Shown: one piece after another, positions 1 to 53,884 of the stretch
Position numbering within the stretch: the stretch's first letter is position 1
Layout: the number at the start of each line of letters is the position of its first letter
From: Acidobacteriota bacterium
GTDB taxonomy: Bacteria > Acidobacteriota > Blastocatellia > RBC074
DNA length: 53,884 nt
Assembly (NCBI GenBank): GCA_022614735.1
Contig: JAKEHZ010000041.1
Location: 1-53,884, forward strand
Reading direction: 5' to 3'
Position numbers and translations under genes: made by a program
The notes under the pieces: model-generated
Seen by the model: only the letters and a program-made list of their open reading frames with translations
What the model was told of the DNA's origin: nothing
The model's database searches: none

Positions 1-209
1 GGGACGAATGCAGCGTTGCTTTTCAAACGATACGAAAAGTGAAGTAGAAGAGAGAATGCGAGGCAACAAGAATTGGCGAAAATAGACGAAACAAGCGAAA
101 ATGGGCACCTTTCGCTTGTTTCGTCTATTTTCGCCAATTCTTGTTGCCTCGCATTCTCTCTTCTACTTCACTTTTCGTATCGTTTGAAAAGCAACGCTGC
201 ATTCGTCCC
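1..209. repeat. Perfect 100-bp inverted repeat (arms 1-100 and 110-209, 9-nt loop ATGGGCACC) that reaches the window edge. The outer ~41 bp of each arm are the fabF 3' coding end and its mirror image.
   Basis: The reverse complement of 1-100 equals 110-209 base for base. The + strand 1-42 reads GTNAALLFKRYEK-stop, identical to the fabF C-terminus encoded on the - strand at 168-209. The inner arm has ~9-nt units (GGCGAAAAT/AGACGAAAC/AAGCGAAAA). Confidence 0.9.
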
Positions 210-1418
210 ACCAAACCCAAAACTATTGGACAACGCGTAACGAATACTCGCCGCGCGCGGCTGGTTCGGTACGAAATCAAGATCGCATTCCGGGTCCGGG
301 GTTTCGTAATTGATCGTCGGCGGCAGCATCTGATGATAGACAGTAAGCGTGGTGACTCCCGCTTCGAGCCCGCCAGCGCCGCCCAGCAAGTGTCCGGTCA
401 TTGATTTGGTCGAGCTGGCTGCGAGTTCATAAGCGTGATTGCCGAAGGCAGATTTGATCGCATTGGTTTCGTTAACATCACCGACCGGAGTCGATGTCCC
501 GTGAACGTTGATGTAATCCACCTCGTTCGGGTCAATTCCTGCATCTTTCATCGTTTTAAGCATAACACGGCGAGGGCCATCCAGATCCGGCATAGTAATA
601 TGGAAAGCATCGCTGGTCATTCCGTAGCCTACGACTTCGGCATAAATCCTGGCGCCCCGCGTCATTGCATGCTCGTGTTCTTCGAGGACCAAAATCCCCG
701 CCCCTTCACCAATGACGAAGCCATCACGGCCTTTGTCAAATGGGCGTGAGGCACTCGGCGGGTCCTCGTTGCGTGTCGAAAGTGCGTGCATTGCCGCAAA
801 TCCGCCAATCGACATCGGTGTAATAGCGCCTTCAGTTCCGCCACAGATCATCGCCGTAGCGTCGCCGCGCTGGATGATTTTGAAACTGTCACCCAGGGCG
901 TGCGCGCCGGAACTGCAAGCCGTCGCAGTGGCGGAGTTCGGCCCTTTCGCTCCGCTGTAGATCGAGACGTAACCTGAGGCGAGGTTGATAATCGATGCCG
1001 GGATGAAGAAGGGTGAGATGCGTCCCGGCCCACCTTCCAACATCTTCGAGTGCTCACGTTCGAAGACGCTGAAACCGCCAATGCCGCTGCCGATGAAAAC
1101 TCCGACCCCTTCCGCGTTCTCCTGAGTGATTTTCAATCCGGAATCAGCGAGCGCCTCTTTCGCAGCCGCGATAGCAAAGTAGATGAAATAGTCCATCTTC
1201 TTGAGTTCTTTCTTCTCGACAAATTTGAGCGGCTCGAATCCCTTGGTTTCAGCAGCGAAACGAACTTTATGTTGGCTGGTGTCGAAGCGCGTGATGTAAT
1301 CCACACCGCTGTGGCCGGCAATCAAACCAGACCATGTCTCCTCGGTTGTGTTGCCGAGCGGGCTGACCAGGCCGATACCGGTGACTACCACTCGCCTCTT
1401 GATTATCTGGTTGTTCAC
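168..1418 (-). CDS. fabF: Beta-ketoacyl-ACP synthase II (KAS II)
   Basis: KRRVVVTGIG N-terminus, active-site Cys in ATACSSGAHA, HGTSTPVGD and GHLLGGAG motifs. The ORF track starts at TTG 1445. I prefer GTG 1418, which is preceded by GAGGAAG. Confidence 0.93.
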   Translation of the reverse strand: MNNQIIKRRVVVTGIGLVSPLGNTTEETWSGLIAGHSGVDYITRFDTSQHKVRFAAETKGFEPLKFVEKKELKKMDYFIYFAIAAAKEALADSGLKITQENAEGVGVFIGSGIGGFSVFEREHSKMLEGGPGRISPFFIPASIINLASGYVSIYSGAKGPNSATATACSSGAHALGDSFKIIQRGDATAMICGGTEGAITPMSIGGFAAMHALSTRNEDPPSASRPFDKGRDGFVIGEGAGILVLEEHEHAMTRGARIYAEVVGYGMTSDAFHITMPDLDGPRRVMLKTMKDAGIDPNEVDYINVHGTSTPVGDVNETNAIKSAFGNHAYELAASSTKSMTGHLLGGAGGLEAGVTTLTVYHQMLPPTINYETPDPECDLDFVPNQPRAASIRYALSNSFGFGGTNAALLFKRYEK

Positions 1419-1438
1419 GAATTTCTTCCTCTTCTGAG

Positions 1439-1461
1439 ATCTCAAATTTGAAATTTGAGAT
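1439..1461. promoter_or_regulatory. 11-bp perfect palindrome ATCTCAAATTT-G-AAATTTGAGAT just upstream of fabF
   Basis: Read directly from the sequence. It lies in the acpP-fabF spacer, 21 nt upstream of the preferred fabF start. Its function (operator or small hairpin) is unknown. Confidence 0.4.
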
Positions 1462-1496
1462 ATGAGATAACGCCACTCCCTGTAGTAGAAACTGAA

Positions 1497-1578
1497 TCAG
1501 CCACAAAAAGACACGAGCGATACAAAAGTAATCCGAAGTTCAATCAGCTTTTGTATATTTAGTGCCTCTTGTGGCTCA
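1497..1578. repeat. Degenerate (~75% complementary) inverted repeat 3' of acpP, possibly a decayed member of the hairpin class
   Basis: TCAGCCACAAAAAGACACGAGCGATACAAAAG pairs with CTTTTGTATATTTAGTGCCTCTTGTGGCTCA. It lies ~30 nt downstream of the acpP stop. Confidence 0.55.
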
Positions 1579-1609
1579 TTCTTTCGCGCGGGCGATGAGA
1601 CTTTAGCGC

Positions 1610-1849
1610 CTATTTTTTGTGCTCATCGATGTAGGCGATGGCATCGCGCACGCTCTGAATCTTTTCGGCCTCTTCGTCAGGGATCTCGATCCCGAACTCC
1701 TCCTCAAAGCGCATTACCAGTTCGACCGTGTCGAGCGAATCTGCTCCGAGATCGTCGATGAAACGCGCATTCGGGGTTACTTCCGATTCATCCACCCCAA
1801 GCTCATCTACAATTATCTGTTTAACCTTATCTTCGATTGATTCTGCCAT
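1610..1849 (-). CDS. acpP: Acyl carrier protein
   Basis: [12 protein letters not shown] phosphopantetheine-attachment motif. ATG at 1849 is preceded by GGAGGAAC. The track ORF begins at an upstream TTG (1861). Confidence 0.95.
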
Positions 1850-1863
1850 GAGTTCCTCCAAAA

Positions 1864-1981
1864 GTGATTGCGGACTTATGATTGCGGATTGCGGATTGCG
1901 GATTGCGGATTGATTGCGGGAAACTTCTCTTCAAATCCGCAATCCGCAATCCGCAATCCGCAATCATTAGTCCGCGATCAC
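1864..1981. repeat. Family A hairpin: (GATTGCG)n heptamer arms with a GTGATYGCGGACTWATG outer stem
   Basis: Arms ~1864-1911 and 1933-1981 have 2 mismatches. The element fills the whole fabG-acpP spacer, and the right arm contains the fabG stop codon (1978-1980). Confidence 0.9.
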
Positions 1982-2721
1982 ATATACATACCACCGTTTA
2001 CATTTATTACCTGGCCCGTAATATAGCCTGCCTCATCTGAGGCGAGAAATGCAACCGCATAGGCTATGTCAAGATCTGTCCCTGGACGTTTCAACGGGAT
2101 CTGCTCGAGCATTGCATTGCGTGCCGTTTCGTTCAAAGCCGACGTCATCGGTGTCTCGATGAAACCCGGAGCAATGGCATTGACCGTGATGTTGCGCGAA
2201 GCGTATTCGCGCGCGACTGCTTTTGTGAATCCGATGATGCCCGCTTTTGCCGAGATGTAATTCACCTGGCCGACATTGCCTGACTGGGCGACGACCGAAG
2301 TCAGATTAATAATGCGGCCGCGACGGGCTTTGGTCATCATCGGCAATACCTGCTGGGTCAGCAGGAAAACCCCCGTCAGATTGGTATTGATCACATCAGA
2401 CCAATCCTCTCGCTTCATGCGTAACATCAATCCATCGCGCGTAATGGCTGCGTTGTTGACCAGGATACTAACCGCACCGAGCTCAGATGAGACCTTTTCA
2501 ACGGCGGCCTTGATCTCATCAGCATTGGCCAGATCGCCACGTACCGCCACCGCGCGACGACCCCCTGCTCGTATTTCATCAGCAACGGCTTCACATTTAT
2601 CCAGCGAACGAGCCATCACTGCGACATCGGCGCCAAACTCGGATAAGACCTTAGCCGTGGCCCGACCGATACCTCGCGAGCCGCCGGTCACCAGCGCGAT
2701 TTGTCCTTTAAGATTAAACAT
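1978..2721 (-). CDS. fabG: 3-oxoacyl-ACP reductase (SDR)
   Basis: TGGSRGIG cofactor motif, NYISAKAG (YxxxK), position in the fab cluster. Confidence 0.93.
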   Translation of the reverse strand: MFNLKGQIALVTGGSRGIGRATAKVLSEFGADVAVMARSLDKCEAVADEIRAGGRRAVAVRGDLANADEIKAAVEKVSSELGAVSILVNNAAITRDGLMLRMKREDWSDVINTNLTGVFLLTQQVLPMMTKARRGRIINLTSVVAQSGNVGQVNYISAKAGIIGFTKAVAREYASRNITVNAIAPGFIETPMTSALNETARNAMLEQIPLKRPGTDLDIAYAVAFLASDEAGYITGQVINVNGGMYM

Positions 2722-2725
2722 ATTT

Positions 2726-2829
2726 GATTGCGGACTACTGATTGCGGATTGCGGACTGCGGATTGCGGATTTAATAGGAACTTCCTTCTAAATCCGCAAT
2801 CCGCAATCCGCAATCCGCAATCCGCAATC
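2726..2829. repeat. Family A hairpin (imperfect) between fabD and fabG
   Basis: Left arm 2726-2772 is GATTGCGGACTACTGATTGCGG(ATTGCGG/ACTGCGG)n. Right arm 2790-2829 is AAATCCGC(AATCCGC)n. The fabD reading frame runs through the right arm and loop. Confidence 0.9.
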
Positions 2830-3715
2830 CCACGTCCTTCCCTGATTCTCTGGCGATTGCCTTGACCAGACCGGTCAACACTTTACCCGGACCAACTTCA
2901 ACAAAAGTATCAACGCCCTGGTCGAGCATATACATGACGCTTTCGGCCCAACGCACTGGCGCAGAAATCTGGCGAATGAGTGCTCCGCGGGCTTGCGCGC
3001 CGGCAGTCACGAACTCCGCATCTACGTTGTTAATAATAGGGAATGAGAGATCATTGAAAGTCGTTGCTTCAAGTAATTCTGCCATTTTCTCCTGCACCGG
3101 CAACATCAAAGCCGAATGGAATGGCGCGCTGACTTTGAGCATTATCACACGCTTTGCGCCTCGCGTTTTGCATTCCTCAACTGCGCGTTCGACAGCTTCC
3201 TTATGCCCGGCGATAACAATCTGTGTCTGCGAATTGAAATTGGCCGGTGCACAAATTTGATCTCGAGCAGCAGCGGCGCAAGCTTCGGAAACTCTGCTGG
3301 CATCAATTCCCAGGACCGCAGCCATGGCGCCGGTGCCAAGAGGCACAGCCTCCTGCATCAATTCGCCTCGGCGACGTACCAGGCGGACCGCATCGCTCAA
3401 ACTCAGAGCCCCGGCGGCGACCAGTGCAGAGTACTCACCCAAACTATGGCCGGCAACGAAATCAGGGTTAATGCCTCTTTCAGACAGCAAGCGATAAGCT
3501 GCAACCGATACAGCCAGGATAGCTGGTTGCGTACTGGCAGTGAGTTGTAGAGTCTCTTCCGGGCCATTGAAGCAGAGGCTGCTCAAACTAAAGCCAAGCG
3601 CACGATCCGCTTCGTCAAAAACTGCGTGAGCGGCTGGAAATGCCTGGGCCAGCTCTCGCCCCATACCGGCGTGTTGTGAACCCTGACCGGGGAAGATGAA
3701 TGCGGTTTTACCCAT
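2771..3715 (-). CDS. fabD: Malonyl-CoA:ACP transacylase; the last ~19 codons are encoded by the family A repeat
   Basis: GHSLGEYSAL active site, GQGSQ, GPGKVLTGL. The C-terminal [19 protein letters not shown] is translated from AATCCGC repeats. Confidence 0.92.
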   Translation of the reverse strand: MGKTAFIFPGQGSQHAGMGRELAQAFPAAHAVFDEADRALGFSLSSLCFNGPEETLQLTASTQPAILAVSVAAYRLLSERGINPDFVAGHSLGEYSALVAAGALSLSDAVRLVRRRGELMQEAVPLGTGAMAAVLGIDASRVSEACAAAARDQICAPANFNSQTQIVIAGHKEAVERAVEECKTRGAKRVIMLKVSAPFHSALMLPVQEKMAELLEATTFNDLSFPIINNVDAEFVTAGAQARGALIRQISAPVRWAESVMYMLDQGVDTFVEVGPGKVLTGLVKAIARESGKDVGLRIADCGLRIADLEGSSY

Positions 3716-3721
3716 AGACTA

Positions 3722-4747
3722 TCAACTGATCACCGCCATCCGACCGAGTTCGCTCTCGATACGTTCGCTCAATTTGCCTTTGTAAAACTCTTTGGCGACG
3801 CGGATAGCGTTCCGGATCGCTTTAGCGTTAGAGCTGCCGTGGCATATCACGCAGATCTGCTTGCAACCCAGCAGCGGCGCGCCGCCGAACTCCGAATAAT
3901 CAAGGCGCTTTTTGACGCTGCGGAATGCATTAAGCGATAGCATCGCTCCGATCTGCGTCAGGATTGTCTGCCCGAGCTCAGTCTTGAGCAGACCCATAAT
4001 CGCTTCAACCAGGCCCTCGCTCGTTTTCAAGATGACATTGCCTGTGAAGCCATCAGAGACTATCACGTCGACATCGCCGGTGAAGATGTCGCGCCCTTCG
4101 ACATTGCCGATAAAGTTAATGGGCGCCGCCTTCATGAGATTCAGAGTCTCTCTGGTCAATTCGTTCCCTTTGACATCCTCTTCGCCGATGCTCATCAAGC
4201 CGACATTTGGGTTGCGCACGCCGAGGATCGATCGCGAGTAGATTGAACCCATAATCGCGAACTGTTTGAGATGCTCGGGCTTGCATTCGGCATTTGCCCC
4301 GACATCGAGCAGAACAGTGCCAACTCCTTTGAGCGTGGGGAAGATGCCTGCGAGAGCCGGTCGGTCGACCGAGGGAAGAGTGCCAAGCATGAGTTTGGCC
4401 GTCGCCATGACGGCGCCCGTATTGCCCGCGCTCACCAGACCGTGCGCCTTTCCTTCGCGTACCAGTCTGGCTGCCACACGAATTGAGGAATCTCGTTTAC
4501 GACGCACAGCTTGCGCCACCGGATCATCCATAGTGATGATTTCTCTCGCATCGATGATTTCGATATGGAGGCGTTGTTTGCGTGGATTGGGCACGCCTTG
4601 ATGTTCCAACTCAGCGCGAATGCGTTCTTCCTGCCCGACAAGAAGAATGCGTGCGCGCAGATCGTGTGCAGCCTGAATGGCGCCTTCAACCTCGATGGCG
4701 GGGGCATTATCCCCACCCATTGCATCAACTGCAATTGTGGTGAGCAT
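3722..4747 (-). CDS. plsX: Phosphate acyltransferase
   Basis: Full-length PlsX-like sequence ([15 protein letters not shown]). It sits between rpmF and fabD. Confidence 0.92.
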
Positions 4748-4752
4748 TGGAC

Positions 4753-4817
4753 AAGGATGAAGGATGAGGGATGAGGGATGGTGGTGGGATGTGCCACAAG
4801 ATCATATCCTCATCCCC
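4753..4817. repeat. Heptamer tract (AAGGATG AAGGATG AGGGATG AGGGATG GTGGTGG) with a short complementary partner ATCCTCATCCCC
   Basis: Tandem 7-mers at 4753-4787 lie 6 nt upstream of the plsX start. The partial partner is at 4806-4817 in the rpmF-plsX spacer. Confidence 0.7.
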
Positions 4818-4830
4818 GAATTTGATGAGC

Positions 4831-5010
4831 TTATAGCCCTTTTTCAATCACTATGCGCCCGTGATAAAAACCGCAGGACACGCAAACACGATGTGGAAGT
4901 TTCATCGAGCCGCAATTCGGGCAGGCAATCAGGTTGACGCGCTTAAGCGCGTCATGTGATCGCCGCTTTCGGCTGCGCGATTTTGAATGACGTCTTTTAG
5001 GATTTGGCAT
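4831..5010 (-). CDS. rpmF: 50S ribosomal protein L32
   Basis: [19 protein letters not shown]... with a CPNCG...CVSCG zinc ribbon. ATG 5010 is preceded by GGGAG. The longer track ORF (to 5142) is read-through of the hairpin. Confidence 0.93.
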
Positions 5011-5044
5011 GGTTAATCTCCCAATAAAAATAATTGCAGTATTT

Positions 5045-5145
5045 TGAATGCGGACTACTGATTGCGGAATGCGGATTTGATAATGAAAGTTTCTCTTAAA
5101 TCCGCAATCCGCAATCCGCAATCCGCAATCAGTAGTCCGCATTCA
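5045..5145. repeat. Family A hairpin with unequal arms (left arm two heptamer units shorter than the right)
   Basis: Left arm 5045-5078 is TGAATGCGGACTACTGATTGCGGAATGCGGATTT. Right arm 5098-5145 is AAATCCGC(AATCCGC)3AATCAGTAGTCCGCATTCA. The right arm includes the stop codon of the DUF177 gene (5143-5145). Confidence 0.9.
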
Positions 5146-5610
5146 ACAGTCACATTGCTCAACATTCAAGTCTGCGCCGCACTGCGTGCATAACCCCCGG
5201 CAGTCTTCACGGCAGAGCACGCGGCTGGGCAGGTTCAGTTCCAATTGCTCGAGCACCATCTCATCGAGATTGATCTCATCGTTCTCGTACATAGCGAAGT
5301 CAAGATCACGAGAGTTTAACTCGATTTCGCCTGTTCTGCTTTCGCCTGTATCCTCAGGGGTATAGAAGAGATCGACTGGAATCTCGAAGTTCAGAGGTAC
5401 TTGGTTCAAACAACGATCACAAGGAGCCACAAGCAAAGCTTTAATATTGCCGCGTAGCCGCATATCCATACCCGCGCGATCCACGCGTCCGGTCACCAGA
5501 GGCGGTTCCTGCAACTCAAACTCAAAATTGCCGGTATCGAGTTCGCCTGCCTGATATTGATGCTTGAAACGGAGCCCGTCAACAGGCAAGCGCACTAGCG
5601 AGATAATCAT
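5143..5610 (-). CDS. yceD: YceD/DUF177 family protein (large-subunit rRNA accumulation protein)
   Basis: Conserved position upstream of rpmF-plsX. Cys pairs (CDRC ... CREDCRGLCTQCG). ATG 5610 is preceded by GAGGGAAAG. Confidence 0.8.
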   Translation of the reverse strand: MIISLVRLPVDGLRFKHQYQAGELDTGNFEFELQEPPLVTGRVDRAGMDMRLRGNIKALLVAPCDRCLNQVPLNFEIPVDLFYTPEDTGESRTGEIELNSRDLDFAMYENDEINLDEMVLEQLELNLPSRVLCREDCRGLCTQCGADLNVEQCDC

Positions 5611-5780
5611 CTTTCCCTCGGTGCTGGCAAAGTGACTAATTATATTTGGGGTCAAATGTTTGTCAACCTGTGTGAACGGGGCTACGTACCAACCGCGTAC
5701 TCATCCCGGTTCTACGACACGGTTAACTGAAGACTGTGCAAATTAAATTTGGTTGTTATCAACAAAAACAGGCTTATCGA

Positions 5781-5902
5781 GAAAGCGGATTCACCGCCGA
5801 GGCGCAGAGATCGCAGAGGAAGCGCAGAGTGCTCACATGAACTCCCGTTAACTCTCTGCGTCTCCTCTGCGATCTCTGCGCCTCGGCGGTGAATCCGCTT
5901 TC
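5781..5902. repeat. Locus-specific hairpin: 39-bp perfect outer arms with an inner GCGCAGAG ~10-nt tandem section
   Basis: 5781-5819 is the exact reverse complement of 5864-5902. The inner part (CGCAGAG units) pairs imperfectly. It lies ~50 nt 3' of the MFS gene stop. Confidence 0.88.
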
Positions 5903-5952
5903 ATAATTCGAAACGATAGATTCAACTGGGCTTTTATTTGCACCAGCTTCAG

Positions 5953-7278
5953 TTAACTGATCTCCTGGGGTTCATCGAGAGGCGTGACCGGATCAATGAA
6001 TATCCAGCAAAATGCCCCCAGAAAATATATGGCGGCGGAGATGTAGAACGTGATTGCCCAATTTTGATTGGTCGCCAGAAGGATGTAACCCACCGCTAAC
6101 GGTCCGAACGCGCCGCCAAGATTTCCCATCATATTCATGCTGCCCGACAGAGTGCCGGCATACTTGCCACCGACGTCCATGCAGGCGCTCCAGCTCGGCG
6201 GCATGACGAGATCGTTGGAGAAGCTGGCCAGTCCCATGGCGACCATCGCCCACAACGGATCCGCGATATTGACCGAGAGTACCAGACACGACGAAGCACC
6301 GAAGAAGCCTATCCCGGAGAGCCAGCGACGCACGGCTCTGACATTGCCGGTCCGGTGTTCCAGGTAGGTCGAGAGATAGCCGCAGAAGATCGACCCCAGC
6401 CCGCCGAAAAAGAGGGGCAGGATGGCCAGTAGCGCGCCCTTCGTCATTGACACGCCTCGCGCTTCTTGCAGATAGGTCGGTAACCAGGTGATATAGAAAT
6501 ACCAGCCGTAAGCCAAACATATATACTGCGCCCAGAGCAACCAGACCGTCTTGGATTGCAGAAACCTCCTCCACGGGACCGGCCCGTGAGAGGCGATCAC
6601 AGTTTCGGCCGGCGGCAGTATCGCTTTCTCTGCTTGGTTGAGGCTGGGATGTTCACGCGGATTGTCACGGTACCATCGGAAAAAGAAGATCGCCCAGATC
6701 ACGCCGATCCAGCCGAAAATTTCGAACGCACGCCGCCAGGAGAGGTGATTGAGTATGAGCGCTACCAGGAGCGGGGTAAACGCGCCGCCCCAGCGCGCCG
6801 AGAGCCACATAATGCCTTGCGCTCGCACTCGCTCAGACTTCGGCAGCCAGGTCGTGAAAGCCCTCGTGAGGTTGGGGAAACAACCCGCCTCACCTGCGCC
6901 AAACAAAAAGCGCGTCACCAGCAGTGAAGTAAGATTCCAGACCCAACCCGTAGCGGCGGTGAAGAACGACCACATGAGGACGACGCGCATCAACACCTTG
7001 CGCGCGCCATAGCGGTCACCCATCCAGCCGCCGGGAATCTCAAACAGAGCATAAGCGAGGCCGAAGGCAAAAAAGGCCCATCCCATCTGATCCTTCGTCA
7101 GCCCCAAATCTCGACTGATAAATGGAGCTGCCTGCGAAATGCAGACGCGATCGATGTAAGTGATAACTGCCAGTGTGATGGCGAAGAAAATAACCCAGTA
7201 GCGTGCGCGAGTGGGTTGGTCGAGCGCTGTTTCAACTGTTGATGGTTGAATTACTTTTTCGGCGATCTGTTGTTCCAT
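5953..7278 (-). CDS. MFS transporter (anion:cation symporter / hexuronate-galactonate-like)
   Basis: Multiple predicted TM segments, MGDRYGARKV loop motif. ATG 7278 is preceded by GGAAGGTG (the track starts at GTG 7284). Confidence 0.8.
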   Translation of the reverse strand: MEQQIAEKVIQPSTVETALDQPTRARYWVIFFAITLAVITYIDRVCISQAAPFISRDLGLTKDQMGWAFFAFGLAYALFEIPGGWMGDRYGARKVLMRVVLMWSFFTAATGWVWNLTSLLVTRFLFGAGEAGCFPNLTRAFTTWLPKSERVRAQGIMWLSARWGGAFTPLLVALILNHLSWRRAFEIFGWIGVIWAIFFFRWYRDNPREHPSLNQAEKAILPPAETVIASHGPVPWRRFLQSKTVWLLWAQYICLAYGWYFYITWLPTYLQEARGVSMTKGALLAILPLFFGGLGSIFCGYLSTYLEHRTGNVRAVRRWLSGIGFFGASSCLVLSVNIADPLWAMVAMGLASFSNDLVMPPSWSACMDVGGKYAGTLSGSMNMMGNLGGAFGPLAVGYILLATNQNWAITFYISAAIYFLGAFCWIFIDPVTPLDEPQEIS

Positions 7279-7298
7279 TTGCACCTTCCATGGCGGAG

Positions 7299-7754
7299 TT
7301 ATGCTGTTTCACGATGGCGCACGAGTTCGACCGAACAATGCGCATGCGTTGCTATTGCGTGTGAGACCGAGCCGAGTAAGAATTTCTTTAATCCCCTATA
7401 ACCATGTGAACCGATGACAATCAGTTCAGCCCTCCAATTTTCGGCCTCCTCCAGAATCACATCTCTGGCCAGACCATCTTTTATCTCACTGGTGATGGTC
7501 AGATTTGCAACATCGCTGGCTCTGATTTTCTCGACCGCATGTCTAATTGCAGAGTCCGCCTGTTCTCGAGCAGCCTTGTCAAGTTCTACATAATAATTCT
7601 CAGGCAATACCCAGGTGTCGGTTGTCGGGACATAGGCCGGCTCGACGACAGAGATAACTTTAACTTCACTCTCCGCCGGCCAGGGGCGGTCGGCAACTGC
7701 GCTGACTGCTGCTTTGCTGCAATCTGAACCGTCAGTGGCCAATAGAATTTTCAT
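7299..7754 (-). CDS. Universal stress protein (UspA family)
   Basis: MKILLATDGSD ... GSHGYRGLKKFLLGSVS motif. ATG 7754 is preceded by AAGGAG. Confidence 0.85.
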   Translation of the reverse strand: MKILLATDGSDCSKAAVSAVADRPWPAESEVKVISVVEPAYVPTTDTWVLPENYYVELDKAAREQADSAIRHAVEKIRASDVANLTITSEIKDGLARDVILEEAENWRAELIVIGSHGYRGLKKFLLGSVSHAIATHAHCSVELVRHRETA

Positions 7755-7810
7755 AATTATTACTCCTTTTATCATTGAGACTTAAATCAATCAAATATTA
7801 TGATCGGAAT

Positions 7811-16268: not shown

Positions 16269-17435
16269 CTACTTGCCGTAGCTGACACGAAAGATAAACC
16301 CTTTATTATCGTCGGAGATATAGAGCGCGCCATCCGCGCCCGTAATCAATCCCGCTGGGCGGCCCAGAACCTGGCCGTCTTTCAGCCAGCCGGTGACGAA
16401 GTCTTCGACACCTGTGGCGCGTCCATTTTGCATGACGACGCGCACGACTTTATATCCGATCTTTTCAACGCGCGCTGTTGGGCTGGAACCATGCAATGCA
16501 ACGAACATCGCATTGCGATAGGCAGCCGGAAACTTGTTGCCTTTGTAAAAGGTCAGGTCAATTGGCGATGAGTGAGGCTGAAGCTCGAGTGCGGGCGGAA
16601 CGGCAGCTTCGGCTTTGATCGACCCTTTGGCGTCTTTCAAATCGGGGTTGGGGACGTTGTTCGCAATAAAGTAAGGCCAGCCGTAGTGCTTGCCATCTTC
16701 AATGCGATTGATTTCATCGGGCGGTTTTTCTTCGCCGAGTCTGTCCTGTCCCATATCGTCCGCCCACATGACGCCGGTCCGTGGATCCCAATCGAAACCG
16801 ATCGCATTGCGGAGCCCTCTGGCAAATGGACGCCCGCCACTGCCGTCGGCGTTGTATTGCATGATAGTGGTGCGCCGCGCGTCCTCATCCTCACAGGAAT
16901 TACAAGATGAACCGATTGAAACATACAACTTGCCATCGCGTCCGAAACCGATGGTGCGCGTCCAATGTGGTGTAGTCGAAACAGGCAGATCGACGACCTT
17001 CTCAGGTGTCCCTTCGATTTTACCTTGAGCGTATTTCAGCCGGAGGATGGCAGGATTAGTTGCGATGTAAAGATAGCCTTTGTGAAAAGCCAGGCTGTGC
17101 GGACGAGTCAGGCTGCTGGCGACGATCTCCATTTTGTCAGCGCGACCATCTTTGTCTTGATCGGGCAAGGCGACGACATCGCTTTTCGATTGGCGAGCGA
17201 CGAAGAGTACGCCGTCAGGGCTGATCGCCATCAGTCGCGCGTTTGTCACGTCAGAGGCAAAGACTGAGATTTTAAAGCCAGCAGGAACCTTCAGCTCAGC
17301 CGGTTGCGCCGGTGCAGCCGGCTGAGTGGGTGTAGCGGGATTTTGTCCGAGGACGGAAACGGTTAAGCAAATAATGAAAATTAACAACGGCTTTGCAACT
17401 TTTAGATAGAGCAAGTCAGTAAGGGCGGTTTTCAC
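16269..17435 (-). CDS. PQQ-dependent sugar dehydrogenase (sorbosone/soluble glucose dehydrogenase family), secreted
   Basis: Signal peptide. Motifs GLRNAIGFDWDP, DEINRIEDGKHYGWPY, GRPAGL..GADGALYISDD. AAGGAG RBS before the GTG start. Confidence 0.85.
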   Translation of the reverse strand: MKTALTDLLYLKVAKPLLIFIICLTVSVLGQNPATPTQPAAPAQPAELKVPAGFKISVFASDVTNARLMAISPDGVLFVARQSKSDVVALPDQDKDGRADKMEIVASSLTRPHSLAFHKGYLYIATNPAILRLKYAQGKIEGTPEKVVDLPVSTTPHWTRTIGFGRDGKLYVSIGSSCNSCEDEDARRTTIMQYNADGSGGRPFARGLRNAIGFDWDPRTGVMWADDMGQDRLGEEKPPDEINRIEDGKHYGWPYFIANNVPNPDLKDAKGSIKAEAAVPPALELQPHSSPIDLTFYKGNKFPAAYRNAMFVALHGSSPTARVEKIGYKVVRVVMQNGRATGVEDFVTGWLKDGQVLGRPAGLITGADGALYISDDNKGFIFRVSYGK

Positions 17436-17516
17436 TGGTCTTTTCTCCTTCTTAGTTGTTGGTGGATGCGATAACGCGAGAGCGTGAGAGTAGCAGTCAT
17501 GCCGTAATCATTCAAC

Positions 17517-18413
17517 CTACCGCAGCCTCGCTTTGCGATAAGCCCTCGGCGTCATCGCTGTGAGTTTGCGGAAGAGTGTAGTGAAGTGGCTCTGGTTCTT
17601 GAATCCGGCGCTCAAACCTACCTCAACAATCGGTAATTCGCTTTCAATGAGCAGCCGTTTGGCATAATCGATTCTGCGCTGCATCAGGAACTGGATCGGC
17701 GTCAATCCGGTGGTCTGTTTGAAAGAGCGCGCGAAATGGTAAGGGCTGAGATCGGCGGCTTGCGCGATTTCGACCAGTGAAAGGTCACCCTCGAGATTTT
17801 CGTCAATGAAATCTCGCACACGGCGCAGTTTGTGCACAGGAAGTCCGCCAAAATGCAAATCCGGAACAACGCTATCGGTCGAATAGTGGCGGAGCAAATG
17901 CACCGCCAGGGTGTTAACTAATGATTCGGCATAGAGCCTACCGGTCGGCTGGCCCGAATCAACCTCCGCAGCAAGTGCCTGGCCGATTGAACGGATCAAC
18001 GCGTCCTGAGGGCCACAAGCCAGAACGATTTTCGCATTTTTGTTGGCTTCGAAATCAATCGTCGCGCGCCCGATAAAATCCTGACTCAGGAAGACCAGAA
18101 CATACTCGAGCTCCTCCTGCCAACTTGCCGAATAGCTCGCACCGGCAGGCGTGACGCTTATATCGCCTACTTTGCGGCGACGGATCATCGTCGTCCCATT
18201 CTTCGACTCGTCTTCGATCGTGATCGATCCGTCCAGAGGGACGAAGACATGATGATTTCTATGGACATGTGCGCTCATTTCTCCGGGCCGCACACGATAA
18301 TGTCCAACCTTGACGCCCTCCCACCCGATCGTCTTCTCGAAGATATAAGGTGACGGAACCCCTGTTTCACGAGCCAGCCTGCTCTCCTCTATCAAGCTTT
18401 TCGGCATTGCCAT
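17517..18413 (-). CDS. AraC family transcriptional regulator (cupin-like N-terminus + HTH)
   Basis: C-terminal AraC HTH (LSLVEIAQAADLSPYHFARSFK ... GFKNQSHFTTLFRK). ATG 18413 chosen over the longer track ORF. Confidence 0.85.
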   Translation of the reverse strand: MAMPKSLIEESRLARETGVPSPYIFEKTIGWEGVKVGHYRVRPGEMSAHVHRNHHVFVPLDGSITIEDESKNGTTMIRRRKVGDISVTPAGASYSASWQEELEYVLVFLSQDFIGRATIDFEANKNAKIVLACGPQDALIRSIGQALAAEVDSGQPTGRLYAESLVNTLAVHLLRHYSTDSVVPDLHFGGLPVHKLRRVRDFIDENLEGDLSLVEIAQAADLSPYHFARSFKQTTGLTPIQFLMQRRIDYAKRLLIESELPIVEVGLSAGFKNQSHFTTLFRKLTAMTPRAYRKARLR

Positions 18414-18458
18414 AGATTTATCTCCGCCACTTATTATACACGGCTCGTCAATCACCCA

Positions 18459-18914
18459 CTACGATTGCGGCCTGAAATACAAAACCAGGGTTGCGCCGAT
18501 GATGACAAGCAAAAAGCCGACAAAGAGCAGGGGATTGATGGAAGACTTGGGCGGGTGCAGCAGCATCGTGACAAGCACATTGATCACAGGCGCGCCGCCG
18601 AAAACCAGCGGCATCACGTAAGCCGGATACCCTCCTGACTTGAAAGCCCAGATGATGCACACTGCGCCGAGAGCACCCAGTGCGCCCGCAATCGTTGCGG
18701 TCATTGTGCCTGAAAGATTGAATCCTTCTGCGCTTAATTGATTTTGTGTGGCGAGGGCCGCCACCGGCACGATGACGCCGATTAAGAAGTAGGCCACACC
18801 GACACAGAGCAGTGCGCGGAGCGGATTTTTAAGCTGGACTTGACCTTGATGCAGCATTGCGCCATAGATGCCCCACGACAATACCGCGCCAATCACGAAC
18901 ACAACCCAGTGCAT
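18459..18914 (-). CDS. Small integral membrane protein (4-5 TM, possibly DMT/EamA-like)
   Basis: Hydrophobic 151-aa ORF; the family assignment is tentative. Confidence 0.55.
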   Translation of the reverse strand: MHWVVFVIGAVLSWGIYGAMLHQGQVQLKNPLRALLCVGVAYFLIGVIVPVAALATQNQLSAEGFNLSGTMTATIAGALGALGAVCIIWAFKSGGYPAYVMPLVFGGAPVINVLVTMLLHPPKSSINPLLFVGFLLVIIGATLVLYFRPQS

Positions 18915-18936
18915 AGGACTTTTCTCTCCTTGTTAA

Positions 18937-19024
18937 TGGTGCATCCGGTAAATTCATATCATCTTTTTGAGCCCGCGCGTTAGCGCGGGCTCAAAAAGAT
19001 GATATGAATTTACCGGATGCACCA
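18937..19024. repeat. Locus-specific perfect hairpin: 42-bp stem, GTTA loop
   Basis: 18937-18978 is the exact reverse complement of 18983-19024. GC-rich apex GAGCCCGCGC/GCGCGGGCTC. It lies 31 nt 3' of the stop of the 19056 gene. Confidence 0.92.
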
Positions 19025-19055
19025 GTTAGTAATAGCAGGTTAATATTGATAACAG

Positions 19056-20522
19056 CTAACTGCTCTTGGCCTCATCGCGCTTGCCGAAGCAGTAGAGCGC
19101 GCTGTGTGTCCTCAGATAAATCCGCCCACCGACAATTGCCGGCGTGGCATTGCAGAGATCGTCCAGAACATTTACTGCGAGGATTTCCCAATCGCCACCT
19201 GCCTTGAGCACCGTCAGCTTGCCTTCATGGCTAAGAGTGAAGATCTTACCATCGGCGCCGACCGGTGAAGCGAAATAATCACCGGGAGCATCTCGCAGAC
19301 GAGCCTGCTTGAGCACCGCGCCGGTCTTCGGATCGAGGGAAGTCAAAATGCCGCCTTCTTTAAGCAAGTAAACGACATCTCGATAGAACAATGGTGACGG
19401 CACATTCGGCAGTGATTTTTGATAACGCCAGAGGAGGTGAGATTCGGTCAAATCGCCGCGCATCTCTTTTTGATTGTCTATCCGGTAGGCAAGCACCCCA
19501 TTTTGGACAGACCGCTTTGCGCGATAAGCTCGCCAATCGCGATCATTCAGAAAACCGTCGCGGTCCAGGTCGAAACTCTCCCAATCTTTTTTTATTCGCT
19601 GATCATCGAGTTCTTCCTTCGCAAGCTTGCCGTCTTTGTTGGCATCGAGCTTCTTCAATATTTCCTCGAGTGGCGGCACGTCTTCCTGTTGGCCCGGATC
19701 AGCGCCACCGGCCCAGCCGAGAATGTAGAGGCTATCGCGTCCGAATACCGGCGTTGGTTTGATCTGCCACGTCAACCCGCGAATCCACCAGACCTCCCTT
19801 CCTGTCGCGACTTCATAGGCAGAGAGGCGCAGCGATCCGGCAACGAGAACTTGTAGTGAGCCTTTGGCAGGCTGGTAGAGGACCGGAGTCGCAAACCCGC
19901 GTGTCGCTTCAGGGCGTTCCTGGCGCCATTTCACTTTACCTGTATTTTTATCTACTGCGAGGAAGAAAGAATCGGTTTCGGAATCGCAATTGAGCAACAA
20001 ATTGCCTTCAGCGAGGATCGGCGAAGTCCCCATACCGAAAGGGTTATTGAACGGTCCAAGGGGCAGACGCCATCGCTCCTTGCCATCTGCATCAAATGAA
20101 ATCAGCCCGAAGTCAGTGAAGAAGGCATAGACGTTTTGGCCATCAGTGACAGGGCTTGGTGACGCGGGGCTGTTCGATTTGTGAAGTTCCTGCGATCTTG
20201 GCTTCGTCATTTCACGCTGCCAGATGCGTTTTCCGCTCGCGCGATCCAGGCAGATGACGATTAGTTTGTTGCTCTGGAAAGCGGTGACGAAAATTCGATT
20301 CTGTGTCAGCACAGGCGACGAATGGCCTGGCGGGAGCTCCGTTCTCCAGATGACGTTTTGATCCGGGCCGAAATGAATTGGCAAGCCCGTATCGTTCGAG
20401 ACGCCGGAGGCATTGGGACCTCGGAATTGCGTCCAGTCGTCGGCGGTCACTGTTGGTACAAACAGAGATAATATGAAGGCAATGCACACGATGACAATGA
20501 CAGATTGCTTCTGCTGCGACAC
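19056..20522 (-). CDS. Secreted PQQ-like beta-propeller repeat protein with two EF-hand Ca-binding loops (paralog 1)
   Basis: DDWTQFRGPNASGV start of the mature protein, repeated propeller blades, EF-hand loops DANKDGKLAKEE and DLDRDGFLNDRD. GTG 20522 is preceded by GAGGAGG. Confidence 0.8.
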   Translation of the reverse strand: MSQQKQSVIVIVCIAFILSLFVPTVTADDWTQFRGPNASGVSNDTGLPIHFGPDQNVIWRTELPPGHSSPVLTQNRIFVTAFQSNKLIVICLDRASGKRIWQREMTKPRSQELHKSNSPASPSPVTDGQNVYAFFTDFGLISFDADGKERWRLPLGPFNNPFGMGTSPILAEGNLLLNCDSETDSFFLAVDKNTGKVKWRQERPEATRGFATPVLYQPAKGSLQVLVAGSLRLSAYEVATGREVWWIRGLTWQIKPTPVFGRDSLYILGWAGGADPGQQEDVPPLEEILKKLDANKDGKLAKEELDDQRIKKDWESFDLDRDGFLNDRDWRAYRAKRSVQNGVLAYRIDNQKEMRGDLTESHLLWRYQKSLPNVPSPLFYRDVVYLLKEGGILTSLDPKTGAVLKQARLRDAPGDYFASPVGADGKIFTLSHEGKLTVLKAGGDWEILAVNVLDDLCNATPAIVGGRIYLRTHSALYCFGKRDEAKSS

Positions 20523-20542
20523 GGGTCTGACCTCCTCTGCAA

Positions 20543-20570
20543 CTATTGGGAGCGCTTGCGCTCCCAATAG
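20543..20570. repeat. 13-bp perfect inverted repeat CTATTGGGAGCGC-TT-GCGCTCCCAATAG, 3 nt after the stop of paralog 2
   Basis: Read from the sequence; it sits in the spacer between the two paralogs. Confidence 0.8.
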
Positions 20571-20573
20571 TTG

Positions 20574-22016
20574 TCAATTCTGTTTCGCAAAACAATAGAG
20601 CGCACTCTGCGTCCGAACGTAGAGCTTTCCATCAACGATTGCCGGCGTGGCGAAAACTTCATCGCCGAGTGGATTGACTGCCAGCACCTCCCATTCACCT
20701 GCTGCTTTCACGACTGACACAGTGCCATCCTGGCTGATCAGGTAGACCTTGCCATCGGCGCCTACCGGAGAAGCGAAATATTTGTCGATGGCGCCTTTCA
20801 AACGACCCTGCTTGATCACATTGCCTGTCGCCGGATCGAACGAGATCAGGATGCCGCTGTCGTTGACCATAAACAATGCTCCCTGATAAAGCAATGTTGA
20901 GGGCACTTGCGGCACGGGTTTTTGATATTTCCAGCGAATTGCGTTGGCTGACATATCGCCTTTCCCGCCGAGTTTGATTGAGAGCAGACCGTTCTCTGAG
21001 GCCATCATCGCACGACAAATCTCCCATTCGCGAGCGTTCAATTTGCCATCCTGATCAGTGTCGAAAGTGCCGAAGTAGACCTTCTGCTTCAACTTCTGAT
21101 TCGGCATCTCGTCCGGGGAGATTTTGCCGTCTTTGTCAGTATCGTTTTTGGCCATGACTTCTTCAAGGGATGGCAGGTAAATTTGTAGACCTGGCTGATT
21201 TTCCGGCCACCCCCAACCATTGATATAAAGCACATCACCGTCGAGCGATGGGACGGACTTCATTTCGCAAGCCAGCCCGCGCACGTGCCATAGCCGCTCG
21301 CCGTCTTGCGGCGAGTAGGCAGACAACTGAAACGATTCGGCGATGATGATCTGCTTCTGGCCATTCTTTGGTTGATAAATAATTGGCGTCGAATAACCGG
21401 AGATCACGCCGGGACGATCAACCTTCCATTTCACCTTGCCCGTCTTCCTGTCAACTGCAAGCAGGTATGATGTGGTGTCCTGATCACATGGCAGAATGAT
21501 TTTGTCATCAACAATGATCGGCGAAGCGCCAAAACCGTAGTAGATCGTGAATGGCCCCATCGGCAGTCGCCATCGCTCTTTGCCGTTGGCATCGAAAGAG
21601 ATCATCCCGAAGTCTTGAAAGAATGTATAAACGTTTTCGCCATCCGTGACCGGGCTCGGTGAGGCGGGATTATTCGGTTTTTGAAGACGGTCTTTGCGTG
21701 GACGCGGCGCTTCATTTTTCCAGAGGACCTTGCCGGAATTGCGGTCTAAGCCGATGACCAAAAGCCTATCGTTCTCGAAAGCAGTTAAGAAGATGCGATT
21801 GTGTGTGAAGACAGGCGACGAATGACCGGGTGGCAATGGGGTCTTCCAAACGACGTTCTTCTCGGGGCCAAATTCAACAGGCAGGTTAGCCGATGACGAA
21901 ATCCCCGTGCCGTTCGGCCCGCGAAATCGCGTCCAATCATCGCTCGCAAAGTGGGGATTGGACACCAACAGAATGATGGTAAAGAGAAGCGAAAATCTTA
22001 TCGAATTATTTGGCAT
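20574..22016 (-). CDS. Secreted PQQ-like beta-propeller repeat protein with two EF-hand loops (paralog 2)
   Basis: Collinear similarity to 19056-20522 (SDDWTRFRGPNGTG, GHSSPV, FASPVGADGK). EF-hand loops DTDKDGKISPDE and DTDQDGKLNARE. ATG 22016 gives a signal peptide. Confidence 0.8.
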   Translation of the reverse strand: MPNNSIRFSLLFTIILLVSNPHFASDDWTRFRGPNGTGISSSANLPVEFGPEKNVVWKTPLPPGHSSPVFTHNRIFLTAFENDRLLVIGLDRNSGKVLWKNEAPRPRKDRLQKPNNPASPSPVTDGENVYTFFQDFGMISFDANGKERWRLPMGPFTIYYGFGASPIIVDDKIILPCDQDTTSYLLAVDRKTGKVKWKVDRPGVISGYSTPIIYQPKNGQKQIIIAESFQLSAYSPQDGERLWHVRGLACEMKSVPSLDGDVLYINGWGWPENQPGLQIYLPSLEEVMAKNDTDKDGKISPDEMPNQKLKQKVYFGTFDTDQDGKLNAREWEICRAMMASENGLLSIKLGGKGDMSANAIRWKYQKPVPQVPSTLLYQGALFMVNDSGILISFDPATGNVIKQGRLKGAIDKYFASPVGADGKVYLISQDGTVSVVKAAGEWEVLAVNPLGDEVFATPAIVDGKLYVRTQSALYCFAKQN

Positions 22017-22051
22017 ATCTTCATATGAAAACTGAAAACTGCTTTTTGCCG

Positions 22052-22258
22052 TCACATTTCCCAATCGGATTTCAGGTCTTCGCCATCGTAAGACTCTCGT
22101 TCCTTCAGTCGCTCTACTTCTTCATTTAAAAGTGCAATCTGGGCCGATAACGCGCGAATATCGGTGCGAAGAGCTTCCAACTCTGAGCGCAATCCCGTCA
22201 TGTCATCGTGCAAAGTGATAGCCCAGTTTTTTAGCGTCTCAATGATTGATTTCCGCAT
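22052..22258 (-). CDS. Small coiled-coil protein (hypothetical)
   Basis: 68-aa ORF with a heptad-like LRSELEALRTDIRALSAQIALLNEEVERLKE. ATG 22258 is preceded by AAGGTAG. No homology recognised. Confidence 0.4.
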   Translation of the reverse strand: MRKSIIETLKNWAITLHDDMTGLRSELEALRTDIRALSAQIALLNEEVERLKERESYDGEDLKSDWEM

Positions 22259-22292
22259 ATCTACCTTATTACCCTGATGTCGGGGCACATTT

Positions 22293-22443
22293 TCAAAGCT
22301 AGGTTACAGATCGTGAGGCAAGGTGGAATACAAAAATGGCAAAAAGAGCAAAAAAGGCAAAGGGGCCTAGAAATTTTGCCTTTTTTGCTCTTTTTGCCAT
22401 TTTTGTATTCCACCTTGCCTCACGATCTGTAACCTAGCTTTGA
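22293..22443. repeat. Locus-specific perfect hairpin: 69-bp arms, 13-nt loop, inner arm of GCAAAAA(G/A)N 9-nt units
   Basis: 22293-22361 is the exact reverse complement of 22375-22443. It ends 1 nt before the TonB-receptor stop codon (22445-22447) and fills most of the spacer. Confidence 0.93.
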
Positions 22444-22444
22444 A

Positions 22445-25400
22445 TTAGAACGAGACACGCAACCCGAACTGAATTTGCCGCGCTGAGGTCACTGTCGTCC
22501 GAATCAGTCCGAATGACGACAATGACGCTGCGGCGCGCGGGGGTTGGCCTGCGACGATCGGCGGTTCTTGATTGATAGAAGAGGGTAGCGGATCAGCGTT
22601 TCTAAATGGCGACCCGGCAAAGCTCTGTAATCCGGGCGTGCCAAAATTGGCTCGATTGAAAAGATTGAAGGTCTCAACGCGAAGTTGAATTACCGTATTC
22701 TCGCCGAGTTTCGTCCACTTGGTATTCTTTACCGCCGCCAGATCGAATGTCCGCAGGTTCGGCCCGGTAAATGCATTACGACCGATATTGCCGAGCGTAC
22801 CCGAGGGCTGCAAGATAAACGCTCTTTCATCAAAGTATTTGTCTGGCAGGCCGATGATCGCGCTCTCGTAGGTATAGCCCGGAGCAAGGCTGGGGCGATC
22901 GAATCCGAGACCCGGTCCGGAAGACGGATTCCACTGTGATTGCGAACGATTGTTTGCAAGGAAGACCGTCAGGGGGTTGCCGCTTCGCAACTGGCCGATG
23001 CCGATCAGATTCCAACCGTTCAGAATTGCCCCCTCTGCTCCTTTCAGGTTCTTGGCAAAGGGAATCTCCCACGTGAAGTTGAAAACCCAATTGTGCTTCG
23101 CGTGGAAATCAGCAGGCCCTTTGTTGTAGTCCAAGCCGGGGGGTTCAGGTAGAGCTGAGACGGTCGCATTGGTTGCATCGGAGAAAAACGTCGAAGCCTG
23201 CGTCGTGTCAATGCTCCGCGAGAAGGTGTAGGACGATTGGAAATCGATGCCCTTGCTGAACCGTTTCCGCACTTCCAGGATCAGCGCGTTGTACCAGGAG
23301 TTCCCATCACTCTTCTTCAACTCGATTGTGCTGAAAGCCGTGTTGAAGCGCGGCGCAGTACCCGAATAGAAAAAGGTTCCATCGCTCAGCACTCTCGGCA
23401 CGACCGTGTTGGCGTCAGTATTGCGCAGCAGGTGAACACCACGCGCACCGGCATAGCCAATCGTCACTACCGTATCGAACCAGAGCTGGCGCTGAAGGTT
23501 CAAGTTATAAACGTGCACATTCGGATTTTTCACATTCCATTCAACAGGGCGAATTGAAAGTATGCTCGGACGATTGAAGGGGGGATTGGGGAAAGTCGGA
23601 TTGGCGATGACCGGGCGCGGCGTAGCCGGCGGATTGGTCACGGTCACGATCAGGTTCTGTTGATTGTTGGTATTGAAATACCAGCCGTAGCCTCCGCGCA
23701 AGCTGGTCTTACCGTCTCCAAAAATATCCCACGCGAACCCGAAGCGCGGCGAGATGTTTTTGTATGTCGGATTTTGATAGAGCGGCCCGGCGGTGACCTG
23801 ACGGTCGCTCAAATTGGGAAGCGACACATCGCGCCCATAGATGTCCTCCGGCATGGTGGCGAATTCATAACGCAAGCCCAGATTTATCGTCAGTCGCGGA
23901 CGAATTTTGTAATCGTCCTGGACGTAGAAACCCAGTAGGTTAAAGCGCCAGTAGCGATCGAACTGAGCCTCGGGCGTTAGACCGATGAAACGGTTCGGGC
24001 GGTTCTCCAGAAATGCTTGCAGGTCAGGGAAGTTGTAGATGCCAAGCGAGAATGTCGGATTGACCATGTTGTCCTGGTAATGCTCGAGGAGACCGCCAAA
24101 TTTGAGTAAATGTTTGCCGCGCGTGTGAACGAGCTGTTCGCTGAAGCTGAAAATGTTCTGCGTCAGCTGCACGTTGACTGAGCTTTGTGGGCCGAAGCGC
24201 GGGATGCCGCCAATGTCAATATCGCCAACCAGTCTACCGGGCACGAAGGGCGTGAGGTTGACATCTGCCGACACGTCCTGACCGATGCGCGTGCGGCTGA
24301 AGCCGAAGCGCGCAGTGTTGATCGTCCGCGGCGAGACCACCCAGACGTGCTCAGTAGTCGCAAACTGATTGCGTGAGAGGAAGGAGCGCGGAAATTGCGG
24401 AAAATCCGTCGGTAGGAATTGTTCGGCGTTATCAAATGTGTAACGCACAAAGATCTGCTGGTCATCCGACAGCTTGTGATCCAAACGCCCCTGGGTGTAC
24501 TCCTGATCGAGCCTCTGGTTGAAATTGAAAAAGAATTGGGCCAGGTTGCCGATGCCATTGTTGAGGGGCGCGCCGTTTGGTAGTGGGAATGCGTCGAGAT
24601 AAGGTCTGACGGCAGAATTGACGCCGACGTTTGTGTCGACGACCGTGCCGTTAGGGTTTCTCACAGTCAGAATGCCCTGGCGGGCTTTCTGGTCAGGCAC
24701 AGTTGTCAGGATTGAGCGTCCCAATCGCTCCCGCAAAAATTCTGCGCCCACGAAGAAGAAAGTCTTGTCCTTGCTGATCGGGCCGCCCACTGTTCCGCCG
24801 AATTGATTGCGTTTGAATTCGGGCTTCCCCAGCGGCTCGCGATCAAAAAAGTTACGCGCATCGAGATTGTCGTTGCGTAGGAAATAGTAGAGCGTTCCGT
24901 GAAATTGGTTCGTCCCTGATTTGCTGATGGCATTGATCTGGCCGCCATAGTTGCGTCCGAACTCTGCGGAATATGAGTTTGCTTCGACGCGGAATTCGCG
25001 GATCGTTTCCGTGCCGAGCACAGTAGTCGCCGCACTACCGGCGGGACCGTTAGTGAAGTCGTTGAGCAACGTGCCGTCAAGCAAATAAACATTCGAGCGA
25101 ATGTCCTGTCCATTGATCGTCATTCCCAGTCCGTGCGCGACTACAGAACCGCCATCGCGCTGCTGGAAAGCAGTTACACCGGGTTGCAGGAGGGCAAGGT
25201 CGGTATAGTTGCGCCCATTGAGCGGAAGTTCACGAATCGATCGTTCCCCGACAAGGTAGCTCAGCTCGGCGCTGGTTGTATTGACAAGTGGCGCCTCTTC
25301 CGTGATCTCAACAGAGTCGCGGATGACAAGTTCCAAGAGGAGATTGATGACCGCGGTTTCGCCGATTGTCAGGTTGATATCTGATCTTACGGTCGGCCTA

Positions 25401-25651
25401 AATCCCGATCGTTCGGCTCGCACCTCATACTGTCCAACACGCAGTTCCGGAAATCCATATCGCCCCTGGGCGTCGCTTTCGATTGTGCGCGTATGGTTGG
25501 TTTCGAGGTTGCGCGCGGTGACCTTCGCTCCGGCAACCACAGCTCCGGCCTGGTCATGAACTGTTCCAGTGATCCTGCTGGTAGTTTGAGCGAAGAGATT
25601 GGTAGTTAAAAAAAAGAGGAAAAGAAAGACACTGATTATTCTGAACATCAT
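22445..25651 (-). CDS. TonB-dependent receptor with N-terminal carboxypeptidase-regulatory-like domain
   Basis: Signal peptide, [18 protein letters not shown] CarbopepD_reg motif, plug region, C-terminal ...[10 protein letters not shown] beta-barrel terminus. Confidence 0.88.
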
Positions 25652-25855
25652 TGTTGAAATCCTGAGAGTCAGATTTTGAGAGTGAAGGGACCAGGTGATT
25701 ACCAAAACCTAATGAGAGCGTGGCCCACAATCACTTATGAATTCTAACAATCGCATACTTTGGTTGCAATTTGGACGATTGACATGGGATAGTACGCCGC
25801 GTTTTGACTGCTGGTTTCTGAAACGTTCGACAAACATCGAGTACATCAGGTGCTG

Positions 25856-26164
25856 ATGAAGCGGCTATTGCTCGTTCTGACAGTTCTCGCACTTTACATT
25901 CTGCATCAGGATTTCTGGTTCTGGCGCAGAATAACTCCACTGGTCTTCGGCTTCTTGCCAATCGGGCTTTTTTATCATGTTTGTTACACCCTTGCTGTGT
26001 CACTGCTCATGTGGCTCCTGGTCAAGTACACCTGGCCTTCCTACCTTGAAGAGAGTGCGGGAGAGTTGTGGAGCAGGAGAGCGGAGGAAGAAAGAGATTC
26101 CGCCGGTCCTCCTAATCCGCAACCCGCAATCCGCAATCCGCAATCGGAGGGCCCGCACTCGTGA
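25856..26164 (+). CDS. DUF3311-like small membrane protein preceding the SSS symporter, with a repeat-encoded C-terminal extension
   Basis: Two-TM, Trp-rich small protein (HQDFWFWRR). The stop overlaps the symporter GTG start (GTGA). The tail [15 protein letters not shown] is translated from AATCCGC units. Confidence 0.65.
26114..26145. repeat. Solo family A arm AATCCGCAACCCGC(AATCCGC)2AATC with no complementary partner nearby
   Basis: Read from the sequence. I saw no GATTGCGG run within several hundred bp. Confidence 0.85.
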
Positions 26165-27768
26165 TCCCCGCCCTTTTCGTCTTCATCTACCTCGCCATCG
26201 TCATCTACATTGGCGTCTTCGCTTTTCGGCGCAAAATTGGCGAGCATCCGGCCGAAGATTACTTTCTTGCCAATCGATCGCTCGGCCAGGTCGTATTTCT
26301 GCTCTCGCTCTTCGGCACGAATATGACGGCATTTGCGATCCTGGGATCGTCGGGACACGCCTTCACCAACGGCATCGTGACCTATGGCCTCATGGCATCA
26401 TCGTCGGCGCTGATCGTCCCGCTCTCGTTGTTTTTGATTGGCACACGCGTCTGGGCGCTCGGAAAACGCCATGGCTTCATCACGCCAGTGCAGATGTTTC
26501 GTGACCGTTGGGATTGCGGACATATAGGATCAGTGATCTTTGTCGTGCAAGCGGCATTGCTCATACCCTACATCATCATCGGCGTGATGGGTGGCGGGAC
26601 GACCCTTTTTGCAATCAGCGGAGGACGTGTACCTTTCTGGTTGGGTGGCGCGGTCGTGGCGATGGTTGTGATGATTTACGTTTTCTTCGGAGGAATGCGC
26701 GGGACGGCGTGGGTCAATACGTTTCAAACAACGCTATTTTTGCTTTTCGGAGCGATCGCCTTGATCGTAATTGGTGTAGGTATGGGTGGATTCGACAATG
26801 CGATTGAGGGAATGCTCTCTTCGCAATCGACATCTGCCTTGCTCACACGCGAGCGCATTTCGCCGCTCTTCTTCTTCAGCTACACATTCATACCTCTCTC
26901 TTCAATCAACTTCCCGCACATCATCATTTTCTGCCTGACGGCGCGGCGGATCCAGCATTTCAAGCGGACGGTGATTCTTTACCCGTTCTGCATGCTTGCT
27001 ATCTGGTTGCCTGCGGTCTTCCTGGGGGTAATTGCCAACCGCGCTACAAATGTGCCTGCCATTCAAACAAAGCTCGAATCCAGGCAGACATTGACGATGC
27101 AAGCGGCAACGCTCACTCCGGAGCAGAGAAGCGAGTTGCGGGCTAAAGCTGCCGGAGATGACGTCTTGTTGCGATTGCTCGAAAGTTATGCGCCGCTGTG
27201 GCTTGCGGGATTGCTTGGCGCGGGTATTATGGCCGCTGTTATGGCGAGCGATTCACAGATACTCGCGCTTTCGACGATGTTCTCCGAAGACATCTTCACC
27301 TACTACGAAGGGAAAGAGAAATTTGGTGAGATGGCGCAGGTAATTACCGGTCGAATCTTCGTCATCGTCCTCACTCTGATAGCCTATGCCATTGCGCTCG
27401 AATTTCCGCAGCCGATCTTTGATTTAGCCGTGCAATATGCCTTTTCAGGTTACTCCGCGCTCATGCCGCTGCTTGTCGGCGCCCTCTTCTGGAGACGCAG
27501 CACGAAGTGGGGCGCGCTCGCGAGCACTCTCTGGACCGCCGCAAGCGTGATTGCAGTCGCCCTCTTTCAGACCTTCGTGACGACACCGAAAGTCGTCTGG
27601 TCAATAGCCGGTGTGACAGTTCTAGAGCGCACACCGGGAGGCACGGCAGTGTTTGGTTTATTACCTGTTGTGCCGATGGTAATTGTCTCAGCATTATTGA
27701 TGATCGTCGTATCACTGCTGACGAAGAAGCCGAGTGAGAATACGATCAACCGGTACTTTTTCAGATAA
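26161..27768 (+). CDS. Sodium:solute symporter (SSS) family transporter
   Basis: ~13 TM segments with SSS-like organisation, paired with a DUF3311-type small subunit. Confidence 0.85.
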
Positions 27769-27781
27769 ACTGAGGATCACC

Positions 27782-29125
27782 ATGCCCAACACCTCAACAA
27801 TCGAAACCGCACCACGCCTCACAAAAGTCCAATGGTTGATCTGCATCATCGCGGCCATTGGTTTCGCTTTTGATATCTATGAATTGCTCATGTTGCCGTT
27901 GATACTGCCTCCTGCGCTGAGAGATTTGGCCGGGATACAACTTGGCAACCCTCAGTTCGCCTACTGGCGTGATCTGATGTTTTACCTGCCGGCCTTTTGC
28001 GGAGGCATCTTCGGTCTGCTCGGCGGGTATTTGACGGATCGTCTCGGACGGCGTCGCGTCCTGGTCTTCAGCATTTTGCTCTATGCTTTTTCCGCTTTGG
28101 CCGCCGGATTCGCCACATCCCTCCCCATGCTTCTTTTCCTTCGCTGCACGACCTTCATCGGCGTCTGCGTTGAATTCGTGGCGGCAGTGGCCTGGCTGGC
28201 AGAGCTGTTTCCAAATCCCAAACAACGCGAATCCGTGCTTGGTTACACACAGGCTTTCTCATCGCTCGGTGGCCTGATGGTGAGCGGAGTTTTCGTCTTA
28301 ATCAGTAAATATGGCAGCCACCTCCCGGCAATTTACGGTGCGCACGCCGAGTGGCGTTACACGCTGATTTCAGGTGTTATCCCCGCCATTCCGCTGATTG
28401 TGATTCGCCCCTTCCTGCCTGAATCTCCCGCGTGGCAGGAGAAGAAGATGGCCGGGACACTGAAGCGCCCGAGCCTGGCGGAAATATTCAGTCCGGAACT
28501 GCGTAAGACGACCATCATTACGACTCTCATGTTCGCCTGCAGTTATGGCGCCGCATTCGGTGCGATTCAACAACTGCCGCAGATTGTACCCGGGCTTCCC
28601 GAATTGAGAGGATTGCCGCGGCAGGTGGTGCAGCCGATTGTCGGCACAGTGCAAATGATCCAGGAGATAGGAGGTCTCACCGGACGCTTCCTTCTGGCTT
28701 TTCTTGTAATTCGTATTCTTTCGCGGAGGAAACTGCTACGAGTTTTCCAGGTCCCGGGACTGCTGATCATGCCACTTGTCTTTATTTTCCCGGCGACGAG
28801 CAATCTCGATCTGCTTAAGTGGGGGATCTTCTTTTGCGGCCTGCTGACCGTGGCACAATTCAGCTTTTGGGGAAACTACTTGCCGCGCGTCTACCCCACG
28901 CATCTGCGCGGCACTGGTGAAGGTTTTGCGGCAAACATCGGCGGACGAATGATCGGGACTTCCGCTGCATTGCTGACGACACAGGTTACGGCTCTTATGC
29001 CGGGCGAATTACCGGCAATTAAACTGGCTTATGCAGCCGCTGCGGTGGCGTTACTGGTTTATGCCGGCGGTTTGATTCTGAGCTTCTTCCTGCCCGAGCC
29101 AAAGCAGGAGGCATTACCGGAGTGA
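27782..29125 (+). CDS. MFS transporter
   Basis: 12-TM pattern, GYLTDRLGRRRV loop 2-3 motif. ATG 27782 chosen. Confidence 0.82.
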   Translation: MPNTSTIETAPRLTKVQWLICIIAAIGFAFDIYELLMLPLILPPALRDLAGIQLGNPQFAYWRDLMFYLPAFCGGIFGLLGGYLTDRLGRRRVLVFSILLYAFSALAAGFATSLPMLLFLRCTTFIGVCVEFVAAVAWLAELFPNPKQRESVLGYTQAFSSLGGLMVSGVFVLISKYGSHLPAIYGAHAEWRYTLISGVIPAIPLIVIRPFLPESPAWQEKKMAGTLKRPSLAEIFSPELRKTTIITTLMFACSYGAAFGAIQQLPQIVPGLPELRGLPRQVVQPIVGTVQMIQEIGGLTGRFLLAFLVIRILSRRKLLRVFQVPGLLIMPLVFIFPATSNLDLLKWGIFFCGLLTVAQFSFWGNYLPRVYPTHLRGTGEGFAANIGGRMIGTSAALLTTQVTALMPGELPAIKLAYAAAAVALLVYAGGLILSFFLPEPKQEALPE

Positions 29126-29240
29126 GAGTGATCAGAACTCCGCTGAGCGAATCGCTTGATTTCAAATGTAGAGAGGCTTTAGGATGGGATCGGTTTTGTC
29201 GGTCAATAAACCAAAATCAAATAAAATCGATTCCATGCGT

Positions 29241-29315
29241 TAGACAGGATTTACAGGATTTATCAGGATTCAACCCGATTCCCGAAATCCTGATAAATCT
29301 TGTAAATCCTGTCTA
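29241..29315. repeat. Locus-specific hairpin: 30-bp arms (1 G:T position) made entirely of ACAGGATTT-type 9-10-nt units
   Basis: TAGACAGGATTTACAGGATTTATCAGGATT pairs with AATCCTGATAAATCTTGTAAATCCTGTCTA. Confidence 0.9.
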
Positions 29316-29361
29316 TATTCTAAGGAGTCGGTGATGTCGCTTTGCGACGGATAGAAACATT

Positions 29362-29459
29362 GAAAAAGATCAACCGCCAAGACGCCAAGAGCGCCAAGAT
29401 GGCAGCAGGAAGGCGGCAAGACCTTGGCGCTCTTGGCGTCTTGGCGGTTGATCTTTTTC
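29362..29459. repeat. Locus-specific perfect hairpin: 37-bp arms, 24-nt loop, CGCCAAGA 9-nt units
   Basis: 29362-29398 is the exact reverse complement of 29423-29459. Confidence 0.92.
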
Positions 29460-29482
29460 TGAGGAGTAAAAGGAAGACACCA

Positions 29483-29854
29483 ATGAAGAAACCACTCTCT
29501 CTCGTTATAGTTTTGATCGCTCTCGCAACATTCCTCTCTGTAGCCTGGCGCGAATCAGATGCATCGGTTCAGACAGGCAAGAGTAAAGGTGGAGGGGTTG
29601 TTGCGTCCTATAAACAACATTGCGCAAAGTGTCACGCCGATGATGGCAAAGGTATTGAAAGCCTCCAACCGCCCGATTTCACCGATGGGAAATGGCAAGC
29701 GGACAATACCGATAAAATGATTGCCGATGGGATACGCAATGGCAAAGGCGTAATGCCGGGATTCAAAGAGACAATGTCACCGGCTCAGGTCAATTCAATG
29801 GTGAAGTTTGTGCGCGCCTTCGGACCGAAGGCAGCAAAAAGCGAGAAGAAGTAG
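29483..29854 (+). CDS. Secreted class I c-type cytochrome
   Basis: Signal peptide, CAKCH heme-binding site, downstream GKGVMPGF (Met ligand region). AAGGAAG RBS. Confidence 0.85.
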   Translation: MKKPLSLVIVLIALATFLSVAWRESDASVQTGKSKGGGVVASYKQHCAKCHADDGKGIESLQPPDFTDGKWQADNTDKMIADGIRNGKGVMPGFKETMSPAQVNSMVKFVRAFGPKAAKSEKK

Positions 29855-29880
29855 GGCTTAGCGAGTTTCGTGTCTGTTTG

Positions 29881-29926
29881 GGCGAGTGATGAGCGTGATA
29901 GCTAACCACTCGCCATTTTCATTTTT
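29881..29926 (+). terminator. Candidate intrinsic terminator of the cytochrome c gene
   Basis: GGCGAGTG-N18-CACTCGCC stem followed by ATTTTCATTTTT. Confidence 0.45.
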
Positions 29927-29928
29927 GT

Positions 29929-30603
29929 TCACTGTTTGATCGATTTAAGAAGAGACTGGAAGTCAGCCTCTGCATCCGCCACGGTCTTTAACGGTCCGGT
30001 GAGTTTAAAAAAGACTTCGCCCTGCGGAGTCTTGACAATTGCACCGAGCAGACGATAGCCGGGTTTCTTAGTCGCCGCCTGTCCCATTGCCATTCCACCT
30101 GAAAAAGTCCCTGTCAAATCGACGGTCGTCACCGGGAATCCGCTGATCGTCTCATTCTTCTGCCTGGCCTTTGCTTCGGAAGAACTACCATCGGGTTGTT
30201 CAAACTGGCCAATCCAGCGTTTGATGTTCGCATCAACGCCTCCGCCGATGTTTAGAAACACAGCGCATTCGGCGCCTTCGCTGTCGCCCTGGGCAGCCGG
30301 TATAAGATAGGTCGCGGCGCGCATAGGCCTTTCAGGACCGGCTTTCCAGCGGGAAGGTGTAGTCCATTTGACTCCACCCGAACTATCACCCTGTCTGCTC
30401 GGAGCAGAGGACGAGGTGGATGAAACAGCCCCGGTTGCCAAAGAAGTGGGAGTTGAAGCGGTCGAGGCTGTGCTTTGTGATTGGGGTGATGATTGGCCTG
30501 GCGTAACCTCTTTCGGCGGCGCAGCACAGGTAGCAAGAAATAATGAGGCAGAAAATATAATAGCTGATGCGCATTGCCGGGTCAGCACACGGTTAAAACT
30601 CAT
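29929..30603 (-). CDS. Lipoprotein with a Ser/Thr/Pro-rich linker (hypothetical)
   Basis: Lipobox-like LATC after a signal sequence, a low-complexity STAS-rich region, then a globular C-terminal half. Confidence 0.55.
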
Positions 30604-30660
30604 ATAAAACTCCTTTTGGATAATTCTAGTATTAACGAAGTTTGTGGTTCACAAGTCTCA

Positions 30661-30753
30661 AGAGAAAACGGAACAAACGGAAATAACGGAACAAACGGAA
30701 AATCGTTGAAAATTTCCGTTTGTTCCGTTATTTCCGTTTGTTCCGTTTTCTCT
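30661..30753. repeat. Family B hairpin: 41-bp perfect arms of ACGGAACAA/ACGGAAATA 9-mers
   Basis: 30661-30701 is the exact reverse complement of 30713-30753. It lies 17 nt 3' of the nucleoside-transporter stop. Confidence 0.92.
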
Positions 30754-30770
30754 CTGGCAAGATATATAGA

Positions 30771-31982
30771 TTACCTCACCGGTTGAGCTTCGACTTTGCT
30801 CCAGGTTCGCTCGCGGAAGGTCAGCGTGAATACGACTGCGCAGAGCAACGTCAGCACAAGCGGAACCATGAATACCATGGTGTAATTTACCTCGGCACCG
30901 GTCGTAAAGACATCTTTGATGTAGCCCGCAAAGAGGCTGCCGATGTACAGGCCTGCGCCGAGCGTGACGAAGGTGATCAAACCTTGCGCAGATGCCCGAA
31001 TGTCTGCTCCCGCGACTTCATTGACATAAATCTGTGAGACGGTGAAGAAGCAGACATAGCACAGACCGTGCAGCGCAAGCGATGCGATAACCAGAGCGCG
31101 CGGCTGTCCGTAAGCGAAAACCGCGTAACGAAGCGGCCACGCAAGAATTCCGATTACCATTGTTTTGCGGATGCCCCATTTCGCCAGCATGAGTGGGAGG
31201 GCAAGCATGGTACCGATCTCGGCGATCTGCGCGATGGTCATAATCATCGGCATTCCCTCATCGCTCACACCGACGGTTTTAAGGAAAGGCGCAGTCAGCA
31301 CATAGTAGAACTGCAGCTCGGTCGAAACGACAAATGAGATGATGATGAAGATGGCGAATTGCGGATCTTTCAGCAGCTTGAACGCGGAGAGGAAGGCCCA
31401 TGGGTTGTCACCAGTCTTAGCGGGCGGAGTGTGTGGTAGGGCAAGTGAAAATGCCGCCAGCACAAATGACAGCGCTGCCCCGAGCCATAAACTGTCTGCG
31501 CCGCCAAAACTGGTGATCAAACCCGATGAGCGCAAACCGGTCAATCCCCATCCGACTGCAATCCATCCTATCGTTCCCCAGACACGGACCAGACCGAACT
31601 GTTTCTCGGCTTCGGGCAGATGATGGAAGCAGAGTGAGTTGGTCAATGCGAGCGTCGGAGCATAAACGATTGACCACGCGAGGATGAGCGGCCACATTTT
31701 GCCATAATCAGTGATACTTGCCGCGAACAGTAAGACTATGCCTCCGAGCAGATGTAGAACCGCCAGCAATTTTTCGGTCGAGAAGTATCGATCAGCCAGT
31801 TGCCCTGCAGTAAACGGGGCAAGCATGCAAGCCACAGGCAGCAGGCTGTAGATCACGCCGATTTGCGTCCCGCTATATCCCAGTTGTTCGAGGTATGAGG
31901 AAAATACCGGATTCCACGCGCCCCAGATTGAGTACTGAAGAAACATCATGACACTAAGCCGCCAGCGTAGACCTTGATTCAT
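30771..31982 (-). CDS. MFS nucleoside:H+ symporter family (NupG/XapB-like) transporter
   Basis: N-terminus LSVMMFLQYSIWGAWNPVFSSYL and overall NHS-like pattern. ATG 31982 is preceded by AAGGAGAG. Confidence 0.78.
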   Translation of the reverse strand: MNQGLRWRLSVMMFLQYSIWGAWNPVFSSYLEQLGYSGTQIGVIYSLLPVACMLAPFTAGQLADRYFSTEKLLAVLHLLGGIVLLFAASITDYGKMWPLILAWSIVYAPTLALTNSLCFHHLPEAEKQFGLVRVWGTIGWIAVGWGLTGLRSSGLITSFGGADSLWLGAALSFVLAAFSLALPHTPPAKTGDNPWAFLSAFKLLKDPQFAIFIIISFVVSTELQFYYVLTAPFLKTVGVSDEGMPMIMTIAQIAEIGTMLALPLMLAKWGIRKTMVIGILAWPLRYAVFAYGQPRALVIASLALHGLCYVCFFTVSQIYVNEVAGADIRASAQGLITFVTLGAGLYIGSLFAGYIKDVFTTGAEVNYTMVFMVPLVLTLLCAVVFTLTFRERTWSKVEAQPVR

Positions 31983-32005
31983 AGCGATGTTCTCTCCTTG
32001 AAAAT

Positions 32006-32077
32006 GCAACCTTTCCAGGTTGCTGGTGACTCACTATTCTGACCCTTGCGGAAACTACAGCAACCTGGAAAGGTTAC
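32006..32077. promoter_or_regulatory. 18-20-bp inverted repeat (each arm itself palindromic, AACCT-TTCC-AGGTT) in the transporter 5' region
   Basis: AACCTTTCCAGGTTGCTG (32008-32025) pairs with CAGCAACCTGGAAAGGTT (32058-32075). It lies in the divergent transporter / ROK-deoC control region. Confidence 0.5.
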
Positions 32078-32362
32078 TGTACATTGCACCGCGAATTTCG
32101 TTGTCTCAGGGGGTCGTCTGAGACGACATTGATGATTCCTTAGAAAATGAGAAGGAAATGCAAACGGCTTTGATTCTACCTGAGTCACGGGATCAAGAAA
32201 ATGTTTTGCCCGCGGTTAATGCGAATTGACACTCATTTCAACCTGTCCGCATAGCCGGGGTGTCTCGCGGGAAATTTTTAGATCCTTGCCAACTGAAGGC
32301 GGATTGGGTAAAAGCTGTATAAATTTCACACAAAACACGATCCGAAACTTCAAATAGGATTT

Positions 32363-33343
32363 ATGTCAGACAAAAACAATTACATCGGAATAGATATTGG
32401 CGGCACAAATATCAAAGCCGCATTAGTTAACACAGACACAGGGGAGATAGCTGCCACGCGTTCGACCCCCACGCAGGCGCGTGAGGGGCACGATGCAGTT
32501 ATCGCGCAGATGGCGGTGTTGGTCCAAGAGATCATTATCACAAGTCAGTTGTCGAAGGATGGAGTCGGTGGAATTGGTGTGGGGTTACCGGGCTCACTTG
32601 ATAACGAAAAAGGAACGACGATCTTCTTGCCGAACCTGCCGGGCAATTGGCGCAATGTTCCGGTGCGAGATCTTTTGTCAAAGCTGGCAAATTTGCCGGT
32701 TGCTTTGATCAACGACGCGCGAGCGATGACTTTGGGCGAATGGAAATTCGGCGCGGGTCGCGGGGTTGATACTGCCTGTTACACGCTCGGTACGGGTATC
32801 GGTGGGGGACTCGTTATCAATGGCAGATTACATCTTGGGCCGAGCGGCGCGGCTGGAGAGCTCGGACACATCAGTGTTGACGTAAACGGGCCGCCGTGCG
32901 GATGCGGCAGCCGCGGATGCATTGAAGCTTTTGCCTCAGGCCCTGCTATCGCAGCAATGGGAATGAAAGCTGTGGTGCAAGGCCGCAACACGATCATAGC
33001 TAAATTAGCCGGATATGACCTCAATCGCATTACACCTGAGTTGATCTGCGACGCGGCAGAATCGGGTGATGAGGTTGCGCGTGAGATATATGAATTCGCC
33101 GGGATGATCATCGGCGCAGGTGTCGCCAACATTGTTACAGCCGTTAATCCGCGTCGTGTCGTGATTGGCGGCGGTATTGCGGCCGCGGGAGAGCTGATCC
33201 TCGATCCGATTCGCCGATCGATGCAGGAGCGCGTCTTTTTGACTGATGCCAATCGCGTTGAAGTCGTCCAGGCTCAACTCGGCAACAACGCCGGATTGAT
33301 CGGCGCCGCAGTATGGGCAAGACAACACGTTACGCGCGAATGA
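32363..33343 (+). CDS. ROK family sugar kinase
   Basis: [14 protein letters not shown] motif, [15 protein letters not shown] zinc motif. Confidence 0.88.
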
Positions 33344-33358
33344 CCGAAACGGTAATTT

Positions 33359-34102
33359 ATGAAACTCAACAGCCAGACCATCACGCTTGAACAATTCGCG
33401 AAAACGATTGACCATTCGCTGCTTAAACCCGAACTGACTGAGGAAGAGCTGGTTGCAGGATGCGAACTGGCCCATCGCTATCACGTGGCTTCGGTCTGCG
33501 TGAAACCCTATCACGTCAAACTTGCCGCAAAAATTTTAGCCAATTCCGATGTGCTGGTGAGTACGGTCGTCGGGTTCCCTCACGGCAACTCGGCAACGGA
33601 GACGAAGATCGTCGAAGCGAGAAGGGCATTGGAGGAGGGGGCTGTCGAGCTCGATATGGTAATCAACATTGGCGAGATGCGGTCGGGCCATGACGAATAT
33701 GTTCACGATGAAGTCAAAGCAGTCTGCGATCTGGCGCATGCTCACAATGCGAGGGTAAAGGTTATTCTCGAAAACGCTTATCTGACCGATGAACAAAAGA
33801 TCGCCGCGTGTATTCTGTGTGACGAGGCAGGAGCGGATTGGGTCAAGACCTCCACTGGATTCGCGCCAACGGGTGCGACCGCCGCAGACATCAAATTGAT
33901 GCGCGCGAATGTCGGCGATCGGGTTCAGGTCAAAGCCGCACACGGTGTCAGGACTCTGGCTGCCGCCCTGGAGATGATTGATGCAGGCGTCACAAGAATT
34001 GGCGCCACAGCGACGGCTCTGATGATCGAAGATTTCAAGAAGTGGAAAGATGGTGAGTTGAGACAGGTGGAGAAGAGCAGCGAATCGACGTCAGGTTATT
34101 GA
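33359..34102 (+). CDS. deoC: Deoxyribose-phosphate aldolase
   Basis: IDHSLLKPE, ASVCVKP, DWVKTSTGF (Schiff-base Lys) motifs. Confidence 0.9.
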   Translation: MKLNSQTITLEQFAKTIDHSLLKPELTEEELVAGCELAHRYHVASVCVKPYHVKLAAKILANSDVLVSTVVGFPHGNSATETKIVEARRALEEGAVELDMVINIGEMRSGHDEYVHDEVKAVCDLAHAHNARVKVILENAYLTDEQKIAACILCDEAGADWVKTSTGFAPTGATAADIKLMRANVGDRVQVKAAHGVRTLAAALEMIDAGVTRIGATATALMIEDFKKWKDGELRQVEKSSESTSGY

Positions 34103-34114
34103 GTGCGGGATATT

Positions 34115-35296
34115 TCACTGCAGATAACGATTGATATCTTCCGAAAAGCGGTGGACTGATGCGTAGCGACGGTCGGGTTGTTTTTGCAGCGCCTGCATCA
34201 CGATGTCATCGATGCCGGCTGCCAACTCTCGCTTTAAACTCTCAGGCGATGAACTGCGGTCTCGGCCGACTGTCTCCGGAGTCAAAACGATTATTTTTTG
34301 GCCGTCAATTGAGAGCGTTTCTTCTATCCGATCGATGACGATGCTGGGCAGTTCGGGCTTTTCTTCGCTGATGATACGCGCGACTTCATGCGGCAGAAGG
34401 TTTCGCAGGTGGTATGGGCGATGGGCAGTCAGCAACATGTAGAGTAGCACGCCAAGGCTGTATTGATCGGTAGCCGGTGTGAGGGGATCGCCATTGGCCT
34501 GTTCGGGGCTGGCGTAATCGGGCGTCATTAGCCGCATGGCTGTCACGGTCGGATCAAGAGCATCGTAGGCCAGGTCGGGGTCGAGTATTTTGGCGATGCC
34601 GAAATCGAGAAGCTTTGGTATCCCATCACCGGTCACCAGAATGTTGCCCGGTTTGATATCTCGGTGGATGATTTGGTGCTCATGAGCGTATTGGACAGCG
34701 GCGCACACCTGACGGAAGAGCTTGAGTCTTTCGATAATGGGGAGTCGAAGAGTGTCGCAGTAACGGTTAATAGGGAGACCTTCGATGTGCTCCATCACGA
34801 AGTAAGGGAGGCCGTCTTCGGTTGTTCCGCCGTCGAGCAAACGCGCGATATTAGGATGGTTGAAACTGGCGAGAATCTGCCGCTCATTTTTGAAGCGTCG
34901 GATGATGAAATCGGTCTCCATCCCACGCTTGACCACCTTGATGGCTGCGCGCTGACCGAATTGACGATCTGAGCGAATGCCGAGATAGACCGATCCCATA
35001 CCGCCGCGTCCGATCTCACGCACAAGCTGGTAGACGCCAATGCGGCGGCGGAAGAATTGGACACCGGCTTCACCCATTGGTTCTGTCTGCGTCTGTTCAG
35101 TTTGAGAGATCTGAATTGCAGCAGAGGTGATGAAGCCTTCAGCCCTTTCATCACAGTTGAGCAGGTGTTCGACCTGCTCGCGCAGTTCCGCATCATTGCC
35201 GCACGCCCCGCCAAGAAATGCCGCCCTCTCGTTCGGCGGGAGATCAATCGCGGAATAGAAAATCTCTTCTACTAATTTCCATCTTTCAGGAGTCAT
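34115..35296 (-). CDS. Ser/Thr protein kinase with an N-terminal sigma-associated region
   Basis: GRGGMGSVY glycine loop, AIKV Lys, HRDIKPGNIL catalytic loop, DFGIAK, SPEQ. The MTPERWKLVEEIF N-terminus is typical of ECF-linked kinases. Confidence 0.88.
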   Translation of the reverse strand: MTPERWKLVEEIFYSAIDLPPNERAAFLGGACGNDAELREQVEHLLNCDERAEGFITSAAIQISQTEQTQTEPMGEAGVQFFRRRIGVYQLVREIGRGGMGSVYLGIRSDRQFGQRAAIKVVKRGMETDFIIRRFKNERQILASFNHPNIARLLDGGTTEDGLPYFVMEHIEGLPINRYCDTLRLPIIERLKLFRQVCAAVQYAHEHQIIHRDIKPGNILVTGDGIPKLLDFGIAKILDPDLAYDALDPTVTAMRLMTPDYASPEQANGDPLTPATDQYSLGVLLYMLLTAHRPYHLRNLLPHEVARIISEEKPELPSIVIDRIEETLSIDGQKIIVLTPETVGRDRSSSPESLKRELAAGIDDIVMQALQKQPDRRYASVHRFSEDINRYLQ

Positions 35297-35313
35297 CTGG
35301 TGCGGCGGACATT

Positions 35314-35880
35314 CTACTGCATTTTGCCGAGTTCGCTGTAAAGCCAGGCTCTCGCCAGGCGCCATTGCCGAACCACCGTGGCTCTGCTGACGCCGAGTGC
35401 CTCCGCTATCTCTTCCAACGAAAGACCGCCAAAATATTTGAGTTCGACGATGCGGCTTTTTTGTGGATCCAGTTCAGCCAGTGACTTGAGTGCATCATCG
35501 AGTGCGATTAATTCATTTGCGCGCTCGCCGGACAGATCCAGTCCTTCATCGAAAGAGATTTTGGTCTCGCTGCCCCCGCGTTTCTCCGACTGGAAGCTGC
35601 GCGCGTGATCAACGAGGATGCGCCGCATCGCCTGGGCCGCAACGCCGAAGAAGTGCGCGCGGTTTTGCCAGCGGACGTGTTTTTGATCGATCAGCTTGAG
35701 GTAGGCCTCGTGCACCAGCGCGGTCGGCTGCAGGGTGTGGCCGGAGCGCTCGCGCCGCAGATATCTCTCCGCAAGTCGTTTCAGTTCCCGATAGACCAAC
35801 GGCAGGAGTTTATCGAGCGCTTCACGCTCCCCGTCACTCCAGGCCAGCAGCAGTTGGGTTATCTCCGTGGAAGTCTTCAT
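35314..35880 (-). CDS. ECF-type sigma-70 family sigma factor (TIGR02999/PF07638-like)
   Basis: ITQLLLAWSDGEREALDKLLPLVYRELKRLA N-terminus. C-terminal region 4 has LSLEEIAEALGVSRATVVRQWR. Confidence 0.88.
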   Translation of the reverse strand: MKTSTEITQLLLAWSDGEREALDKLLPLVYRELKRLAERYLRRERSGHTLQPTALVHEAYLKLIDQKHVRWQNRAHFFGVAAQAMRRILVDHARSFQSEKRGGSETKISFDEGLDLSGERANELIALDDALKSLAELDPQKSRIVELKYFGGLSLEEIAEALGVSRATVVRQWRLARAWLYSELGKMQ

Positions 35881-35956
35881 GCTATTGGGAAACCGAATCA
35901 GACGATAACGGTAGTGAGGCTGGAAGAATAGAAACTACTCAGGTTCTAGTCAAGGT

Positions 35957-36015
35957 ATCATTTTTCATTTGTCATTGATGAAGCCCCGCTTCATCAATGA
36001 CAAATGAAAAATGAT
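35957..36015. repeat. Locus-specific perfect hairpin: 27-bp stem, CCCCG loop, CATTTNT 7-nt units
   Basis: 35957-35983 is the exact reverse complement of 35989-36015. It lies 45 nt 3' of the histidine-kinase stop. Confidence 0.92.
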
Positions 36016-36060
36016 ATATGGAAAATGGAAAATGTTTTTCTTGAGAGCTTGGTTTTCTGA

Positions 36061-38304
36061 TCATTCGCTCGTGAGTGGGATGCGCACACATAACTCAGTT
36101 CCAACGCCGGGCTGAGATTTCAGATCAAAGCTACCGTGCAGCAGCTTGACTCGTTCTTCGAGGCTGACCAACCCCAGACCTCGTCGTGAGCTCGGCTGTT
36201 CCGGATCAAATCCGATGCCCTGGTCGGCGATGCGAAGTTCGATGGCCGCGTTATTGCAGGAGATTGTCACTTCAGCGCTCTTTGCGCCCGAGTGCTTGGC
36301 AATATTGCGAAGTGATTCCTGGGCCACTCGGTAGAGACACAGCGCTACTTCTATAGGGAGATGTCTCACGCTACCTTGAATATCAAGGGCAATCGCGATG
36401 CCTTCCTGGTCGGAAAATTCCGAACAGAATAATTTCAATGCTTCCGGCAAACCCAAGTGCTCAAGTGTGGAAGAATGCAGCTCGTGAGACATCCGGCGAA
36501 CCCTTTCAGACAATTGCGCTATTCGATCCTCAGGCTTCGTAATCTGATTGCGGATAGGTTTGTCGGCACTTGTCAGCTGTCGATTAAGCTTGCCCAGGCC
36601 AATAGCGATAGATGCCACCTGTTGATTCAGATCGTCGTGAAGTTCACGGGCAATATATTTGCGTTCATCTTCCTGTGCGACGATCAACCTGCCGGCCAGG
36701 TATTCAATTCGCTGATAGCTTTCGCGCAGTGCCTCCTCACTCTCTTGCAGTGCCTCTTCGGCCCTTTTGCGCTCGGTGATGTCGACGTTGACCCCAACCA
36801 TGCTTAATGGTTCGCCGTCCTGGTAAGAAATGATTTTGCCCCGAACATGCAGCCAATGGACGCTCTCGTCCGGCCAAATCACGCGCCATTCCGCATCAAC
36901 CTCTCCACTCGCCTTCGCACGCTCGATGGCGGCTTCTGCTGCCTCATAGTCTTCGGGATGGATACGTTCTAACAGGTTTTCTGTTGCCCCATCTGAATCG
37001 TTGTGCTCGAGACCGTAAAGAGGCTTCATCTTCTCAGACCAGAGGATGACGTTGTTCTGGATGTCCCAATCAAAGGTGCCGACCTGCCCGGCCTCTTGAG
37101 CCAGTGTGAGACGTTCTTGATTCGCAGACAACATGTCTTCGATCCGTCTACGCCTTATCCGCTGAATCAACAGCCCCCCAATCAAGAATGCTTCAACGAC
37201 ACATAACGAGAGCATGGCAATGGCGCCTATGATGAGCCACTTATACTGTTGCCAGAGACCCGGCTCCTTGAAGCGGACGACGAATTTGGATGGCAACCGG
37301 TCCTCACTGATTCCCCAGTGCCGCAGCTGGCGCCAGTCGAATGTCGGGACGACCACGGCTTTCTCCACCGGGATGTCTTGGGGACGAGTGCCGTTCGCGA
37401 CTCGTAGCGCCAGATCCGCCATCTGAGCTCCAAGTGCCCGATGGCTGAAAACATAACCGCCGACAACCCCGTAACCAAGATAACCTTCGGCGATGCCGTA
37501 GATTGGGGCGTTTGCTGACCGTGCGATCAGGTCGAGGGCATTTCGCGGGCCCAAACTCTTGCCGGGTTCATCATAAGAGTATCGGACGTAGAGAATGATG
37601 GATCGCTCAGGCGCACTCTTAACCTTTGCTATCAATTCGTCCAGCGGAAGATTGGTAAGGTAATTGAGCGATAACCTGCTTTCAAACTCTTTCAGCTCCT
37701 CCCGTACAATTGACTCGAGGGTTGTGTCGCGGTTCTCCATTCCAGTGATGATGAATGCTTGCTCTGTTGACGGATGTAAGCTGAGTGCCAAATTGATCGT
37801 GTTTCTATAAGAGTTAGCAGCCACGATTCCGGTGAGTCCCGGCCCCACGGGCTGGTTGCCCAACTCGGGGATCTTACGCGCGAAGAAAACGATCGGGTAA
37901 TTGGGGAAGAGGTCGTTGCGATATTTGAGCAGGAAGGTCAGCGCTATATCCGTCTCGGCAATTACCACATCAATTCTGCCGTCCGCGTACTTCCGGCGCA
38001 GATAGTCGCGCATAAGCAGAGTTTGTCCTTCACCCGGGAAACGGTTGGGTTCTAAATATTCGGCATAATATTCAACGGCCCCAGCTGGGTATGATTGTAG
38101 AGCGGCAAGAAAGCTTTGTTCGAATTCGACATTGGCCGGGTAGTCTTTCCCCCCATAGTAGAGGACCAACACTCCCTTGGGCTTTGGTGCTGATGCGGCG
38201 CGCGTAAAAATGGGCAACAGAAGCAAAATCAAGCAGGCAAGCAATGCCAGCCTACCGGTGAATATTAACCTGCAATGCTTCGCTGCATTTCTTCGGGGCC
38301 GCAT
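36061..38304 (-). CDS. Sensor histidine kinase (periplasmic substrate-binding-like domain, TM, PAS, HisKA_3, HATPase)
   Basis: H-box ARELHDDLNQ, C-terminal GLGLVSLEERV...GTEL ATPase motifs, PAS-like WRVIWPDESVHWLHVRG. ATG 38304 chosen. No adjacent response regulator. Confidence 0.85.
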   Translation of the reverse strand: MRPRRNAAKHCRLIFTGRLALLACLILLLLPIFTRAASAPKPKGVLVLYYGGKDYPANVEFEQSFLAALQSYPAGAVEYYAEYLEPNRFPGEGQTLLMRDYLRRKYADGRIDVVIAETDIALTFLLKYRNDLFPNYPIVFFARKIPELGNQPVGPGLTGIVAANSYRNTINLALSLHPSTEQAFIITGMENRDTTLESIVREELKEFESRLSLNYLTNLPLDELIAKVKSAPERSIILYVRYSYDEPGKSLGPRNALDLIARSANAPIYGIAEGYLGYGVVGGYVFSHRALGAQMADLALRVANGTRPQDIPVEKAVVVPTFDWRQLRHWGISEDRLPSKFVVRFKEPGLWQQYKWLIIGAIAMLSLCVVEAFLIGGLLIQRIRRRRIEDMLSANQERLTLAQEAGQVGTFDWDIQNNVILWSEKMKPLYGLEHNDSDGATENLLERIHPEDYEAAEAAIERAKASGEVDAEWRVIWPDESVHWLHVRGKIISYQDGEPLSMVGVNVDITERKRAEEALQESEEALRESYQRIEYLAGRLIVAQEDERKYIARELHDDLNQQVASIAIGLGKLNRQLTSADKPIRNQITKPEDRIAQLSERVRRMSHELHSSTLEHLGLPEALKLFCSEFSDQEGIAIALDIQGSVRHLPIEVALCLYRVAQESLRNIAKHSGAKSAEVTISCNNAAIELRIADQGIGFDPEQPSSRRGLGLVSLEERVKLLHGSFDLKSQPGVGTELCVRIPLTSE

Positions 38305-38332
38305 GTTTAGACTCTCTGCAAATGTACCCTTT

Positions 38333-38427
38333 GGTGCGCCCGCGTCCTCGCGGGCAGGTTGCGGAAAGACGCATTTCCAAGGAAAAGGGCTACTTGTCAA
38401 GCCTGCCCGCGAGGGCGCGGGCGCACC
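38333..38427. repeat. Family C element, copy 1: two inverted 26-bp GC-rich arms, each self-palindromic, around a 43-nt spacer
   Basis: GGTGCGCCCGCGTCCTCGCGGGCAGG (38333-38358) pairs with CCTGCCCGCGAGGGCGCGGGCGCACC (38402-38427) with 1 mismatch. Each arm contains GCCCGCG-NNNN-CGCGGGC. It lies 7 nt 3' of the TonB receptor stop. Confidence 0.9.
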
Positions 38428-38434
38428 GTTTCTG

Positions 38435-41400
38435 CTAAAAGTTGAATTTCAGAGCGAACTGCAACTGCCGCGACGAGCCGGAATCGCCAGTCGGAAAGCG
38501 CGTATTGGTGATACGGCCAAAAGTCGCGCTGCCGACGACATTGCCCGGCTGGCCGAAGTTCGCATGGTTCAATATGTCGAAGATCTCAGCCCGAAACTGC
38601 ACACGCATCCTATCGCCGAGCTTCGTAGTCTTAGTCACCGAAAAATCAATGGTCTCAAAGTGCGGTCCGATGACGACGTTGCGGCCCAAAGTGCCGGAGC
38701 GGGCGACGGGCGCAAACACCGAAGTATCGAACCAGCGGTCGACACTGCCGATGATCTCGATCGGACCTGTCACGTCGGGCCGCAGCGTGTTGGCCACGCC
38801 GTTGATCGTGCTATTGCTGGTGACGATGTTGACCGGGTTGCCGCTCTGCAACTGCACGATCATACCGAGCTGCCAACCCTCGACCATCCGTGTGCCGCGG
38901 AAGGGCAGTTCATAAATCCCGCTGACGACTAAGCGGTGACGCGCGTCAAAGTCCGAGAGTCCTCGGTCACCACGCAGATCGTAGCTATTCTGCACGACAA
39001 TGCCCTGCGTGCTGAGTGAGTTGTAATCTATCGACTTCGACCACGTATAAGAGGCATTGAACTGCAGGCCATGCGCGATGCGGTGGTTGGCCGAAATCCA
39101 GAGCGCCTGGTAACTTGAATTGCCCGTGCTCTCCATCTGCGTGATGTTGCCGAGCAGCGCGCCGGGCAGGATCGGGCTGGAGAGCGATAGCGCGGGGAAG
39201 GGGCGCGCGCCGCCCGCCGGCTGGTTAATATTGCGCGCGAGGATCAGATGTGTGCCCTTCGACCCGAAGTAGCCGAGCATTACGACCAAACTAGTCGTTA
39301 GCTTGCGCTGCACGTTCAGATTCCACGATTGCATGTATGCGTTGTCGAAGACGTAATCTACTGTCTGGGGCGCGAGTCCCGCGGCCTGGGCCAGGTTGAT
39401 TGCATTATCCAGCCGAATCGTGCCGGTGAATGTAAGCGGGGTCGCGATTGGGGGATTCGCGCTCGTATTCCTGACCACGCTGGTAATGGGTTGGTCGACG
39501 AGAATCGCAAAGGCGCCGCGCACCGAGGTCCAGCCGTCCTTGAACGGATCCCACGCGAAGCCGACGCGCGGTTGAAAGGTCCCGTTATTCTGCTGGTATA
39601 TTCGGTCGATGTCCTTGCCCGCGCGAAGCAGCGATGCTGTCTGCGGGTCATAGACGATGAAGCGGTCGTAGCGCTCGGTCGGCGTCATGTTCAACTCGTA
39701 ACGCAGCCCGAGCTCGAATGTCAGGTTCGGCCGCCACTTATAGTTATCCTGGATGAAAAGGCCGAGTGCGTCCTGCGAGATGGTGCTTGCCTGGTTGCCG
39801 AGAGTAACACTGAATGAATTCGCCATGCCTGCCAGGAAAGCCGCGACGTTGGGGAAGTTGAATGTGCCCGGTGTGAGCCTGAAGTTATTGTTCAAGTAGT
39901 GGCGGAACTCGCCGCCAATCTTTAAATAGTGGTTACCACTCAGGAGGCTTGCTGTGTCGGAGACGACTAAGGTCGTATCACCGCGCCCTTGTGGGAAGTT
40001 CACGGGCCCGCCGAAGTTGAGACCACCAGCGATGTTGAACTGTGGCAGCCCTACCGGCTCATTTATGCCGTTTTTGATGCCGAAATCAGCGGGGTTGAGC
40101 TGCGTCTTCGGCAGGCTGGTGAAGTAGATTCGGTTGATGCCGAAGCGGGCCTCGTTGACGAGGTTTGGACCGAAGGTGTGCGTCTCGTTGAGCGTGAAAA
40201 TCTGACGTTGCCCCCTGCGAGCGATACCGAAGTGGGGGACGGTGTTGCCAAATCGAGTGGGTTCTTCAGCATAGTCGCGCTGAATCGCATAGTAGCCGTG
40301 CACGGAGTCGTTCGACCCGAGGTTGTGGTTGATATCGAGGGTCCACTGGTCGATCACAATAGGCGCGCTGGCCGCGCCTATGAAACGCGGTGTGCCCCGT
40401 TCATCGATAAAGTTTGCCGAAGGTATCAGTTCGATCAGCTTCACTATCAGGGGGTTGGTCACGGATGCGCGCTGCGAATCACTGAGGACCAAACTGTTGA
40501 GGTCGAGCCCCTGTCGCTGGCGCAGACCCTCGTAAGAGACAAAGAAAAAGGTCTTATTCTTAACGATCGGGCCGCTCAAATGGCCACCGAACTGATTGCG
40601 CTTAAAGGACGGCGGCTCGCTTGATGTGAAATTGAAGAAATTGCGCGCGTCGAACACGTCGTTGCGGAGAAATTCGAATAGCTCGCCGTGGAAATCGTTG
40701 GCGCCTGAGCGCGTCGCGATGTTGACGATTGCGCCCGAGTTGTGGCCGTATTCAGCGCTGAAGGTCGAATTGTTGACCTTGAATTCCTGGACTGTGCTGA
40801 GCGAAGGCTGGAAAGAAGTTGAGCTTAACGTCAGGCTGTTAAGAGTGATGCCGTTGATCATGAAGTTGACCGTGTCTTCCCGGTTGCCGGCGGTGTTGAA
40901 TGTGAGCACACCCAGGCCGCGCACGGGTGCGGTCGAGAACCCATTTTGTGGGGGCGTCACCGACCCGGGGATGAGCAGGCCAAGTTCCATGAATTGGCGC
41001 CCGTTGAGCGGGATCTCCTGCACTGTGCGCCCGTCGATTACCTGACCAACAGAAGTCGTCCCCCTTTCGATCTGAGAGCCATCCGCGGTCACGATCACCT
41101 CCTGAGAGATTTCGCCGACTCTGAGGTGAAAATCCTGCACGAAAATCCGCCCGACCTCGATACCCAAATTCTCGACGACCTGCGCTTGAAACCCCAGATA
41201 CTGGACTCTTACACGGTAAGTGCCGACGGAGAGGGATGCGATCTGGTAGTTGCCTTCTCGGTCGGTCCGTGCAACCCGTGTTACTGCGGTCGCGTGATTG
41301 AGCGCCATTACTTCAGCACTGGGCACGGCCGAGCCTGCCGGATCAACGACTCTCCCCTGCAGGGTGGCAGTGGATTGGGCGTTAGCAGGCGCGCAAAGAG

Positions 41401-41473
41401 CGAGGAGAAAGACTGCCCTCGATGGCATCACAAAAAACCTGCGAATCGACGTGTTTGTGCGCGTTGAATTCAT
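38435..41473 (-). CDS. TonB-dependent receptor with carboxypeptidase-regulatory-like domain (second copy of this architecture)
   Basis: GRVVDPAGSAVPSAEV CarbopepD_reg motif, plug, C-terminal QLQFALKFNF. The start is uncertain (ATG 41473 or 41428). Confidence 0.85.
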   Translation of the reverse strand: MNSTRTNTSIRRFFVMPSRAVFLLALCAPANAQSTATLQGRVVDPAGSAVPSAEVMALNHATAVTRVARTDREGNYQIASLSVGTYRVRVQYLGFQAQVVENLGIEVGRIFVQDFHLRVGEISQEVIVTADGSQIERGTTSVGQVIDGRTVQEIPLNGRQFMELGLLIPGSVTPPQNGFSTAPVRGLGVLTFNTAGNREDTVNFMINGITLNSLTLSSTSFQPSLSTVQEFKVNNSTFSAEYGHNSGAIVNIATRSGANDFHGELFEFLRNDVFDARNFFNFTSSEPPSFKRNQFGGHLSGPIVKNKTFFFVSYEGLRQRQGLDLNSLVLSDSQRASVTNPLIVKLIELIPSANFIDERGTPRFIGAASAPIVIDQWTLDINHNLGSNDSVHGYYAIQRDYAEEPTRFGNTVPHFGIARRGQRQIFTLNETHTFGPNLVNEARFGINRIYFTSLPKTQLNPADFGIKNGINEPVGLPQFNIAGGLNFGGPVNFPQGRGDTTLVVSDTASLLSGNHYLKIGGEFRHYLNNNFRLTPGTFNFPNVAAFLAGMANSFSVTLGNQASTISQDALGLFIQDNYKWRPNLTFELGLRYELNMTPTERYDRFIVYDPQTASLLRAGKDIDRIYQQNNGTFQPRVGFAWDPFKDGWTSVRGAFAILVDQPITSVVRNTSANPPIATPLTFTGTIRLDNAINLAQAAGLAPQTVDYVFDNAYMQSWNLNVQRKLTTSLVVMLGYFGSKGTHLILARNINQPAGGARPFPALSLSSPILPGALLGNITQMESTGNSSYQALWISANHRIAHGLQFNASYTWSKSIDYNSLSTQGIVVQNSYDLRGDRGLSDFDARHRLVVSGIYELPFRGTRMVEGWQLGMIVQLQSGNPVNIVTSNSTINGVANTLRPDVTGPIEIIGSVDRWFDTSVFAPVARSGTLGRNVVIGPHFETIDFSVTKTTKLGDRMRVQFRAEIFDILNHANFGQPGNVVGSATFGRITNTRFPTGDSGSSRQLQFALKFNF

Positions 41474-41609
41474 CTGCCGCAAATGAAAGATTTGAAAACC
41501 GCTAAACTGCCTTCCGCAGACAGACAAAGAGATCTAGTCGTAGCCGACTGTGTTGGGAATCTGGGAGGATTTATATTGTACTAGAGACGTTATATTAGTT
41601 TCAATAAAT

Positions 41610-42695
41610 TTAAGGAGCCTGTTGGATCTTGCCTCCTTTTGCTGAGTGCATGAGCTTGACTAGCTCTTCGGTGATTTTCGGCTCAAGCCCTTCGGTATGC
41701 CCCTTATCGATGCGGACGACGTCGGCAACGACCCTGCCATCCTTGCAGTCCGGATAGACGTAGACCTGAGCCTTGCCAGGCGCCGGCGGGAGTCCCCAGG
41801 CCGGGTTGGGCGGATTCTGGCGCGTACTGTCATAGACGTAGCCGGCCTTGGTGTCCACAACCTCCTCCGGCTTGCGCCTCGGGCCGCAGGAGTATTTTGC
41901 GGCCCAGGTCGAAGTTTCAGGCACGCCTTTGTCATCTATTTCGCGTTGCCCGGTTGCGTAGATGAACGAGAAATCGGCGGCCGGAGGCTCGCGCAAGGCC
42001 GCCGCCGCCGCCGCTATAGCACTGCCGGGGGTTCCCGCACTGCTACCGCCCACGGGTGTGCCCGTCGTGGCAGTGCTGGCAGGACGGACGCCGAAACTCG
42101 CGGCACGGCCGGGGTTCCCACCCAGGCGGCCACCGGACAGGCTGAGCCAACCGTCGACTTTGTTCTTAAAGAAATCCGTACGTACGAGCCGGTTGGAGGT
42201 CAGGCCACCCTGAGAGTGTCCGACGAGCCAGAAAGCTTTTAAGTTCTCCTTCCCGAGCTGACCGACGATGGAATCAACGATGTTCTGCAGGTACACGTCG
42301 TCTGCCTCAGACCATAATCTGATTGGGGAGCTAGGAGTGGCAACCACTAGGCGGTATTTGTCAACGTAGTCCAGGATCGGAAAATAGTGGCGCTGCCAGT
42401 TTGCGTACGAACCTCCACCGTGAAGACTGAGGATGAAGGTGACCTTCTCGCCGGACTTCAAATCGCACGGATAATCGAGGAAATATGTTCGGCGGGTCTT
42501 CATCTCAACTACAGGTCCGGGGTTTATCACCCTGTCTCCCGGACAATCCTTGTCGGGACAGTGCAGGAAAGATGGTCTGGTACAGGCTGCACCTGCGATC
42601 CGGACGGGTTGTTCTTGGGCCATAACAGATCCCTGGAATGCTAGCAGAGCGCCGAAGAGGGCCAGCAGTCTGAAGAGGTAGAGAGACACTTTCAT
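41610..42695 (-). CDS. Secreted alpha/beta hydrolase (esterase / PHB-depolymerase-like)
   Basis: Signal peptide, HGGG oxyanion-type motif, GHSQGG nucleophile elbow. Confidence 0.7.
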
Positions 42696-42793
42696 TTAGA
42701 TTCCTCCTACAACCTGGAGATAAAGATAATAATGGTCAGTGAAATAATTTATACCTACCGGTCGGTAAGTCTATACCGTCTGCAAAAAATAGG

Positions 42794-43261
42794 TCAAGAC
42801 GAGTGAAGAGGGTCAATCCAAAACACTTCTTCCGGGTCCTCTACGGGCTCAATATCTAAATTGACGACGACTGGCTCCTGACCGCTTCGCACAAGAACGC
42901 AGCTCAGAATCTCGTCTCGACTGGCATTGATCTCCTGATGAGGAACGAAGGGCGGGACATAGATAAAGTCGCCAGGTCCTGCTTCAGCAGTGAACTCGAG
43001 ATTTTCACCCCAACGCATGCGCGCACGACCGCTCACCACGAATATCACGCTTTCCAATTCACCGTGATGGTGTGCGCCGGTTTTTGCGTTGGGTTCGATG
43101 GTGACTGTGCCCGCCCATAATTTGCTGGCGCCCGTCCTCGCATTGGTAATTGCAGCCGCACGCAGCATACCGGGTGTTTGCGCGGTCTGCAGATCAAGCT
43201 GGCTACCCGGGATCACTTTGACTCCGTGATCATGCCAGTGAGATGTCGACTCCGTATTCAT
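42794..43261 (-). CDS. Cupin domain protein
   Basis: GAHHHGELES ... GDFIYVPPFVPHQE cupin motifs. Confidence 0.8.
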   Translation of the reverse strand: MNTESTSHWHDHGVKVIPGSQLDLQTAQTPGMLRAAAITNARTGASKLWAGTVTIEPNAKTGAHHHGELESVIFVVSGRARMRWGENLEFTAEAGPGDFIYVPPFVPHQEINASRDEILSCVLVRSGQEPVVVNLDIEPVEDPEEVFWIDPLHSS

Positions 43262-43271
43262 TGTCGAGCCT

Positions 43272-44057
43272 TTACTTTATCTTCCCCGATGCCCACTTGA
43301 TCGCATTAACAATCATCGTTTGGTATCTCTGATCACGCCAGACTTCAGGACGATGACCGAGCGCTGTGTAGAAGACGCGGCCTTTGCCATAGTTGCGATA
43401 CCAGGTCAGCGGGAACTCAGCCGCCTTGACCCCCTTCTTAGTCATGTCCGTTTTGGACTTATCGAGGCTCATTGTTACCGTCACTTTGTCTTTGTTGAAT
43501 TCTTTATACTGATAGATCTCTTCCGTGAGGGTGAATGAGTCTTCCCAGTGACCCGAGATCGGGTTTTTTCGATCGAGGTTGGTTATAGTCACGGTGTCAT
43601 TTTGAGTCCAGGGATGGCCGTCGAAATATCCGCCGATCATCTCGCCATATTCAGGCCATTTGTAGAAAGTGTCGGTCGCGCTATGGATGCCGACGAAGCC
43701 CTTTCCGGATTTGACAAAATCGAGGAACGCTTTTTTCTGTTGCTCGCTGAGCGGTAACTCGCCTGTTGTGTAGAACACAATTACATCTATATTCTTCAGG
43801 CCCTCTGGAGTCAGGTACTTCTCAGCCTTGTGAGTAAGGGTCACATCGAACCCATTTGTCGCTCCCAGCTCTTCCATAAAATCTTCAGACTCGTGCAACG
43901 ATGCGTGGCGAAAGCCTTTGGATTGCGTGACATAAAGAACGCTAAAATCGCCTTTGGCAGCAATAGCGTGCTTCATCAGATGCGCACCGAAACCGATGAT
44001 GATTGCCAGTGCACACAAAACTGCAAAGTTGAATCTTCGATTGTTGGGCATAGTCAC
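43272..44057 (-). CDS. ThuA domain protein (trehalose-utilisation-like, class I glutamine amidotransferase fold)
   Basis: [29 protein letters not shown] motifs. Signal/anchor at the N-terminus. The start may be ATG 44051. Confidence 0.82.
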
Positions 44058-44105
44058 CTCGTTTACTAGAGGAGGGAATACGAGACAAGCAGTTTTCTGT
44101 TTTCA

Positions 44106-44248
44106 GTTTTCAGTTGTAACTACTCAGCCGGTGGTGCAGTACGGGGAGCGTCAGCGACCTGAGCCTCGATAAAATGGCCTCTTGCCGAGGTGCAGGTCGC
44201 TGACGCTCCCCGTACTGCACCACCGGCTGAGTAGTTACAACTGAAAAC
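44106..44248. repeat. Locus-specific perfect hairpin: 56-bp arms, 31-nt loop; the left flank carries extra CAGTTTT heptamers
   Basis: 44106-44161 is the exact reverse complement of 44193-44248. It ends 3 nt before the isomerase stop codon (44252-44254). The loop has its own CCTCG/CGAGG stem. Confidence 0.93.
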
Positions 44249-44251
44249 CAG

Positions 44252-45493
44252 TTACGACCGATAAACCTGCCTTCCGAAGCCTTGCACCGGAATGCCCTGC
44301 GATGCGAGCACTTCATCTTGCAGGGCGAACATGCAAGCCGCCGCTTCGTCGATCTTGCGCGTAAATGCGATTGAGCCCTGCAAGATCGGTTTGAGCTTCT
44401 CTTTGTCCTGAATACGGGCTTTCGGATATTCGTGCTCGACGATCAGGAATGTGTTTTCGATATCGAGTTTTAACAGCTCGCGCGCGGCCAGCTGATGATC
44501 GAGCCAATCCACCGTGCGATTTTGCAGGTAAGCCAACGGATCGTGTTTGGCAGTGCCCGGCAGTTCGTGTTCGCACAGGACGACCTGCTTCTTCCAGGCA
44601 TTCAGGTGGTCCGAAGCATTCGGCGATGGTTCGCCGTTGATCATATCGCCACGCTGGATCGTCTGACCTCCATAACCCCACCCGGCAACGCCCTTCGCAT
44701 CAATGACCTGGCCTTTGACGTGGAAACCGCCAATGAGGAAGTTGTAGCCCTCATCTTTAAGGTACTGGAAGATCGAACGTGTATCCTGGCCCATCAAGAT
44801 CGCGTGCGAAGGGTCATAATGAATTCTGAACTGGTCACCCACCCCGTGCTTCTCGCAGATCTTGTGTAATGCGATCCACACTCCAGGCGTATAGGCGATG
44901 TTATTGTGCCAGTTATCACCGGGCACCCATCCGGGCATGGGGCATTGTTCGTTGCGGAACTGCAAACCTCGCGATTTGGCCTCTTTGAGTAACGGAATGA
45001 AGCTCTCTTCGAAGTCAATCAGGTTTTGATCCATGTTCAATTTCTGATTGCGCCCGACAAATCCACAGACAGCTTCTGCGCCCAGTTCAACGGCGGCATC
45101 CATCGCTCGGATCATGAAATCACGCTTCTTTCGCCGCAAATCAGGATCGTGATGGAGCATGTTGTCGAAATAACCGACGTCTGATATTCCCATCTTGTAT
45201 TCTTCGAGACAGGCGCGCACACGCTTGGTGCGATCTTTTGTAAACGGCTGGCGCAGATCGAGCGTATTGGCGACCGGGTCGATCAGGGCTTCTGCAGGAA
45301 TATCAGCTTCGCTTGGATGGAGAGCGGCAGAGAGCTGTATGTAGTTAACCCCAAGCTCGTGGGCAAAAGCTGCCCACTCTTCAATTGCGAGATCGGGATC
45401 GGGATCGCGTTTCTCACGCGGCGTTAATTCCTGCAAGGCCGCAGTCAACACGCCGACCTTCATAAATTTCGGCTCGAATTGTTTGATGGACAT
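44252..45493 (-). CDS. Sugar phosphate isomerase/epimerase (xylose-isomerase-like TIM barrel)
   Basis: Long TIM-barrel-type ORF with AAGGAGG RBS. Family-level call only. Confidence 0.72.
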
Positions 45494-45635
45494 AGTCGCT
45501 CGCCTCCTTTGGATAGTGGTATTGATTGGCGCGCAGTGTGCCTGACGTGTGCGGGAGTGTCAAGCTTTGGTTAAGATGTTATTTTACACGCGAGTTAATC
45601 GCAATAATTCACCGTTTGAATGGAGACCCGCTCGA

Positions 45636-53884: not shown

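What the first reader, a model, noticed from the sequence alone, without database searches (positions are those of the whole stretch)
1..209. 100-bp perfect palindrome at the window edge that mirrors the fabF 3' coding end
Seen directly: 1-100 is the exact reverse complement of 110-209. The inner ~58 bp per arm (42-100 and 110-167) look like the other 3' hairpins, with GCGAAA ~9-nt units. The outer 41-42 bp are the last 13 codons and stop of fabF (168-209), copied in mirror image at 1-42. As a result the + strand also ends an ORF with GTNAALLFKRYEK-stop.

The palindrome is still perfect at position 1, so its true extent is unknown. Three explanations are possible:
- a convergent, very recent inverted duplication of fabF
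- palindrome growth that swallowed coding sequence
- a fold-back chimera at a contig end
Basis: seen in the sequence. Interest (0 to 1): 0.6.

Follow-up and report, generated by a model that had tools for sequence, protein, structure and literature searches.

The report
Fold-back assembly artefact at contig end
The 100-base mirror image at the start of this contig is real in the file but almost certainly not in the cell: the assembler ran round a genuine 119-base hairpin behind the fabF gene and back into fabF, so the mirrored gene end is an artefact.

Summary
In detail: window 1-100 is the exact reverse complement of 110-209. The window is a whole contig (C274) of a 354-contig metagenome bin, so position 1 is a contig end.

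- **Real part:** only 46-164 is natural. It is a 119-nt hairpin (55-nt arms, 9-nt loop) from a ~40-copy repeat family.
- **Mirrored part:** bases 1-45 copy the 3-nt spacer, stop and last 13 fabF codons.
- **Assembler signature:** contig ends share exactly 101-mers (K=101). Three contig ends carry fold-backs with arms of exactly K-1 = 100, the mark of a weak graph edge "disconnected" by a metagenome assembler.
- **True neighbour:** another contig end (C342) carries the same copy-specific loop and arm, then a different flank with a convergent VWA gene. That join is collinear over ~10.9 kb with a same-genus genome.
- **No recent duplicate:** the only other KAS gene is a 43% paralogue.
- **Second assembly:** a second public assembly of the same population shows the same fold-back traversed the other way, but a normal VWA-side junction.

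Read mapping was closed. The source of the few fold-back k-mers (chimeric library molecules or a rare loop-flip variant) is therefore unresolved.

Verdict: artefact, low interest.

The parts
1..45 (.). Mirror copy of 165-209 (3-nt spacer, fabF stop and last 13 codons, read on the opposite strand). Judged to be an assembly fold-back and not genomic sequence at this place.
   Evidence: Exact reverse complement of 165-209. C342 and its counterparts L009/L010 show a different sequence (X flank) left of position 46. Arm = K-1 = 100.
46..100 (.). Left arm (55 nt) of the genuine hairpin repeat element.
   Evidence: Shared 100% with C342:31-85 (reverse complement). Its 40-mers occur only in C274 and C342. 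Member of a ~40-locus family.
101..109 (.). Loop ATGGGCACC, not self-complementary and specific to this copy.
   Evidence: Loop plus 6 nt on each side occurs only in C274 and, as reverse complement, in C342. Other family copies have different loops.
110..164 (.). Right arm (55 nt) of the genuine hairpin element.
   Evidence: Exact complement of 46-100. C342 and C274 diverge at 165. MFE of 42-168 is -105.5 kcal/mol with RNA parameters.
165..167 (-). 3-nt spacer between the element and the fabF stop codon.
   Evidence: Read directly from the sequence.
168..1418 (-). fabF (beta-ketoacyl-ACP synthase II), 416 aa from a GTG start behind a GAGGA ribosome-binding site. This is the real and only copy.
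   Evidence: ORF. The identical 416-aa product is called in a second assembly with PF00109/PF02801. It is 81-85% identical to same-family genomes. The only other KAS in the genome is 43% identical.

Best explanation
Bases 1-45 are an assembly artefact.

The real locus is: VWA-domain gene (contig C342, reading towards the element), 15 nt, a 119-nt perfect hairpin element (55-nt arms, 9-nt loop), 3 nt, then the fabF stop with fabF reading towards the element from the other side. The two genes are convergent.

In the K=101 de Bruijn graph, true k-mers spanning the whole hairpin on the VWA side are missing. C342 dead-ends 21 nt past the loop. A small number of k-mers exist in which the fabF flank is attached to the element with the loop in the opposite orientation. 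These k-mers form a path that leaves the fabF contig, goes round the loop and re-enters the same contig on the other strand, which makes a 'lollipop' in the graph.

The assembler treated the low-coverage end of that path as a weak edge. It disconnected the edge by deleting its first (K+1)-mer and merged the rest with the fabF contig. The contig therefore starts exactly one base short of its own 101-mer, giving arms of K-1 = 100.

Shown here: the anatomy, K=101, the recurrence of the K-1 arm, the alternative flank and the synteny.

Inferred: the weak-edge step, because the assembler's identity is not known. Also inferred is the origin of the flipped-junction k-mers. Most likely they come from fold-back chimeric library molecules formed at the inverted repeat during fragmentation and end repair.
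For: 1. The window is a whole contig of a 354-contig, 73.5%-complete bin, so position 1 is a contig end.
2. 82 of 708 terminal 101-mers are shared with another contig end and no terminal 102-mer is shared, so K=101 (29 dovetail pairs of exactly 101 nt).
3. Three contig ends (C274 L, C335 L, C46 R) have terminal palindromes with arms of exactly 100. The next longest terminal arm is 52, and internal perfect arms stop at 96. Six other ends show K-1 overlaps with other contigs. The metaSPAdes paper describes disconnecting a weak edge by removing only its first k-mer when coverage is more than 10-fold below the vertex (PMC5411777).
4. C342:1-85 is the reverse complement of window 46-130 at 100%, including the loop orientation, and then diverges at 45/165. 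That loop and outer arm are unique to these two contigs.
5. C342's first gene is a VWA protein whose stop faces the element. In same-genus G001, fabF and the best homologue of that VWA gene (66% identity) are adjacent and convergent, 87 nt apart. The proposed join is collinear with G001 over ~10.9 kb.
6. C46's hairpin likewise has an alternative flank on C341.
7. In a second assembly of the same population (GCA_973348325.1), the VWA-side contig again reads X-arm-loop-arm(11) (L009). A Logan contig reads X-arm(30) (L010). The counterparts of C335 and C46 stop in or at the hairpin without mirroring the flank.
8. There is no recent fabF duplicate. The only other KAS is 43% identical.
9. Chimeric reads joining a strand to its inverted complement at natural inverted repeats are a documented library-preparation artefact (PMC10908179).
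Against: The low coverage of the fold-back junction is therefore inferred from the K-1 signature and was not measured.

The assembler is unknown, and K=101 is not a default setting of the common assemblers.

The second assembly also contains the fold-back at this hairpin: L008:4210-4425 equals window 1-216, an arm of 107. The flipped-junction k-mers are thus reproducible and not a one-off. They could reflect real molecules, such as a rare loop-flip variant or in vivo fold-backs.

This genome does hold natural perfect hairpins with arms up to 96 nt. A natural arm of 100 nt or more would therefore not be absurd in itself.
Confidence: 0.88

Rival explanations
1. Loop flip-flop. The hairpin element exists in the population in both loop orientations, for example through recombination or template switching between the 55-nt arms. 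The minor flipped variant supplies genuine k-mers that join the fabF flank to the flipped loop. The assembler then mis-pairs entry and exit of the 119-nt core, which is longer than K. The mirrored fabF end would still be a mis-join, but its cause would be a real polymorphism.
For: Relative to the real gene flank, the loop is in opposite orientations in the two assemblies at two hairpins: fabF (window versus L008) and C335 versus L011. All 101-mers of window 1-209 would exist under this model, because the 119-nt core is longer than K.
Against: The VWA-side contigs read the same loop orientation in both assemblies with no branch at the arm/loop boundary, whereas a flip should affect both sides equally. 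A lollipop traversed in either direction explains the opposite orientations without any flip. Three hairpins that are internal in both assemblies keep their loop orientation (window 1864-1981 and 2726-2830; C335:2858-3016).
Confidence: 0.07
2. Real inverted duplication or palindrome growth. The hairpin's arms have truly extended into fabF, so the genome, or a sizeable subpopulation, carries a mirror copy of the fabF 3' end (100 nt or more per arm). A K=101 graph cannot traverse this, so the contig stops at K-1.
For: The genome has 131 perfect inverted repeats with arms of 50 nt or more, reaching 96 nt. The mirror extends to at least 107 nt in a second assembly. A graph assembler would truncate any longer arm near K.
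Against: The same element copy, with its copy-specific loop and outer arm, abuts a different flank in three assemblies, and that flank is the syntenic neighbour of fabF. No contig carries long sequence on both sides of the loop. No contig holds a junction between a mirrored fabF tail and anything else. C274 runs unbroken for 53.9 kb, with no branch where a duplication would end. An arm of K-1 instead of K points to a link more than 10-fold weaker than the contig. There is no near-identical second fabF, although a collapsed duplicate would not be visible.
Confidence: 0.03
3. Covalently closed hairpin telomere. The contig end is the end of a linear replicon, and reads turn round the closed end to produce the mirror.
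For: Sequencing through a closed hairpin end gives exactly this kind of fold-back at a contig end (established knowledge of Borrelia and N15-type telomeres, not tested here).
Against: The turn-round point is an ordinary member of a ~40-copy intergenic repeat family. A continuing flank exists (C342). In G001 the homologous site lies 410 kb inside a 1.64-Mb contig, with collinear genes on both sides.
Confidence: 0.005

Closest known systems
Fold-back ('lollipop') contig ends in de Bruijn-graph metagenome assemblies, with weak-edge disconnection as described for metaSPAdes (PMC5411777)
   Same: It lies at a contig end. The arm is tied to K (K-1 = 100 with K = 101). It recurs at three ends of the same assembly. 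Other contig ends show the same K-1 overlaps.
   Different: The assembler used is not known, and K=101 is not a default. The low coverage of the weak end was not measured.
Chimeric artefact reads formed at natural inverted repeats during library preparation (PDSM model, PMC10908179)
   Same: One part of the sequence is the original strand and the rest is its inverted complement, with the turn at a natural, near-perfect inverted repeat. The structure of window 1-209 is of this form.
   Different: That work concerns human capture libraries and short inverted repeats. Here the repeat has 55-nt perfect arms, and the artefact is seen only after assembly, because no reads were available.
REP/BIME/REPIN-type intergenic palindromic repeats (for the genuine 46-164 element)
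   Same: It is multi-copy (~40 loci), intergenic, lies between convergent gene ends and is strongly hairpin-forming.
   Different: It is much longer (119 nt, perfect 55-nt arms built from ~9-nt GCGAAA-type words). No RAYT-type transposase link was tested here. The family is the subject of other reports on this genome.

Membership tests
De Bruijn-graph fold-back contig-end artefact | The palindrome touches a contig end | tested here: met
   The window is C274:1-53884, the whole contig, and the arm starts at base 1.
De Bruijn-graph fold-back contig-end artefact | Arm length is tied to the assembly k-mer size and recurs at unrelated contig ends | tested here: met
   K=101 from shared terminal 101-mers. 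Arms are exactly 100 at C274 L, C335 L and C46 R, and the next longest is 52. There are six further K-1 overlaps.
De Bruijn-graph fold-back contig-end artefact | A different, genuine flank exists for the same hairpin copy | tested here: met
   C342:1-85 is the reverse complement of window 46-130 and then diverges. The loop and arm are copy-specific. The same junction appears in L009 and L010. The join is collinear with G001.
De Bruijn-graph fold-back contig-end artefact | The fold-back junction has little or no read support compared with the true junction | not testable with these tools
The known run (SRR16971103) dates from before 2026, and such runs are held only as k=31 contigs, which cannot span 55-nt arms.
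Recent inverted duplication of fabF | A second, near-identical fabF copy or coding-length mirror | tested here: not met
   The only other KAS gene is C255:3707-4951 at 43% identity. No other contig holds the fabF tail. Caveat: identical duplicates collapse in graph assemblies.
Recent inverted duplication of fabF | The element's other side is the mirror copy and not unrelated sequence | tested here: not met
   In three assemblies the other side is the VWA-gene flank.
Covalently closed hairpin telomere | The site is the physical end of a replicon | tested here: not met
   Genes are collinear on both sides in G001, 410 kb inside a 1.64-Mb contig.
REP/REPIN-like palindromic repeat family (element 46-164) | Many dispersed intergenic copies that form hairpins | tested here: met
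   About 40 loci in the genome at 74-100% identity. MFE is -105.5 kcal/mol. The element sits between convergent stops.
REP/REPIN-like palindromic repeat family (element 46-164) | Association with a RAYT (IS200/IS605-like) transposase | not tested
   Outside the scope of this finding.

The most novel reading that the evidence does not exclude
The fold-back k-mers come from real molecules in the cells. Either the loops of these very long perfect hairpins invert (flip-flop) at measurable frequency, or the hairpins provoke in vivo template switching that makes fold-back (inverted-dimer) DNA. In that case the contig-end mirrors would be a footprint of palindrome-driven genome instability in a soil Blastocatellia bacterium.
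Probability: 0.08. Interest if true: 0.45.

Novelty: not a real feature. Interest (0 to 1): 0.08.

Why it matters
As biology it does not matter. There is no second fabF end, no convergent duplicate and no coding sequence swallowed by a palindrome.

It matters in practice for three reasons:
- Two public assemblies of this organism carry spurious mirrored sequence at contig ends, which can produce phantom partial ORFs. Here that is a 13-codon 'GTNAALLFKRYEK' end on the plus strand.
- The K-1 arm is a simple diagnostic that can clear similar findings elsewhere in the scan. C335 L and C46 R are the same artefact.
- The contigs C342 and C274 can be joined with confidence.

The genuine 119-nt hairpin belongs to an unusual repeat family that is treated in other reports.

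Tried and rejected
**Read mapping.** The one run identified indirectly (SRR16971103) dates from before 2026, and such runs are held only as k=31 Logan contigs, which cannot span 55-nt arms.

**Exact-pattern scans.** Scans of metagenome contigs and genome contigs for the fabF-tail/element junction found nothing.

**K of the second assembly.** I tried to infer it from four contig ends (arm 107; a stop at the loop; stops 11 and 31 nt past the loop). No single K explains them, so that assembly's fold-back is used only as evidence that the flipped-junction k-mers recur.

**Purely algorithmic origin.** I considered low-k ambiguity carried forward into the final graph. It cannot be shown: at K=101 the 45 fold-back 101-mers must come from some sequence input, either reads or locally assembled pseudo-reads.

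**Terminator scan.** The consensus scan found no intrinsic-terminator match at the element, which has a 9-nt loop and no T-run.

**Recent duplication.** Rejected after the whole-genome protein search.

**Hairpin telomere.** Rejected on synteny.

Full report
**Observation.** The sequence is as described. Window 1-100 is the exact reverse complement of 110-209, with a 9-nt non-palindromic loop ATGGGCACC between them. fabF lies on the minus strand. Its stop is at 168-170 and its last residues are GTNAALLFKRYEK. The window is an entire contig (C274, 53,884 nt) of a 354-contig, 73.5%-complete assembly, so base 1 is a contig end. Earlier notes of this scan call the organism a soil Blastocatellia acidobacterium. 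I did not test that.

**What is natural and what is not.** The inner part belongs to a repeat family with about 40 loci in the genome, and at least nine of those sit at contig ends.

- The left end of contig C342 (1-85) is the reverse complement of window 46-130 at 100% identity, including the loop orientation. It then diverges from the window exactly at 45/165.
- The loop with its neighbouring bases, and the 40-mers of the outer arm, occur nowhere else in the genome. Other family copies all have different loops.
- C342's end and the window's element are therefore the same physical copy. It has two exits: fabF, and C342's flank (called X below).
- The natural hairpin is thus 46-164, with 55-nt perfect arms and an MFE of -105.5 kcal/mol for 42-168.
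- Bases 1-45 are a mirror of the 3-nt spacer, the stop codon and the last 13 codons of fabF.

**The true neighbour.**

- C342's first gene is a VWA-domain protein whose stop codon lies 15 nt from the element and faces it.
- In the near-complete same-genus genome G001, fabF (C4:408837-410090, +) is followed 87 nt later by a convergent gene (C4:410177-411208, -). That gene is the best homologue found anywhere of the C342 protein, at 66% identity against 60% or less for all others.
- A model joining RC(window 46-5000) to C342:86-6000 is collinear with G001 C4:406000-417000 over about 10.9 kb. The order is several fab-cluster genes, fabF, the VWA gene, then three more genes.
- G001 also has a hairpin between the two stops, but of unrelated sequence.
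- The only other KAS gene in the genome is a 43%-identical paralogue (C255).

**Why the arm is exactly 100.**

- Of the 708 contig ends, 82 share their terminal 101-mer with another contig end, and none shares a terminal 102-mer. Dovetail overlaps spike at exactly 101 nt, with 29 pairs. The final graph therefore had K=101.
- Three contig ends (C274 L, C335 L and C46 R) carry terminal palindromes with arms of exactly 100. The next longest terminal arm is 52.
- Among 131 perfect inverted repeats with arms of 50 nt or more, the internal ones reach only 96.
- Nine terminal 100-mers recur without their 101-mer. Three are these self fold-backs. The other six are K-1 overlaps with other contigs.
- This is what "disconnection" of a weak edge produces. 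metaSPAdes removes only the first k-mer of an edge whose coverage is more than 10-fold below that of its vertex (PMC5411777). What is left begins one base inside the vertex it came from.
- Applied here, a low-coverage path left the 101-mer [0-100], which is the reverse complement of the contig's own 110-210. It went round the loop and rejoined the true sequence. It was cut at its weak end and then fused with the fabF contig.
- C46's hairpin also has an alternative flank, on C341, which defines a natural arm of 73 nt and 27 mirrored bases.
- C335's mirror includes the start codon and first codons of the adjacent gene.

**A second assembly.** GCA_973348325.1 holds the same population. Over 4.4 kb of the fab cluster it differs from the window only by one synonymous fabF SNP, one heptamer-unit indel plus a SNP in another hairpin, and the loop.

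- Its fabF contig also folds back. L008:4210-4425 equals window 1-216 exactly, so the long fabF side lies on the other side of the same loop and the mirror is 107 nt long. This is the same lollipop traversed in the other direction. No contig in either assembly has long sequence on both sides.
- Its VWA-side contig reads X, arm, loop, then 11 nt of the second arm, with no fold-back (L009). A Logan contig from SRR16971103 reads X then 30 nt of the arm (L010).
- Its counterparts of C335 and C46 stop 31 nt past the loop, with a flipped loop, and exactly at the loop. Neither mirrors the flank.
- The k-mers that attach the fabF flank to a flipped loop are therefore reproducible input and not a one-off assembler accident.

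**Where the fold-back k-mers come from.**

- At K=101 the 45 fold-back 101-mers cannot arise from the true locus, so something supplied them.
- The best candidate is chimeric library molecules formed at inverted repeats during fragmentation and end repair. These join a strand to its own inverted complement (PMC10908179). Such molecules automatically give both loop orientations next to the same flank.
- A rare natural loop-flip variant would also supply them. Three results argue against it. The VWA-side contigs show one loop orientation with no branch in both assemblies. The opposite loop orientations are explained by the lollipop alone. Three hairpins that are internal in both assemblies keep their orientation.

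**Rivals.**

- A fixed inverted duplication or grown palindrome is contradicted by several results. The X-arm junction appears in three assemblies. No contig holds a junction between a mirrored fabF tail and anything else. The 53.9-kb contig is unbroken. The K-1 arm is a weak-edge signature.
- A hairpin telomere is excluded by synteny.

**Verdict.** The palindrome is real in the file and its inner 119 nt are a real element. The mirrored fabF end is an assembly artefact. C342 and C274 should be joined across the element. Confidence is about 0.88. Interest is low.

Noticed in passing
G000 contigs C335:1-209 and C46:10563-10765: The same artefact occurs at two other contig ends, with terminal palindromes whose arms are exactly 100 nt. 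C335 mirrors the start codon and first codons of a small gene starting at C335:192. C46 mirrors the last codons of a 402-aa membrane protein gene. C46's natural arm is 73 nt, defined by the alternative flank at the C341 right end.
   Followed up: yes
whole genome G000: The 4.4-Mb genome holds 131 perfect inverted repeats with arms of 50 nt or more and loops of 80 nt or less, with internal arms up to 96 nt. The scan found 68 terminal palindromes (arms 19 nt or more) at the 708 contig ends. These hairpins appear to be a main cause of the assembly's fragmentation.
   Followed up: partly
window 2795-2809: Between the two assemblies of the same population, the heptamer-repeat hairpin after fabD differs by one 7-nt unit (GGATTGC-type) plus one SNP. 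This is microsatellite-like length variation inside a hairpin arm.
   Followed up: no
L007 (G001:C4:409700-410600), locus 391-478: The same-genus relative also has a hairpin between the convergent fabF and VWA stops, but it is built from unrelated AATTGATAATT-type words. The position is conserved and the sequence is not.
   Followed up: no
family copies listed (e.g. C26:15465, C88:1492, C182:16205, C254:3791): Copies that share the same inner arm (GAAACAAGCGAAA...) each have a different 9-12-nt loop. Many look like variants of a near-palindromic ATGGGCCCAT-type centre.
   Followed up: no
window 1419-1445: The longest fabF ORF starts at a TTG (1445). A GTG at 1418 preceded by GAGGA is the likelier start, and the 416-aa product from it is the one called in the second assembly.
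   Followed up: partly

Follow-up and report, generated by a model that had tools for sequence, protein, structure and literature searches.

The fab cluster of a soil Blastocatellia bacterium (Acidobacteriota) raises the question of what a series of long, highly regular hairpins is doing between genes that are most probably co-transcribed. Three homologous hairpins with (GATTGCG)n arms, termed Family A and designated E1, E2 and E3, fill the fabG-acpP, fabD-fabG and yceD-rpmF spacers, respectively. We examined these elements within the ~54 kb contig that carries the cluster (the window) and in related fab clusters, considering whether they could be assembly artefacts, mobile elements, regulatory RNA structures or self-expanding repeats.

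Three heptamer hairpins within a fab operon

The genes of the cluster, as identified by NCBIfam and Pfam, all lie on the minus strand (Table 1). The promoter 5' of yceD is the probable start of a yceD-rpmF-plsX-fabD-fabG-acpP-fabF transcript with E3, E2 and E1 inside it, and the same TTGACA...TATAAT sequence is found 5' of yceD in the related lineages L109, L111 and L112. Since the promoter is perfect and the elements exhibit no terminator-like site, all three most probably reside within this single transcript. Intrinsic terminators consist of a G+C-rich stem followed by a U run, whereas neither a U-tract nor a terminator-like site was found at E1-E3, the 3' flanks of which are CACUUUUGGAGG, AAAUAUG and AAAAUACUG on the mRNA.

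Table 1. Positions of genes and sequence elements in the window.
Feature	Position	Strand	Remarks
fabF	168-1445	-	NCBIfam/Pfam
acpP	1610-1849	-	NCBIfam/Pfam
E1, fabG-acpP spacer	1864-1981	-	Family A hairpin; arms 1864-1911 and 1934-1981, 48 nt, 96% complementary
fabG	1978-2721	-	NCBIfam/Pfam; ATG 2719-2721; stop TGA 1978-1980
E2, fabD-fabG spacer	2726-2830	-	Family A hairpin; arms about 2726-2771 and 2791-2830
fabD	2771-3715	-	NCBIfam/Pfam; stop TAA 2771-2773
plsX	3722-4747	-	NCBIfam/Pfam
(GGATGAR)n, rpmF-plsX spacer	4753-4817	-	second heptamer family; decayed weak hairpin, -22.4 kcal/mol, z -1.8
rpmF	4831-5010	-	NCBIfam/Pfam
E3, yceD-rpmF spacer	5044-5146	-	Family A hairpin; arms 5044-5077 and 5113-5146, 34 nt, 97% complementary
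yceD	5143-~5610	-	NCBIfam/Pfam; stop TGA 5143-5145
Sigma-70-type promoter	5639-5666	-	consensus TTGACA-16-TATAAT, 12/12 matches, upstream of yceD
Single-arm (ATTGCGG)4 array	26114-26145	-	no inverted partner; C-terminal extension of a small DUF3311 ORF

The initial annotation had described three Family A hairpins nearly filling these spacers, and its account of their layout is largely borne out. The arms are 88-97% complementary and each is a tandem array (TRF period 7, 4.3-6.6 copies per arm), such that every element is an inverted pair with more than two units on either side. As had been noted, unit counts differ between arms (6.6 imperfect vs 5.7 perfect units in E2, 4.3 vs 6.1 in E3) and the variant units ACTGCGG and AATGCGG are present. 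The E1 arm reads GTGAT(T/C)GCG-GACT(T/A)AT-(GATTGCG)4. Homology among the three elements extends over both the arms and the loop, which follows the pattern GGATTT-GAAGAGAAG-TTYC. Both the sequence ATTGCGGATTGCGG (20 occurrences in the window with at most 1 mismatch vs 0.08 expected) and the terminus GCGGACTACTGATTGCGG (16 occurrences with at most 3 mismatches vs 0.02 expected) far exceed chance, while the number of Family A copies in the 54 kb is three full and one partial. On the mRNA strand, folding energies are -86, -84.3 and -61.6 kcal/mol for E1, E2 and E3 (z-scores of -13.4, -16.9 and -11.4). An Rfam 15 scan of the window returned no matches at the gathering score; sub-threshold matches were exclusively to eukaryotic miRNA-precursor models, which reflect generic long hairpins. 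A separate outer stem, which had also been proposed, dissolves upon inspection: GACTACT is merely a divergent 7-nt unit in the register of the array and is missing from the fabD-side arm of E2.

The elements also intrude upon the genes themselves. As annotated initially, arms cover the stop codons of fabG and yceD, and only 4 nt (2722-2725) separate the E2 3' arm from the fabG ATG. Both of these stop codons are supplied by the elements, E1 for fabG and E3 for yceD. On the other side of fabG, 14 nt separate the end of E1 from the acpP ATG. The assumption that fabD ends before E2 had to be discarded, as the fabD frame crosses the entire E2 5' arm (2791-2830), which encodes a 19-residue tail, and only reaches its TAA at the junction of the E2 loop and 3' arm.

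Repeat variation in the window and among related clusters

About 17 long hairpins occur in the window, Family A being one of their families. Most have arms composed of tandem units of 7-10 nt, and the window contains 28 inverted 12-mer pairs vs 0.45 in shuffles. Among spacers >100 nt, hairpins occupy 15/16 of those between co-directional or convergent genes vs 1/4 of the divergent ones (Fisher p=0.013). Half of the hairpins considered (7/14) begin no more than 7 nt from a stop codon, and the 5' arm contains more G than C in 22/28, a polarity that hints at a constraint on the transcript or on single-stranded DNA. Certain other families are dispersed over tens of kb, such as AAACGGAAC (30661, 46803 and 51623) and GGTGCGCCCGCG (38333 and 53131). 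As previously annotated, the heptamer tract between rpmF and plsX is a different one. It contains AAGGATG x4 (4753-4780), and at this position about 3 units per arm are found in L116 and about 10 in L117.

Gene order is kept in 10/10 related fab clusters, whereas Family A is not. Only one further lineage carries Family A in all three spacers and two more carry it in fabG-acpP alone; it is missing from five lineages and reduced to a short remnant in a sixth. GATTGCG-type hairpins orthologous to E1 but of different lengths occur in L116, L117 and L120, and one beginning at the fabG stop is common to four lineages that are ~15% apart in protein sequence. Some form of hairpin is present at fabG-acpP in all 10 related clusters (-18 to -109 kcal/mol), while the yceD-rpmF and fabD-fabG spacers are short and unstructured in most relatives. 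Elsewhere, orthologous spacers are either empty or contain heptamer hairpins built from other units (CAGTTTT, ATTTTGA, GATGCTG, TCGATAG or GAGCGGG). Some relatives have nested arrays, for example an outer GATTGCG and an inner GAGCGGG array, and L117 carries three such composites, in its fabG-acpP, fabD-fabG and yceD-rpmF spacers.

Comparisons between near-identical populations reveal where change is concentrated. Over 5.87 kb, the window and its independent sister assembly L107 differ in 15 alignment columns: 8 fall in E2, 6 comprise an inverted loop of the palindrome at the contig end, and 1 lies elsewhere. E2 of L107 has one 7-nt unit fewer plus a unit substitution, and its FabD tail is frameshifted and different. 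Likewise, L117 and L118 differ by the gain or loss of one GGATGAG unit in the rpmF-plsX array, and L119, compared with L117 over 2,263 nt, shows 5 differences, every one of them inside this same array. In these populations, unit number and sequence change without compensation in the opposite arm. At the level of sequence, the arrays are thereby shown to gain, lose and homogenise units, as replication slippage predicts.

Could such hairpins simply be assembly artefacts, either fold-back chimeras or collapsed repeats? The terminal palindrome (1-209) does resemble such a fold-back: it takes in the final 42 nt of the fabF coding sequence, forms the contig end in both assemblies, and is 7 nt longer in L107 with no outer boundary. 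E1-E3, however, are internal to the contig, are reproduced in L107 with only a unit indel as the difference, and have homologous or analogous counterparts in the corresponding spacers of six further lineages from separate projects. An artefactual origin is therefore highly improbable.

Our favored reading, to which we assign a probability of roughly 0.6, is that Family A elements are lineage-specific palindromic heptamer microsatellites that are driven by slippage, co-transcribed with the operon and tolerated by the cell, as opposed to a dedicated control device. It is backed by their excess over chance, placement, hypermutability, site turnover, within-genome uniformity, erosion of gene ends and the absence of alternatives. 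Heptamer arrays are generic as well: in viral contigs, 58 stretches contain three-unit ATTGCGG arrays, vs 12 and 49 for two shuffled-composition controls. Each Family A copy consists of two convergent GATTGCG arrays with a few diverged units and a short purine-rich centre. Templated repair inside the palindrome would partly even out the imbalance between arms, and local duplication or gene conversion would keep the copies of one operon alike. Presumably, the hairpins spread until they encounter sequence protected by selection, either a translation start signal or coding sequence that cannot be spared, which would explain why whole spacers are filled, why hairpins start at or on stop codons, and why dispensable FabD and YceD tails are overrun. 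Slippage alone is insufficient, since the three copies share a 22-nt terminus, including the odd unit GACTACT, as well as the loop, and another copy exists in L113; copying between sites is required, whether by gene conversion or by an unseen enzyme.

Mobile elements and previously described repeats

In an alternative reading, Family A is a non-autonomous MITE/REPIN-type mobile element copied by a transposase encoded elsewhere, with the heptamer arrays as secondary expansions. Candidate enzymes include a REP-associated tyrosine transposase, a hairpin-recognising IS200/IS605-type enzyme or an IS110-type enzyme. Consistent with mobility are the several copies with the common terminus GATTGCGGACTACTGATTGCGG and homologous loop, the dispersal of the AAACGGAAC and GGTGCGCCCGCG families, and the Family A copy on the L113 metagenome contig, the one further true copy returned by an exact-terminus scan of metagenomes. 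That copy lies in an unrelated gene context and again fills its spacer, from the stop codon until only 5 nt remain ahead of the following start codon. In reverse complement, the odd unit also includes GTAG, which marks many REPs (PMC3733652). Yet GTAG is missing from both E1 arms and from the relatives, in which the NN of GACTNNT varies freely (TT, GC, GA, TC and others). The flanks (AAAA/ATAT, ATTT/CACG and TATT/ACAG) contain no target-site duplication, and no terminal repeats exist separately from the array. Family A sites are replacements of 31-88 nt of spacer and coding sequence with boundaries that differ between the window and L117, and comparison of the window with the related clusters yielded no clean pair of filled and empty sites. 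Moreover, none of the window's 46 ORFs encodes a transposase or RAYT domain, and all three full copies are clustered within 3.3 kb (p about 0.02 for random placement among hairpin-bearing spacers). On balance, we regard a mobile element as an unlikely explanation.

Like the abundant REP/BIME and REPIN elements of E. coli and Pseudomonas, Family A elements are extragenic palindromes found mostly between co-directional or convergent genes and co-transcribed with them, and a REPIN, in which two inverted REPs fold into one hairpin of about 100 nt, is of comparable size. REP and REPIN elements exist in hundreds of copies per genome, with the gene for RAYT (a Y1 HUH transposase) typically flanked by repeats. 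An individual REP is an imperfect palindrome of 20-40 nt that has a conserved GTAG/CGTC head, is linked to a RAYT gene and lacks internal tandem periodicity. Family A arms, by contrast, are tandem arrays in which GTAG is not conserved, with CAGTAGTC in E2 and E3 but CATAAGT and CATTAGT in E1. The Neisseria Correia elements, Rickettsia palindromic elements and other MITEs are similarly ~100-150-bp hairpin repeats inside operons, but MITEs possess defined terminal inverted repeats, target-site duplications and clean filled and empty sites, none of which were found for Family A. Fusion to the 3' ends of host ORFs, or their extension, is known for some bacterial MITE-type repeats (Delihas 2011, PMC3184786).

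Among the closest parallels are heptameric simple-sequence repeats, such as GGGAATC in Xanthomonas and GGGGA(C/T)T in Nostoc, which include "inverted repeat pairs" (Rehm et al. 2015, PMC4692102). Xanthomonas genomes each contain 70-75 convergent array pairs able to form a stem-loop, which are enriched between co-directional ORFs, depleted between divergent ones and often <50 bp from a stop codon; they are transcribed, recur at orthologous sites of related species, where their length and sequence vary, and have no known function (PMC4692102). Family A similarly consists of two convergent 7-nt arrays between co-directional genes, at or on stop codons in 3/3 copies, with position kept and unit number variable (E2 in L107; L116, L117 and L120); the GGATGAG array of L117 and L118 varies in the same way. 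Unlike the Xanthomonas and Nostoc units, GATTGCG provides only GG every 7 nt in place of tracts of at least 3 Gs, so the G-quadruplex argument made for GGG/GGGG units is inapplicable; the longer tract is a mark of the G4 subclass and not of the heptamer-pair architecture. Further distinctions from Xanthomonas are the host phylum, the many unrelated heptamer and nonamer families in one genome, the nested arrays, and the overrunning of gene 3' ends. In Geobacter metallireducens, "putative global regulator binding sites" of classes 1-3 are multicopy intergenic pairs of opposite-strand sites with variable spacing and unknown function, each site comprising 3-5 tandem 7-9-nt repeats (GTTGCTYN, TCTCCGTS(Y) or MTYCTGA); they were speculatively read as IHF/HU DNA-binding sites, and some have an insertion sequence at a constant distance (Aklujkar et al. 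2009, PMC2700814). Family A shares the paired opposite-strand arrays with these, but not a visible insertion-sequence association. The best reading is that Family A belongs with this already described Xanthomonas/Geobacter kind of repeat pair, whose architecture and gene-context bias it shares. TAACTGA direct repeats (2-43 copies) are intergenic in Beggiatoaceae, cyanobacteria and Bacteroidetes, spanning several phyla, and often lie just 5' of start codons, including those of ribosomal-protein operons; a post-transcriptional function has been suggested for them, though not demonstrated, and 169 sets are direct vs one inverted (MacGregor 2015, PMC4679880). The fab elements, as inverted pairs, differ from these, and only the single-arm array at 26114-26145 has a TAACTGA-like arrangement, lying immediately 5' of the Shine-Dalgarno sequence and GTG codon with which a sodium:solute symporter gene begins.

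Protein ends, fabG translation and probable effects on the transcript

In this genome, E2 and E3 have taken the place of the conserved C-terminal ends of FabD and YceD. FabD is without its conserved C-terminal ~20 residues (RLFNVEDxxSL...) and native stop codon, its alignment covering only residues 3-289 of the 309-residue E. coli FabD (1MLA). YceD ends in ...EQCDC*, and the tail alignment with relatives indicates that a conserved ~17-residue tail (xxPVDPRWQALADLKEK) is missing; the Pfam YceD profile is matched only at positions 1-103 of 119.

The initial annotation further placed the fabG ribosome-binding region inside a ~45-bp stem. Although E2 does end close to the start codon, this overstates the matter, as fabG has no Shine-Dalgarno sequence in any relative, and access to its start requires the opening of only the outer 10 bp, beside a 7-nt bulge. 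The computed cost of opening positions -18 to +13 is 11.0 kcal/mol here, 6.2 kcal/mol in L107 and 5.9-9.4 kcal/mol in relatives without the element, suggesting that the fabG start region is sequestered only modestly. The Shine-Dalgarno sequences of rpmF and acpP (GGAGG in the latter) are free and their opening energies are unchanged.

If, as expected, the hairpins are transcribed within the operon mRNA, RNA helices of 35-48 bp must form, and RNA processing or stability may plausibly be affected. A double-strand-specific RNase, for instance RNase III, would be likely to cleave them, leading to segment-specific mRNA stability, and fabG translation would probably need fabD-translating ribosomes to open E2. 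Precedents exist for such effects: REP elements of E. coli can stabilise upstream mRNA and depress translation if a stop codon lies no more than about 15 nt away, and Neisseria Correia hairpins are cleaved by RNase III and change mRNA stability. In a further reading, E1-E3 could be selected regulatory structures that punctuate the operon as partial terminators or attenuators, RNase III sites, or 3'/5' protective stems, setting distinct levels for yceD, rpmF-plsX-fabD, fabG and acpP-fabF; the 7-nt periodicity might even suit the 6-7-nt footprint of a bound protein, for example one with a cold-shock domain. The presence of a fabG-acpP hairpin in all 10 related clusters, the strong bias to gene-downstream positions and starts near stop codons, the unobstructed rpmF and acpP Shine-Dalgarno sequences, the G-rich 5' arms and the E. 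coli and Neisseria analogues are all compatible with such a role. Against it stand the missing U-tracts and terminator-like matches, the uncompensated changes in sequence and unit number, the short unstructured yceD-rpmF and fabD-fabG spacers of most relatives, and the removal of conserved protein tails. Furthermore, these sites can be occupied by unrelated heptamers, a point against any binding factor that recognises a specific sequence. We therefore consider a selected regulatory role doubtful.

The earlier proposal that the elements are tolerated or used can thus be divided. Tolerance is upheld by the probable single transcript, the independent assembly and the fabG-stop hairpin common to four lineages. 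The claim that they are used, and not merely parasitic, is not supported: most relatives retain gene order without the yceD-rpmF and fabD-fabG elements, an outcome that the initial annotation had itself named as a refutation, and the uncompensated variation and the deleted FabD and YceD tails also speak against it. Under the microsatellite reading, effects on RNA would be by-products that the cell tolerates, with fabG-acpP as a possible exception because every relative keeps some hairpin there. Together with the persistent GATTGCG-type hairpin at the fabG stop, this could signify a selected structure, and a hairpin of some kind may be under selection at this site.

A more speculative extension, which we view as distinctly unlikely, is that transposase-free, self-expanding palindromic microsatellites are clade-wide in Blastocatellia. 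Hairpins with 7-10-nt units would then arise and grow in nearly all co-directional spacers, nest, homogenise within operons and erode gene 3' ends, while their 7-nt register and G-first polarity would reflect a periodic single-strand-binding protein (e.g. a cold-shock-domain protein) or avoidance of Rho loading. If true, the hairpins would constitute a real layer of operon punctuation and not junk.

Heptamer hairpins in the fab cluster and elsewhere in the window

The initial annotation held that heptamer hairpins fill three spacers of the fab/rpmF cluster, and this is borne out by the inverted repeats found in the fabG-acpP, fabD-fabG and yceD-rpmF spacers (E1, E2 and E3, respectively), every arm of which is a period-7 array of 4.3-6.6 copies according to Tandem Repeats Finder. 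On the mRNA strand, E1, E2 and E3 have folding energies of -86, -84.3 and -61.6 kcal/mol, with z-scores of -11 to -17, and ATTGCGGATTGCGG occurs 20 times in the window with at most one mismatch versus 0.08 expected. Since the loops can be mutually aligned as GGATTT-GAAGAGAAG-TTYC, the elements are three copies of one family, termed Family A, rather than look-alikes. GACTACT, previously described as a separate outer stem, is instead a diverged 7-nt unit lying in the register of the array (GATTGCG-GACTACT-GATTGCG-...). Within the same cluster, plsX is directly followed by fabD (3716-3721 lies between them), and fabH is absent from the cluster both here and in all ten relatives (loci L108-L124).

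Features of the fab cluster, its hairpins and other repeats in the window
Feature	Position	Strand	Remark
fabF	168-1445	minus	
acpP	1610-1849	minus	
fabG	1978-2721	minus	
fabD	2771-3715	minus	
plsX	3722-4747	minus	
rpmF	4831-5010	minus	
yceD	5143-~5610	minus	Pfam
E1 inverted repeat	1864-1981		fabG-acpP spacer
E2 inverted repeat	2726-2830		fabD-fabG spacer
E3 inverted repeat	5044-5146		yceD-rpmF spacer
Perfect palindrome, 100-nt arms	1-209		contig start
Hairpin family, 18-nt unit (AACGGAACAAACGGAAAT) of two 9-mers	30661-30753, 46803-46905, 51623-51700		
G+C-rich hairpin family (GGTGCGCCCGCGTCCTCGCGGGCAGG...), two copies	38333-38427, 53131-53224		without tandem periodicity
Unique long hairpins	22292-22444, 44106-44248, 10907-11036, 18937-19024, 5781-5902		arms 42-70 nt, 91-100% complementary
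Perfect 24-nt direct repeat (TATAGACTGTCGTCGCAATGATCT x1.9)	12826-12871		divergent rtcR-rtcB spacer
DUF3311 small ORF	25850-26164		
MazE/MazF (PemK) toxin-antitoxin pair	52471-53046		

Source names of the PlsX hits place the organism within the Blastocatellia (Acidobacteriota). The three elements belong to a larger population of about 17 long near-perfect hairpins with arms of at least 18 nt, and the window contains 28 inverted 12-mer pairs versus 0.45 in shuffles. Most of the arms are composed of tandem 7-10 nt units (GATTGCG, CAGTTTT, TCATTTG, AAACGGAAC, ACAGGATTT, CAAAAAAGG, CGCCAAGAG and CACGGATTGA). Of the 16 co-directional or convergent spacers exceeding 100 nt, 15 hold a hairpin versus one of the four divergent spacers (p=0.013), and half of the hairpins begin no more than 7 nt from a stop codon. 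The AACGGAACAAACGGAAAT copies, with arms of 26-43 nt that are 98-100% complementary, are all located downstream of genes, while three of the five unique long hairpins start 0-3 nt past a stop codon and several of these five contain short tandem tracts (CAAAAAAGG, CAGTTTT, CACGGATTGA). One of the two G+C-rich hairpins (38333-38427) runs into the predicted start of an ORF for a histidine kinase; one also precedes the MazE/MazF pair. None of the 46 ORFs in the window encodes a transposase, and Rfam contains no family matching these hairpins. Among 28 hairpins from the window and loci L108-L120, G exceeds C in the 5' arm of 22 (binomial p=0.004, with the families not being independent), a polarity that holds for either direction of transcription because a palindrome reads alike on both strands.

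The inner arm of the palindrome at the contig start extends over the final 42 coding nucleotides of fabF (GGTNAALLFKRYEK*). Contig L107 of the sister assembly, GCA_973348325.1, terminates in this palindrome as well, reaching 7 nt farther outward and with the loop inverted. The outer part probably arose by fold-back during assembly, at a hairpin that is real but shorter and located downstream of fabF. A repeat of a different kind lies between the divergent genes rtcR, encoding a sigma-54 activator, and rtcB; this direct repeat may be the RtcR binding site of an rtcB-(SPFH)-rtcA operon.

Eroded gene ends and spared start signals

Translation of fabG and yceD terminates at TGA triplets within the element termini (GTGATC and TTGAAT). 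The fabD gene lacks a stop codon before E2, such that its frame crosses the entire 5' arm and ends at a TAA on the loop edge, encoding a 19-residue tail. Such read-through is automatic because (GATTGCG)n is free of stop codons in every frame, and the fabD frame crosses the 5' arm at the E2 position in all three variants. Across ten related clusters, FabD usually ends in ...GKEV(R/K)L(F/L)NVEDxxSL... and YceD in ...C(D/N)CxxPVDPRWQALADLKEK. Both conserved tails are missing from the window, where an element begins in place of each: the match to the Pfam profile of YceD stops at position 103 of 119, and the alignment of FabD with the 309-residue E. coli enzyme stops at residue 289. The elements carry a cost, having deprived two conserved proteins of their C-terminal tails. 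For FabD, the loss is probably tolerable, as structures have been solved for shorter homologues without that tail, such as DisD (281-286 residues). The reading frame of the replacement tail differs between the window and L107. Gene ends are likewise eroded by arrays of other sequences, with (GTTGATA)n truncating YceD in L108 (2700-2740) and (CTCAAAT)3 forming the last codons of fabD in L116 (4960-5000). In genome annotation, arrays of this type give rise to spurious C-terminal extensions and displaced stop codons, and they interrupt short-read assemblies at the hairpins. Elsewhere in the window, the DUF3311 ORF has a C-terminal extension of ~38 residues containing a single-arm (AATCCGC)4 array and overlaps the GTG start of a downstream sodium:solute symporter gene; this is another array in a gene tail just ahead of the next start codon.

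A perfect TTGACA-16-TATAAT promoter is located upstream of yceD, as is the same motif in relatives, and the minus strand at E1-E3 contains no other good promoter match and no terminator-like site. Accordingly, E3, E2 and E1 are most probably transcribed within a single operon mRNA, and a terminator function for the elements can be rejected. The start signals of the downstream genes are spared. The stems leave the Shine-Dalgarno sequences of rpmF and acpP uncovered, and the predicted cost of unpairing the mRNA around both start codons is the same as in relatives. In none of the ten clusters does fabG have a Shine-Dalgarno sequence. The fabG ribosome-binding region had been placed inside a stem of ~45 bp; the ATG is indeed only 4 nt from E2, but the implied deep burial is overstated and was rejected on the opening energies. 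From ensemble free energies, opening fabG from -18 to +13 requires 11.0 kcal/mol in the window and 6.2 kcal/mol in L107, compared with 5.9-9.4 kcal/mol in relatives lacking the element, with the highest value, 16.7 kcal/mol, obtained for L117. This cost is low because the odd unit, i.e. the diverged GACTACT-type heptamer, forms a 7-nt bulge and because the repeated arms can shift register and pair again. Since the start signals of essential downstream genes are spared, impressive stems need not strongly affect expression. With the fabD frame extending across the 5' arm, ribosomes completing fabD would have to open E2, and initiation at fabG would then be coupled to translation of fabD.

Array turnover among related clusters

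The locus provides a clean natural series comprised of ten related clusters and four pairs of near-identical populations. Over 5.87 kb, the independent assembly L107 is identical to the window except for one coding SNP, the loop of the terminal palindrome, and E2, which is one unit shorter and has one unit substituted, thereby frameshifting the FabD tail. Among the near-identical populations, whole-unit differences and substitutions are found only inside the arrays, and a change in one arm is not matched by one in the other. The arrays are hypervariable and change by whole units.

In nine further clusters (PlsX identity 72-92% overall, and 82-92% for those used), the gene order yceD-rpmF-plsX-fabD-fabG-acpP-fabF is maintained. 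The window, L116, L117 and L120 share a GATTGCG-type hairpin that starts at the fabG stop codon, and together with L108 they form one clade of ~84-85% identity over three proteins; L112 retains a short Family A remnant. The same three spacers as in the window have GATTGCG outer stems in L117, and the inner part in all three is a different heptamer, (GAGCGGG)n, while the loop of the L116 hairpin contains a third array, (CAGCAAT)n. L108 carries (ATTTTGA)n, (CAGTTTT)n, (GATGCTG)n and (GTTGATA)n at these spacers, and the yceD-rpmF and fabD-fabG spacers are short and plain in L109, L111, L112, L120 and L122. The orthologous (GGATGAR)n tract between rpmF and plsX has ~1.5 units per arm in the window, ~3 in L116 and ~10 in L117. 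It is evident that arrays of this locus vary by whole units, nest within one another and, at fixed positions, give way to arrays of different sequence, while the copies within a genome are uniform.

These features fit palindromic heptamer microsatellites. Slippage would generate the arrays, templated correction within each palindrome along with local gene conversion would keep arms and copies alike, and growth would presumably continue until stopped by selection. The resulting double-stranded RNA could be processed by RNase III-type enzymes, and fabG translation may be coupled to that of fabD. The shared terminus and loop, as well as an additional copy on the metagenome contig L113, do require copying between sites, as would also be expected of an element mobilized in trans. 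Such an element is a less probable rival explanation, and neither a target duplication, a clean insertion, nor a transposase among the 46 ORFs of the window was found. The proposal that the elements are tolerated or used is partly supported: toleration is supported, whereas evidence of use did not emerge. A selected role is credible solely for the presence of some hairpin between fabG and acpP, a feature shared by all ten clusters.

Commonness of heptamer arrays and known counterparts

Heptamer arrays are a common feature and come in many sequences. A genome-collection scan for GCGGACTNNTGATTGCGGA, for which ~70 chance matches were expected based upon pattern length and collection size, yielded real arrays beside the match at about 14 of 106 loci among the matches listed, and GATTGCG arrays among these matches are present in several phyla. 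The exact 20-nt terminus was found at three loci of a metagenome scan, with a true Family A hairpin only at L113. In viral contigs, 3-unit arrays of ATTGCGG form 58 stretches versus 12 and 49 for two control heptamers of shuffled composition, which led to the rejection of GATTGCG arrays as a special cross-phylum element; GGATGAG and GGGAATC form 23 and 3 stretches, respectively. Many of the viral arrays were placed inside ORFs by crude ORF calling, which is unreliable at 60-70% G+C, and this placement was discounted for that reason. The commonness of heptamer arrays agrees with an earlier finding (Mrazek 2007, cited in PMC4679880) that heptamers are the most frequent class of long simple repeat in bacteria. 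Nor is the conserved purine-rich centre (GAAGAGAAG) safe as evidence of homology with phage arrays, since GATTGAA is only one or two changes from the unit GATTGCG.

Family A belongs to an already known, but poorly understood kind of repeat. Inverted heptamer-repeat arrays without an established mechanism or function were previously described in Xanthomonas (PMC4692102) and Geobacter (PMC2700814). The closest match is the inverted pairs of GGGAATC repeats in Xanthomonas, which share with Family A the architecture, gene-context bias, length variation at orthologous sites and lack of a known function; another close counterpart is the set of paired tandem-repeat sites in Geobacter metallireducens. 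Family A lacks a defining feature of each of the REP/REPIN, MITE, terminator and Rfam classes, and both membership in the GTAG-tagged REPs and G-quadruplex formation were rejected on the same basis. The array sequence itself had no match in the literature searched, and searches of REP and hairpin surveys turned up nothing on Blastocatellia. To the known examples, the present locus adds its natural series, the cost to FabD and YceD, and a caution regarding effects upon expression.

Hairpin versions of (GATTGCG)n arrays are also found in L127, L129, L145, L152 and L174. On the predicted viral contig L162, seven (GATTGCG)n arrays lie on the same strand (3203-3260, 4555-4720, 7147-7190) and reach up to 8 perfect units; three of the arrays are followed by the same GAAGAGAAATA... 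motif and two of these in turn by ...TAAATTC-ATG, directly upstream of start codons.
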